Part shown: in pieces, positions 1 through 64,000 of the stretch
How the letters are laid out: every line of letters starts with the position of its first letter
How positions within the stretch are numbered: the stretch's first letter is position 1
Source: Paraphysomonas bandaiensis
Taxonomy: Eukaryota; Protista; Chrysophyceae
DNA: 64,000 bases
NCBI GenBank assembly: GCA_965644295.1
Contig: CBFFRP010000078.1
Coordinates: forward strand, 124,001-188,000
Direction of reading: 5' to 3'
Notes under the pieces: model-generated
Databases searched by the model: none
The model's input: the letters and a program-made list of their open reading frames with translations, nothing else
What the model was told of the DNA's origin: nothing
Translations under genes and position numbers: made by a program

Positions 1-171
1 ATTTTTCTTATTTTTATTCATTGCAATATTTAATCATTAGCTATTGAGTAACGCTTTGTACTAATGGTATACATGGTCATGATGATTAAATATTTCAGAT
101 CTATTAACAGCCATATTACAAACTCTAACTGCAAATAGTTTGCAGAAAGTAATAGTACATCTATCGACAGT

Positions 172-702
172 TCACAAACTATTTTCAGGGGCATCCAATA
201 CATATTCAGATTCTATAATATCAACACAATTAGAATCAGATGCGGTATTTAAACTACAGAAATTGTCAGAACTCAATTCTTCGGTGGGTTTCAATATTTC
301 ATAACGGGGCGAGGGTGACACTATTTTTTCTTGGAGATTGTTTGGCCGCGCCGAAAACATATTACCAAAGGAAAGCATCAAAAGGGAAAGTAGTCGCAGT
401 CTCTTCGCTACGATATACAGCACTACAGCAAAGAAAAAAACTAATGAGCCCAACAGACTGTATTTTTCCCATATTTCTGCGTTCTTTAAAGAACTGAGAC
501 GCTTTTTACTAGATCCAAGTGCCCCTTTAAGATGATATGAATGTTCCTGTAATGTATCCTTAATAAGATCTCCATCTCTCGTTAGATGATTGACTGCATT
601 TTCTGATCCATGTAATGTCCGCTCAATCACAACTCTTGTGCGTTGAAGGGATTCAGTAACTCCTCTGGCACTCTTAACAGTGTTATTCGATGTAGATGGC
701 AT
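172..702 (-). CDS. SEC20: Sec20/BNIP1-family SNARE (short form)
   Basis: VTESLQRTR...L..SKKRLSSL...FFFAVVLYIVAKR matches the Sec20 SNARE helix followed by a TM segment; single ORF of 176 aa. Confidence 0.7.
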   Translation of the reverse strand: MPSTSNNTVKSARGVTESLQRTRVVIERTLHGSENAVNHLTRDGDLIKDTLQEHSYHLKGALGSSKKRLSSLKNAEIWEKYSLLGSLVFFFAVVLYIVAKRLRLLSLLMLSFGNMFSARPNNLQEKIVSPSPRYEILKPTEELSSDNFCSLNTASDSNCVDIIESEYVLDAPENSL

Positions 703-1100
703 GGAGTAGGGAATATATACGATTCAATCCAACAATTGTAGAGTGAATTAAATATATCTTCACATGTGCCTGATGTGTGAGGAGGGTATATACTAAAGTA
801 TTATATACAGTAGTCCACATCATACAGACTCAGCAGTGTAGGCATATATACGTCATATTCCAATTGTAGAGCTGGAAAAGAGGTACTCTGCACTGTATAC
901 CAACCTACTGTACTTTGTTGTATGGTGTAACTATATACTTCTGCATTCTAATCGTTGATTGGTCAATTTCATTTTGGTGCAGTGTCTCTTCAAGATATCT
1001 CTCGCCTGTTCAAGATTTCATAGTTACGGTGGCAGTTGCAACGCTTTGCAACATCTTTTGTAATCAAATAGACACCAAAATCACAAACATCAAAGTGATC

Positions 1101-3233
1101 ATGATGAAAACTGCGTTAATTACAGCATTGGCTGCCAATGCCGCCAGCATTGTTAATGCCGAGTGTGCAAATGCATGCAATGGGCACGGAAGTTGCACCA
1201 GTTATGATATGTGCGATTGCAACCGAAACTGGCAGGCTAATGACTGTTCAGAGCGTGTGTGCCAGTTTGGTCTTGCACACGTGGATACCCCAAAGGGAGA
1301 TTTGAACCACGATAATGTCATTGAAGGCCCTGACAATATCATTGTTGAGAATGCCTTTAAGTATCCTTTTGGAACCACTGAGCAGTTTCCCCGCATGCAG
1401 GATTCGGATCTTGCTGACCTCGAGAATTCAGCCCACTACTACATGGAATGCTCTAATAAGGGAACCTGTAACAGAGAAACTGGTACTTGTGAGTGCTTTC
1501 CTGGATATGACGGTGCAGCATGTCAGCGTGCTTCTTGCCCTGGATACCCAGAGTCCTGCTCTGGGCATGGTGTTTGCAAAACCATTCGCCAGTTGGCCAA
1601 TGCCGATTACGGCAATATTTACGAGCTTTGGGACAGAGATGTAACAATGGGGTGTGAGTGTGACAAGGGATTTTATGGTCCTGACTGCTCTTTGAGAGAG
1701 TGCAAGTATGAGATCGACCCTCTATACTATGATGATACCGCTACTATTAAATATTCTGTCTTCGACTTCGCCATCCTCACCACTGGAAGTCTGCAGACAG
1801 ATTTCACCAATGGTATGTCTGATTCTAGCACAGCTTACTGGGCGATCAAGTTCTATGATATGCACGGTGAGGACTGGACTACTAGACCTATTCCTGAGGG
1901 AGCTCAGTGCGCCGAGGTCTTGGATGCCCTGGCTGACCTTCCCAATGATGTTATCCCTAGAATGGATTCCACATGGTGCACGAGAACTGCCAGGGACAAT
2001 GCTGAGAGTCTTGATGGTGGTTTCGATAGCACTGATGCACTTACCTATGATACTGCTCGTCCTATTGCATACCCTCTTGGATTCTGGCTTGCCGATGGTG
2101 TCACACGCAACACAACCTCATTTGATAACGTAGAGGCTCCTGAATTCTCTGGTTACATATACCGCATTCACTTCAACAACAACCCAGGAAAACTTAGACA
2201 ACCTGAGATCGATATCTATCTTGATGGTAAGCGCCCCACTCTCAGCTCAGATCCCGAAAACACTGACGAGATCGTCACGCGTGTGTGGACCGACGGACAG
2301 CAGGGTGAGAACATTGATTACTTCGGCGACCACTGCGATGGTGTCACTGTTACACTGGACTTTACTGATGGAACTGGAACTGTCCTCGCTGGTCTTGATG
2401 CTACTGAGACCGCACTTCTTAAGGCATGTCTCGGAACCTCTGATTTTGATCCCAATAACAATGTTGAGATCTACGACTGGGACCATGGTAGCGAGATGTA
2501 TCCCCATCTTATCAAGCTTGTCCTTTCAGTGACCAGCTCAGCTGATGGAGGGTACTACGCTGCATTATACTACGACGGAACTAACTTTAACCTCCTTAAT
2601 CCCATCCGCGGTCCTGATCAGGACGAGAGTGACATGTTCGAGGTGTACACGACTAAGGGTGTGCTCGCTCGTACGTCCAACAAGACCGAGGCACACTTTG
2701 GATTCGCTTCTCAGGAAATTGTCATGACTAACACAACCTGGGAGTACCATGAGGGTAGGGTATCTTTCGATGGTGATGTTTCTTGCGAGGTCAATGATAA
2801 CAACCGTTACAAGCTTGAGTACATTGACCACTGCTTGAACAAGTCTGATATCATTACTTTCCTTACTTTTGACGATCTCTCCCGTAACCCTCCTCACATT
2901 AACCTTTACACTGTTGAGAAGATCTGGACGAAGCAGTACCAGGCCAACTCTACTGATACCTTCCCCACTCTTGCCAAGGACGTCCATCAACGATTTGGTA
3001 CTCACGTCATCGAGACCGACCTCTCAACTAACTGGGCTGCTGATAATGCCATCGAGCCAAACAACCCTCTGAACTTTAACATCTACAAGTTCTTCCCTGA
3101 TGAGACAAGCAACTACGAGTATGTCGCACAGTGCTCCAATAGAGGAATCTGCAACACTGATGAGGGATTGTGTGAGTGCTTTTCTGGCTACACTGGTGAT
3201 GCTTGCCAGACTCAAGCCAGCCTAGCTGTGTAA
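1101..3233 (+). CDS. Tubular mastigoneme protein (Ocm1/Sig1 family, EGF-like repeats)
   Basis: Signal peptide MMKTALITALAANAASIVNA; then ECANACNGHG, CQFGLAHVDTPKGDL, AHYYMECSNKGTCNRETGTCECFPGYDGAACQRASCP; C-terminal YEYVAQCSNRGICN..CECFSGYTGDAC. First in-frame ATG is at 1101; intronless. Confidence 0.9.
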   Translation: MMKTALITALAANAASIVNAECANACNGHGSCTSYDMCDCNRNWQANDCSERVCQFGLAHVDTPKGDLNHDNVIEGPDNIIVENAFKYPFGTTEQFPRMQDSDLADLENSAHYYMECSNKGTCNRETGTCECFPGYDGAACQRASCPGYPESCSGHGVCKTIRQLANADYGNIYELWDRDVTMGCECDKGFYGPDCSLRECKYEIDPLYYDDTATIKYSVFDFAILTTGSLQTDFTNGMSDSSTAYWAIKFYDMHGEDWTTRPIPEGAQCAEVLDALADLPNDVIPRMDSTWCTRTARDNAESLDGGFDSTDALTYDTARPIAYPLGFWLADGVTRNTTSFDNVEAPEFSGYIYRIHFNNNPGKLRQPEIDIYLDGKRPTLSSDPENTDEIVTRVWTDGQQGENIDYFGDHCDGVTVTLDFTDGTGTVLAGLDATETALLKACLGTSDFDPNNNVEIYDWDHGSEMYPHLIKLVLSVTSSADGGYYAALYYDGTNFNLLNPIRGPDQDESDMFEVYTTKGVLARTSNKTEAHFGFASQEIVMTNTTWEYHEGRVSFDGDVSCEVNDNNRYKLEYIDHCLNKSDIITFLTFDDLSRNPPHINLYTVEKIWTKQYQANSTDTFPTLAKDVHQRFGTHVIETDLSTNWAADNAIEPNNPLNFNIYKFFPDETSNYEYVAQCSNRGICNTDEGLCECFSGYTGDACQTQASLAV

Positions 3234-3473
3234 ATCCTTGCTTTCGTATTATCTCATTGAATTTTCATGGTGTCTGGTGAAAAATAGCAACAAATAATAA
3301 TCATCCTTATATTATTTACTATTTTATATTTTACTTTTGGACCGTCGAAACGTGTAAGATATAACTCATAGCATTTCGACTATGAAAGAATTATTTTTCC
3401 TTTTCTATGTAGAATTCAGTTCTATATTCTGAGTTTCTTTATTTGTGTATTTTCCTGTTTTGGTACCTAGATA

Positions 3474-3656
3474 TATTGAAAGTCTTGTTATTTAGCAGTA
3501 GGCGTTGAAAGCCGGCACCCATTAGTGGCTAGTGGAATGCTAGTCATACTAGTTAGACTACTACCCGTAACTAATCAATGCAAACTCTTTTATCCTACTA
3601 TTTGACGCTACAGAAGCTACTTGTGCGACGCCGCAAGCACCAAGGTGCAACCACTT
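3474..3656 (+). repeat. Dispersed repeat family 1 (other copies ~4405-4481 and ~30878-31003)
   Basis: TATTGAAAGTCTT..TTAGCA.TAGGCGTT.AAA is shared with 4405; AAGCT(A/G)CTTGTGCGAC(G/A)CCGCAAGCA....GTGCAACCACTT is shared with 30959-31002. Confidence 0.7.
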
Positions 3657-4543
3657 CCGTTCTTTTGTGAGTATAAATTAATTCGCCATTAACGTGGACC
3701 CTGGACTCACTGGCGCATGGTACCTAGAACGTAGTCAAGCTACTCAAGCAGTACGTTTTTAAAATTTAGTTTTCAGTTATAGGTTTTAGTGTTACACTTG
3801 TTTTGAATTCGCCAAAAAGTTAAATCAATCTTAATTCACATGCACCAAGTAGTATTGGATTACAAAACACTTTGTGATTTTTGAAGTCTTTCAAATTTGC
3901 ATAGATATTTATTATATTATATATCTTTTTTAATAATCTTTAGCTGTTTTCAAGTTTGTTGTCTTGAAGAATACACACGCATCCGGGATTGGGCCGACCT
4001 CAAAGGCTTCCTGCTGAAGTCCAGCATGCAGGCTGTTCATATTAATCTGGTACTACTACATAGTATGCCCTGCTGCAACTATGCGATTTATGACGTTATG
4101 ATTTATTTCATTCATGTCAACCACTGCTCAACTTCTGTATCTTGATTAGTCATGACGCAATAATTCAGTTTCACAGTTATAGCTATATAGTATCTTTGAT
4201 TACTGACGACATGTTACTGTTTTTCACATTGTATTGTATAGTACTATCTTAAAGAAAACATATGTAATATGTAGTAATGGTAATTCCATTATAATTACCG
4301 GGAACTGGACTACCATTAATGGGTCATTAATGGCTAGTAGGCCCTGTTATACAGTATACAGTACAATGCTTATTAACCATATATTCAAATTAATTATCAG
4401 CGCTTATTGAAAGTCTTATTATTAGCAATAGGCGTTAAAATCTGCACCAACTTAGTAGCTAGATGAATGCTAGACAAACTATATTGTATACCCTAGATAG
4501 TTTAATATATAATCAAGCATGAATTTATTTTAGAAATGCTTAA

Positions 4544-5887
4544 TTACAATGGCTTGTTAATATCCGCGAACGCCACATTGAACTGCTTCTTTTTTCTCTC
4601 TTCCTCTAATAGCACCGTTCGTACTACCTCCGCCCGACCCTTCAGTATTTCATTCACAGAACGCACGCAATCCGCTAGTTGTGTCGCAACGTTTAGTTCG
4701 GCGTTTACAGAAGTAGTTATAACATGCGGATACAAGGCATGCAAGCGTGATACAAGGTAGCTAATGTACACTGAACTTCCTGGAGCTGTTAAAAGCTTGT
4801 CTGCTGTCACCACATCTTCATTGCGGTCAGAAGAAGGTGTATCCACTTCCTGATGACAGATTGGACACTCCCTGCCCTTGGAGGTCACCAAGCTCTGTAT
4901 GCAGTTCATGCAGTAGATATGGTGGCATCGCAGTTTCATTGGTATCCTACGCGCTCTTCCTATTGATGGTGATGCAGAATCCATGTATTCAACATCTTTG
5001 GTGTTAATGAAGCTGGACAACTCATCTTCTAGTTTCATATCGATATCCGTATTATCAGCGGTAGTGTCCACCACCTCATTACTCTCATCCTTGATATTAC
5101 TCGTGCTTGATGATTCTTCAAATGGGTCAAGGCACATTGGACAACATATAATGCCTTTGCTTGTCTCCAGGGTTTTAATCACTCGCCTAAGTGCAGCGTA
5201 GCCCTTCTTGACATTTTTATCTTGCTTACTGCTCACAAGAGCACATATCGCGAGGCTGAGAAAGAGTACCCCCAGCACCCACGGCCCCACCTTCAGCGCC
5301 ACATACCGTCGCTTGTCGACTTTTTTCTGTGCATTTGTGGTTTCTGTTGGGCCTCTAGCAATTAGCATATTTAGTTCGTTCATTGCCATTTCAATAGCTG
5401 GTCCATAATCTCCAGACTTCAAGTGGGGGACCATATGAGAAGCTACTTGATTGACCTCAATACTGGAGAGTTTATCCTGAATTCCAGCGCCAAGAGAAAT
5501 GTGTACCACACGATCAGATATGGAAAGAAACACAAGAACCCCATTGCGCATAGGAGAGTCACCTACTCCCCATGTCTCTAAAAGGGTATCCGCATATCTC
5601 TCAGCATCAGCGTTTACAGATGATGTGAATGAGCGTACCATTGATGGAATAACCACAACTGCAAACTCAACATCCCAAATTGAAGTAGCGAATTGTTCTA
5701 TATCATTCTTAGCTTCAACTGGAATTAGTTCAGCAATATCACATATCATTGACCGTTCAACCCCTCGTCTTCCACACATATCAGGTTGTTTCATAGGGTT
5801 CGGTATATCTGCTATATCAATAGAGTATACCGTATCGCTATTCACATATAAAATGCATAAGAAGATAATAAATAGAATACCCTGCAT
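4544..5887 (-). CDS. Signal peptide + TPM (TLP18.3/Psb32/MOLO-1) domain + TM + C3HC4 RING finger protein
   Basis: IPNPMKQPDMCGRRG..SMICD (MOLO-1-like start); WGVGDSPMRNGVLVFLSISDR (TPM); TM WVLGVLFLSLAICALV; RING CPMCLDPF...LRCHHIYCMNCI...CPICH. Confidence 0.8.
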   Translation of the reverse strand: MQGILFIIFLCILYVNSDTVYSIDIADIPNPMKQPDMCGRRGVERSMICDIAELIPVEAKNDIEQFATSIWDVEFAVVVIPSMVRSFTSSVNADAERYADTLLETWGVGDSPMRNGVLVFLSISDRVVHISLGAGIQDKLSSIEVNQVASHMVPHLKSGDYGPAIEMAMNELNMLIARGPTETTNAQKKVDKRRYVALKVGPWVLGVLFLSLAICALVSSKQDKNVKKGYAALRRVIKTLETSKGIICCPMCLDPFEESSSTSNIKDESNEVVDTTADNTDIDMKLEDELSSFINTKDVEYMDSASPSIGRARRIPMKLRCHHIYCMNCIQSLVTSKGRECPICHQEVDTPSSDRNEDVVTADKLLTAPGSSVYISYLVSRLHALYPHVITTSVNAELNVATQLADCVRSVNEILKGRAEVVRTVLLEEERKKKQFNVAFADINKPL

Positions 5888-6508
5888 TAGATCAATGATC
5901 TTTTATAGACAGAGAACGTTATATATATAGAACACGAACACTGATAGCTCTATAGCATCTAGCTTTAACTATATAAGACTTATGGACACGTATATGTATG
6001 TACTCTGTATCTGCTGTATACAAGCACAATGGGCAAATGCAGAAACTGAAAGATGTATCTGTATCACACGTCTTGGATCTCTTGTACATCTCCTACTGAT
6101 GATGATATCCCTAAAAAATGCCAACATATACTCATTTCAAATTTTCATGACCAGAAACACGCTTCGGAAACTGATAAACGAACCAAAAATTCACAATTTT
6201 TAGATCTATATATACAGCAGTATATACACCATATTTCATGTCCACCACAAGTTGTTTCCTGCTGCTACTGATTTCGTCATAGGTACACTATATACTGTAT
6301 ATATTGCCTATATATATCCCACATATGGTATATTACTATCTATTGATCGCCAACAACATACGCATACACTACAAGCAATATCAGTTTAGTTTTTTTTGGT
6401 ATGTTGTGAGTATGTTGGTTGCTTATATTGCTATATATGCATAGTATTATCATGCTTTAACTACGACGTCATGACTTCTATTTAGTTATTGCACAACTCA
6501 ATTGAGTA

Positions 6509-9500
6509 ATGGAGGTTGGCGTTGCTGTGTGGGTGAAAGGTAGTGGGACCTATGAGGGCTGGTTACCTGGCACTGTATGTAGCAAGGTAGTATTATTATA
6601 TTAATAGTAACTCATGTTTATAATCTATTCCTATATAGGAGTCAGATAAGATTACTGTTCGTATAGATGACTCTACTGAAGAATTAATATTCCCGTAAGT
6701 TCAAATGAATGTCTGCATAGAGAGAATCGATAACATCTTTATGTTCATTTATTATCTGCAGTGTCAAAGAAGATAACGATGATTTGAACGATGTTAAACT
6801 TCGTAATGATCCGAATGAAGTGGATGTCGACAATTTAATAAATCTACCTTACCTCCATGAGCCAGCAATACTGTACTGCTTGGAGAATCGCTATGCTGAA
6901 AGTGATATATATACGTATACTGGCCCCATTCTCATCGCCGTGAATCCATTTAAACGGGTTCCACTGTACACTTCCCAGATTCTAGAGATGTATTATAACC
7001 TGGGGTTATTGAAATCTCAGGGTATTGAGAACGCAAGTCCGTTGCCGCCGCATGTTTACGCAATTGCCGATGCGGCCTACCGTGATATGATGGCAGTGAT
7101 ACTCAACGGGAGCGGGGCAAGTGGTGTATCTTCAGCCGATCAGGCAATTCTTATCAGTGGAGAGAGTGGAGCGGTTAGTATATACACATCTGTTTACTTC
7201 ATAAGCACATATCGTTTTATGAATAATTTTCTCGCAAACTCTTTATGACAGCTCTATATTTGTTTAATTATTTACACTCGTATTCGAACTTTTAATAATT
7301 TTTTTCATTATAGGGGAAAACCGAGTCCACAAAAATTGTGCTCCGCTATTTGACTACTGTGGGCAGTTCCACCGGGTCTGTGGATATCCAATCCGGATCC
7401 ATCATGGACAAAGTGTTACAGTCAAATCCCATCCTCGAGGCCTTCGGAAATGCGAAAACCATTCGGAACGACAACTCTTCTCGATTTGGAAAATTTATAG
7501 AGCTCAATTTTTCTCGAAGAGGCCACTTAATCGGTGGGACAATTCGCACATATCTCCTAGAGAAGGTTCGTCTGCCTTTCCAGCAAGTTGGTGAGCGAAA
7601 CTTTCATATATTTTACCAAATGCTCGCGGGGGGGACATTTGAGGAGCGACAAAAATGGAGGGTAGAGAATATAGAAGATTTATATTACGTCAACCAGGGA
7701 GGAGTGTTTGAGCTACAGTGGGTTGACGATAACGAGGAATTCCACGATATGAAAAAAGCACTTCGTGTGCTAGGGTTTGAGGAGGAGTTCCAGGTGTCGT
7801 TGCTGAATGTGATGGCTGGTCTACTGCACCTGGGGCAGCTACGGTTTGTTGCGGATGAAGATGGAGAAGGCTCAGAGCTAGCCGACGACCCGGCTGTCAC
7901 ATCTAGTCTAGAAGCAGTTGCGGACCTGTGTGGTGTCCCAGTGGATGCTCTCAAGCATGCGATTACAATCCGCATTATTACTGCGCGAAATGAAACGTAT
8001 GAGAAAAAACTTACTCCAGGACAGGCATCTGATGCTAGAGATGCCCTCGCGAAAGCACTGTATGGAAAGATATTCGACTGGATAGTCGCCACCATTAATC
8101 GATCCATACAGGTCGAGAAAAAACAAGTAAGAGCGGACATCGGAGTTCTAGATATATTTGGCTTCGAGTGCTTCAAGCTGAACTCGTTTGAGCAGTTGTG
8201 CATTAACTATACAAATGAGACACTGCAGCAGCAATTTAATCAGTTCGTTTTTAAAATGGAACAGGCTGAGTATCAGAAGGAAAAGATTGAGTGGAGTTTT
8301 ATAGAATTCCCTGATAACCAAGACTGTCTTGATTTGATAGAGCACAAGCAAACTGGTATTATTGCCATGCTGGACGATGAATGTCGATTACCGAAAGCTA
8401 GTGATGACAAATTTCACTCCCGTTTGGTGAAGTCTATGGACAGCCATGGAAGATTCTCATGTACTGCTGCTCAGAAAAGAAATGGCGATTTCTGTGTTAA
8501 CCACTATGCCGGTCCCGTTGTATACAGTACTGCTTCTTTCGTCGAGAAAAATAAGGACGAATTTCCTCGTGAGGCAACTTCTCTTTGCCAGGGTTCCAGC
8601 GATCCTCTTATCAGTCATATTTTCAATCAGAACTCTCCACCGAAGGGAAAACAGCCAGATACCATCCCACGTTCACAGTCAGGTCGCGTGCAAGCTTTGA
8701 GTGTTGGGTCACAGTTTCGAGAACAGTTGCATTCACTCATGGACAAGATTTATACGACCAAGCCGCATTATATCCGTTGCTTGAAGCCGAATGACCAGAA
8801 CGTGCCAGATTCGTTTGATAGGCTAAGAACCACAGAGCAACTGAGATATGGTGGTGTGCTCGAAGCAGTCCGAGTGGCAAGGTCTGGCTTCCCGGTGCGT
8901 CTATCTCATGTGGACTTCTTTGCCCGCTATCGTCCATTAGCCAATCCTTTCAGCCCATTAACGGCAACATTGCCACGGGTTCTTTCGCATGGAGTATCTA
9001 AGAATGCCCGCGGAGATGTAGAAGACGCGAAGGTGATGTGTGAGCGGCTTTTAACAGTATTGTGGGACGCAACTGTGCCAGGTGTGCATATTGGTGTATC
9101 CTTAAGTGTTATCTTACACGTGATTTTTTCTCTCGATGTACAGGAGAAGAAGAGGAGGAGGCCGTCACCGCTGCGAAAAAGAAGTCTGGAAAACCACAGC
9201 GCCGTTGTAGTCGTGTGGAAGACATGCTATCATGGAAGGGTAAAGGAGACATTGCAAGAGAAAGTGTCCAACTTGGCCTTACCAAAGTTTTTCTTCGAAA
9301 GGTTGCGCACGATATCCTTGAGGCGCGGCGCTCTCGACGACTTCTGAGTGCTGCGAATAAAATTCAGACTTGTTATCGCGGATACCTGCAGAGGTCCTGG
9401 TACTTGTCGTGTTTACGTTCCACACTCTTGGTGCAAAGGGTTTATAGAGGAATGATGGGGCGAATGAAAGCCCTGATGGTTCGACTCAACAAGGCCGCTT

Positions 9501-12154
9501 TGCTCATACAAACTTGTTTCCGTTGTCATGCCAAGTACTGGGACTACTCGAGATTTTTGTATGCTACAATCGCATTACAAAGTGGTTACAGAGGTCGTGT
9601 TGCTCGGAAGGAGTACAAAGTACTGTGGTTTAACACAAAAGGCAATCGGCTGAAGCGTATCATGCTGATGCTCCGCGATATACACAACTATTATCGGTAT
9701 AGAAGGGCAGTAATTGCCCTCCAGTGCTCTATACGTCGTCACATTGCTAAAGCGACCCTGAAGCAGCTCAAGGTGGCAGCCAAAGACGTCGGTCGACTGC
9801 AACAAAGTAACGAAGCCCTTAAGGCAGAAATTGAAGCACTTCGCGCAAAGGCTGCTGAGGATGCTCTTAAGGCTCAGGAGAAGTTACGCCTTGAAATGGA
9901 AGAGCGATCAAAGCAGGAGAAGGCCAATGAGCTGGCTCGTTTAACAGCGGAGCTTGAGAGTACGAAGGCTGAGTTAGAGAAAGAGCGGGCTCTCAGAGAG
10001 GATGCTGAAAACAAGCTCGCTCTTGCTAATTCAAGAGCTCCACAGGTGTGCATATTCAGTGGAGAGCGTCGTTTCTATGTAGAAAGTGTAATCGAAACGC
10101 TTATGTGCATAAATTTTATGTAGATTTAATATATATTTGTAGGTTCACGGCATGACAGAGGATGACCTGGAAAGGTTCAATGACATGAAAGAACAGCTTT
10201 CCAAGGAGAAGGTGGCGAGAGAGGCTCTAGAAGATGAGGTAGTTCGTCTACGGCAACTAGCAGTGGATCGGGAGGCGACACGTGCAAGGGGGGGCTCAGT
10301 CGAGAAGGTGCAGCTGCGCCGCCGTATGAGTGAATCCAGCACTGGTAGTACTGAGCGTCCCTCATCTGGTAGCCTGGAGCCGTTTCCAGATAATAAACCT
10401 AGAAGACGCGGCAGTGGTACCAGCATCAGCAGTAACGTCTCAAAGCATAGCGCTGCACCCACGAGGGGACGTATGCCCAAACCACGTGTGCCACCAGCAA
10501 CGAAGGACTGGGGTGAGACCTGGGACGACGAGTCCGATGCCAGCGACAGTGTATTCTCAGGTATGTACTGGTCTCTCACTGCACATTGTCTTGGGGTCGT
10601 GGTGTGTTAACACATGTCATAGGGGATTCTGCTTACACCGCTGGTGGATCTCGATTCCGTCCCCGGAAGAGCTTTTCGGGTGTGCCCATACCGCAGCAGT
10701 ACAGCCGTCGAACTCCCACTGAAACAGCAAGCACTCCGAAGCAGAAAGCTATTCAGGCCAAGGCATTGATTGATAACTTTGAGAGAAATCTTGAGTTATT
10801 CAAAAGTCGTATGCATGAGGTATACTATTTCTATTGTCTTACCAGTCAGTATTATTATAAATTCTAATATATGGTAATCACAGGGTATTCGAGTTGTTGT
10901 GTGTGAAGGCCCAAGGGTTCAGAATGTAGAAGCTATTGTTAAGCTAACTGATGACAACACGTTAACGTTTTCATCGCCGAATAGGTACTAACATATGCAA
11001 CTGTAAACAGCTATTTTACTCAATGAATTCAGGCGGTTTTCCTTATTCTCTTCCAAGATAGACGTCCAACCCATCAAGTATATGCCAATTTAAATAGGTG
11101 TAAATGTTGTGTGATGTTTTTTTCTTCAGGATATCGGAGATATTGGAGTCCACTCAAGGGGTTCACTTTGACACCGTGCGAAGCGCAAATGGCCCCCCTA
11201 AGGATGACTCATGTTACCTCACAATTGCTTGTCAATCTCCAGGAGAGAAACCGCGATATGTATCATTACTGCTGGACACCAGGGATGACCGAAACTCTTT
11301 GGTAACTGGACTGAGGTAAGTATAGAATATAAATTTAATTATCTCTGAGTGTTCTGTGTTAAATGTACTTGTCATGTACAGAACTTTGGTGTCAGACATG
11401 CAACTGAACGCTACCAACGAAGATATTACTGCTACTCCAGGCAAAACAGAGCACCGCAGGGCTTCCTTTAAAGACGGTGTCATGGCTGAAGCTGCAGCGA
11501 TTGTGGCTGCTAAGGAGCAGAATCATCCTGGTACCAACCTTGCAACCCGCAAGAGTCGCAGAGCTTCCTTGGGTTCTCATGGAACAGCAACTCGCCATGA
11601 GGTAGGTTTTTGTTAAACGTGCGGAAAGAATACTATCCATGAATTTTCGCATCTTAGTACGATTTTAACTCTTTTGCACTTTAGCCGGAGACCCAGTACA
11701 CTACCCCACCAAAAGATGCTGACGTATCTGGCCAAGCTGTATCCGAGGTGAAGAGACAGCTATTGGTTGAGCGAACCAACTACGAGAAGCTTATGGTGCA
11801 AGTAAGGATATGTTTTCATCGTGTTTGATTTAAGAGTAATGTGAATGTTGTAGATGTTGGTGCTTACCAATGACCTCAATGAAAGAGAGGACCAGATCAT
11901 CGCCATGAAAAAGCGTGAAGATGCGCTGGTAGAGCAGCTAGCGAGCAAAGAACGTATGTATGAACAGGACGCCATGGTGCGCATGCAATTGGGCAAGAGG
12001 CTTGAACAGGTCCTCATGGACAAAGAAGAAATCAAGGATGAGCTAGATAACCTGAAGGTAAGTGGCAACTATAATTCCTGTTTCGTTGATGATTGCTGTG
12101 GTGACATAGGCCCAACTCGATGTTATTCGTAGCGGTTTCAACAGCGCGACTTAA
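6509..12154 (+). CDS. Myosin heavy chain (motor, IQ motifs, coiled coil, PH-like domain, C-terminal coiled coil); multi-exon
   Basis: LHEPAILYCL, IYTYTGPILIAVNPF, P-loop ISGESGA|GKTES, LEAFGNAKTIRNDNSSRFGKF, DIFGFE, PHYIRCLKPND; IQ motifs IQTCYRGYLQR and LQSGYRGRVAR. First exon MEVGVAVWVK at 6509; last exon AQLDVIRSGFNSAT* ends at 12154 (hand spliced). Confidence 0.93.
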
Positions 12155-12634
12155 CGCATACCAACTGACAACAGAGTGGATATTTTCGATCGACCCTATA
12201 TTTGCTCTGTGATATTGGGACTATTGTAGACTAGCGTATTATAGTGAGATGGATGCGATATATATTATCAGTTGCTGAATGCTTTGACAAGATCTAATGC
12301 ATGTAAAGGAATCTGGTGTACTATTGATATCCAGACGCTCCACATTGTGAGGAATTCTTCGCTTGTTGTTGCTGGTAATAATAAGACTCACGAATGTTAT
12401 TGAATGTTAATTTTGGCCTGATTGTTTAGCGTTGATCGTATCTTATAGTTTAGTTTGATTTTTTCAATATATTATTGCAGTGGTATTATTGGGATGCTAT
12501 CTAACAACAGTATTGCAATGTATTGTTCCCCAGCCCTAAATATAGATAGGGAATCAAAGTCACCTACTAATCGACAGTTGTGCCCGAATGCACGCATATA
12601 TCAATTAATTCTGGACGAATATGGTGATGTTTAC

Positions 12635-12880
12635 GTCACCGATAATGGCTCAGAGGATTAGGACCAGGTGAAATTTTTTAGCTATAAGCAGTTGTGGGTT
12701 TGGTTGTCATGTGATCTTAGTGACTAATACTAAAAATGGATCCTACGGGTGTGCTTACTTACTGAGTAGTCATACTAATATATTGCAATATATTGTAATT
12801 GTATTGTTGAGCTGTTTAAAATCTCCATCAATAGTATTGATGGAACGCTATCTAACAATAGCATTACAATAATAGCCCTG
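12635..12880 (-). repeat. Dispersed repeat family 2 with CAGGGCT terminus (copies 30271-30490 +; partial 12482-12537 - and 16931-~17060 +)
   Basis: The reverse complement aligns over ~220 nt with 30271-30490 (CAGGGCTA...TATTGTTAGA.AGC.TTCCATCAA...AAGATCACATG.CAA.C.AACCCAC...CAT.ATCGGTGAC). Confidence 0.75.
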
Positions 12881-13637
12881 ATTACGACTATTACTGAAAT
12901 GTTCTTAATCAGTGACTTATTATTAATGTCATACTATTCCGACGATGATTCTTATTGAAAAGAAACATTAAACCACTATAGAGTGCTCCGTGATATATTC
13001 GAATCTACATTTCCTCCCAACATATCAACCCCATGTTTTTACCAGTACCGCTACGTGTTTAGTTACCCTCCATATCTTCTGGCCTTTTGGGAATTAGCGA
13101 AACAACCTCCGGATGGTCGAATCATTCACTCTCATATTCAGAATCTCAGTATTCTGTCTGTGTATATATACATATATCATAGTCGTGATTCCCATCACAT
13201 GAATGCATCTCGCTACATTATCATACGAAACAAACTATTCAAAGTGTTTCACAGATGAGTATATTGTAGTGTCATCTGATAGTGAACATGTCTGGATGTG
13301 CTGTTGTGTTCAGATTATACAGCAAATAATGGGAAGATGTTGATATCTTTGCATAGATATCGCTCCATACATATCGGAAGGCAGCATCTTATTTTTTCGG
13401 GTATAATTTGAAGCAAATATACTCTATATTAATGCAATACAACTACGGCTATAATACAGATAATTATTGTCTCAATATTAGCCTGTTTTTGGACCTGTAT
13501 TTGAGAAAAATATAAAAATTGCTTGTTTTATAGAAAATTATAGCAAAATCTAGACTTTTTATTAAAGAAAGTTATCAATAAAAACGAGTTGGTGACCACT
13601 CATTCATTGTCTAAACCTTTGCGTATATTGTGTATAG

Positions 13638-16380
<2,743 letters not shown>

Positions 16381-17112
16381 TACCACAGTCAATTTAATGT
16401 CTTGTACTGTTTGGGTGAATTTCCCCCTTGTCAGGGCGTGAGACATAATAAAGGATAGCTATTTGTTTTAAATATTTCTTCAGTTTCTCTGTATCCATCC
16501 ATTGTGGGAACTTGATATCTGACAATAGAAAACATAAAATCAACGACTGTTGTGCATATCGATGTATAAAGTATGTACTCATTCTGGCATCATACACTTC
16601 AGTAGGTAGATCAAAATTAACGGTGCAAGAATTATAATCTTTCGAATGCTGCATGATTACATAACGAATACTACTTATATATAGTTCATTTTTTCGGATT
16701 ATTCTTAGGCACTTGATATAACGAATATCAAATAGGTTATCAAGTCACAATATTACACAGTGTTACAGCTAAAGATTATTATTTAAAAAGCTATATATAA
16801 ACACAGCATCTACACCAGTAGGCCAGTAATGTCTGTGAAATTTAATGAAATGTATTTGATAAACTGAAATGGTGTGACTGTGATTGCCGATACTGAAGTT
16901 AATCAATGTGCTAAGTCGCAGTGTATGATGCAGGGCTAGGAAACAATATATTGAATTGCAATACATTGTACAATATATTGTAAAGTATATTGATTGTTCG
17001 ACCGGTCAAAAATCCCATTAATATTGTTTCTGTTAAAGTGGCTCACAATATATTGCAATATAAGTTTATGATGAGAAAAGTTTATCACAGTTTTAATTAA
17101 TTCTTTCTAATT

Positions 17113-20100
17113 TCACTTAATCATTTCAAATCCTGTTAATGCACTCTCCAGTTCACTGACCAAGGATTGAGAAAATCCAGTAGATGCGATAGTAGGAATA
17201 ACTACTTCTCGAATTAATGTTAATTTCGGTATTCCCTGCAAAATAAATAAGCGCAAAAAAGGATACCAATACAAAAAGTCACCAGCAGATCGGAATCGCA
17301 AGAATCTATGCATTCCCAAAATGTTGGCTTGGCTAATTGAGCTGTGGACGATTCACTTTGATTTCCATATGCAGATGACGTGGTGCGGAAAAAGCAATTG
17401 CTCAACCATCGCACTTTAGATTCCATGCCGTTCTACAACGAAAACTAAAAACACATTCAAATTTAAATGTACTGCACCCACCTTACAACAATGTCTAATC
17501 CATTCTGATAGCCATAGGCGTGCCGAGGTAATGTCACCATGAATGATGCTAACAGATAAGCTTTCCTTGGGTACAAAAGAGTTACAAAAACACTGCAACC
17601 TACTAGAAAAGCTACCTCAATGTGTCCAAGAGAAATATTGTGGCTGTATGCTTTTGCTGCATCAGATGCAGTGACGTTGACGCGACTAACATCCGCAACA
17701 GTGCGCAAGTTTACCCCGTTGCGTTTTATTATATCTGATGCGCTACGATTCGGCATGTCAGTAGAATTATCTGGGGTCATAAACATCCTATGACATAGAT
17801 TAAATCAAACACGCAGATTTACATAATCTCATACCCCCCCAAAAAGCCACGCATGTCAGCTATTCGAAACCACGATTTTGTATGTATACACAACTCAAAC
17901 ATTTGAACATCGCCACCTTGAGCACCACTGCTATGAATGGAAACAACAGGAGAGCCAGAATCATTCAGAAAAATACTTTCAATTATCACATCACTTTGAC
18001 TATTACATGATTTCGTAGTATTATTTCGCATTGATACCACTACAGGCTTCAGAGATGAGCGAAGTAGTAATGAAAATCCCTTATCTGTAGATAAACTATC
18101 TTTTTTAGAGTTAGAACCGAAAGGGACATACTGGTACAACCAGACATCCCCGTCACTTGTCACTGCCATAATTATACAAGACGAAGATGGAGTAAAAACA
18201 GCATCAACATAAACAACTGCTGTTCCGATAACTAGGCCAGGAAGTAATCGTACACCGGATGCAATCGCGAGGATATGAACAGTACCGTCTTGAGTGCCAG
18301 CAACACAAACTCCATCCATGCATTTGTTTGTATCAGAATAATTAATTCCGCAGAGTGAGAGTACAGATCCAAATACGTGCGTTTCCCAAACTCTATCGTT
18401 CAATGACTTCGAAGAATCCGTTGAACTCTTAACAGAAGACAAAACAACACGTGACATCTGAACACCAAAATTTTTAACAGATGCGTACTCAGATGGCAGA
18501 GGAACATTCTCAGATGTCAAACGAAGAGTTGACTCTGTAATTCCTAGCCCCTGGGAAAGGGAACGATACACTCCAGTCTTACTTGTACTGACGCTATGAC
18601 TCTGCCTTACAAGGCATGAATTTTTTTCGTGGGGAGGTCCATTTCGAAATGAATACTGTAAGTCAGTCATTTCCGAGTCTAATTTTATAACTACGTCACT
18701 TCTATATCTTGGAATGCCTTCATCACTTGGAGGGTTATAGCTAGATTTTAATCTTTTCGGTGCTACACTATCAGAAGAATTCTCACATTCAACATTGGGA
18801 CGCTGATGTTGATCTTCCTGTTGAACATTAACCACAGCCGGCTGGTCTACAACTATAGGTTGGATCCGTTTTTTACCAGATTTCGAAATACTTGTCTTCT
18901 GAATTAATTTCTTATTCAGTATATTGGGTTGAATATCTTGACTTGTCGCACCATGGTGATCATTGCTCACTTCTTTTTTTGTTGGTTGTCTATTATAGTG
19001 TATCACGGAAGGTCCATCAGGAAGGGCTTCTGGGGGCCTCAACATTTCATCCCTCCCTCGTCCATAGAGTTTACGCAAGTGTTTTTCAAAGTCATCCTGA
19101 TGCATCACCTGTGTTCCTCGAAGAAGAGACTCACCGCGCAACGAAATTATTGCAATAGTGCCATCCAAAGAACAGCACGCTATCAGTTCTTTACCCTGTG
19201 TAGCTGTAGGGTTGGACCACGATATATCCACAATAGGGCCATCAAAAACGTCATCGACCACGAGCAATGGCTTGTTCATTTCAGTCGACCACACGCTGAT
19301 GACACCACGCTGATCCCCAAGGGCAACAGTACATGCTGCTTGTTTTGTGTTCTGATTATACGAACCGTTTACGTCACTTTCAGACACTTCGGGTGACGAT
19401 TCTTTGCAAGAAATAAACATACGTGGGTTGAATCTACAGCAAACAGGTTGGGAACTATGCCCAACCAAATCAGCAATGCTACTCCAACATCCTCTCTTGA
19501 GAACCATGCCAGTAGGCTTTCCAGCTTTTGTCGCACATGAAATACACAAGAAATTTCCATCTGGTGACCAACTCAGTCTACGGAAAATCGTTTCATCGGA
19601 ACACCCTTGCATGGGTTCTGTTAACGTGCATTCCGCCTTCCAATTCTCACACTTCCACACAACAATTTTGTTATCAGCAGAAGCAGAGGCCAGAAAATTT
19701 CCAAAAGGGTCAAATGATATGCCCTTAACAAACGATGAGTGATCACTTAGAGTACGCAATGGGCTCAGTACGCGAGCAGAAGAACCAGCTCGCGACATCA
19801 CATCACCCCAAATCAATACAGTATTATCAATGGATGCTGAGGCCAATATATTTTTCGCGCTCCAAGCAATATCTAACACATCCATAGTGTGTCCACGAAG
19901 CGTCAAACAGCGGTTCCAATTTTCCTTCAAAACACAATAAAAACAATTCAGAAAAGAATATAACAGACAAACCTTATTTGCAACTTGTTGGCTACCAAAT
20001 GGAACAGATGAGAATGATCTGTCTGAAGCAAGTGAATAAATCAAAACGTAGCAATCATCTGATCCAGATGCTAAATATTTATCATTTCCAGACCATCGAA

Positions 20101-20397
20101 CAACATTGACAGACTTCTCATGAATGCTCATAGAAGCCAAAAGAGATTCCGTACAGTTCTGACTGGATAACAAGCATTCACTGCTCCATATTTTTACAGT
20201 AGCATCTGTATATTTATATATAAGATGAAATACAATGTATTCTATTGATTACCTCCACCACCAGTAGCCAGACGATTGCCATTATGTTGAAAATCTAGTG
20301 TATAGAGTGCATTGCGATGCCCTTTCCCATCAGAGTGACGTATAACATCAGGTTTTATTAATTGAATAGCATCTTCATCATCATCTGATTGAATCAT
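17113..20397 (-). CDS. HIRA: Histone chaperone HIRA (WD40 + B-domain + C-terminal domain); multi-exon
   Basis: First exon MIQSDDDEDAIQLIKPDVIRH...YTLDFQHNGNRLATGGG; VNVVRWS..YLASGSDD; FRRLSWSPDG; B-motif SKSGKKRIQP; C-terminal SLGHIE. Confidence 0.9.
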
Positions 20398-20627
20398 ATC
20401 TATTAATTAATATGAATTCAATGGAATGTATGGATTGTATGGATGATATGAAGGTATATATATGTAAGTGTGTTTCGGGGGGGTTTCTATATATAAGATA
20501 CTGTATGTATGATTTAATTAAAGGACTGCTGCATAGACATATGTGTGGTATACGGCTGTATATTGGCAGTGTTATTAGTTTGTATTTGAATGATTTCAGT
20601 TTTGAACACACAGCAACACCTGAAAGG

Positions 20628-21016
20628 TATACATACATACATACATACATACATACATACATACATACATACATACATACATACATACATACATACATAC
20701 ATACATACATACATACATACATACGTACATACATACATACATACATACATGCATACATACATACATACATACATACATACATACATACATACATACATAC
20801 ATACATACATACATACATACATACATACATACATACTACATACATACATACATACGTACATACATACATACATACATACATACATGCATACATACATACA
20901 TACATACATACATACATACATACATACATACATACATACATACATACATACATACATACATACATACATACATACATACATACATACATACATACATACA
21001 TACATACATACATACA

Positions 21017-21046
<30 letters not shown>
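20628..21046 (+). repeat. (TACA)n microsatellite, ~420 bp
   Basis: Read directly; it accounts for the spurious YIHT/MYVC ORFs in the track. Confidence 0.98.
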
Positions 21047-21048
<2 letters not shown>

Positions 21049-21205
21049 CTCTGCTCTTCTATACACGGAAATCATATCTGTATATACTCCTATGCATGCA
21101 TATATATATATATCATTGTCCGCTTGTGCCACTATACACACCACGACCAATATAACCCAATAAACCTTCATTTAAGCAGCTGAATAATCATTGCTTTCAG
21201 TGGGA

Positions 21206-22214
21206 ATGAATCTGGACACAACAAAGGTAATCTATATTCTAATTATTCATTATATTAAGATAATTCAATCTATTCATTAAGGTCCGGCCTATCCCATTAC
21301 AAGCCACACTTGTACTCGTTAATAATTTCATAATTAACACAACAAAATTTTTGAATAGTTTTTCGGAATCATGTGAAATAAAAATTGCGAAAGTTTCTGA
21401 AAAACTGAACGATCTTGAGGTGGTGTTGTCTGTATTAGAGGCAAAACTGAATTCCATTCCTGGTCTAGAGAGTCAACCTTCTGGTAATACTGAAGAAGCT
21501 AAAGAGGTACATGTTCCTGATGTACCCGATTCACATATATCAAATCCCGCGCCGGATATTGCTCAACCGGCAGTTGCACCTCCAGCAAATGTACGAAACA
21601 ATAACACGATCAAAGCTTCGGAGCACCCCGATTATGGAGAATTTTTTCGGCTTATTCGTTTGGGTGTTCCTGCACCTGTAGTCCAGGCAAAGGTTAGATC
21701 TGCTGGACTTGATCCTTCTGTATTAGATACGCCGGACGCTGAGTTGCCGATTGGTGGATCTGGTGTACCATTGTCTAGAAGAATATTCAACAAGTATGAT
21801 TCTGGGGGTTCCGGTTGTATAGGTGTCAAACAATTTCAACGCATGGCTGCCGATCATGGAGTTTGGCTTTCTGGAGAAGCCCTTGATCTTGCTATTAAAA
21901 TGATTGACCATGATGGCAATAACACCATTGAATATTCCGAATTCCTTAAGTGGTACCAGCAGTCAAGCTTTTCAAGTCTTTCATTAGATGATGATACTTT
22001 AGAAAGGCGTCATCAAGCTGCTACCTTATTTGCGAAATATGACGATGACAAATCTGGGGTTATCGATCGCTCAGAATTTGTTGGTCTTCATGCAGAGTTG
22101 AAGCTATCTGGACTAACTCAGCACAGCGTTGAAAAGGCCCTGGAAGATATGGATATGGATATGGATGGAAGTATCCAGTTTAATGAATTCGTCTTATGGC
22201 TTGAGCGGCATTAG
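21206..22214 (+). CDS. WASHC3: WASH complex subunit 3 (CCDC53) fused to a C-terminal calmodulin-like 4x EF-hand module
   Basis: MNLDTTK|VRPIPLQATLVLVNNFIINTTKFLNSFSESCE..LEAKLNSIPGL and HPDYGEFFRLIRLGVPAPVVQAKVRSAGLDPSVLDTPD are the two CCDC53 blocks; EF loops DSGGSGCIGVKQF, DHDGNNTIEYSEF, DDDKSGVIDRSEF, DMDMDGSIQFNEF. Confidence 0.88.
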
Positions 22215-22454
22215 ATTGGTGCTGTTCATGTGAGAGATTAAAAATCATGAATTACAGAGTTGTATAACATTATAACTGTGTTGCTGATGATATTGTAGTT
22301 TCTAAATGCCGTATGTAATCCGAGGTGGACGAACCTGTACTAGAATCTATTGACAGTCATTAATAAAAAGTATTTCATATATAGGAACTACTTTTCTACT
22401 CTGTTTAAGTTGTATGCACAACAATGACACTAAAAGTGTGGGTGCGGTAAAGAA

Positions 22455-22580
22455 CAGGGCTGCGTAACAATTAATTGCAATTAAATTCCAAATGTTTTTT
22501 CGCAATTATTAGCTATAGCTTGCGCAATTATAATTGCAATTAATTGCAATTTAATTGTGCCAATTATTGTCTAATTAACT
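22455..22580 (+). repeat. Dispersed repeat family 3 with CAGGGCT terminus and CAATTA subterminal repeats (second copy ~38411-38510)
   Basis: CAGG(G/C)(C/T)TGCGTAACAATTAATTG starts both copies and is followed by multiple (TTG)CAATTA motifs. Confidence 0.65.
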
Positions 22581-23041
22581 TAGTTACTCGTTACAAGCAC
22601 GTATAGCATCTTCAACCGTACTTGCATTCCACAGAAATCTATTAAAGCGCAAGAACATAACGGCCTCTAATCGATGAGGTGGCATAGACTTGCGCAGATC
22701 ACTCATGTTAATTTACTAAAGAATAACAAACAAATGGAGAGTGCGTTTGAGGTTCGAAAAAGATATAAGTATAGAATCTGTGCGACGAGTTCTCATAATA
22801 CATAAAGTAGCATTTCAGTTGTCCCCTGTCCTATAGAGCTTTACATAAGCTCTATATGTGAAAGTCTTCATATAAGTTCAATGACATAAACGTCGAAACA
22901 TCAGAGTTGTAACAAACGAAATAAACGAGGGGAGAATCCTTTTAACCACTAAATCGATATTCGACAAAAGCACTATATCCTTTAGAAATGCACTAAAGCT
23001 TTATTAATTACTAGCTTATATCACGATACTATATGTGAATA

Positions 23042-24000
23042 TTACATAAAATCATCCTCGTAGTCTTTCGCAGCACTAAATCGGACATAACGAAGTCAGT
23101 TTCTACTAATGTACATAGATCTCATACCTATCAGTCACATCTGATGTCATGTCGACATTCGACATCATTTGTTCGCTCTGCATCAACGACCTAAGAAAAA
23201 TTTAACGCATCCGCCATATAAAGTAGAAGTCTTATACTCACTCGTAGCTGCGGAGTTTGGCCTGCTCTTCTCGCTCCTTTTTCGCAAGTTTTTCTGCAAG
23301 AGCAGCCTGTCGCTTTTTTTCCTTCTGTTCGGCGCGAAATACCTTCGCGCGTTCCTCCTGTAGAGCCGCTAGATCCGGAAACCTCTCCTGTAGTGATTGT
23401 GAGGAAAATAACTCATGAAAAGGCGCATGAAATCTGTACTCACCACTTTAGTTCTGTTCAGCGCATTTACTATTGAATTATCTTTAACGACTTTCATTTT
23501 CCTCACTTTGCTTCTGTCATGAAAACCAATGGCTCCAACCTCCATTGACGGTGTCTTGTGTAAATTGCGCCATCTGGTGTACACAACATCAACCTCCTTT
23601 TTCTTACAACCCTCTATAGAATTCGCTTTAACAAGCTGAGCACACTCCATAATAGTCGCCGGAGATACCTGCATAAGTATAATACACATAATCACGTCGT
23701 CGAAATGAGTAATGTGTTTACATCTTCGAGCTTTTGGTCTTTTCTCAGTCGCAGATACACGTGTGCAGATGACAAATCATCTACATGAAACTAACCACAA
23801 GTAACCTATCATTGCATTGTCCATATTATCTTCTAACATACCCACATATCTTCTGGTAGACCATACTTGATAAGATCCTCGTTCTCATACTTATCAGCAC
23901 CCTATAAGTATATGTATATAAATACAGTCGTATTAGTGTACTATAAATACACTACCATGTATATAACATAGCCTTCACTACTCTCAAAAAAGAATACCAT
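23042..24000 (-). CDS. CCDC25: CCDC25/Jlp2 (NFACT-R domain protein); multi-exon
   Basis: MVFFF..GYVIYM|[20 protein letters not shown]|[15 protein letters not shown]...[14 protein letters not shown]...ends YEDDFM*. Confidence 0.92.
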
Positions 24001-24517
24001 AGTCTACACCTAAATCGTTTGTTTAATTACCAAAGAGTTCACACGTAATGATGATATATGAGGGGGGCTGATGCTATGGATGGAAGTATATGTTAAAACA
24101 TGCATTTGTTTCGTGGCTCTCTTATGTGTGTGTGTTTATTATCAGGTATACAGTGGTATACGTCATAGTACATACACACCATATGCACACAGTACTCTGC
24201 TCGTATGAGCGAAGATTTATAGAAGCGAGGAAAAATTGAGGATTTTACTACGAAAGTAAGTAAAAAAACAAGTACAGAATATGAAAATCGGGACACTCTA
24301 AATCCCCAACCTACACACTGTGTACGATCAGAGTGGCGACGGCTGCTCCTGCAGTATCTTCACTGCAACGTCACTCTTAATGAGATCTTCTATGGGCATA
24401 TAAATCCCCTCATATAAAGTATACATACATATATATTGGCTTATTACTTCAGAGTAGTTAGATTCGTGAATTTGAAACTTAAACTATCAGTTCTACTATT
24501 CATTTACTTTGATTACA

Positions 24518-24903
24518 ATGCATTGTATGCAAACACTGATAGCCGCTATGGCAGTATGTATTATTCATATTAATTCAGTTAACTGTGAAAAATGCTGTGA
24601 AGGAATCTGTGAAATAGATGGTGAAGAGAAATACTTTTCAATTGATAGTAGAACGAACTATTGTGGGGAGTGTTGTATGAGACCTGAAGACTATGATTTA
24701 TATCATAAATTCGAAAAGAATTTGTTACCTGCTAATGACACAGTAACGCCATGTCTTGATCTACACTACAATGTCTATTTGGAAACTGTTACCCATGGTG
24801 CAGGTATGTTGGATGTGTCATAAATATAAATACAGAATATAACATAAATTTTATAGGGAAGATTAAAATGACTCTTGACCTTTATGACGCAACTGATCCT
24901 TAA
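24518..24903 (+). CDS. Small secreted cysteine-rich protein of unknown function (2 exons)
   Basis: Hydrophobic N-terminus, CCEGIC, KYFSID..NYCGECCM.P.DY..YHKFE..L....PC...ETVTHGAG|KIKMTLDLYDATDP*; a GT-AG intron (~24805-24856) restores the C-terminus. Confidence 0.7.
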
Positions 24904-25655
24904 AGACTTACAATGAAATAAGTATAAGATATGTAACAATGTAATACATATATTGGTATTACCTTCAGATCATAATTCATGTTTGAGTTTCTTTGATATT
25001 TCCTCCCACTCACAACGAAAACTGATTAATAGCTTGACAAGTATGAAATTTGCGATATCGATATATCTGTATATCGGAAATGATTTATAAGAGTATATAT
25101 ATACTTAATTGAGCAGCATGGTGTAGCCTTCCTGTAGTGTTTTCCACAGTTAGACCCTTTACGAATAAAATCAAAACCGTTTTAGATAATTCCGGGATAG
25201 GGAACACTGTTTTCTGTATTATATTTTATGAAGGGGGATAGTCTGACCGGCTATTACGAGTATCCCCAAATAACATTGCGAAGCTAGCCTAGATATAAAC
25301 ACTAATTTAGCACACTATTTTCCAGTTCATATAAGTAGACGAAAAAGCATTATCACGATAGTTACTGATGAGTACTACCTGATACCTGGTCTTCAGATAT
25401 CTCCTGCTCACTTTAGTGTTAGGCATAAACGTAACAATTTTCAATTTCCTTTGACAGATTTGTATTAATATTAATAATATTTATCCTTGCATTTATGATC
25501 CAACTAAACTAGTAGGCAATGCGTGTAAATTCCACACACTCCATAACATCTTATTTCAAGAACAAGTCATATTGCTTTTCAGCCGACAGCAACGATAAGA
25601 AACGAATAGCTCGCACGATTTTATCGGAAACCATTATGTTCGAGGAGCAGCAACT

Positions 25656-26979
25656 TTAGTACTCAGGGTCGGCCCAGGGGGAAGTCTCATGGAAATTATA
25701 TTGAACGAGCCCTTCAGGCTGACCCCTTAACCACTTACCCAAAAGAGTGTCACCATTGGGGAAGTATAGTGCACCTTGACCGTGTTTCATTCCTTCTCTC
25801 CACTCCCCAACATATGTCATGCCTGTACCACTTGAGAAAAACTTCCCTTTGCCTGTGCGTATATATATCAAGGTCTCTCAAGATCGCAGGACAAGGAACT
25901 TACCATGTCTCTTGTCATTGGCCCACTCGCCTTCATATGTGTCTCCATTAGCATATTCCAATACACCTTGTCCACATGCTTTATCGGCTTGCCATTGACC
26001 TCTAAATTTGTCTCCATTGATATAAATTAATTCCCCTGTACCACTTTTCTTCCCCTCCGACCAGTCACCCACATATTTGTCGCCGTCGGCGTAAGTCAAA
26101 GACCCCGCACCATGTGCAAAATTTGCTTTCCATTGTCCCTCATAACGCTCCCCGTTAACATACTGCAGCACACCGAAGCCTTCTTTCATGTCGGAATTGA
26201 ACTCCCCGTCATATCTACAAACAGGATCACTTTCAAGGCATTGGTAATCAGGTAGCATTCAACCTGTTGCCGTTAGGGTAAATGAATACTCCCTTGCCAT
26301 GCATCTTCCCGAGAGCCCACTGTCCATCATACATTGACCCATCTGCGTACCAGTAACAGCCCCGACCGTGCATGCGTCCCTCTACCCACTCTCCTTCGTA
26401 CTTTTCTTGCACATCATTATCCTTGGAGCAGTATATCATAGCTCCTTTTCCATGGCGCTCGTCATTTCGCCACTCACCGTCGTACTTGTCACCATCGCTA
26501 AAAATACTTTATTATACACGTCGACAACAATAAAACAAAACCTGTAGAAATAAGTTCCATGTCCGTGACGTTTGCCATCTTTCCAGTCCCCAGTGTATTT
26601 ATCACCATTTGCCAGAAACAACGTTCCTCTCCCATTAATTCGTCCATTTGACCACTCTCCTTGGTATCTGTTCCCATTAGGGTACCAGCTAGTACCTTCT
26701 CCGTTAATGCGATCGTTTTCCCAGGTCCCTTCAAATTTTGACCCTGATAACCAGACATCACACTAGTGATAGTATCAAAATTATAAATTACCGTCCATGT
26801 ACATATAAACTCCTCTACCATGACGCTTTCCACGAACCCACTCTCCCTCATAGTATTCGTCATTCTCGTACAAAAGCTTTCCAACGCTGATAGAAAATAT
26901 TAATTACAACACACAACGTAATGCATAACAGATCCTACCCATGCATTATACCGTCTACAATCTGGCCTTGATACTGCAT
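25656..26979 (-). CDS. MORN-repeat protein; multi-exon
   Basis: Start MQYQGQIVDGIMHG|VGKLLYENDEYYEGEWVRGKRHGRG followed by many Y.G.W..G.(R/K/M)HG.G repeats; ends PWADPEY*. Confidence 0.9.
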
Positions 26980-28191
26980 TTTGGAGAAGTTGTAACAAAC
27001 CTTAAAGTGTTCAAAAGTGGTATAGGTGTACTTATAATTATGCAATGTATTGGCAGTAAGTATATTATGCTTTCACAAACACCACAGCTGTTCGGTCTAT
27101 ATACAATGTAGACAACACAACAACAATGTGGTGCAATATCAACGGCCAGAGTATATATATGTATGCATATGCATTTCACGGTAGTATATACTTGTATACT
27201 GTACTCTGTATTTATCGTTTTTTGGCGATAAAGCAATCACAGGATACTATACAGAAAGTATACAGCAGTACATATGGCAGGCAGGTGTAGTTATACTGCG
27301 GCATACAGTGTCGTCGAACAAAAAAGTTACAAAAAATCACAGCTAAACTAAAAAACTCTAGAAATATATCTAAAAATCAGATATCTACAGTAGATATTAC
27401 AGGAGCTAGCTACACCAGGAGCTACACACATCCGGATAATTGGATACAGCTGTTGATTTATATCTGCTACAAGTAGATTCGGATAGATACGTATTGTGTA
27501 GAGCACATTCAATTATAGTTTCGATCTAGCTGGAGCTTGCTACTTGACACTACAATATTAATACCCCGGGATTTAATAACAATCTATGCATGGCTCGTTT
27601 AATCAACATAAAACACTATGATCATAGTGTATGCTCACTGGTACACCCCATATAACACCAAGATTTGTCCACCCGTTAGAGAATGAAACCTATATCATTC
27701 CGCCGTTGTGTTACAGTTGCACTAAAACGAGAGAAATGTTACGGAAAAAACTTACACACAAATTAAATATGTAAAAGTAATGCATAGTTATGAGAAATTC
27801 GGCGTATTCTTTGCAAAGGTGAACACGGGAACAGAATATGCGCGTGATCTATGAGGGCAGCTACGTTGGTACACGGGTAGGCAGGTGCTAGAATACTGAT
27901 GGCATAATTTACAGGAAATTATACGTTTATAGTCAGATCAGATGTGGCTCGTATTGTAGAGTACCTTACGTACTTTGTGGAGCATAGTTTACGTATTAAA
28001 TAATAATGAGAGTATTATTACTAGCTCTACTAGGAACAAACACACCCTCATAAGGTAAATGAAAGAAAACCAAAATATTCTTCCTTACAAACTAATTTGC
28101 ATTCAAGAAATCCGATTGATCACAACACATGAAGCTTCAATCCTATACTTCTTTGACGATAGATAAGTTGTATTTTGTATAATTAGTGATA

Positions 28192-29512
28192 TTATGCGTC
28201 ATTGGCCTCAGAAGCTTCCGTAGCACAGTTCCCAGATCCATGCGGCCCAACAACCATCCAAGAAAGTCCGTATCGGTCTTTGAAGTGCCCAAAGAGACCT
28301 CCCCAAAAAGGTCTTTTCAGCGGCTCCAATACCTCCCCACCTTCGCTCAACCGATCAAAAACCTCCCGCGCCTTGTCCTCCTTGGTGAACAATAGACTGA
28401 CACTTGCGTTTCCACCAAAAGAAATCACGTTTCCTGGGCCTGAATCGCTGGCCATCATGCTACATTTCTTGTTATTCCATTGCAAGAGAGAGTGCATAAT
28501 TTGCTTTTGATTTTCCTTCGGAAGAGATGCTCCCATTTTGGAGCCCTCAAATGTCTACCCACACATTTAACACAAGAACATATAGAAAGAACACTGTACT
28601 ACTCACCTTAAAGTCCAAATCTCCCCCCAAAACCGTGTTATATAGAGATATTGCGTCTCGACAAGCCCCATTATATCGCAGATACGGAGTGATTTCAATG
28701 ACTGGTTTTGTGCATGAACTGTCCAGAGATAGATGAAGCATCCAGACAATGCCAAACTTGTCAACGAACTGAGCGAACTTTCCTCCCCAGAACTGCTCCG
28801 CAAGAGGAAAAATTACAGTTCCCCCAGCCGAGAGCTTTTGAAAGCTGGATGTAATCTCAGTGTCACTAGAAAAATTTACGCTAATGGCGACATTGTCACC
28901 AATCGAAACTTCCTTGCCAGTGCCGCATGAATCCGAAGCCATTAAACGAGCATGGTCAGAGAGAACTAGACTTGAATGCATAACATTATTGTGAGTGTTA
29001 GGGGGTAGTTCTGCTACAATTGGAGACCCTGCGTACTCCTTAAAGGAAATTATTACGATACACCGTATGTACATACAATTATTTACCATAATATCAAGTG
29101 CACCCCCTAAACTCTCTTTATAAAACTCCATTGCCTCCCTGCAATTGCCGTTGAAGAACAAATATGGTGTCGCTTCAGTTATAGAAAATTCAGCCGTTGG
29201 GCGATACGAAAATTTCACATCAGAGACCATCCGTGAGAACTCCACCTTATGGGTGTCAACGAATAGAGCCTCTCCCTCAGGACGCAGTTGCTGTGCTAAT
29301 CCATTGCAATAATTATCATATGTCTTTCTATTTGGAAAGATATATGTTGATGCAACTTGTATACTATCAGTATCATCCAACACACTGATGTCTCCCTGTA
29401 AGGCACCTCCTTTGTCTATAATGGTCTGGATATGCCCTCCTTTAAGCCAGTTCATGTACTCTTCAAGCACACCAGGGACACGAAGCCTTGCAATGACAGT
29501 ATATCGTATCAT
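28192..29512 (-). CDS. DUF4286-like domain fused to two PhnB/VOC (glyoxalase-like) domains; 2 introns
   Basis: N-terminal YTV....EEYMNWLKGGHI...Y..PNRKTYDNYCNGLAQQLRPEG..LF; two copies of (A/I)TPYL.(F/Y)NG.CR.A...Y...LGG.L...(V/I)MHS.L...MASD...FWGG.F...D(K/R)(F/Y)G..WM. Confidence 0.8.
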
Positions 29513-30003
29513 ATCAGGATATATACTATTCAATAGAAGGAGTGTTTCAAGTTTACTTAAAGTATGCCTGCATCACACAGCAATGCATTGATAGAAGAAA
29601 CTGTCATATACATAGATATCCGGATATTTTTACAATATCTAACTAAAAATGCCTCTTTTTGTACTCAACAGGAAATTGTGTGCACATTAAAGCCCGCTGT
29701 TTAAACAATGATTTTTCTAATTATAAAAATTGGGTTTTCTAAAGGAGATATATAAAAATAGCAGGATTTTAGGAAATATATGTGTGTGGATTACAGCAGT
29801 GGTATGGTTTACACTATTATAGAACAGTGGAATGATATCATTATACTAACAGTCCAATTATGATATATCACTGAGAAGAAGAAAGAGAAGAATGTTCGAA
29901 AACGCTCAGGAGGTAGTCTCAAAGCATCTATGCACACTACCTTCCCAAACCACACCAGAGCTCACTCAGTGTCTCAGGGTGGATGTTGCAATATGGAGTG
30001 ATG

Positions 30004-30209
30004 AGGGCGTTTAATCCAAAGCAGATTGCCATAGAAGCAAACTTCCTGCGATTTTAAATAATTGTCAGCAATTGGTATAATCATTACTTAGCAATAGTCA
30101 TCTCATACATATTGCGTATAGGCTCACAGATGAGATGACTATTGCAAGGTAATTCTTTACTAACCGAAGATTATTCATATCGCAGGAAGTGTGAATTGTG
30201 ATTAGCCCT
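30004..30209. repeat. Degenerate foldback (palindromic) element, MITE-like
   Basis: ACTTCCTGCGAT (30041) pairs with ATCGCAGGAAGT (ends 30190); GCAATAGTCATCTCAT (30091) pairs with ATGAGATGACTATTGC (30130); outer AGGGC..TAATC / GATTAGCCCT. Confidence 0.75.
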
Positions 30210-30270
30210 AGCTTTCAATATTATTACCACATCACTCAATATTGCTCAGGACACGGCTGAGATAGGATGC

Positions 30271-30490
30271 CAGGGCTAGGGAACAATATATCGCAATACT
30301 ATTGTTAGAGAGCTTTCCATCAACAGTATATATGGTGTTTTCAAACCAGCCCAACAATCATTAATATATTAGTACCAGTAATCAGTTAGTAAACCCCTCC
30401 GTAGATTCCATTATTCGTAAGCCATTAAGATCACATGGCAATCTAACCCACTACTACATAATAATTTAACTCTCAGTCATCATCGGTGAC
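30271..30490 (+). repeat. Dispersed repeat family 2 copy
   Basis: Homologous to the reverse complement of 12635-12880. Confidence 0.75.
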
Positions 30491-31559
30491 TATAAGAGTA
30501 TTGTGATGCTGCTGACCTGATCAATATTCTTTCCTCTGATTTAAAGGCTTCTGCAATGAGTATTGTATTTATAGATACTTTTAAATTGTATCCTATTTGT
30601 TTGTTGTTGATGAATATACTATTTGATAGGGTTAATACCGAAACATATCATTATATTCTAATTTTAAAAATATATCGTATAAAATGGTACTAGTGGAGAT
30701 ACAAGTTGATATCTTGATATGGAGTATACTCAAAGTGGAGGTACGGTTGATACGGTGCAGTGGATATTACTCAGAGGAGTTGGCGTTTTCCAAAGCCAGG
30801 AATAGTAGTTATAAACATGTAGGGATCGATCTAGTTTGAGCTTACTTGGCACAACACAAAGATATAGTGAATGCCTGATTATTAGCAATAAGCATCTAAG
30901 AGTCAGAACAATTTAACTAACTAGTACTATAGTCTGATATCCTACTATGTATGCTGCGAAAGCTGCTTGTGCGACACCGCAAGCAGTAATGTGCAACCAC
31001 TTTTGCTTTCTGCCCTTAAGGTGAACTGCCTGGATGCTTGGCTTCGGAAGACAGCCCAATACTCCGGATGCCCTTGAGGTTGGCCCATTCCCTGAAGCCT
31101 GTTATTCGTACAGGCCCAAAAACGTACACAAGTGACACTTATTCGTGCCTCCTGTACCACATAAGCATTTGGCTACTATGAGGCAGAACAATATATGCGG
31201 CTCACGTTAGATTCCTCCGCCGTTACTTATCCCCCCGAACCCAGAACACCACGATAAGGTACGAATTCGACTTTGTTTAGGACAAACAAAGAATATGCCT
31301 GAATTGCTTAGTATAATCAACACTACCACTACACTACAGAAATGATAAGCTTCATTTCTCGTGTTGTTACAGATGCAGATAGATCATATACTATGATTTA
31401 TAAATAACTTTCAAGACAAAGTGCGTAGATTACAACTGCATTATAACTCAACTCTCTTGTCCAACAAGATATAAGCTATAATATAAATATGTATATTATG
31501 TTATTATACAGAGCACGAATATCTTAAATCGGGTTAAATCAATTCTGAAACACAACTTA

Positions 31560-33346
31560 TCAATCCCACTGACATCCACCACCAAGCCCTATTCCCTGCT
31601 CCTTTGATTCACCTAAGTCTGGAGGACCAGATAGTACGGAGAGCAAGTCTTTGTTTGCCGACATCATCCCCCCTCGCTCCTTATCTTCAACCTTCTTATT
31701 TTTCTTCTTCGACTTTTTCTGTACTATCTTAACCCCTATCACACCACTTGCAGCCGTCGCTGTGGGTGGCACAGAAGCTATTGTAGATTTCCCTTCCGCA
31801 GTATTGCTCGGTGCGCTGAGATCATTGTCAGATTGGTTCGTAGACAATGACACTGGCGCAGTATGAGATGCGCTTCCACTTTGTAGACCATCTCTGGAAT
31901 CAGTAGGTATATGCTTTGACTTCAGTTTCTTCTTTTTCTTAGGGCGTACTTCGTTGTCTCCCTGCATCTCGCTATTTGCACTGGCTCTTTCGCTATTCAC
32001 ACTTTCATGATTACTAACATTGGGTGCAACAGCTTCGTCATCAATTGAACCTGATACACTTTTCCTCTTCATGCTTCTAACCTTCCCAACGGTTTCTGCT
32101 GGAACTTCTACATTCTTTACAGGGAAATGATGAGACCATTTCATCTTTACTCGTTTCATGTCCAGTACAATGAGTCGAACTTTGGGCTTCTCCTGAGTGC
32201 CCACGTAGGTCTGGAACATGGACAACACATGGTGTCGATACCTGCAACCATAAGTCACGCGTACAATCGAAAGGCGTACCAAGAATATCTTGGGCGATTG
32301 CATGAATATGAGCGTGCATAATACATGCTTAGTACATTACGTAAGTCAAAATCGCATCGTGTACCTCTTTTCCTCCTCGCTGGAAACGCGATCAGCGGAG
32401 GTATCTTCTCTCAGCTGGGTGTTATCATATGTAGAAGGTGGTGATGGTAGAGGGTTGCCTGCGTAAGACGTCATTTATATAGATATGAAAATAAAATGGT
32501 TATAACATTTAGGACGTAAAATAATGTGTTGAGAATAGAGTAGATCTCGCTCAAGAAGAGCATCTCACCTTTCAGGCTCAAGTTAGTAAGGTACTGTAGA
32601 CTGGTGAGCACGTCCACACTACTCCAAGAATCAATTTGATTGTATGACACATCCAATATCTTAAGCTTTTTAGCCACTTTAATCGAATCGGGAATAACTG
32701 TGAGACGATTGTTGTTAATACGCAACTCCACAAGATTTGGACAGATAGTGAGATCTGGGAGTGCAGATAGGTCATTACCACCAAGGCTCAGTTTAGTGAG
32801 ATGCGAGAGTGAAATATCAGGGCTTGTAGGAAAGACTGAAAGTGAATTCTTCGACAAAATAAGGGTATTAAGCAGAGGACAAAACTTCAAAAATGATACC
32901 CTAGAGAAACCGCATTCATTGGCAACAAGGGCCTGAAGTTTAGACAATGGCTTCACAATGTGTGATTCAATATGTCTCAATTTCGGGTTGGAGCCAATAT
33001 TGAGTGTTCGAATTTCAGTTAGATATCTTAATTCTTCACAGCTCGCACCACCATCAAGATTATTAGATGATACATTTAACATGCTAAGATGAGGTATATC
33101 AGACATTCCTCCTAATCGTTTAATCATATTATGACTCAAATCTAATCGTCTCAAACTATCAAATCCTGAAAAATCTTCAATTTTTTGAACCCCTCGTTCT
33201 TTAAGTGATATAGCAGTAATATCATTCATATTATTTTTTATTAAACGTTGTAATTTTGCACCACTTATTTTAGATATTGCTGGTAAACTATCATCCAACC
33301 ATTGTGGTTGAATTTCTTTACCAAGACGATTATTATTTGTACTCAT
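31560..33346 (-). CDS. SDS22-like leucine-rich repeat protein with Lys-rich tail; 3 exons
   Basis: LRRLDLSHNMI, LSMLNVSSNNL, LTKLSLGGNDL, LVELRINNNRL, LTNLSLKG|NP; basic KKKKK tracts; C-terminal GIGLGGGCQWD. Confidence 0.85.
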
Positions 33347-33853
33347 AATGTATTAATATAATAGTCTATGAGGAATATAATTACTGTTGATAATGACTGA
33401 CTATGTTCCAGCTTTAATGTTGTATATATGGACACAGCCATTATTCCATCAATGCCCATATACAGTACAGACCATTCATATCAAACCCACACTGCAGTAT
33501 ATAGTATATGTACAGTACAGTATACCGTATATGATTATGTATATAGAATACTATAGTGGGGGTTTCTAGATTTCTCGTCTAATGATATACGGTGCCCTGT
33601 ACTTCGTACTACTCTCTACAGCAGTATATACCCATATGTACTGGTGTACGTCGTACAGTACATACACACACCGTCCCGGATACATACCAACCAAAGCACA
33701 CAACACGCACTGCATATGTACATATACATATATATACTATGGGATGGTATGGTAGTACAACCACACGCACAGCCAATCTTGATATCACTTATATCCAACA
33801 CAGTCATAACATCACAACAAAACAATACACTCCTCATCATAATTATATTAAAT

Positions 33854-34669
33854 ATGGCGGCACTAATCTACGCCTTAAACATGGACTTATCTTTTCTTAG
33901 TCCTCTCTTCTATTTTCTATTAGGGGTTATATTAACCCTCTATGTGTTGATGATATTTCGAACTAATCGTAAAAAGAAAATTCAAGAATATGAAAGTAAA
34001 TCAGTTATAAAATTTTATTTAAATATGTTTATTCAAAATAAAGAAGAAGCTTTAAATTTTGCATTTAAATCAAAAATGTCGAATAAGTTTATTGGAAGTC
34101 TTGCTGGATCAATTGCAAATAATCTAATGACCGATGAGAAGTTTACTAATATGATGGGATCGAGGATGGCAGCAATGATTCCTGAAAGAATGGCTGATTT
34201 GGGATTGAAAAGTGATGTCTTTGTTGCGTATGCATATGGCAGTTACTTGTGTTTATCGGTTGACGTTCAATCCGCGGATGCACGACGTATTATCGAGAAA
34301 AAAGCAGGTAAAGAGAAACTTCAAGAATACGAAAATTTTCTTGGTATTTTTGGAATGCCTCAATTGAATAGCTCTATCGACGATACTGTGGCCTCTATTA
34401 TTGGACAGAAGTTACAGGTTTCTCTACCTATTGCTATGCGAGAGAAAATGAAGGACAGAATGGGTACGTTGTGTATGTGTACATTTCGCTGCGGCATTGC
34501 ATTACAGGACTACGCGTTTAATGCTTTCCAATATTCATTGTTTACGTTGCGTAATTTATTATGAACAGGTCTGGACATGCGAATTATTGCATGCTCTGAA
34601 GGAGAACAGGCGGCTTTTCTTATAGGAACTCTCAAGGAGCTGAAAGAAAAGAAACAGGAGGCTGCATAA
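33854..34669 (+). CDS. Hypothetical protein with N-terminal membrane anchor (2 exons)
   Basis: Long ORF with TM LFYFLLGVILTLYVLMIF; intron ~34464-34568 gives a terminal exon GLDMRIIACSEGEQAAFLIGTLKELKEKKQEAA*. Confidence 0.6.
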
Positions 34670-35593
34670 TGTAGATATTGCGCGTGCCAGATATTCATGA
34701 CACGTACTATGTTGGCTGTCTTAATAATGAAACAAGAAGGACTTCTGCGTGTACCATATAATAGAGACTAACTAATATGGGAATGTTTCATCGAAGACTG
34801 CCGTGATACATGAAATAGTATAGTCGAAGAAGCAATGCCAGTAAATATTAATTGTAATATATTATAATCTAACGGGCACTTGTAAGGGGAATGCAATGTA
34901 TACAACAGAGTTGTACAGTTAGCCTCATAAGGGATCGTTTTTTCTGTGGGACTCGTTGTGTTTGCTAACTCACTAAATATTGTATGAAGTATCATCCATC
35001 GTAGCTCCTTCTTAGGTTTCTACCCATGCTCTCCATGGCTTTTAGATTGCTAATGTCCTAAATTCTTCACAATGTAACGTTAATACATATACGTTTTACA
35101 GTTTATACTATATACGCTTCATATCAGAAATAAAATGAAAGTACACAGAAGGAAACTAAAGTAGTTACATTATTTTAGTTTAAAGTCACATATAATATAC
35201 AATATATACTGCCTCCAACAACCCGTAAACCTCATATAATATTTCGATTTATTAAATCATCATGACTATTTGAATAAGTCTCCAAATAATGACTATTCTC
35301 ATCTCCGTCCGACACTGCTTATTTTGCACAGTCCTCGCGGACGTAAGAGAAGAACACTATCTGCAAGAGCATTATTGCAGGCAGTATATATTTATATATG
35401 TATATATTTGGAGAGCATAGTGTACTCTATTTTGGACTTTACAAATAACGCTGTTATTATCATTTACATCTAAAATTGCGAATACTGATAAACACCATCG
35501 CTACAGCAGTAAGATTATACACAGTATATGTAATAAAGCACAGAGCCGGTTGTCACAATTAGGTATACAAATACGATTTTGATAGGCCCGTTT

Positions 35594-36040
35594 CTACTCT
35601 CTCAATGGCCCACGAATTCTCCTCGCTAGTTGTATATCTTTTGGCATAACAGTGACTCGTTTAGCATGGATGGTGCACAAATTCGCGTCCTCGAATAAGC
35701 CTACAAGATGTGATTCTGCTGCTTCTTGTAATGCAATCAATGCATCCGCCTGCCATCTGTAAATCTATTAAAAAATCCAATATAAAGTACAGTATACAAA
35801 CCTATATTCCTTTCTTGAAAAATATGTTTGAATTTCTCTAACTAGCCTTGCAAAAGGCAATTTCCTAATTAATAGATCTGTGTTTCTCTGATAAAATCTT
35901 ATTTCTCTTAAAGCCTTTTGACCCGGCCTAAATCTCCTTCGTTGTTCACTTGCTACTGAACGATGTGCTGCAGCAGGAGACTTACGAGGGGTGGAGCTCT
36001 TTCTTCCTCCGATCATTCTATCGGCTTTACTTCTTGCCAT
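35594..36040 (-). CDS. CENH3: Centromeric histone H3 variant (CENH3/CENP-A); 2 exons
   Basis: Histone H3 fold with a divergent tail and CenH3-type changes: LPFARL (Q68 absent), loop 1 one residue longer ([12 protein letters not shown]), WQ in place of FQ, FEDANL (T107 absent); ends [10 protein letters not shown]. Confidence 0.88.
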
Positions 36041-36635
36041 AACGCTTTACACTAACTGTGTAAGTTACTGAAACGCTAATGATTCAAGATAATATATCTA
36101 AATAACTTAAGAGATCATTCAACTACGTATGCAAACGAGACCATTACATCCAATTGTTATATATGTATGTAGTTCCTTGAAACTTATTATGGACTGGTGC
36201 TGTGAATGGAGATGCACTGCACTGTATTGGCGATAAGTTGTGTGTTTAGCGACAGACTAAACTACAGAGATCAGAGCAGGGACAGTCGGAATATCTTTTA
36301 TAGCCACATTTCAGTTTTTGTTAAGGGTTGACAATGCTGTTTTTCCCGATTTACTGGTTTTCTCAAAATATTAATCATTATTTCTCTAACAATAGCATGA
36401 AAAATCAATTTCTTGATTTATAGTATATAAAATCACTATTTTTATACCTAATGTCCAAAACCTGTCCTACACACAACTCCATACTGCAGGCTCTTATGTT
36501 GATATCTACACACAACACGCATCTACACTGCCGATCCTCAATCAATATACTACTATAGCTATTACTAGTATGTATGGATCATATCTAATTAACACAGTAG
36601 AATATTATCCCACTTATTGCATTAATATATTAATA

Positions 36636-37515
36636 ATGTCACAAAATAATACTTTCATATTTTCTGCAGATAATTTTATAGATCCTAAACTTCCATCTGG
36701 TTTAGATATACATGATTTGGATCTAGTAACCGCCTCAGATGAGACTTTACAGGGCTATGGATATTTAGTACATAATCCAAATGATTTTACAACTGATAAT
36801 GGTAGATTTGAAATAGTTAAATGGCCACAATTAGGATGGCGCCCGTTAGATCCTAATACTGGTGATGAGGTATGTATTACTATGATATGAATCATATGAT
36901 GTATTGAATATATATATGCACTGTATTATTAGGCTGGAACAACTGAAGGTAACTTTGAGGTGCACTGGAAAGGAGATTTTTATTTTGGAAAAAATTTAGC
37001 TGTGGCAACTTCAAGTAATACATATTTGGATGGTATAGCTGCTCTACCTGAAGTGGCATCCATGGATGACTCTAGTTGTAGAGGCGAGGCAAATACTATA
37101 TATCTCTGGATGAGTGATTATCATCCAGGTTCGGCATGAATACATACCTGTTTCTACTCCAAGTAATTCGCGTTGTGCAGATGGAGGGCAGCTATTTTGG
37201 CCTTCTACCCCAGTTCCGTTTGCGGTAGCTTTGGGACTTTCTACTTATGGAGATGACATAGCACCCCAACATATGAGAGCCTTTGCCGTGCCCGCAGGCT
37301 GTGGTGTATACATACATCCAGGAACTTGGCACAATGGTGTTTATGTTGCTAAGGAATACTGCCCGATGACGTTTTTTACGCGTCAAGGCAAAGTCCATGC
37401 CCGTATATCTGCAAGTTGGGCTGCAGAATTTAAAGTATTGCTCAGGGTTCGGCTTCCTACTTCGTCACCAGTTACCTTTCACCATGGTGAATCACATCAT
37501 GACAGTGAGCACTAA
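36636..37515 (+). CDS. Ureidoglycolate lyase/hydrolase-like cupin protein; 3 exons
   Basis: ASDETLQGYGYLV, EIVKWP..GWRPLDP.TGDE|AGTTEG.F, DYHP|DGGQLFWP, GDDIAP, GVYIHPGTWH, RQGKVHARIS. Confidence 0.7.
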
Positions 37516-38643
37516 AAGAGCATATTCGGAGACTCGTTACACTACTACTGTTGTTGAATCAATCAGAATTAAAATTAGTGCACTTGTATTATCTTACACT
37601 ACTTTTTTGTCTCTTTTTATGTATTTAAGAACAAAATACTCTGTATATACACAACGCATTTTAAAATATACGTACTCGTCATTGCACTTTGGAGAATATT
37701 GAATATTCTGGCAGCAGATATGTCCTTACTTAAGTTTACCTCAAATAGATAGACTAAAACACACAAATATGTGGATGTTATAGTTCAGTCTCCATTCATA
37801 CGAATACACGAAAACTGTATACAGATATGGGGATCTATTATAGTAACTAGTCAATTTGATTTAACTTTCTAGTCTAATAGAGTAGTTACTAGTTAAGGGT
37901 TTGAACTCTAGTCATCGCTACAACCTCAGCAGGCTTTTATATATTTAAGAATATTAAGAAATGCTCATTTTAAGCTAGATCACAGAGAGAATTTGTCGTA
38001 AGACTAGATAGATTTATTAATATCGTTTACACGAAGTTGTGATAACCAACACTAACTCATTATAATCCCTGCATAATATCCTACATATGCGAACCTCTCG
38101 TTACTGAACATATCTTGAACGATCAAACTATTTCTGTTTCTCAATATCATCACAGCATTTGTACATCACTATATTTCACTGTATTCTCGTACATTGTCTT
38201 GAAGTGACATACTGAATATACTAGAATAAGATCCATATTCTAATAAAGAAATTACAATTGGACATTACGATACGAAGAGAATTTTCAATATGTTACATAA
38301 GTAAAATTATAATTAGTATCATGTATATTCATATTCATTGTCATTCACTAAATTCTAAATTCATATTGTTCTTACTTTTAAGCTATCTCATAACCTATCA
38401 TAATTATAATCAGGCTTGCGTAACAATTAATTGGTGACAAATGTCCAACAATAATATTGCAATTATTAATCGAGCATCCAATTATTGCCAATTAATTGTC
38501 TTTAATTCTATTGCTAGATTTTAGAATAACCTTCTGAACTATAATCTCATCCCAAAGATGCCGATTTGCACGCAGAAAAATCAACATTTCAAGGTGTCTA
38601 GGTATCATTCGCTTGCGAAAATCAGTCATAACAATCTTAGCTC

Positions 38644-38791
38644 TGCGATATCTAGCACTCAAACGCTGCATTTTACATTTGAAGGTTTTGAGATAGTATT
38701 GCTTAATGTTTAATGGATAGTGAATAGTACAAAAATCTGAGACATAATTATGATTAATGTAAAATGCGGCGTTTGAGTGCTAGATATCGCA
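38644..38791. repeat. 148-bp inverted-repeat element (36-bp arms, 1 mismatch), MITE-like
   Basis: TGCGATATCTAGCACTCAAACGCTGCATTTTACATT (38644-38679) versus AATGTAAAATGCGGCGTTTGAGTGCTAGATATCGCA (38756-38791). Confidence 0.85.
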
Positions 38792-39097
38792 ATGCTCTAC
38801 TGTCCAGGACTTGACACAGCTCGACTGAACCTGCTACGTTTTAGGCAACGCAACGTAAGAATATTAAAAACTACTATACCACAAAAAGTACAACAGAATC
38901 CATGAAGTAATGTTTAGTTCGACAAGTTTAACTACAGATATAGCACACTAATCAAAACTTCCCATTACTTGAAAACTAGCACACACCAAAAAAAAACTCG
39001 ATGGTAACTGCGCAACAACTGTTACCACCTTCCAACCATGCAACTACATAAAAGGAGTAACTCGCAGCAGTTTAAGCTGAGCGACTGAGGGGGCAAA

Positions 39098-40133
39098 CTA
39101 TACTTCAGTATTTTCGGAAGTTTCCACAGCAACTCCATCCGTATCCCCTTCCAATTTACCATCAACTGCCTCAGAAACCTTCCGCTTATTTGACTTCATC
39201 GCATATGTTTCATCGGAGCTCATCTTTTTAAGGTACCCTTCGGCATACAGTTGACTGACCTTACATTGCACCCCGAGGTAGTTCACAATGTTCCCCTCGG
39301 CATCCCGTAAAGCACCTATAAAGACTTGGTTCCAAAAAGGTGTACCATCAGCACGATAATTGAGGAGCACAGTACTGGTGTCTTCTCCACTTAGGATACC
39401 TGCGCGAAGGATATCTACACCCCTCTTATCTGTCTGAGGGCCCTGCATGAAGCGGCAATTCCTCCCCAAAACCTCATCAAGGGAATATCCCGTCAAGGCA
39501 AGAAATCCATGACTCGCGTAAACCACAGGATTATCGTCTAACTTCGGGTCAGTGATTACAAAATTCTGCTGAGCTGTCTGAAGCGCTTTCACGAGGGAGT
39601 AGTCCGGTGCAACCTGTTTGTTTATTGCGTCACCATTACCATCAACAGCGCCTCCACCAGGGGCATTTACAGAGTCACCACTTGATTGAAATGGCAGAAA
39701 CTCTGCCCCTAAATGAGTTCGAATGGCCTCTTTCAGTTTCTCGTTTTCGTCCTGTAATAACGATACACTCTTTTGAAGTGATTCCTGAACAAATTTTTTG
39801 CGTATTCTCGACCTTTTCGCGTGCTCCCTATTCCGTTCTCTATTACAAGAAAATAAAAATGAATATAAATAATATTAATTCTATTTTAATATCTATATAC
39901 CTTCTCTCCATTTTATCAGAATCAGTCGAATTACTTGTACTAGTTGGTTTTGTTTCTTTTGTTTTCATCTCACCATTTGATTCGCACTCAATACTGCCAT
40001 ATGATTGAAATGTATCAATATCTTGTAAATCAGATTGCATAAGATCATTAAATAAATCATCCAGAGTAAATTCTTTATCTTTATCATCATATGATACTCC
40101 AAATACAGGAGCAGATGTATAACCACTCTGCAT
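39098..40133 (-). CDS. AUREO1: Aureochrome (bZIP-LOV blue-light receptor transcription factor); 2 exons
   Basis: Spliced bZIP ERR|ERNREHAKRSRIRKKFVQESLQKSV..LQDENEKLK followed by LOV DYSLVKALQTAQQNFVITDP...GRNCRFMQGP with the photoactive Cys intact. Confidence 0.95.
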
Positions 40134-40548
40134 AATTGATAATATAATCTGATTAAATTATATATATGTATATATTAATGAACAATTGACTGGAAAGACA
40201 CTGGGACAACAAGTACAATGCGCAGACACAATAATGTGTTAATGGCACGACTAGTAGACCAGTACAATCCTTTTAAAAAACAATGAATTTATCTTAATTA
40301 ATTATCGTACGTCCATTACTTTCATCAGTCGTATAATGAGTGTGTGTATATCAATCAATATGCTGATCCTGCCTATTGTACCTATCGTACCCTTGTCTAC
40401 TAAAAAACAGGCAAATTTCTAGAATGGATGACATGTCGTGGTGAAGGGAAGAAATATACTTTCTGTATATTTTTTTTGAATTTTCTGCAGCTACATGTTC
40501 TTAAAATCCATAGTTTTAATAGTGAAACTCAAGAAAAATTTATTACTA

Positions 40549-40737
40549 CTGTACGTTTCTGTCAACTTTTATCCACGCACTCGTTTTTCCACAAAAACAC
40601 TCTCTCCACACCCATTCCGACGACTCTCCAATTCTGACACGAGCATTCCACAAGCATTCCATTCTACCCCTGGTGGACTCAAATTATACCCACAACTCCA
40701 TTACACTGTACAATATGTAACAATATGGCTGCAGCTC
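40549..40737 (+). repeat. 189-bp terminal inverted repeat (4 copies: 40549-40737, 43732-43920, 44018-44206, 47200-47388)
   Basis: Identical from CTGTACGTTTC through ATGGCTGCAGCTC in all four copies, as read by eye. Confidence 0.95.
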
Positions 40738-41681
40738 CTGTATTGGATCTTTCTGAAGACTTCATTTATGATCATCCGGTGTTTCGAATTGATCACAGAC
40801 TTGTTGAGCATGAGCCTGTTGAGGCAGAGGAAGGAATATCACAACATGGTTTGTCTAGGCATCAATATACAGTATTGTTTTGGTACAAATGTTGTTTTAA
40901 GGATACCACTCTGCTTGAATGCGCAGAGTTTCTGAGAATTGTTTGCAACGTGACTGTGAGCCGATCCACAGTGTGCAGAGCACTCCTCCGACTTGGTTTC
41001 AAGAAAAAGCATATGAAGTACATCGCCAAGTATCTTGACGAGAATGATAGAGTGGCATTTTGGGTCAATCCGCCTGATCATTCACTGCGACCGGGTGTGC
41101 TTGGGGTTTATTATCGGGACATTGTGGACTTAGACGAAAGCGGCTTTTACGTCTCCAATTCACGGCGTGTCTGTGGTCACTCTCTTGGGAGCACCTCAAG
41201 CAGTTCTATTGGAAACAAAGCCCGCATGCTGCCCCACTACTCATTGCTAGTTGCTATCGACGCTCGCAAAGGTGTGATCAACAACATATTTTATCCACAT
41301 GGCACAACTTCGGAGGTATTCTACCACTTTGTTGTGTACCTGTTAATTCCCAGTCTTGAGGGTACTGGGAGACGTGTCATTACAATGGATCGCTTGAGTG
41401 CTCATTTTGGAGTTGTGGTCAAAGCTCTAACGGATGCTGGACATTATGTTGTCTTTCGTCCTGCTTCGTCCCCTACCTTTGCACCAGTGGAATGGGTATT
41501 CAGTTACGTGGACAAGTTTCTTCAAGAGCATAGTCCACAAGTCACGCCCAATTCATTAAAGTTTTGGTTAAGGACGGCTTTGGATACAATTAGTAGGTTT
41601 GACGTCAAACAGTATATGGCAGCTGCACACTTTTATGTCCCGACGTATCCGTACACACCTTACCGCGGTGAACAATCATAG
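40725..41681 (+). CDS. IS630/Tc1-like DD33E transposase, copy A
   Basis: HTH TLLECAEFL...VSRSTVCRALLRLGFKKK; catalytic IVDLDESGF, ITMDRLSAH, SSPTFAPVEWVF; 33 residues between the second D and E. Confidence 0.92.
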   Translation: MAAAPVLDLSEDFIYDHPVFRIDHRLVEHEPVEAEEGISQHGLSRHQYTVLFWYKCCFKDTTLLECAEFLRIVCNVTVSRSTVCRALLRLGFKKKHMKYIAKYLDENDRVAFWVNPPDHSLRPGVLGVYYRDIVDLDESGFYVSNSRRVCGHSLGSTSSSSIGNKARMLPHYSLLVAIDARKGVINNIFYPHGTTSEVFYHFVVYLLIPSLEGTGRRVITMDRLSAHFGVVVKALTDAGHYVVFRPASSPTFAPVEWVFSYVDKFLQEHSPQVTPNSLKFWLRTALDTISRFDVKQYMAAAHFYVPTYPYTPYRGEQS

Positions 41682-42202
41682 GGGTGCTATGTGGTTGTAG
41701 TGCACGTTGTGACTGCGCTGCACTTAGTATTTATTAATCTGGTTATTTATTCTTAACTATTCTAAATTATTATTCTTAAGTAATTTGGAACAGTATATTG
41801 CAATACCTTGCAAATGATATTAATCTGTTTAATATATTATTAGCTATATGTCGGTGGAATGCTTTTCACTTTTCACATTGTAATTACTAGTTTCATACGA
41901 AATTGAAAGCGCAGTGCTCACGGCAATAGTGATGAGAGTAAGCTTGTGTAATTTGGGCTCAAAATGAGTCCATTAAAAATTTGGGTGAATGTGTGATTAT
42001 TACACAGTTCTAGTGATGACATAATATGATTAATAATTAATACATTAATTAACAATAATAAAATTTATATAAAACTTCTTGACAACGATTGAATAATAAT
42101 AACAGCGAAAAGCAATAATAATAAAAGGCTATATCTGGAATCAGCAGGCTATAATAAGAAAACAAACTAATTTATAAAAAGAAAAGACACAATGCTAAGG
42201 GT

Positions 42203-43744
42203 CTACTCCGGGAAAGTGCCATCTGAAGTGGGCTCCAGCTTCAGCTCATTCAAATCATGAACTAAATCAGGCCTCAACACAACCACCACCGCATTGACAG
42301 CAGCCACACAACCTTTCAAGTCCATCTCTGTATCGTGACTGTACGCGTTATTTGGCGACAGTGGAGCCGACACTGGATGTAGCAGGGAAAAAATTCTGTC
42401 CGCAAGCCGCTTGTTTTCTGAGACACTGATGGTGAGGAGCCGTGCGATTGTTTCTTTGCAGTCCTCATATAACACCTGGGCCTCTCTTCCAATATTTAAA
42501 GCAACAAAGTGAGCGTACAACTGTTGTCTGAAGAATGTCAGGAAAGTCACAGTCTCCTCACGGGCCTGGAGTTCAACTGCACTCAGCTCAGGGGCACTGG
42601 TTGGAGCACAACCGTTCTCCTCCATGCGGCGTCTTTTGGCAGCCAACCCATCGTCTGCATTAGGAATGTCTGTAACTCCCTCCACATATTCCGGTGGAGC
42701 CGAAGCAACCGCGCGCACAGATGCGTCGTCCAGTGCCTTTCGTTGCTCCTCTGTTAATAGGCGCACAGCATTATGTCGGGAAATGGTTGCAATCAAAGAC
42801 TTAATCGGAACATCCATATCAATGGCCGCCTCAAGATTCTTCATGGTTTCAACTAATCGGTAGGTGGCATGGGGATGAAGTAAAAAAGATCGTTGGTCCG
42901 TCTGGTCTTTCTGGTGTTCTTCCCGAACTCTGGACATAACTGTATCTGATGCCCCGCAACGCTCAAGAAATCCAGGTGCTTGGCGCTCCAACTCTGACAG
43001 CACAATGTATCCATCCGGCTCTTGCAGGAGTTTATTCAAATGAATTAGAGCAAAGTTATTGACCTCAAAAGACGCTCTAGTGCTGTTCATTCGAGTCTGC
43101 TCGGCCAGTGCATTCATGTAAATCTGTCGCCGCTTCTTATCGTACTCCGAGATGACTTCAGCATGCTGTGGATACTTAGGGTAGGGACAATCCGACCACG
43201 GATCAGGCTGAATCCTAAACTCAACACTATGGGGCGCCACATTGCATACGGGACAGCTACACTTCACTTTAACAATTAAATCACAACCCTTGCACCTGCC
43301 CATTGGAGGTATGAATGTGGTGGCGTTGCTGATGGGACAGTCGTGCCTTAATGCTGCTTGCAACTCCGCACTCGACATGCACACAGGACAACGAGTGCAC
43401 TCCAAGCGATCATCTTTACTTGCTTTTTTCATCTCTGCGGCTTTGCAGTAGAACACGTCGTCCCTTTCTTCGTCATTTGTTATTGGTAGCCGTCGAACAT
43501 CTTTCTTTGCGCGCACGTGTTTCAGGAATCCCTTCCAGATGGTATAATGATGAAGACACCCAGGACACCTCACACCATCTTGTGGTGGATTTCTTGTGTT
43601 CGATTTGAACCTTTCCTGCCCACCGTGAAGTACGGTGTGTTCTGGAACAACATCGCGGAGTGATGGGAGGTGAGCGGCCACCAAATTCTCGGAAGGAGCA
43701 AACACGAATATATCGCCACCATCGTGGTGATGAGCTGCAGCCAT
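42203..43744 (-). CDS. Transposon-borne 513-aa Cys/His-rich protein of unknown function (ORF2), copy A intact
   Basis: Uninterrupted ORF starting inside the right TIR; CPGC-x12-H, CTRCPVC, CKGC-x7-CSCPVC; NLS-like AAKRRRM. Confidence 0.85.
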   Translation of the reverse strand: MAAAHHHDGGDIFVFAPSENLVAAHLPSLRDVVPEHTVLHGGQERFKSNTRNPPQDGVRCPGCLHHYTIWKGFLKHVRAKKDVRRLPITNDEERDDVFYCKAAEMKKASKDDRLECTRCPVCMSSAELQAALRHDCPISNATTFIPPMGRCKGCDLIVKVKCSCPVCNVAPHSVEFRIQPDPWSDCPYPKYPQHAEVISEYDKKRRQIYMNALAEQTRMNSTRASFEVNNFALIHLNKLLQEPDGYIVLSELERQAPGFLERCGASDTVMSRVREEHQKDQTDQRSFLLHPHATYRLVETMKNLEAAIDMDVPIKSLIATISRHNAVRLLTEEQRKALDDASVRAVASAPPEYVEGVTDIPNADDGLAAKRRRMEENGCAPTSAPELSAVELQAREETVTFLTFFRQQLYAHFVALNIGREAQVLYEDCKETIARLLTISVSENKRLADRIFSLLHPVSAPLSPNNAYSHDTEMDLKGCVAAVNAVVVVLRPDLVHDLNELKLEPTSDGTFPE

Positions 43745-44193
43745 ATTGTTACATATTGTACAGTGTAATGGAGTTGTGGGTATAATTTGAGTCCACCAGG
43801 GGTAGAATGGAATGCTTGTGGAATGCTCGTGTCAGAATTGGAGAGTCGTCGGAATGGGTGTGGAGAGAGTGTTTTTGTGGAAAAACGAGTGCGTGGATAA
43901 AAGTTGACAGAAACGTACAGTACTACTAGTAGTATCTAAAATACCTGGACACAAAATATAAATATGTACTTTTTCAAACTAGCGTCTTTTATTTCTGGGA
44001 CATTTATCTACTGTATACTGTACGTTTCTGTCAACTTTTATCCACGCACTCGTTTTTCCACAAAAACACTCTCTCCACACCCATTCCGACGACTCTCCAA
44101 TTCTGACACGAGCATTCCACAAGCATTCCATTCTACCCCTGGTGGACTCAAATTATACCCACAACTCCATTACACTGTACAATATGTAACAAT

Positions 44194-45734
44194 ATGGCTG
44201 CAGCTCATCACCACGATGGTGGCGATATATTCGTGTTTGCTCCTTCCGAGAATTTGGTGGCCGCTCACCTCCCATCACTCCGCGATGTTGTTCCAGAACA
44301 CACCGTACTTCACGGTGGGCAGGAAAGGTTCAAATCGAACACAAGAAATCCACCACAAGATGGTGTGAGGTGTCCTGGGTGTCTTCATCATTATACCATC
44401 TGGAAGGGATTCCTGAAACACGTGCGCGCAAAGAAAGATGTTCGACGGCTACCAATAACAAATGACGAAGAAAGGGACGACGTGTTCTACTGCAAAGCCG
44501 CAGAGATGAAAAAAGCAAGTAAAGATGATCGCTTGGAGTGCACTCGTTGTCCTGTGTGCATGTCGAGTGCGGAGTTGCAAGCAGCATTAAGGCACGACTG
44601 TCCCATCAGCAACGCCACCACATTCATACCTCCAATGGGCAGGTGCAAGGGTTGTGATTTAATTGTTAAAGTGAAGTGTAGCTGTCCCGTATGCAATGTG
44701 GCGCCCCATAGTGTTGAGTTTAGGATTCAGCCTGATCCGTGGTCGGATTGTCCCTACCCTAAGTATCCACAGCATGCTGAAGTCATCTCGGAGTACGATA
44801 AGAAGCGGCGACAGATTTACATGAATGCACTGGCCGAGCAGACTCGAATGAACAGCACTAGAGCGTCTTTTGAGGTCAATAACTTTGCTCTAATTCATTT
44901 GAATAAACTCCTGCAAGAGCCGGATGGATACATTGTGCTGTCAGAGTTGGAGCGCCAAGCACCTGGATTTCTTGAGCGTTGCGGGGCATCAGATACAGTT
45001 ATGTCCAGAGTTCGGGAAGAACACCAGAAAGACCAGACGGACCAACGATCTTTTTACTTCATCCCCATGCCACCTACCGATTAGTTGAAACCATGAAGAA
45101 TCTTGAGGCGGCCATTGATATGGATGTTCCGATTAAGTCTTTGATTGCAACCATTTCCCGACATAATGCTGTGCGCCTATTAACAGAGGAGCAACGAAAG
45201 GCACTGGACGACGCATCTGTGCGCGCGGTTGCTTCGGCTCCACCGGAATATGTGGAGGGAGTTACAGACATTCCTAATGCAGACGATGGGTTGGCTGCCA
45301 AAAGACGCCGCATGGAGGAGAACGGTTGTGCTCCAACCAGTGCCCCTGAGCTGAGTGCAGTTGAACTCCAGGCCCGTGAGGAGACTGTGACTTTCCTGAC
45401 ATTCTTCAGACAACAGTTGTACGCTCACTTTGTTGCTTTAAATATTGGAAGAGAGGCCCAGGTGTTATATGAGGACTGCAAAGAAACAATCGCACGGCTC
45501 CTCACCATCAGTGTCTCAGAAAACAAGCGGCTTGCGGACAGAATTTTTTCCCTGCTACATCCAGTGTCGGCTCCACTGTCGCCAAATAACGCGTACAGTC
45601 ACGATACAGAGATGGACTTGAAAGGTTGTGTGGCTGCTGTCAATGCGGTGGTGGTTGTGTTGAGGCCTGATTTAGTTCATGATTTGAATGAGCTGAAGCT
45701 GGAGCCCACTTCAGATGGCACTTTCCCGGAGTAG
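44194..45734 (+). pseudogene. ORF2 copy B, frameshifted by 1 nt (real mutation or sequencing error)
   Basis: T5 at 45051-45055 versus A6 at 42882-42887 in copy A splits the protein into track ORFs 44194-45084 and 44979-45734. Confidence 0.75.
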
Positions 45735-46255
45735 ACCCTTAGCATTGTGTCTTTTCTTTTTATAAATTAGTTTGTTTTCTTATTATAGCCTGCTGATTCC
45801 AGATATAGCCTTTTATTATTATTGCTTTTCGCTGTTATTATTATTCAATCGTTGTCAAGAAGTTTTATATAAATTTTATTATTGTTAATTAATGTATTAA
45901 TTATTAATCATATTATGTCATCACTAGAACTGTGTAATAATCACACATTCACCCAAATTTTTAATGGACTCATTTTGAGCCCAAATTACACAAGCTTACT
46001 CTCATCACTATTGCCGTGAGCACTGCGCTTTCAATTTCGTATGAAACTAGTAATTACAATGTGAAAAGTGAAAAGCATTCCACCGACATATAGCTAATAA
46101 TATATTAAACAGATTAATATCATTTGCAAGGTATTGCAATATACTGTTCCAAATTACTTAAGAATAATAATTTAGAATAGTTAAGAATAAATAACCAGAT
46201 TAATAAATACTAAGTGCAGCGCAGTCACAACGTGCACTACAACCACATAGCACCC

Positions 46256-47212
46256 CTATGATTGTTCACCGCGGTAAGGTGTGTACGGATACGTCGGGAC
46301 ATAAAAGTGTGCAGCTGCCATATACTGTTTGACGTCAAACCTACTAATTGTATCCAAAGCCGTCCTTAACCAAAACTTTAATGAATTGGGCGTGACTTGT
46401 GGACTATGCTCTTGAAGAAACTTGTCCACGTAACTGAATACCCATTCCACTGGTGCAAAGGTAGGGGACGAAGCAGGACGAAAGACAACATAATGTCCAG
46501 CATCCGTTAGAGCTTTGACCACAACTCCAAAATGAGCACTCAAGCGATCCATTGTAATGACACGTCTCCCAGTACCCTCAAGACTGGGAATTAACAGGTA
46601 CACAACAAAGTGGTAGAATACCTCCGAAGTTGTGCCATGTGGATAAAATATGTTGTTGATCACACCTTTGCGAGCGTCGATAGCAACTAGCAATGAGTAG
46701 TGGGGCAGCATGCGGGCTTTGTTTCCAATAGAACTGCTTGAGGTGCTCCCAAGAGAGTGACCACAGACACGCCGTGAATTGGAGACGTAAAAGCCGCTTT
46801 CGTCTAAGTCCACAATGTCCCGATAATAAACCCCAAGCACACCCGGTCGCAGTGAATGATCAGGCGGATTGACCCAAAATGCCACTCTATCATTCTCGTC
46901 AAGATACTTGGCGATGTACTTCATATGCTTTTTCTTGAAACCAAGTCGGAGGAGTGCTCTGCACACTGTGGATCGGCTCACAGTCACGTTGCAAACAATT
47001 CTCAGAAACTCTGCGCATTCAAGCAGAGTGGTATCCTTAAAACAACATTTGTACCAAAACAATACTGTATATTGATGCCTAGACAAACCATGTTGTGATA
47101 TTCCTTCCTCTGCCTCAACAGGCTCATGCTCAACAAGTCTGTGATCAATTCGAAACACCGGATGATCATAAATGAAGTCTTCAGAAAGATCCAATACAGG
47201 AGCTGCAGCCAT
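46256..47212 (-). CDS. IS630/Tc1-like DD33E transposase, copy B
   Basis: 318-aa translation identical to 40725-41681. Confidence 0.92.
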   Translation of the reverse strand: MAAAPVLDLSEDFIYDHPVFRIDHRLVEHEPVEAEEGISQHGLSRHQYTVLFWYKCCFKDTTLLECAEFLRIVCNVTVSRSTVCRALLRLGFKKKHMKYIAKYLDENDRVAFWVNPPDHSLRPGVLGVYYRDIVDLDESGFYVSNSRRVCGHSLGSTSSSSIGNKARMLPHYSLLVAIDARKGVINNIFYPHGTTSEVFYHFVVYLLIPSLEGTGRRVITMDRLSAHFGVVVKALTDAGHYVVFRPASSPTFAPVEWVFSYVDKFLQEHSPQVTPNSLKFWLRTALDTISRFDVKQYMAAAHFYVPTYPYTPYRGEQS

Positions 47213-47643
47213 ATTGTTACATATTGTACAGTGTAATGGAGTTGTGGGTATAATTTGAGTCCACCAGGGGTAGAATGGAATGCTTGTGGAATGCTCGTGT
47301 CAGAATTGGAGAGTCGTCGGAATGGGTGTGGAGAGAGTGTTTTTGTGGAAAAACGAGTGCGTGGATAAAAGTTGACAGAAACGTACAGTATACTGTACAT
47401 TTTCATGCTATACACTGTATATAGTATCTGTATACAGTGTATATTGCATTGTGGTATACATTGTATGGGGAGGGATACATTCGGTATATACTGTACATAT
47501 ATACACTGTATATATATATGTATGTAGCAGTGTGTTTACCATGATATCACTCATATACTATTACAGAACTATTCTATCACTAGAATTGAGCCTATAGAGA
47601 CCATCTCAATCATACTTACTCACTCAATAGATTTTATATCAAT

Positions 47644-50074
47644 ATGAATATGCATCATAGTGTATCAGACTTAAATACTCTTCTACAAGGACTTCAAGAG
47701 GGTATGATAGTATCCCATGGAACCATCTCATCTACAACCCCATCCACACATATAGATACATATATTAATACAGCAAATACAAGTTCATTACAAGATATTA
47801 TTACTGTGAATGTGAAGTGTTATGATATCTTGTATGTATGGATAAGTCACCATCATGATAACGGAATCAAATTATATGAAATTGAAAAAATGTTTTCATC
47901 ATTAACGGATCTCATAAAGTTTAACTTAACTTATATAACGAAACTGTATGTAAATATCAGTAGTACTTGCTTATTGTGCACTTATGATATGCATGTAGGT
48001 TTACGAATGGAAGTATAAACGACCTAAATGGCGTGATATCTGTGGTTGACTTATGCTTACGCTTCTCAACTTTATTACCAGCTGTGTTTTTAAAGGAAAT
48101 GTTCACTCGACATTTCTCTGTGGTACATAGCGTTGCGCTGCCTGTTGAATTGCTCAGTGAACTACGATCTGTGCTAATATTGATGTATACATCTTCGACA
48201 CGTACAACTGAGGAATCGCCATTTGCTAATTTGGAACTCAAGGATGACATGTTGCATCGCGAACTCAAGTCAAATCATGAATGTAGGGAATATATCGAAC
48301 AAATTAATAGTATTTGGGTTCCCCCAATGTTTTATGACACTACGGTCAACCAAACAGATGGTCATAAACGTGATAGCTACATCTGCGACCACATTGGCAA
48401 AATGTGTATTACATTGCGCGAAGACATCATTCAATTTCTTACAGCTGTGTTTATTCCCGGGTCGGATGTTGATGCTTTGGTAGAAAATTTTAATGAGTAC
48501 ATTTCAAAAAATATTGAAACAACCCAGAGTGTGATAAAGTTTGATATCACGACATCTGTGTCTGTGGAGTGCCTTGCGATCATTAGGTATATTTGAGCAC
48601 CTTCTTTACCAGAACTCATTGTATTTCTGTACAGATTTTTCAATAATTTAAACAGCGCAATGGGATCTGTGGATATTTGCCGCTCAGTTTTGCTTAGGTC
48701 GTTGTCGTTTTCATTGCAAATGGTAAAGCCTACGACACACTGTTCACTGTTTCAATCTATATATGTAGGCTGACGAGAGATTTTCAACTTTCACCGTTTG
48801 TGATACGAGTATGATATAAAGTGTTGTAATGTCTAGTCTTACTTTTAATATGTAGCCTTGGTGCTGATTTCCAATATTTGTGAGGATACGTGTTTGTCAT
48901 CATTGTCGAATTCCGAGCAGCGTGATGCGTTATTGATGATGTTGTTTACTATTAGCAAGGCGCCGTCCAGGTTTTGGTATAATGTCATAATTTTTCAGCT
49001 GGTAATTGCGTTTCCATTCAGTATATATTCGGCAGGATCTTGGATTGTACCTAAATCACTTAAGATTATGCGGTAAGAGTTTACATTCAATATTATGCTT
49101 CTTGCTGCTAATGCACAATCAGTTGCGTGACAGACCCGAGAAGCAAGTACCTTGCAGGCAGATGTGCGCAAGCCATAGTACCTGTGTCAAGTACTATATC
49201 GGGTGTAAAGGTATTCAATATGAAATACTACCTATCAACTTCTTATTTACGTCTCTGGTGAGCAGTGCACTCATTTGTGCATAGACCAAGTATCTAGGTG
49301 AGCTCAATGGTGGTTTAATCTCTGGATTCTTATTCTATTTTTTGTAGTTTTTTGGCCACTCATTCATCTGGAGCGCAAGCTTTTGCTCTCTTTCGCTCAC
49401 TACAGGTCAAATTTGGTTTGTATTTGAACTCCCTTGATTTTATGCGTAGCTTTTTATTTCAGTATGCCCTGTTGGTGTTCTCAAGACGAAGACACAATTG
49501 CTCACAGATTGTGCGTTTTCCCTTTTATCTCATAATGTACCCGTACTGTTATCATTTCTTGAGCGGGATGCGCAGGATTCATCGCCGTGCAATGAATGGA
49601 GCTCGAGTTTATTTGAATCTTTTTCACTTGCGGTGTGTTGCCTTAAAATCTTATTCTGGATAAATTAAGTTTTCTGTAGATAATGTGTGTACGATTACTT
49701 TGCATAGTTGTCACTCGCTGCGATAACGGTGAGTCAGTTAACTGCTGTGTGTGAAACTGTTATCATTTATTGACTTACTAGATGTCAAATTTGGGATCCT
49801 GGAGAAGCTTCTTATTTCAACTGCCGAGGTTGGTTGCATTTGCTCTACATTTCGAAGCTGTTGTCGGCGTTATCGCGATACCCTCAATGAAGATAAAGCA
49901 TCGAGCAAGGATGTTGTCTATACTGCAACGGACACTGTTTTCACAAAAGCAGTTGTAGAATTTTATAAAGCTGTGGAAGTCGCTCAATATGTGATGCGAA
50001 TGAAGTTTACTGAGCAGTGGAGCTGCATCACTGAGCAAGTACCAGAATTGCAACCACATCAAGAAGCTATATAG
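47644..50074 (+). CDS. Hypothetical multi-exon protein (exon structure uncertain)
   Basis: Chain of + strand ORFs (47644, 48033, 48858, 49751) separated by short GT-AG-bounded AT-rich gaps; no recognisable domain. Confidence 0.45.
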
Positions 50075-51366
50075 CATTGTGGTGTAAATAGCTATAGTTC
50101 TTAGAGGTCGATAATCGCTTTCCTTGTAAGTATTTCAATCATTTTTGTCGTTATGGTTTCGAAACTTTTTGGAGATGTATACAAGAAAAATATGACTTGT
50201 TAAGCACTGGTATGTGAGTACTGATTTCGCTATTTTGCCCGTTGTTGATGTCTAGTGAGTTGGTAGTTGAATGCTTTACCAACTTTCTACTTAGCGAATG
50301 AATCTTTAATTAACATTAAAGCAACTATCTTCATAATGGTAGAACACAAAACTTCTGCCCTTCACTTCGAAATGTAATAGGTAATAGTATCTTAAGTCTT
50401 AAGAAAAGACTATATATTAGTTGTCGTCCATCATATTAATCAGCTAATACATAGTAAAGGAGGTATATAGTATATATTATGTATTGCAATAGGTCTAGTT
50501 CATGGGTCAACCCTTAAGTCTAAGTTTAAAATTCCGCACCCCACACTCAAAATTGGTAAGGTATTGTGCTTTAGGCTGGAAAACTTTCTATTATCGCAGT
50601 ACAGATAAATAATTATATGAAAAGCCTTGTTATTACATGATAGGAATGCATTGTTGGCACTTCACTACACAGGAGAGCTACATAACATAGAACTACTACA
50701 TAACGCTGTTATAGTGTAGAATTAGATCATTGCACCCAGAAAAATTGCTGTATACTAGTTTATTGTGACGAAGGTTTGGTGCTCTTCTCTTAGTAACTTT
50801 GAGTCAACTCGGAAGCGGTCTTAATAAGCTGGTAGTAAATAGAATGAGCATTTTCACAGCTACTTTGCATTGTAAGTCATATAAAACACGCATGGCATCA
50901 TCGAAAATACCTTTGATGAAGTGACACTGTCTACATTCGTGTCGTTTGAAATATCATCTATCATCAAGGATGGCGGAGAAATAGAAAAAAAGATTCCCAG
51001 CCCTCCACGAATTCCTCAATTTCAGTTTCGACTGCCAATGGTTCACTTTCAACATCACACCATAACTTGACAGCACTGGCTCGCTGTTCGGCATATAAGG
51101 ACTCAACTCAGGAATTCCTAAAGCTACATCATGCACATCCGGAAGCTCCTTAACTTCGACACAATGTTGACAGGTTTCACACGGAATCCATATCACTCAT
51201 AGATATATATCTATCCGCTATAGATTAATCAGTTGTTGTTGCATTGATACTGGTAAACAAGGTGAATAGTATTACAGTGATTCAACTATTAAAAGATGCT
51301 GTCGCAAAGCTATTTATATACATCATCAAGAATATTCATACAGTCAAAGCTATGAAGTTTCAAACC

Positions 51367-51436
51367 ATACCTACCTACCTACCTACCTACATACATACAT
51401 ACCTACCTACCTACATACATACATACATACATACAT
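51367..51436 (+). repeat. Compound (TACC)/(TACA) microsatellite
   Basis: Read directly. Confidence 0.9.
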
Positions 51437-51933
51437 GATTCCTTGACTGTATGTATGAATGTTCTAGATGATGTACTGGATGTTCATACTGAATATATGC
51501 AACGAATTGATTGAGGGTTTTGAAACTATTGAATGATATCTTGTGCTTGATACTGATGCTGTATTCATCTGATATCCATGGACATTGCTACATACAGTAG
51601 ATGAACAGATGCAGTAATGTAAGTATATGCATGTAATGAATGGGTTCATATCTTGTTCTCACTGTACATACATGTATGCACAGGAGTATGGAGATCAACT
51701 TTCATGACGTCACCAAAATAGTATTTTTCCGTTCAAAACTACAGGTTTATGTAAAAACGTGAGGTTTCTGCAAAAAAAAGTCCAAGCAATTCGTCCACTA
51801 CAGCATGAAGTCTCTATATACCAGTACATGTCATGCATATCCACCACGCAGCTACTGTGTATCTACCACCATATGTCAATAACTAGCTCTACTCGTACTC
51901 ATTCTCCACCCCACACAAGTTATTGACATCCTA

Positions 51934-52577
51934 ATGAAAGATACAGCATCATGTCATTGGTGCGGTAAAACAGATATATCATTACAACAATGCGCGAAGT
52001 GTCAGATTACCACTTATTGCTCCAGGTACATACATACATACATACATACATACATACATACATACATACATACATACATACATACATACATACATACATA
52101 CATACATACATACATACATACATACATACATACATACATACATACATACATACATACATACATACATACATACATACATACATACATACGTTAATACAAT
52201 CTTATTTATTATGAGACAGAGATTGTCAAAGATATGATTGGTTGAGTGTACACAAGAAGATATGTAGATCTCCAGTATTATCTACTCCCCCTCGTGTTGA
52301 TGTGTATTATGGTCATACTGATACGAAGACTGAATATGAGGAATATGCAGCTGTAATATTAAGAACACGTGAAGATCAAATTGATTATGTCAATGATATA
52401 CATTCGCCTTGTCGTAACCGTGTATACGAGATTCTTCATGAGATTAGTGATTCGGAATTGGCATCGAAGTATGGAGCAGACAAGATAACATGCTGTGGGT
52501 GGCTGCAAGATATAGAGCTGAAGAATAGGATATTGCGGGAGTATGGGTACCCGATTTCTAATAACGATATTAGTTGA
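51934..52577 (+). CDS. MYND zinc-finger protein (intron 52026-52219; 3' end uncertain)
   Basis: Splicing gives CHWCGK....LQQCAKCQITTYCSR|DCQRYDWLSVHKKIC, a complete MYND finger. Confidence 0.8.
52027..52189 (+). repeat. (TACA)n microsatellite filling most of the MYND gene intron
   Basis: Pure array starting within the GT donor (AG|GTACATACA...). Confidence 0.97.
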
Positions 52578-53530
52578 AAGGTTGTGTAGTTAGATAGTTA
52601 AGGTGCCTATCTAAAGTAATCTTGTATATTAAGTCAAAGTGATTATATAATGTTGCTTCACAGATTATTAACTCTACTTGTCAGTATAGTTCACTTCATT
52701 ACAGTGTTGGCTTGATGCATATAGAATGTTTGTTCGAATGTGGCATCATCTTTTTTCTCAATTATTTTACACATAATTAACAAGATTTGACTTGTGGATA
52801 GTTAATTAACTTAAAGCTTAATGTAACTGAATGTTGGATATACTCCATGCATAATCAATAGTAAAATTATAATCAATATCACTTATCACTCATTGTCATT
52901 CACGAAGGTTTATATTACCTTAACCACCAATCAATATTATCATATTTTCTACAGTCGCGGAAACATTCAGGTAATTTATTTCAGTTTTTCTAACTAACTC
53001 ATAGCTCAATGCCTATTATTATAATACTGCTTCTAATTACTGTACTATTAAAGCAGCAGTTATACTTCAAAAATCTTAATTGCTCAATATCGAATAACTC
53101 AAGAATAGCTACACATACTACAAGTTCCAAGTTCCACTGCACTACATATTACATATAACAACATTTACAGTATTTTTCTATGTCCTATCATTCAAGGAGT
53201 AAGCATAAAAATAACTTTACCAAACAAATTGTTCTCAATTTCCATGAGTTTTGATTAACTTATTCCACAATTATTTAAGCATTACAAAAATTGAGCTACG
53301 ACAACCTATGATAAGATTCTTCGGCATTATTTACCATACTCTATACATAAAAACCACAGCATTAATCCAGCGTAGATGCAAAAAACAGCTTCCTAACGGA
53401 ATGACTTTCATCCCACAAGCCAATACTCTTGGGAGCATCAATATCATTCACAGTTACCCTTAACGAAAGTGGGCACCAATATGCCCCTAAATCACAAACG
53501 AATGTAATTAGTATTTAACGACCACACTGT

Positions 53531-55548
53531 TCAGAACAGCACCTGTATTTTCCGAATATGAGACTTGCATAAAAATTGCCTCCGGGCAAGTTCGCGTGTC
53601 GCCCTGTAATAACGAGTTATACTAAATAAGCAACAAGAGAGTTCGAACCGGAGGAAGATATCAAGATCCACAGATCGGTTATTTTGTGAGACAAGAGCTC
53701 TGCAATAAAATACATGTCACGAGTTAAGAACAATAGTAACACGAGAACAACACTAATTATACCTTTCCAAGTAGTATAATGCATCATCAATCGCTAAGAA
53801 TTCCGACTGTAGACCCACCTGTATAGGCATCACACTACTCACCAACACACAATGATATCTCAATCACCCACCAGTTGAACAGAAAGTTCATCGTACGGAA
53901 CTAAGCGACTATCAAGCTGAAAAAAAATTGGAAATAAAAGAAGTACACATGTACGTATTCAAACAGCCCAACAGTAATAAGTGTTCCACCAACAGCAATG
54001 AATGACAACAAGATGAAATATGATCACAATTCGATACGCACATTCTCTTCATTTCTAACTGCTTCTTTTTCTCTAGAAGATATCCACCCATCTAGCGACT
54101 TCTCTTTCGATTTTAGACCACTATCAACATGAAAATTGCATGAGCCGTCATTTTCACATGCATATGTTGAGCGTACGATGCGACTACGCAGCTTACGCCT
54201 GCTTATCAATTCTAGTGAACATGTCACTCTTCCACCTTACCTGATTTCCATACTACATTTGTCTTTCATCGCACGAAGTTCTACTAGCTTTTTATTCGCG
54301 GTGTCCTGTATCATGCACATAGGAGGGTCAACCAGCAGCGTACATAAATCAGCCAGCAGAACATTACTATAGACATCAAGGATACTCTACAGTTACAATA
54401 TACGGTAGCATTACCAAGCTGCTGTTTAATTCTTTTTGCACTTTGAGTTCCTGTTCAATATCACCTGTTCATATACTACATTATTAATGACGGACGGTCA
54501 AGAATTTATATTCACCCTTGATTCTGGTTTGCATCATTAGAATTTCTTCCTGAAATTTATTAGTTACTTCCTGGACAAGCTTGTCTTTGTTTTGTTCCTT
54601 CAGATGGTCCGGGATGTGCATCGATGTAACTACACCTTGTACGGGTGCGGCACGAGAGTGGTAATTACCATAGCCACTGGTAGACGACGAATATGAAGAT
54701 GGTGGTGAAGAATTGTGTGGATACGGGGTGGGAATAGGAGTACCCTGAACCACTCGAGCTTTAGCAGTTGCGAATTGAGCATGAGCACTGCTGCTGTTAC
54801 TGGAAGAAGAATTCACTTTGGAGAAAAGTGGTGGGTGATTGCCAAATACACCACACATTACAGAGACAAGATCTTTCAGTGTTGAGGTTGAAGGATTCCA
54901 GTTGTGAAGATATGGTAGATAGACTAGTCCTTGGGTATCCACATGAGGGTGGTTAGCCTTAATCACCATATCTACAAATCACAAGTCAGGTACCTAAGCG
55001 GTGGGAATTGGGATACATATATTCAGTGTCAACAACATACTATGAGAAATTATACAATCGACTATGAGTCGTAATAGTGTACATATATTAACATACTTGC
55101 AGTGGGTCGAACGTATATCTGAGGGGGTGCACTCGGGTATTGCTCTGTAACGTACACTTCCACAGGAATATTATACTACAATATACGAGTAAGACAATCT
55201 TACACTAATATTGACGTCTAAAGACTCACCTGAGTTCCACTATATATAATCGGAACCGTCCCTTCAAGATCCAAAACACGATGAGAAGTCCCATTATTTT
55301 GTACTATAGATATACATACACATCAATACATATAGCATATAAATAATAAAATATTTACTTAATGTTCCTATTTTAGGGACTAATGTCTTCACATGTCCTA
55401 ATAGGGTTTGTACATCATATTTGATACGTCCTCTGTCCTGAATATGTATGTATATATTATAAGTAGAGTGTAATATAGAAGAGTGACTGTATACCCGAAA
55501 ATTTAATTGATTTAATAGGATTTCCAACTGATGAGATACTGTAGTCAT
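53531..55548 (-). CDS. TSG101: ESCRT-I subunit TSG101/Vps23; multi-exon
   Basis: UEV domain LEGTVPIIYSGTQ|YNIPV....YPSAPP..YVRPT|.MVIKANHPHVDTQGLVYLPYLHNW; Pro/Ser-rich linker; steadiness box IDDALYYL...DLDIFL...RELARRQF. Confidence 0.92.
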
Positions 55549-56252
55549 GGGGAAGTTAACAGGTGAGAAACACACAGATAGATTTGGTTATTTGTAATAA
55601 GAGAAGGATGATAATCTCTTCTCACTATTCTCTTATATATAGTACGATAGTACTGTACCTGATAGGAGTGTATATCCTTGTCTATGTATATGGGTATATG
55701 GGTATATATTATATATGGTATACTTGATATACTCTGTCTATACCAGCAGGAATTTCTTATGGAGTCTACAGTGTACATACAACTCAGCACAGTATCTGTG
55801 TTTTTTAGGCAAGAAATGTTGCCGAATAGTGAATAGTACATAAACTTCTGTATTTTGAGTCTATGACAACTTTTTTTGGGGGATTTTCGTTTTAGTTGAT
55901 GAAAAATATTAGATTTTGTATATGGTATGTAGTTTTTCATACAGCAGTTCAACTATCGGCTAGATACTACGACGTATATACATATATACTGTATATAGGG
56001 AGCGCACACATTGGCTATTTTGAATTTTCCCTATACATAAATACGTGCGTGTTCTTCTCACAACTCTGGAACTGCACAATATCATCAAGTAAACCCTAAG
56101 AAGAGCGAAGTGTCATAGATGATGTCGAAGTTCACATAAGTCACACTTCTTTCTCTATATCTTCAAATTCCAAACTATACGATACATACGTATATATATA
56201 TATATATATGCTACTATAGTTATAATCTGATCACATCTATACTATTATTACA

Positions 56253-59200
56253 ATGAAATCACGTCTAATTAAAATGTTTTCAAATAAAATGAATTCAAAT
56301 GAGATACAATATACATTATCAGAAGATATATCCAAATCTTTAATATTAATATGTATTGAATTATGTAAACGTCGACAAACATCACGTGTATTAGATAACA
56401 TTCAATCCAAAGAGGTTGATAAGCTTATATCATTAATAGAAAATAAATCCATAACATCAAAAGATTTAAATAATGTTATTGATACAAATATTTTATGGAC
56501 AACATTATTAAAAATACTTGAAAGATGTGATCCTATTATTTCAACTGATATGAATAATGAGATTATTAAATCAGATGATATGACTGATATATCGAAAGTT
56601 ATCTCTAAATTACCTGTACATCATAAGAAGTTACTTGGAGCATTAATACCAATGGCAGAGGCTCTAGGAGAAGACAATATACCACTCGCAGAGCAAATGC
56701 TATCTCAATTAGGGAGTGCTATTATATCTCCCTCGGACTCAGGTAATAATTTATATTTAACTGTAAGGTGTACACTGCTTGTTGATATAATAGATATAAG
56801 ATGTATTGTAATACTTGATTAATTCGCAGGTATGATGCGGGAGAAAGCTTCTATTGAAACTGTATTCGTCAAGTTTGCTTCCAATAGAAAATACCTGCTT
56901 CCAAGTGCCTTAGATTTCTATATGGAAGCCGGAATCTTAGAGCTTCCAAACTCTGGCCAATTTTGGGACTCTTTAGCTGATAACCGTCCCTTCGAAGGAG
57001 ATTCTGTGTCCGGTAGTAGCGTTACAAGTCAACATTCACAAGTCTCGTCTCTTGAGGAAATGCCTAGCGGTGCGAATTTATCTCGTTTGGATAGACAGCG
57101 TAGCGACATGCTATCCCGTCTTCAGATCGAGAACTCATTCGATATGGACAGTGACGAAGAGAACGAAGAAGCACCAGTACTAAGTATTCATGCCCCGTCG
57201 ATACCTCCCTCTCATGTTCCCACACCCGCTGGAGCCCCTCCGGTTTTAGGTGCGAAGGAGGTACCTGTTTTCCTACAGCGGGGGGAGGGGTCTAATACGT
57301 CGCCTGTTAGCCGAAATGGTGAAAAATCGGACACCTACGACCAAGTGAAGGCTATATACGACCGGTGTGCGGGTGAAACAAAGAATGGAGCAGATATTAG
57401 GTAAGAGTATAAGTGACGCACACAAATAATCATCATTTGATGTGCACTGTGTATGATGTTTATAAGATTTTTGTTTCTGCGTTAAATACACAAGTGTGTC
57501 TACAACTTATACATTAACTACGCAGCGATATTGTGAAGCACCTAAGGGCTACCTTTGGATCTTCGTCGACTGACTTGAGAACCGAACTTATTGCTGCTAT
57601 CCCTCTGGGTAAGTAGATAAAGATGTTACGATTTAAGATTGTTTGGATATATATTGGCTAGCTATTGATAAATCATACCATGGATCCTACTTTAATAGTG
57701 GTATATCAGGTTGCAAGACATCTACCATAACATGGCCTCAATTGAAGGTATACTTCTATCTGTTATCTGTATGTTTATTAGGGAATGCACTCATCGCAAT
57801 TCAGGACATCTTGCAGTCTGATGTGCTGAGGGACCTCAAACTGGTGTCTACGAAGACACCTCTTGTATCCCATTTGTCAGAATCTTCCATTCCTTCTGTA
57901 GATGCCAGTGGACCCATTAACTCAAGATCGCGTCACCCTTGCACCACCCCGGTGAGTGAGGTTAGCATTAGTGATAGCGCAAGGGATAGTCCGAGTAGCC
58001 AGCTGGATAGTGGGGACGGCAGGCAAGTACGCGGAAACGTGAGGGATGGTCGACATTCCTTGTCCCGCATGGCGTTGGAGAATTCTTCTAGACTGGACCC
58101 CCTGGTTGCGTCATTCTCAAGTCCACCGAGGGCCATGTCCTCTTTAAAATCCATTGAAACAGAAGATATTCAAGACTTTTCTCAAAGCAACTCTCGTTCG
58201 TCTAGGCGGCGCCATGCCCCAGTACCCAACTCTGAGGTATATTTCCGTTAGTTTTAGAAAACGAGTACTGTACTTTTATTGTTTGATACATGTATGTCTT
58301 ATTTATATATGTAGTTGTCGACATTTAATACAGCAGATACTGATGACTTCCACGATATCGAGAGCATCACTTCACTTTCACCAGAGAAGCCCGGAGATAG
58401 ACAGAGAAAAAAGGATGTCCCACTTTTTTTACAGCCTTTTAACGAGTCGAGTAAAAGTCCTGGTGATGATATGGATGTGCTGGATTGGAGCGCAGAATAC
58501 AGTCCGAATAAGACACCTGGGGGGCGACGGTCTATTGCACGTGGGGGTGTGCCCTCGGGAGATCAGAGATTGCGTTCTGATCATGTTTCGCCTTCCAAGA
58601 ACAGCTTAGATTCATCAGCTGAATTCTTAGACTCGATTCCGAATATTGGTTCTGTTGCCCGAGCACCAAGAGGGCGTAGACATAATAAAAGCGAAGCTTC
58701 GTTGAGCCCATCTCGTCGGAGAAGAGGTGAGGATTGGCATGGTGTTGGAGGTAAGAGTGGATGTTAAGTATAGTTATATATTACTGGGGTTGCTAACGTG
58801 GTGTGTGCAACAGATGGCAGTACAGGCATCAGTGTAGATCTAGACGTGTCCTGGGATGAAGAGGATATTCCGCCTCGACCACATCGCATAAGTCCGAAAA
58901 GCCCTCACGTGAAGCAAACAGATTCGTCGCAACATCTGTCGCTTAATACAATCAGTCCTGGAAGTAATTCAACAATTGATAGAGCCGCTCTTATGCGCCG
59001 AAATAATAGTGAGGCCAGCTGTGTTAGTGACCATGGGAAAGCTAATACCAGTATGGACGAAGCGTATATACGTGCATGTTTGGGGGGCGAAGATTTACTG
59101 CCTCCGATGGGGGCTGCTGTTATAAGTGATGATACGATGGAAGACATTGTTGAAGCTGAAAAACCTGCCACAATAAAGAAACCTCGTCGCGGAAGGGCGA

Positions 59201-62200
59201 ATATGTTTTCTCTCACTGCTCTAGATATCTCTCAGAGCTCCTTGGATGAATCGGCTGATCTTGGAGCCGCCACCGGACAGCGTATACCCGTCCAGTCAGG
59301 GTCGAAGTCATCACGTGACGACAGTCGCACTGGCAGTTTCGATGGAATGTCTAAGCTGACATCACAGCGAAGCAGTGGCAATTGCAGTGTCAAGACGGAT
59401 GAGGAGAGCAAAGCTATTGGCGATGCATTTGATTCGAAGCCAACGTCAGCCATTACGAATTCTGCAGAAGAAAAAACTTCGCTCCATCGACAGGACTCTG
59501 ATAAATCTAAAGGGGTATCGGAGGATGGTTCCGAAAAGATATCACAAGAAACTGGTAGTGGAAAGAGGTCATTCAAAAAGAAGTTCTCCGGCGTTTTTTC
59601 TTCGGCATCAAAGCTATTAGGGCACCACGATAGTGATATAACAAGGACAAAGGTGGATAGGAATAGTGAAGAAGGTAATTTCAATCACCGGGATGAAAAA
59701 CAAAGTAGTGCGAATCCACAAAGTGATAATAATAGAGGAATGAAAAAGTTTGAGTCGGAGCCCAAGCCAGTGCCCAACAATTCAGAAAGTAAAATTCAGA
59801 AAAAAGATGAGAAAGGTTCCTCATCTGGCAATATGGGTATGTTTTCGCGATCCAAGACAGGGCCATCCCGGCATTCTTCATCCTGGGGTAGTAAAGGGTT
59901 CAAATCTTTCTTAGGACTGAAGAATAGAGCAAGTTCTTTTGGCCGCTCTAGAGCAGAGACGATGAGCTCAACCGATGAGGAAGATATCTGTGGAGACAGT
60001 GATGACGAGAGAAATATAGAGCGCAGCGAACCAGGTGATATAGACACCAAAGCATCTGAAATTAAACCACCAGTATCTCAATTGAAAGAATCATCGATGA
60101 GTAGTGCCGAATCACCACCTATGAATAAGAAGGAAACGGGAAATCTGAAAAGACCTGCGTCCCAGAGCAGTATGATAAGTCAATCTCATGATTCGTTGGT
60201 GTCTGAGCGCTCACAAACATCCTTATCGAATAGAATTTCTGATGATGACTTGGATATACAACAACATTCTCTGAGTGTGTTGGAAGTTGGATCCGAAACT
60301 CCTACTGAATTGGATAATTGCGCTGACTCTCACCGAGATAAGGATGTAAATGGATCTTCCGAGAATCGGTCTTCCGCAAAGGCTTTTCGCAAGTCATTTT
60401 CTGCACACCTCGTGGGAATTCCTCGTGGTGGAACACCGGCACCAGAGGACAAGAAGTCTAAGAGAGGCCTATTTCAGATATTGACGCGTAGTAATAGTGA
60501 TGCCGCTCTATCGGAGAAAAAGGACAAAGATATTCTTGTTGCAGATACGAAAGGCGGTGTTCCTTCTCTGGATGATAACGTCAGACAAATGTTAAATAGC
60601 ATGCAGGACAAAGCGACCGATGAGGCTCCGAATCATGTTGAAGGAGTTGAAACGAAGTATGATTCTTCTGACACAAATCTGAAGCAATCAGAGGGTTTGC
60701 GTATTACTGCAGACACAACGACTAACGTGACAGGAGAAAATATCTCATCGGCTCCTCCCTCACCTCAATCAGAGAAGGTGATGAGCAAGTCTCAGCCCTC
60801 TGTTCCTTCCCAGTCTCGTGGTATTATGATACCAACTGTCTCCACTCCCCAGAGACATCCAACAACGGGTATATCTCGATCTGATTCAACTGGTTTGGAT
60901 TGCCGTAGTGATGACGGTGTATGCCGCCCTGTGGATATTGGTGCCTTTGCAAGTGACGTTGATTCATCTTTGGAAATGTCAGGAAAATTTGAGAATGATA
61001 AACTTGCGCGTAAGGGTGCTGTTTCGGCGTCACAAAACACACCAAAAGGGTGGACTCATTCGGACGAAAACCGAAGTTGTGACTCCAGCAACGACTTTGG
61101 CTCTTCCTTTGTCAAGCGCCAAGGTGGCGCATCACCATCGAATATGAGTTCCTCTAATCCACAGATCAGTATTGGGGGGGATAAATATGAACAAGAAAAG
61201 CCTGAATTACGCCTTGGCAGTTCCGATGTTCCTTCCGTAAAATCAACAAGTATACAACAAGGAAGGTCGAAAGAAAATTTTTTGTCTGCTGAGGTTCGTG
61301 CGAACGAACTAGATACAAGTGTGAGATACACATCGGGTCAGATTCTTGTCCCGATTTCGGGACAAGGTCAGATTTCGGGGGATGTGGTATCAGAAGGAAC
61401 GAATCTATCTGGGAAGAACGCAAAGAGCAGTTATCGTTCACCACCAAATGAAGGTATTGAGCGTAACAATGACAATATAGCCACAGGGTGTGAAGCGCGA
61501 GTTGGAAAGGATCAGTCTGTAATTATTGAAGACCGTGATGACTTGTCTGTGAATGTTAGAGAGGAGTTTATGTCTAGTCGACGGAGTGGGCAGAGTTCTC
61601 AGCTAGACGATTCGAATGATCGGGACCGCAGACAAAGTAATTTGTACGACTGTGTTGTTACTTCCGATGATCGTATCAAAGATCCAATTCGCGGAACCAA
61701 GGTCGGATTGCGTAAAGATCGTGGTGCTACTGTACCAGTTGCGCAGTCTATACTAAATGCAAGGGAATCCGTTGGTGATGCGAGTTATGGTTTTGGCACT
61801 GTACACCACGGAAAGGATCGGGACCATCGGGGAATATACCGTGATTCACAAAAGCAACAGGAAATAAATAATATCAATGGTCATTATCCAAATGGACTTT
61901 CAATTTTGGAACCTTCGCAGAACGATGCTGATGACTTACGCGGGAATGCCGGACTTTCTTTTTCTGGGCACTATCCTGATGAGGCACAAGGCAACCGAAA
62001 TTCAGGTGAATACGTACCCATAGGCCATGAAGATCAATATTATCATCATGATGTTCAAAGTGATAAGTCCGTCCACCACGATGACAATGAGCCGCTGGTG
62101 GAAGAGGAGGGACATGGCGATCAATACAACCACTTCAATACACGAGTACGGGTAGACTCCATTCCCACAGTGAGTACAATAAGTGAAGATCCTACTCCAC

Positions 62201-62814
62201 TTCCTTCTCACCCACTTCTTGCCCGCATAATCTCAGAGCGTAGAGAACAACAACATCGCAATCAAGAGTACTACATGCAACTTCATCAACAGGAGCAGAT
62301 CATAAAGAATGAAGAGACCACTTTTTCTCGTGACCTTTGTCATAGTCTGAGCGGAGACTTATCGCATACATCACGGAGAGAGAGGAACGAGTACGGGTAC
62401 AGACTTGCTGAGCGCATTGAACTGAAACGCAAAGAGCGTCAAGAATTAAAAGGGGTTGCGAAAAAACGCAATTCGAGCACACGCCTTCCTGTGGCAGTTG
62501 AGCCTACAACTTTCGTGAACGGATACCCTGAGTACGTGTTAAAAGTATTTCCCCACCTCAAACCACGTCCCGAAAATAAACACGAGCCTCGAATGGAGTC
62601 ACGCGTTTGCCCTTCTGGAATTAACGTGATGCTGAACATATATGATGAGAAAGTGAAAACCGATATTGATAGTACTTGTGGTAGTGATGTCGTTTTAGAA
62701 GCAAACATGATGCCGCCAAAGGTAAAATCGAAAACGACACCTACATTTCATGTTCAAGCAAATTCAATAATTGGTGGTCGTTCGTCCCCACGTATTGCTA
62801 CTGCTACTGGCTAA
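56253..62814 (+). CDS. Very large, mostly Ser/Asp-rich low-complexity protein with a degenerate RhoGAP-like N-terminus; multi-exon
   Basis: Consecutive + ORFs (56253, 56832, 57643, 58315, 58798-62814) linked by GT-AG introns; DTNILWTTLLKILERCDPII...ISKVISKLPVHHKKLLGALI resembles the RhoGAP core. Confidence 0.7.
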
Positions 62815-63492
62815 TGAAGCGGAGCAATATTTTACGTCGTCACCGTTTTTGTATTAAAATAATATGTCTATGTAATGTAAATATTAAAAGTTGAGTTTTG
62901 CTCGTTTGATTGCTCTAGTGCTACATGTAATATGCTGGGGAATTCACCCACAACCCACAGGTGGTGAGGCACATGACTCTTCTCCTGAACAGAAATCTAG
63001 TTGGTATTAGTATTAATATAAATAGTAGCTTGAGTTGAGTTTTACTTATTGGGAAGCGAGTGAAAGCTGTAGTTTAAACGTTTTGAATTAGAGCCGTTAC
63101 TTGTTACTTTAAAAATACGTTTATATTATTATACTATTATAAAAAGACAGTATTATATAAACATCAGTGATGTGATATGAAGTAGCTTAGCTAAACTGAA
63201 AATATATTGACTGTACAAGATCGTGACTACCTATGTGTAGCAAAAATAGGGAGTTATGAAGCTATTATGGCACAATAGTAGTATGAGATGAGACGTAGAA
63301 ATAGTAGTCATTGATCAGAAAATATCAGTATAAAAGCCAGAAAATTGCTAATCATTCTTCATCATTCATTGTCACTCACCATATTGATGTTGCCACTACC
63401 ACCAACCAATATTTCACGACCTTATACAGTAATATAATATACAAGTTTCATTAGCCTAATTCAACTTCTTCGTTATCCTTGTCTTTATTATG

Positions 63493-63840
63493 TCATACAT
63501 AAAAAAAGTAGTCGTCGTCACTCATATCGGGATTGTCATGAAACCAGATACAATTTCTTTCCAATTCAAACTCATCGTAATCGTCGTAAGCCAATAGCAG
63601 ATTATGCAGACTAGCACAAGTCCTTACAATGTCGTTAACGAAGACTCTGTTCCGGTATATGATTGAATTCATCAACATACAAAAACGTAGTTTCAGAATT
63701 ATAAATGTACGTTTCACATCCTTTTTAATGGATTCAAGAAGTTCAGATGAGTACATTGATATCGCGTCATATCTATCAGCCCATGCGTCTATTGGAGAGT
63801 CAACTTTCTTGTAACCATCATTGACAATATCTTATGCACC
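63493..63840 (-). pseudogene. Decayed PIF/Harbinger (DDE_Tnp_4) transposase C-terminal fragment
   Basis: GA*DIVNDGY...LESIKKDVKRTFIILKLRF.ML...DIVRTCASLHNLLL resembles the D.GY...ES.RKDVE.TFG.LK.RF...C..LHN consensus; has an in-frame stop and catalytic E->K. Confidence 0.75.
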
Positions 63841-63941
63841 GGGTACAGTAATAGACATATCACTCTATTTGAAACATCAGTCTCATGATCATCCACTTAG
63901 AAATGACTCAACTATATAGTGATATGTCTGATACTTCAATT

Positions 63942-64000
63942 TATGGATGGATGGATGTATGTATGGATGTATGTATGTATGTATGTATGTATGTATGTAT
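63942..64000 (+). repeat. (TGGA)/(TGTA)n microsatellite running off the window end
   Basis: Read directly. Confidence 0.92.

Follow-up and report, generated by a model that had tools for sequence, protein, structure and literature searches.

A two-gene Tc1/IS630-type transposon in Paraphysomonas bandaiensis with the start codons of both convergent genes inside its terminal inverted repeats

The IS630/Tc1/mariner superfamily is normally taken as a one-gene system. Multi-gene Tc1/IS630 elements are already known, and so is a layout with two inward genes like that of MuDR. In Paramecium, the ITm families Sardine, Thon and Anchois all encode a DDE transposase and a conserved ORF2 of unknown function (PMC5405496, PMC3464196). 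Mariner elements of protists and giant viruses carry genes for Fanzor1, a nuclease or a methyltransferase (PMC3627910). MuDR, of the Mutator system of maize, has two convergent genes that encode the transposase and a second protein of unknown role, and within its terminal inverted repeats of ~215 bp lie the transposase-binding site and, for either gene, the promoter and start site (PMC3440606). Searches of the literature for Tc1/mariner elements with start codons in their repeats gave no relevant result.

The window analysed here is a stretch of 64,000 nucleotides from Paraphysomonas bandaiensis (contig CBFFRP010000078.1, positions 124,001 to 188,000). It contains a full-length element of 3372 bp at 40549-43920 with a TA on either side (copy A), followed by a second copy (copy B). 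The features are given in window positions.

40547-40548, no strand: left TA target-site duplication of copy A; TA on both sides in 7/7 intact-ended copies
40549-40737, + strand: left terminal inverted repeat, 189 nt, 100% complementary to 43732-43920
40715-40720, + strand: ATG-TAA start-stop mini-uORF, 4 nt ahead of the ORF1 ATG (from the sequence)
40725-41681, + strand: ORF1, DDE transposase of 318 aa (Pfam DDE_3; RNA contigs)
41682-42202, no strand: AT-rich convergence spacer with both 3' ends, 521 nt, 29% GC
42203-43744, - strand: ORF2, Cys/His-rich partner protein of 513 aa (homologues; RNA contig)
43732-43920, - strand: right terminal inverted repeat, 189 nt, complementary to the left arm
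43749-43754, - strand: mirror ATG-TAA mini-uORF, 4 nt ahead of the ORF2 ATG (from the sequence)
43921-43922, no strand: right TA target-site duplication of copy A; TA on both sides
43923-44015, no strand: AT-rich host DNA separating copies A and B, 93 bp (from the sequence)
44016-47390, - strand: copy B, the same element inverted, including its own TA at both sides (arms compared with copy A)

The inverted arms of copy A (40547-40737 and 43732-43922) are 191 nt long, comprising the TA and the 189-nt repeat, and are 100% complementary. The left repeat starts with the tip CTGTACG and continues with the leader, the mini-uORF, the ATG and 10 further coding bases of ORF1; the right repeat likewise contains the leader, the mini-uORF, the ATG and 10 further coding bases of ORF2. 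The two start codons (40725, + strand; 43744, - strand) occupy the same arm position, and the same 13 coding bases are read as MAAA in each protein. The initial annotation had claimed that the repeat runs 13 nt into coding sequence, that the left repeat starts the transposase and the right one a 513-aa ORF, and that both genes converge on an AT-rich interval of 521 nt. All of this was borne out; the interval has a GC content of 29% compared to 45-49% in the ORFs. Between copies, the spacer varies by indels of 12 nt and 7 nt. Only two ORFs of at least 120 aa are present, the DDE_3 transposase and an ORF2 that has no Pfam family, and a tyrosine recombinase gene in the element is therefore unlikely.

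Copy B proper spans 44018-47388, 93 bp from copy A. Its ORF1 is located at 46256-47212 (- strand), whereas its ORF2 is split into an ORF of 296 aa at 44194-45084 (+ strand) and a remainder. The two copies are 100% complementary over 40547-42886/45051-47390 and 42883-43922/44016-45055, and their sole difference is a run of A6 in copy A against A5 in copy B at the position matching 42882-42887, which breaks the ORF2 of copy B. The A5 may be a genuine frameshift or a homopolymer assembly error. Copy B, the ATG-TAA mini-uORFs and the family of ~10 copies were absent from the initial annotation.

The family consists of about 10 genomic copies with 99-100% identity. TA duplications flank 7/7 intact-ended copies, each at a separate site. 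The ORF1 protein is 100% identical across 10/10 copies, whereas ORF2 is intact in 8/10 copies and frameshifted in the other 2/10. All five substitutions in ORF1 (5/5) and five of the nine in ORF2 were synonymous; pooled, this gives 10/14 synonymous substitutions against 23% expected (P = 1.5e-4), which shows selection on the two genes. Four copies share a mirrored substitution at position 128 of the repeat in both arms, and we conclude from this that the arms exchange sequence. At nt 43 of the repeat, copies at several loci carry a foreign insertion of 1-2.5 kb, which suggests that the outer ~43 nt may be the transposition end. On contig C58 a TA-flanked derivative was found that has only the 43-nt tips left. 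Derivatives of this kind could have formed in place, without transposition. There was no support for an IR/DR structure of the Sleeping Beauty type, in which the repeat contains the tip a second time; the best match had 12/15 bases and was equalled by 19% of the shuffles.

ORF1 matched Pfam DDE_3 with 34.3 bits at a cut-off of 28.6 (E 2.6e-8). With DDE_3, the TA duplications and the terminal inverted repeats all present, the element was assigned to the IS630/Tc1 type. With the TA duplications at 7 independent sites, this upholds the earlier classification of the element. Columns of the transposase alignment that are invariant, or nearly so, hold the candidate catalytic residues D137, D222 and E256. 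The gap between D222 and E256 is 33 residues by count (DD34E requires 34); a search for a solved transposase that aligns by sequence and would fix the register gave none. No HTH family of Pfam matched ORF1 at E <= 1. Two weak HTH regions were seen in the transposase relatives P0007 and L038, and the alignment segment carrying the first of them is absent from ORF1. The transposase N-terminus is unconserved among the relatives. A MAAAH near the C-terminus was considered as a counterpart of the N-terminal MAAA and dismissed as a coincidence, since it uses different codons and the C-terminal site belongs to a conserved transposase motif.

Both genes were seen in RNA as two separate, unspliced contigs, and near-identical RNA was found in a number of independent studies of marine samples. 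The poly(A) metatranscriptome X2 gave contigs at 40708-41742 and 42077-43761, the second of which shows that ORF2 is represented in poly(A) RNA libraries. X1 gave contigs at 40708-41845 and 42158-43761, and a contig of X11 extended furthest, to 43778, which is 34 nt upstream of the ORF2 ATG. The mini-uORF falls within the RNA contigs. The middle of the spacer was uncovered in X2, X1 and X11, and no run covered the outer repeat or the flanks, so that the uncovered stretches served as internal silent controls. All RNA runs are assembled contigs that break exactly 30 nt into the repeat, an effect of assembly with k=31. The contig ends 40708 and 43761 were rejected as transcription start sites, because in two runs they fall at this very distance of 30 nt, as a k=31 graph yields. 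With contigs broken in this way, a promoter outside the repeat and a start very near the ATG are both possible.

Taken together, we regard it as probable that this is a young, recently active and autonomous cut-and-paste transposon of TA sites, namely a two-gene IS630/Tc1/mariner element in which each repeat is both a transposition end and a shared upstream and start region, ORF2 is a helper and the arms exchange sequence. The DDE transposase would cut and paste the element into TA sites, and ORF2 has been inherited along with it over at least three diverged clades. The repeat would be divided into the outer ~43 nt, acting as the transposition end, and the inner ~145 nt, comprising the upstream region, the 5' leader with the mini-uORF, the start codon and the first four codons of the facing gene. 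Since either gene would have this inner part upstream, the two would share a single set of cis-control and start-context sequences. The repeat presumably acts as the promoter, and inward transcription would produce two unspliced mRNAs ending in the AT-rich spacer. Exchange between the arms would maintain their identity and would have extended it into the coding sequence.

Related two-gene families were then compared for the position at which the repeat ends. The sister family L031/L051/L052 has a transposase that is 50% identical, and in L052 the arms are identical to 92 nt (30 codons) past the ATG. In L042 and L045, which reside in the same genome as the element, the inner edge of the repeats coincides with the ATGs or lies no more than about 27 nt from them. 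The same two genes occur in the L038/L040 clade, but there the repeats are only ~95 nt long and stop about 95-125 nt short of either ATG; a two-gene element can thus work without starts inside the repeat. Over the families, the repeats measure about 95, 189, 200 or about 355-400 nt and their shared coding part 0, 13 or 92 nt. The sister families share with the element a related transposase of the DDE_3 type, a partner gene in convergent orientation and TA ends bearing the tip motif CTGT.C, and in most of them long repeats reach with their inner edge to or over the start codons. No similarity to ORF2 could be detected in the partner genes of L042 and L045 (hhalign probability 0.5%), unlike in those of L031, L038 and L040. 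The design recurs beyond the element, in L052 as well as in L042 and L045. A function of the shared MAAA as a peptide is unlikely, since the N-termini of both proteins are unconserved and a related clade has its ATGs about 100 nt outside the repeats. The overlap of repeat and coding sequence has the appearance of homogenisation between the arms that advanced beyond the start codons.

Such homogenisation might by itself account for the overlap. The shared starts would then be a neutral by-product of a process that spreads inward until selection on the two proteins stops the identity; the common leader and start would serve no coupling, and the proteins would just tolerate the four residues they share. 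We consider this quite possible, although we lean slightly against it. The inner edge varies by clade from about 100 nt before the ATGs (L038/L040) to +13 nt in the element and +92 nt in L052, which favours a neutral origin, yet in at least four families it lies at or beyond the start codons and is not arbitrary. The unconserved N-termini, of which that of ORF2 is predicted to be disordered, and the exchange of arm sequence seen in the mirrored substitution also speak for it. An old copy on contig C282 deviates at 5/12 bases over the first 4 codons compared to about 10% elsewhere, so that the start region looks overwritten in the modern family, which is also in keeping with exchange between the arms. 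The same ~10% diverged copy, however, retains the ATG-TAA mini-uORF, and an identical upstream sequence and start context would bring like control of the two genes, whatever its origin. A further-reaching interpretation takes the repeat as a complete symmetric expression module that unites the transposition end, a promoter, the leader with its start-stop uORF and the start codon, with a shared N-terminal peptide of 30 residues in the sister family and arms kept identical by conversion. The transposase would then be produced under strict common control with ORF2, which would be an essential cofactor that binds zinc and has a new family and fold. This appears rather doubtful to us.

Three parts can be distinguished in ORF2: a Cys/His-rich domain towards the N-terminus (about aa 55-180), a helical middle and a four-helix bundle at the C-terminus. 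A first search for homologous proteins gave no match, and an exhaustive search found 29 homologues among 1.84 billion proteins. ORF2 matched no Pfam family below E = 0.1, and hence no TnpB/Fanzor-type family, and no sequence of the PDB. Fold searches with the whole model and with the N-terminal domain (Foldseek and VIA-align against the PDB; ESM Atlas) returned no functional match, and a feature search of the ESM Atlas nothing at 0.9 or above. In the model, aa 385-489 gave a generic helix-bundle match to an ACDC domain (Z 8.1), and weak zinc-ribbon matches had Z <= 3.2. The first ~10 residues are unconserved in the relatives. In 4/4 foreign contigs with enough sequence (L031, L038, L040 and one contig of 3182 nt) ORF2 was convergent to a related transposase. 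The L031 relative has 29% identity (E 2e-24), and the identities of transposase and ORF2 fall together, with 50%/29% and 36%/24%. Since it is conserved, changes mostly synonymously and is present in poly(A) RNA libraries, ORF2 is supported as a real second gene. In our view it acts as a helper or regulator of transposition that the element itself encodes. It is a zinc-binding-looking protein from a small orphan family and most probably binds nucleic acid.

Alternatively, ORF2 could be passenger cargo or a host-derived regulator, such as a captured zinc-finger gene, and not a transposition factor. Mariner elements with captured genes are documented (PMC3627910), other two-gene families in the genome carry partners without detectable similarity to ORF2, and in 2/10 copies ORF2 is broken next to an intact transposase. 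An intact ORF2 paralogue of 546 aa adjoins a decayed transposase on contig C169. The C169 paralogue could be a domesticated copy. Against cargo, the relatives of ORF2, so few in so large a search, always adjoin a related convergent transposase and diverge jointly with it, and the substitutions in ORF2 lean synonymous. A search of the genome found no ORF2 homologue as a plain host gene, the other matches being stop-ridden fragments. We therefore judge cargo to be unlikely and retain ORF2 as the probable helper. That the repeat is a leader exon and intron with an acceptor at the inner edge, its ATG being spliced out or used differently, is very improbable: GCAG-like ends occur at the inner edge in the element, L042 and L052, with a GT upstream in the arm, but none of the four RNA runs shows a splice joint, the RNA contigs continue without a break from the coding sequence over the ATG and 17-34 nt beyond it on the upstream side, and both long ORFs begin exactly at the repeat ATG, so that splicing is not needed.

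If our reading is true, the logic of MuDR, in which the repeat is the transposon end and the control region of two inward genes, reaches the most widespread superfamily of DNA transposons. Start codons, and up to 30 codons, that the repeat itself encodes would be an addition to that logic. ORF2 stands for a conserved and expressed family without a recognised domain or fold that travels with transposases of marine protists and is a candidate transposition cofactor or regulator. The element has 10 near-identical copies, is represented by both genes in RNA libraries and lacks introns. It thus looks intact and active, which makes it a practical choice for functional testing, and it might become a genetic tool in its host group.

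Among the described systems, the Mariner elements with Fanzor genes resemble the element in being TA-flanked and in having an extra gene beside the transposase. They differ from it in that its partnership of ORF2 and transposase is conserved over clades and not chimeric. The multi-ORF elements of ciliates (TBE1, Tec1/2 and those of Paramecium) share the IS630/Tc1/mariner superfamily with the element. They are germline-restricted and carry 2-4 ORFs, among which a tyrosine recombinase is frequent; the element has two ORFs. Their repeats are either ~22 nt long or extended palindromes of 425-700 bp, compared to 189 nt here. No sharing of start codons by way of the repeats is described for them. 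MuDR encodes a MULE transposase and generates a 9-bp target duplication. The element belongs to another superfamily, with a DDE_3 transposase and a 2-bp TA duplication, and resembles MuDR in layout alone. The partner proteins are unrelated, the genes of MuDR are spliced and those of the element unspliced, and the MuDR literature covered describes no start codon or coding bases inside the repeat, unlike what is seen here. Common to both are a convergent transposase and partner gene between long inverted repeats, and in the element the convergent genes correspond to separate convergent RNA contigs. The initial annotation had named TBE and Tec for comparison, which holds for the superfamily and the multiple ORFs; as an analogue of the layout, MuDR is closer than TBE or Tec.

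The initial annotation had described a two-gene transposon whose 189-nt terminal inverted repeats contain the start codon of each gene and 13 shared coding nucleotides, with the genes converging on an AT-rich interval of 521 nt. Exact matching of the two arms within the window and the positions of the reading frames bore this out. The arms comprise 191 nt and are 100% complementary. Their outermost two bases are TA on each side, which gives an element proper (copy A) of 3372 bp at 40549-43920 with repeats of 189 nt.

40547-40737, left arm of copy A
40725-41681, plus strand, ORF1, DDE transposase gene, 318 aa
42203-43744, minus strand, ORF2, partner gene without known domain, 513 aa
43732-43922, right arm of copy A
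44018-47388, copy B, the same element in inverted orientation

Both ORF1 and ORF2 start at arm position 177 of 189, and the 13 coding bases common to them inside the arms give MAAA in each protein. The spacer between the genes has 29% GC, compared to 45% and 49% in the reading frames. Copy B, which was absent from the initial annotation, has its own TA at each side and is separated from copy A by 93 bp of host DNA, so that both together form a 6.8-kb near-palindrome. The sole difference between them is a run of six A at 42882-42887 that is shortened to five at 45051-45055 and splits ORF2 in copy B. This frameshift may be a true mutation or a homopolymer assembly error.

The genome (62.6 Mb, 669 contigs), of which the window is C78:124001-188000, was then searched by DNA. 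Ten full-length copies of 99-100% identity were found on the contigs C78 (two), C32, C2, C388, C297, C185, C433 (two) and C259, and an older truncated copy of ~89% identity on C282. The expected TA duplications were confirmed, since all seven copies with both ends intact were flanked by TA/TA at unrelated sites. The insertion sites were often within (TACA)n microsatellites, and with several copies elsewhere in the genome sitting inside them, this suggests that TACA/TGTA repeats are a preferred target. The window itself has long (ACAT)n microsatellites at 20525-21300 and 63939-64000. Among the copies, ORF1 had five substitutions, all of them synonymous, and the protein was identical in 10 of 10. 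ORF2 had five synonymous and four non-synonymous changes (two of these private to one copy), and was frameshifted in two copies. Overall, 10 of 14 changes were synonymous, whereas 23% are expected for random changes (P = 1.5e-4). From this excess we conclude that the transposing lineages carried a working ORF1 and ORF2. The family is real, young and mobile.

The ORF1 protein matches Pfam DDE_3 over the curated cut-off. When it was aligned with marine metagenome relatives of 36-73% identity, the candidate catalytic residues D137, D222 and E256 fell into invariant or nearly invariant columns, with 33 residues between D222 and E256 by our count. Two weak helix-turn-helix regions were seen in the relatives P0007 and L038 (a foreign contig). 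The segment with the first of them is absent at the N-terminus of ORF1 (40725-40790), and the DNA-binding domain may therefore be reduced in this family.

ORF2 matched neither a Pfam family nor a PDB sequence, a word-index search gave no homologue, and an exhaustive search of 1.84 billion representative proteins gave only 29 relatives at E <= 1e-3. Their alignments showed an N-terminal domain with twelve invariant Cys/His from C116 to H172 and a conserved CPxC further upstream, which are numerous enough for several candidate zinc sites. Also conserved were a YPKYP motif, the blocks DGYIVLAELER..PGFL and TI.RHNAVR.LT and a C-terminal helical bundle, whereas the first ~10 residues were not. AlphaFold predicted the whole protein and the N-terminal domain fairly confidently (mean pLDDT 78.8 and 78.5). 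Comparison of these models with known structures gave nothing informative: the match to the C-terminal bundle was unspecific (Z 8.1), and the N-terminal domain resembled zinc ribbons like those of Dof, TFIIS and NrdR with Z <= 3.2 only. All foreign contigs that were long enough (L031, L038, a 3182-nt contig without DNA, and L040) have their ORF2 relative convergent to a related DDE_3 transposase; in L031, ORF2 is 29% identical (E 2e-24) and the transposase 50%. The only other intact relative in the element's own genome is a 546-aa paralogue of 40% identity on C169 (locus L034, 235000-244000; 3618-5258). It adjoins a decayed convergent transposase remnant of 39 residues downstream, its end repeats were not detectable, and this paralogue is a relic or else a domesticated copy. 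The remaining matches in this genome are stop-ridden fragments. Because of this genomic context, ORF2 is a long-standing part of the transposon lineage and not a chance capture of a host gene here.

Sequence nearly identical to the element occurs in RNA libraries from several independent marine studies and in runs of two organisms. Assembled contigs, which carry no start-site, strand or level information, were compared across 3616 bases. The poly(A) metatranscriptome X2 had exactly two contigs, 40708-41742 and 42077-43761, and run X1 had 40708-41845 and 42158-43761. In the runs X11 and X13 both genes were partly covered. The middle of the spacer was uncovered in X2, X1 and X11, and X13 extended to 41928. 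The outer repeat and the flanks had no cover in any of these runs; they act as built-in silent controls and therefore indicate RNA and not contaminating DNA. No joints occurred in the RNA contigs, thus neither ORF1 nor ORF2 is spliced as read. The contig ends 40708 and 43761 were rejected as start sites. In two runs they are located exactly 30 nt inside the repeat, as would be expected of a k=31 graph on reaching sequence that two transcripts have in common. In X11, the 5' end of ORF1 was uncovered and the ORF2 contig extended to 43778, hence the ORF2 leader has at least 34 nt and includes an ATG-TAA mini-uORF. Taken together, the initial interpretation is partly supported. It stands for the architecture and for a second gene that is transcribed, whereas the promoter in the repeat and the matched expression of the two genes are putative.

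Derivatives of the element may point to a division of the repeat. Three full copies (C433 twice, C259) have a foreign insertion of 1.06-2.5 kb at repeat position 43, where TTTTTC is duplicated. The inserted element has 1059 or 2528 nt and lies in the ORF1-side repeat (L050 on C433, 22000-30000; 627-1728 and 5118-7688; also C259). A solo end on C111 (178366-178408) has the same junction. Obvious inverted ends are lacking in the insertion, and a GC-rich hairpin precedes one of its ends by about 8 nt; at a glance it seems Helitron-like, without a clean fit. A TA-flanked derivative of 5.5 kb on C58 (L047, 212800-219400; 518-6028) has kept only the 43-nt tips of the transposon, next to which a stretch of about 843 nt from the foreign insertion follows on both sides in inverted orientation, and looks like a fold-back, non-autonomous offshoot. 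Provided that such derivatives were spread by transposition, an end would need no more than the outer ~43 nt, and the inner ~145 nt would be free for expression. A search for a second tip copy inside the repeat (IR/DR structure) gave nothing significant.

Whether the start codons lie in the repeats by design or by accident was weighed with related elements, and these data cut both ways. In the sister family L031/L051/L052, the tip reads CTGTGC after the TA, compared to CTGTACG in our element, and the repeat has about 355-400 nt. The L052 arms are 100% identical for 92 nt beyond the ATG, and both reading frames have the same first 30 residues, a GKRK basic patch among them. This sharing is known from a deletion derivative of ORF2: in two samples (L051 1-2108 and L052 1-1968; JGI Ga0233441/Ga0233442), an in-frame internal deletion fuses the 30 repeat-encoded codons to the last ~176 residues of ORF2. 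Two further two-gene DDE_3 families in the element's own genome are L042 (C14:33500-43499; 2591-6069) and L045 (C249:6200-16199; 2332-6013). Their repeats are perfect, with lengths of 200 and about 185 nt, and extend to the A of an ATG or stop 11-27 nt short of the ATGs. No relation of their partner genes to ORF2 was detectable. The L042 repeat also has a GT...CAG stretch that could be a leader intron. L052 and L042/L045 speak for a recurrence, but the L038/L040 clade counts against a necessity, with repeats of only about 95 nt and both ATGs in unique DNA some 95-125 nt inward of them.

The copies themselves bear on the mechanism. In four of them, one substitution recurs in both arms as a mirror pair, at repeat position 128 and at element coordinate 3249, and a variant at position 166 (mirror 3211) is on the left in one copy and on the right in others. 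From these variants we conclude that sequence is exchanged between the arms. The old C282 copy has the same leader, mini-uORF and ATG as the modern family, whereas the four codons after the ATG differ at 5 of 12 bases versus about 10% divergence downstream. This is consistent with an ORF1 start that was overwritten by the other arm. In our reading, homogenisation of the arms has repeatedly carried the tract of identity as far as the start codons and beyond them, and ORF1 and ORF2 thereby share the upstream region, the leader and the start context. The shared MAAA is, in this reading, tolerated and not functional.

Multi-gene elements are known in the same IS630/Tc1/mariner superfamily. In ciliates, every Paramecium family possesses an ORF2 of unknown function (PMC5405496, PMC3464196), and Mariner elements that carry a Fanzor, nuclease or methyltransferase gene have been described (PMC3627910). 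The present ORF2 matched no Pfam family and hence none of TnpB/Fanzor type. The layout resembles that of MuDR, in which a transposase gene and a helper gene converge and repeats of ~215 bp carry the promoters of both along with the site for the transposase (PMC3440606); in our element it is known from the convergent genes and the RNA contigs, and the repeat would likewise hold the promoter. However, with a DDE_3 transposase and a TA duplication the element is not a member of the MuDR group. In a non-exhaustive literature search, no paper was found that places start codons or shared N-terminal codons within the repeats of Tc1/mariner elements. In conclusion, the finding is real and the observation confirmed. 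Within the literature covered, the multi-gene constitution and the MuDR-like layout are known, and the start codons and shared codons in the repeats are new.

What the first reader, a model, noticed from the sequence alone, without database searches (positions are those of the whole stretch)
42203..43744. Unknown Zn-finger-like cargo protein (ORF2) carried by the transposon
Seen: an intact, intronless 513-aa ORF with CPGC-x12-H (C2H2-like, lacking the usual second His), CTRCPVC, CKGC...CSCPVC, a basic KRRR signal and a likely helical C-terminal half. I see no RuvC, kinase, tyrosine-recombinase, SET or protease motif. Known: accessory TE proteins include the Harbinger Myb/SANT partner, the anti-silencing VANC of VANDAL elements and the zinc-finger ORF of TBE elements. 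Inference: ORF2 may be a DNA-binding partner for the short-N-terminus transposase, a targeting factor or an anti-silencing factor.
Basis: partly seen in the sequence, partly recalled or inferred. Interest (0 to 1): 0.8.

Follow-up and report, generated by a model that had tools for sequence, protein, structure and literature searches.

The report
Conserved zinc-protein partner gene of a transposon
ORF2 is a real, expressed gene for a multi-zinc protein with no known relatives. It has travelled with a Tc1/IS630-type transposase as the fixed second gene of a rare two-gene transposon family in protists, so it is probably a transposition cofactor rather than captured cargo.

Summary
Window 42203-43744 (-) is an intact, intronless 513-aa ORF inside a 3372-bp element (40549-43920). 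The element has 189-bp TIRs, TA target duplications and a convergent DDE_3/IS630-type transposase.

ORF2 is not recent cargo:
- An exhaustive profile search of 1.84 billion proteins found 39 relatives, all unnamed environmental sequences.
- In seven further lineages (five environmental and one older copy in this genome found from ORF2, one found from the transposase) the ORF2-like gene lies convergent to a homologous transposase, at ORF2 identities down to 24%.
- Synonymous sites are saturated (pS 0.78-0.86) while pN is 0.40-0.46. Among about 10 near-identical genomic copies, shared changes are 5 synonymous to 2 replacement.
- PolyA metatranscriptomes hold a colinear ORF2 transcript contig, separate from the transposase contig.

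Fourteen Cys/His positions are conserved across the family. AlphaFold2 (pLDDT 84.6) gives an N-terminal zinc-rich α/β domain, a helical middle, a disordered linker with KRRR, and a C-terminal helical bundle. Pfam, NCBIfam, PDB sequence and fold searches found nothing convincing.

Function is inferred: a nuclear cofactor co-expressed with the transposase from identical TIR promoters. The scan had already noted this element, on this same stretch only.

The parts
42203..43744 (-). ORF2 coding sequence, 513 aa, intact, no intron
   Evidence: ORF list. Colinear polyA-RNA contig on 42077-43761. 39 homologues.
43145..43717 (-). N-terminal alpha/beta zinc-rich domain (residues 10-200). The Cys/His core is residues 55-180 (43205-43582).
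   Evidence: AlphaFold2 pLDDT is mostly above 90 here. Fourteen positions are conserved in 19-22 family members: C60, C63, C100, C116, C119, C122, H134, C136, C151, C154, C162, C164, C167, H172. Core pI is 8.8.
42671..43147 (-). Middle helical region (residues 200-358), with the conserved PDGYIVL-x-EL and HNAV-x2-LTEEQ motifs
   Evidence: Alignments and AlphaFold2 helices 200-348.
42590..42670 (-). Disordered linker (residues 359-385) holding KRRR (residues 370-373, nt 42626-42637), a candidate nuclear localisation signal
   Evidence: pLDDT is below 50. A basic K/R patch recurs at the matching place in relatives P0001, P0008, P0013 and P0015. The nuclear-import role is an inference.
42260..42589 (-). 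C-terminal helical bundle (residues 386-495), acidic (pI 4.9)
43732..43920 (-). Right TIR. It carries the ORF2 leader, an ATG-TAA mini-uORF, the start codon and the first 13 nt of the coding sequence (MAAA).
   Evidence: Inverted repeat, sequence, boundaries from the copy A/B comparison.
40549..40737 (+). Left TIR, identical in reverse. It carries the leader, start codon and first 13 nt of the transposase gene (MAAA).
40725..41681 (+). ORF1, a 318-aa DDE_3 / IS630-Tc1-type transposase, convergent with ORF2
   Evidence: Pfam DDE_3 at 34.3 bits against a cut-off of 28.6. NCBIfam IS630 at E 1e-9, below that model's curated cut-off. Aligned with the transposases of the related two-gene elements.
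42077..43761 (-). Extent of the ORF2 transcript contig in a polyA metatranscriptome. The intergenic stretch 41743-42076 and the outer TIR are not covered.
   Evidence: table 8, run X2 record 19. Strand is inferred from the ORF. The end at 43761 lies 30 nt (k-1) inside the TIR, so it is an assembly break and not a mapped transcription start.
44194..45734 (+). ORF2 of the neighbouring inverted copy B (element 44018-47388), broken by a 1-nt deletion into 296-aa and 251-aa reading frames

Best explanation
ORF2 is the second core gene of a two-gene subgroup of IS630/Tc1-type cut-and-paste transposons.

Shown:
- The element (40549-43920, TA duplications) has two convergent genes.
- Each gene starts inside one of the two identical 189-bp TIRs, so both share the same leader, mini-uORF, ATG and first four codons.
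- Both genes appear as separate contigs in RNA libraries, including polyA ones.
- ORF2-like genes accompany homologous transposases in the same convergent layout across deep divergence.
- ORF2 is under purifying selection.

Inferred:
- ORF2 is a nuclear protein (KRRR in a disordered linker).
- Its N-terminal domain holds three or more zinc ions through 14 conserved Cys/His.
- It works as a transposition cofactor made in step with the transposase. It would bind the long TIR, the transposase, or both, to assemble or direct the transposition complex. The helical C-terminal half and acidic tail would serve protein-protein contacts.

The nearest working analogies are the Myb-like partner of PIF/Harbinger and TnpA of En/Spm.
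For: Element anatomy and TA duplications.

About 10 near-identical copies; 8 keep ORF2 intact.

Family size: 39 relatives among 1.84e9 representatives, 8 of them at E<1e-30.

Convergent DDE_3 transposase beside the ORF2-like gene:
- P0013 contig.
- L038.
- L040.
- L037.
- L043/L044.
- The older C169 copy in this genome.
- The reverse test: starting from transposase homologue P0047, the contig L046 also carries the ORF2-like gene.

In L040 both genes again start at the same ATG inside the terminal inverted repeat.

The two genes diverge in parallel. Transposase / ORF2 identity is 74/48% for L038 against L037, 50/29% for the window against L046, and 36/28% for the window against L038.

Selection:
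- pS 0.78-0.86 against pN 0.40-0.46.
- Shared substitutions among copies are 5 synonymous to 2 replacement in ORF2, and 5 to 0 in ORF1.

Expression: separate ORF1 and ORF2 contigs in polyA and other metatranscriptomes, with no cover of the outer TIR or the intergenic DNA. That argues against DNA carry-over.

Conserved Cys/His pattern. Confident model.
Against: - No direct evidence for DNA binding, zinc binding, nuclear location or contact with the transposase.
- The zinc core is only mildly basic (pI about 8-9 in most members and 5.9-7.1 in three), and the whole protein is acidic.
- No fold or sequence match to any known DNA-binding domain.
- The N-domain could not be folded and searched alone, so a known fold may have been missed.
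- Tc1/mariner transposases normally need no partner.
- On C169 an ORF2-like gene is intact beside a destroyed transposase. That hints at a role that does not need its own transposase.
Confidence: 0.5

Rival explanations
1. ORF2 acts on the host rather than on the transposition reaction. It would be an anti-silencing or chromatin-directed factor, in the manner of VANC of VANDAL elements, protecting the element's own TIR promoters from repression.
For: The protein is element-specific and diverges faster than the transposase: 28-56% identity against 36-68%. This would fit an arms race or co-evolution with TIR sequences. Both promoters lie in the TIRs. It has an acidic C-terminal half and often an acidic/aromatic tail. 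An intact copy persists on C169 without a working transposase.
Against: There is no similarity to VANC or to any chromatin-reader domain. Conservation of the zinc domain down to 24% overall identity suggests a constant molecular partner rather than a fast-moving host target. Nothing is known here about silencing pathways in this organism.
Confidence: 0.17
2. ORF2 is a regulator of transposition. It would be a repressor or dosage controller that limits transposase activity or expression, for example by occupying the TIR promoters. It would be kept because self-restraint helps the element persist.
For: Both genes share identical TIR promoters and a mini-uORF just before the ATG, which suggests tight control of expression. 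The two genes are expressed together.
Against: Dedicated repressor genes are unusual in eukaryotic cut-and-paste elements. A repressor would be lost easily without harming mobility, yet ORF2 is retained in all seven further lineages found with both genes. Copy number (about 10 near-identical copies) shows recent activity in its presence.
Confidence: 0.13
3. The zinc domain is a protein-interaction or ubiquitin-ligase-like module (RING/PHD-type cross-brace). It would recruit or remove a host protein such as a repair, import or restriction factor.
For: Four ligand pairs lie in series: C116/C119, H134/C136, C151/C154, C164/C167. Charge is near neutral to mildly basic.
Against: The spacing does not fit canonical RING or PHD: there are 14 residues between the second and third pairs, where RING has 2-3. 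No RING, PHD or U-box model matches any of 39 members. There is no fold match.
Confidence: 0.08
4. ORF2 is a recently captured host gene fragment or a neutral passenger with no function for the element.
For: No known domain and no named relatives.
Against: It is present with the transposase in seven further lineages at 24-56% identity. The genome has no host paralogue outside transposon remnants. Purifying selection is evident. The start codon is built into the TIR.
Confidence: 0.02

Closest known systems
PIF/Harbinger two-gene transposons (DDE transposase plus Myb/SANT-like DNA-binding partner)
   Same: A cut-and-paste element that keeps a second, non-catalytic gene with its transposase through deep divergence. 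The partner there binds subterminal DNA and brings the transposase to the nucleus (established knowledge). This is the working model I propose for ORF2.
   Different: The transposase superfamily differs (IS630/Tc1 DDE_3 here). ORF2 has no Myb/SANT domain. Here the genes are convergent, with start codons inside the TIRs. The partner function is not shown here.
MuDR of maize (mudrA transposase and mudrB helper)
   Same: Long TIRs of about 200 bp carry the promoters of two convergently transcribed genes, one transposase and one helper of unclear biochemistry (established knowledge). The layout is the same here.
   Different: MuDR belongs to the Mutator superfamily, with 9-bp target duplications. 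MURB is not known to be a zinc protein, and no similarity was detected or tested. Here even the first four codons are shared between the two genes.
Ciliate multi-ORF IS630/Tc1 elements: TBE (42kD transposase, 22kD, 57kD zinc-finger/kinase ORF), Tec, Sardine/Thon, Anchois/Tennessee
   Same: These are DDE_3/IS630-Tc1-type transposases carried with extra ORFs of unknown function. The TBE extra ORFs are under purifying selection, and the 57kD ORF is of similar size and evolves faster than the transposase (PMC4724952, PMC3464196, PMC7325037).
   Different: Those elements have three or four ORFs in a different gene order, and TBE has telomere-like TIR ends. ORF2 has no kinase domain. Sardine ORF1 and ORF2, read by eye in the paper's supplement, lack the 14-ligand pattern. 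No alignment with TBE or Anchois proteins could be run. None of the 20 best ORF2 relatives comes from NCBI or UniRef records.
Classical Tc1/mariner elements (Tc1, Sleeping Beauty, Mos1)
   Same: TA target duplication, TIRs, and a DDE catalytic core with 33-34 residues between the second Asp and the Glu.
   Different: Those are single-gene elements whose transposase carries its own full paired-type DNA-binding domain. Here a second gene is a fixed part of the element.

Membership tests
IS630/Tc1/mariner superfamily (the element that carries ORF2) | DDE transposase of the DDE_3 / IS630-Tc1 type | tested here: met
   Pfam DDE_3 at 34.3 bits against a cut-off of 28.6. NCBIfam IS630 at E 1e-9, but 38 bits against a cut-off of 100, so it is not an IS630 equivalog.
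IS630/Tc1/mariner superfamily (the element that carries ORF2) | TA target-site duplication and terminal inverted repeats | tested here: met
   TA flanks both ends of copy A and copy B. The TIRs are 189 bp.
IS630/Tc1/mariner superfamily (the element that carries ORF2) | Single transposase gene | tested here: not met
   Two convergent genes, here and in seven further lineages.
   There is no second His. H66 and H76 are not conserved across 19-22 relatives. No zf-C2H2 hit.
TBE 57kD ORF (zinc finger plus kinase) | Protein kinase domain | tested here: not met
   No Pkinase hit in ORF2 or in 38 relatives. Residues 200-493 are predicted all-helical.
TBE 57kD ORF (zinc finger plus kinase) | Sequence homology to TBE 57kD proteins | not testable with these tools
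   No TBE sequence could be fetched by reference. Indirectly, the exhaustive HMMER search gave only environmental proteins among the 20 best hits that were looked up.
PIF/Harbinger Myb-like partner | Myb/SANT trihelix DNA-binding domain | tested here: not met
   No Myb/SANT hit in any member.
RING / PHD cross-brace zinc domains | Canonical eight-ligand spacing (C3HC4 or C4HC3) and a profile match | tested here: not met
   There are 14 residues between the second and third ligand pairs. No Pfam hit. The fold of the N-domain was not searched on its own.
New ORF2 family (this report) | 14 conserved Cys/His ligands, then PDGY-IVL-x-EL and HNAV-x2-LTEEQ helices, encoded convergent to a DDE_3 transposase | tested here: met

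The most novel reading that the evidence does not exclude
ORF2 founds an undescribed protein family that defines a new two-gene clade of IS630/Tc1 transposons spread among protists. In this clade, transposition would need a heteromeric machine: a DDE_3 transposase plus a multi-zinc partner, expressed in fixed ratio from mirror-image TIR promoters. That would make it a Tc1-type counterpart of PIF/Harbinger. The N-terminal 14-ligand zinc domain would be a new DNA- or transposase-binding fold.
Probability: 0.35. Interest if true: 0.7.

Novelty: new variant of a known kind. Interest (0 to 1): 0.6.

Why it matters
Outside ciliates, Tc1/mariner-type elements are the textbook single-gene, host-independent transposons. 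Here a family has kept a second gene through divergence down to 24% identity. The start codons of both genes are built into the TIRs. This suggests an obligatory partner protein and a built-in way of balancing the two products.

If ORF2 is needed for mobility, the known repertoire of transposase cofactors widens. It would also supply a new zinc-binding domain with a defined DNA or protein target, and it could matter for using such elements as tools in stramenopiles.

The family has no Pfam model, no solved structure and no named member. This report also gives a seed alignment (A2, A3) and a confident model for annotation.

Tried and rejected
Searches that found nothing useful:
- Pfam and NCBIfam on ORF2, and Pfam on all 39 members. 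Only sub-threshold zinc-ribbon noise appeared.
- Word-index protein search with ORF2: none. With alignment A2: only a known fragment.
- PDB sequence-profile searches. The whole family gave a best E of 0.09, spurious. The N-domain alone gave only CxxCH heme-motif noise, E 0.02.
- Protein-atlas feature search. It gave generic zinc-finger-like neighbours for residues 10-200 and nothing for 200-513.

Other dead ends:
- The first AlphaFold2 run with two sequences was poor (pLDDT 47.6) and was replaced.
- Exact dN/dS could not be obtained because dS is saturated in every informative pair.
- The C169 copy was searched for TIRs; none were found.

Readings rejected:
- C2H2 finger, because the His is not conserved.
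- Canonical RING/PHD, because of the spacing.
- Kinase, recombinase or nuclease.
- Recent gene capture.
- A SAP-like reading of the PDGYIVL-x-EL helix pair, which remained an impression with no profile support.

Full report
**1. The observation**

Window 42203-43744 (-) is an intact ATG-to-stop ORF of 513 aa.
- CPGC at residues 60-63.
- CTRCPVC at 116-122.
- CKGC at 151-154.
- CSCPVC at 162-167.
- KRRR at 370-373.

It lies inside a transposon. Comparing the two adjacent inverted copies fixes the element at 40549-43920 (3372 bp), with 189-bp TIRs and TA on each flank.

ORF1 (40725-41681, +, 318 aa) is a DDE_3 transposase. Pfam gives 34.3 bits, above the cut-off. NCBIfam IS630 gives E 1e-9, below its equivalog cut-off.

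The two genes converge. Each TIR runs 13 nt into its gene, so both proteins begin MAAA and share one leader. That leader contains an ATG-TAA mini-uORF 4 nt before the start.

A second copy (44018-47388) lies inverted 97 bp away. It is identical except for a 1-nt deletion that splits its ORF2.

**2. Copies in the genome**

The 62.5-Mb assembly holds about 10 copies at 99% identity or more. Eight have ORF2 intact.

The variable sites among copies are:
- ORF1: 5 synonymous and 0 replacement.
- ORF2, shared between copies: 5 synonymous and 2 replacement (T268A, V343A).
- ORF2, singletons that probably arose after insertion: 2 replacement.

About three quarters of sites are replacement sites. By my own binomial arithmetic on the counts, a 5:2 split has P of about 0.01. 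The numbers are small.

Older relatives also exist:
- On contig C169 there is an intact 546-aa paralogue at 37% identity. A transposase remnant lies convergent to it, reduced to four pieces in different frames and lacking its C-terminal third. No TIRs are detectable.
- Three fragments with stop codons lie on C149, C206 and C139.
- No ORF2-like gene was found outside these transposon contexts.

**3. Relatives elsewhere**

The word-index search found nothing. An exhaustive HMMER profile search of 1.84 billion cluster representatives found 39 relatives, 8 of them at E<1e-30. The 20 best come only from JGI, ENA or Logan environmental assemblies. They are singletons or near-singletons, named 'hypothetical protein' or not at all.

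Where the contigs reach far enough, a DDE_3 gene lies convergent to the ORF2-like gene:
- P0013: a 3182-bp contig, ORF2-like at 89-1588 (+) and a 311-aa DDE_3 gene at 1895-2830 (-).
- P0016/L038: 3142 bp.
- P0011/L040: 2872 bp.
- P0020/L037: the transposase C-terminus is 41% identical to ORF1.
- P0005/L043 and L044: transposase 68% identical, ORF2 56% and 33% identical in two blocks. This copy is 5'-truncated and frameshifted.

The test also works in reverse. Starting from transposase homologue P0047 (50% identical), its contig L046 carries a convergent ORF2-like gene.

The ends of L038 and L040 are exact inverted repeats. In L040 both genes again start at the same ATG inside that repeat. The 'start codon in the TIR' design is therefore conserved.

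Contigs without a transposase (L036, L039, L041) extend at most about 780 nt beyond the ORF2-like gene, and the L042 copy is truncated.

The two genes diverge in parallel, with ORF2 the faster:

| Pair | Transposase identity | ORF2 identity |
|---|---|---|
| L038 vs L037 | 74% | 48% |
| window vs L046 | 50% | 29% |
| window vs L040 | 38% | 32% |
| window vs L038 | 36% | 28% |

**4. Selection**

By the Nei-Gojobori method, every deep pair has saturated synonymous sites (pS 0.78-0.86) but pN of only 0.40-0.46. dN/dS is therefore well below 1, although an exact value cannot be given. Together with section 2, this rejects neutral evolution.

**5. Expression**

The element is held in ten runs on record as RNA, from five studies. 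In polyA metatranscriptome X2 there are two separate contigs:
- 40708-41742, covering ORF1.
- 42077-43761, covering ORF2. It is colinear, with 3 substitutions: two synonymous and T268A, the variant that other genomic copies also carry.

None of the four runs covers the outer TIR. X1 and X2 leave 41846-42076 between the genes bare, while contigs of X11 and X13 reach to 41934. DNA carry-over is therefore unlikely, and the two genes appear as separate assembled RNA contigs.

The contig ends lie 30 nt inside the TIRs. That equals k-1 of the assembler, so they are assembly breaks and not mapped transcription starts. Contigs give neither strand nor expression level.

**6. The protein**

With the 39-sequence alignment, AlphaFold2 gives a mean pLDDT of 84.6. 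The model has four parts:
- An alpha/beta domain at residues 10-200, mostly above pLDDT 90.
- Helices from 200 to 348.
- A disordered linker at 359-385 that holds KRRR.
- A helical bundle at 389-493.

Across 19-22 members, 14 Cys/His positions are conserved: C60, C63, C100, C116, C119, C122, H134, C136, C151, C154, C162, C164, C167 and H172. H66 and H76 are not conserved. The C2H2 reading fails. The domain probably holds three or more zinc ions, which is an inference.

The zinc core is mildly basic (pI 8.8) and the C-terminal part is acidic (pI 4.9).

No database search gave a convincing match: Pfam, NCBIfam, the PDB profile searches and all fold libraries. The only structural hits are generic helical bundles for residues 383-495.

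I therefore do not claim that its fold is new.

**7. Mechanism**

Shown: ORF2 is a conserved, selected, expressed core gene of a two-gene IS630/Tc1-type family, with mirror-image TIR-embedded starts.

Inferred: ORF2 is a nuclear zinc protein that acts as a cofactor of transposition (confidence 0.5). The grounds are:
- Strict co-inheritance with the transposase.
- Parallel divergence of the two genes.
- Identical promoters, which would keep the two products in step.

Relatives with about 35 more N-terminal residues also keep ORF2.

The rivals are a host-directed or anti-silencing factor, a repressor, and a ligase-like interaction module. Recent capture is essentially excluded. The intact C169 paralogue beside a dead transposase is a hint towards a role beyond its own element, or towards domestication.

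**8. Comparison with known systems, and novelty**

By function and layout, the closest systems are the PIF/Harbinger partner protein and MuDR (convergent genes driven from TIR promoters).

By transposase type, the closest are the ciliate multi-ORF IS630/Tc1 elements: TBE, Tec, Sardine/Thon and Anchois (PMC4724952, PMC3464196, PMC7325037). ORF2 lacks the kinase domain ascribed to the TBE 57kD ORF. By eye, it does not resemble Sardine ORF1 or ORF2.

I found no description of this family in the searchable literature. Repbase and Dfam could not be checked.

My verdict is a new variant of a known kind: a DNA transposon with an accessory gene, built on a new protein family.

**9. Other remarks**

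I did not verify this.

Noticed in passing
window 40549-47388: Two copies of the element lie head-to-head as a 6.8-kb near-perfect palindrome with a 97-bp spacer. They differ by one deleted base, which frameshifts ORF2 of the second copy. This could be a nested or adjacent insertion, or an assembly effect.
   Followed up: partly
window 40711-40727 and the mirror site near 43742-43758: An ATG-TAA start-stop mini-uORF lies 4 nt upstream of the start codon of both genes, inside each TIR.
   Followed up: no
L031 4663-6222 (+) and 6500-7482 (-), which is G000 C169:238662-241481: A 546-aa ORF2 paralogue (37% identical) is intact, while the convergent transposase beside it is reduced to four out-of-frame pieces and no TIRs remain. 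It may be a domesticated ORF2 or a trans-acting helper. Its expression was not tested.
   Followed up: partly
L027 1423-2466 / L032 3957-5336 (G000 C282): An intact 347-aa transposase, 90% identical to ORF1, has a longer N-terminus. It sits on a copy that matches only element positions 102-1446 (88% nt identity) and has no ORF2 or right TIR within 10 kb.
   Followed up: partly
window 41029-41500 (RNA runs X1 and X2): The RNA libraries also contain a contig of a diverged relative of the transposase. It matches only at its two ends and is reported as 'skips 412, same length, diverged'. A second family member is therefore present in the RNA libraries.
   Followed up: no
window 41883-41886 and 42172-42178: The intergenic spacer between the two genes is polymorphic among genomic copies and in environmental transcript contigs, with a 12-nt insertion and a 7-nt deletion. 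The coding regions are nearly invariant.
   Followed up: partly
window 39098-39592 (-): A 164-aa ORF with a LOV/PAS-type motif (NCRFMQGPQTD) lies just upstream of the element. It looks like a light-sensor-type domain gene in a reportedly colourless chrysophyte.
   Followed up: no
window 35768-36040 (-): An ORF with a histone H3-like N-terminal tail and alpha-N region ends abruptly. It is probably one exon of an H3 variant or a CENP-A-like gene.
   Followed up: no
L044 76-403 (-) and 670-1227 (+): In an environmental relative, the truncated two-gene element sits next to a histone deacetylase gene fragment and a second, more distant transposase fragment. This suggests nested or clustered insertions.
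   Followed up: no
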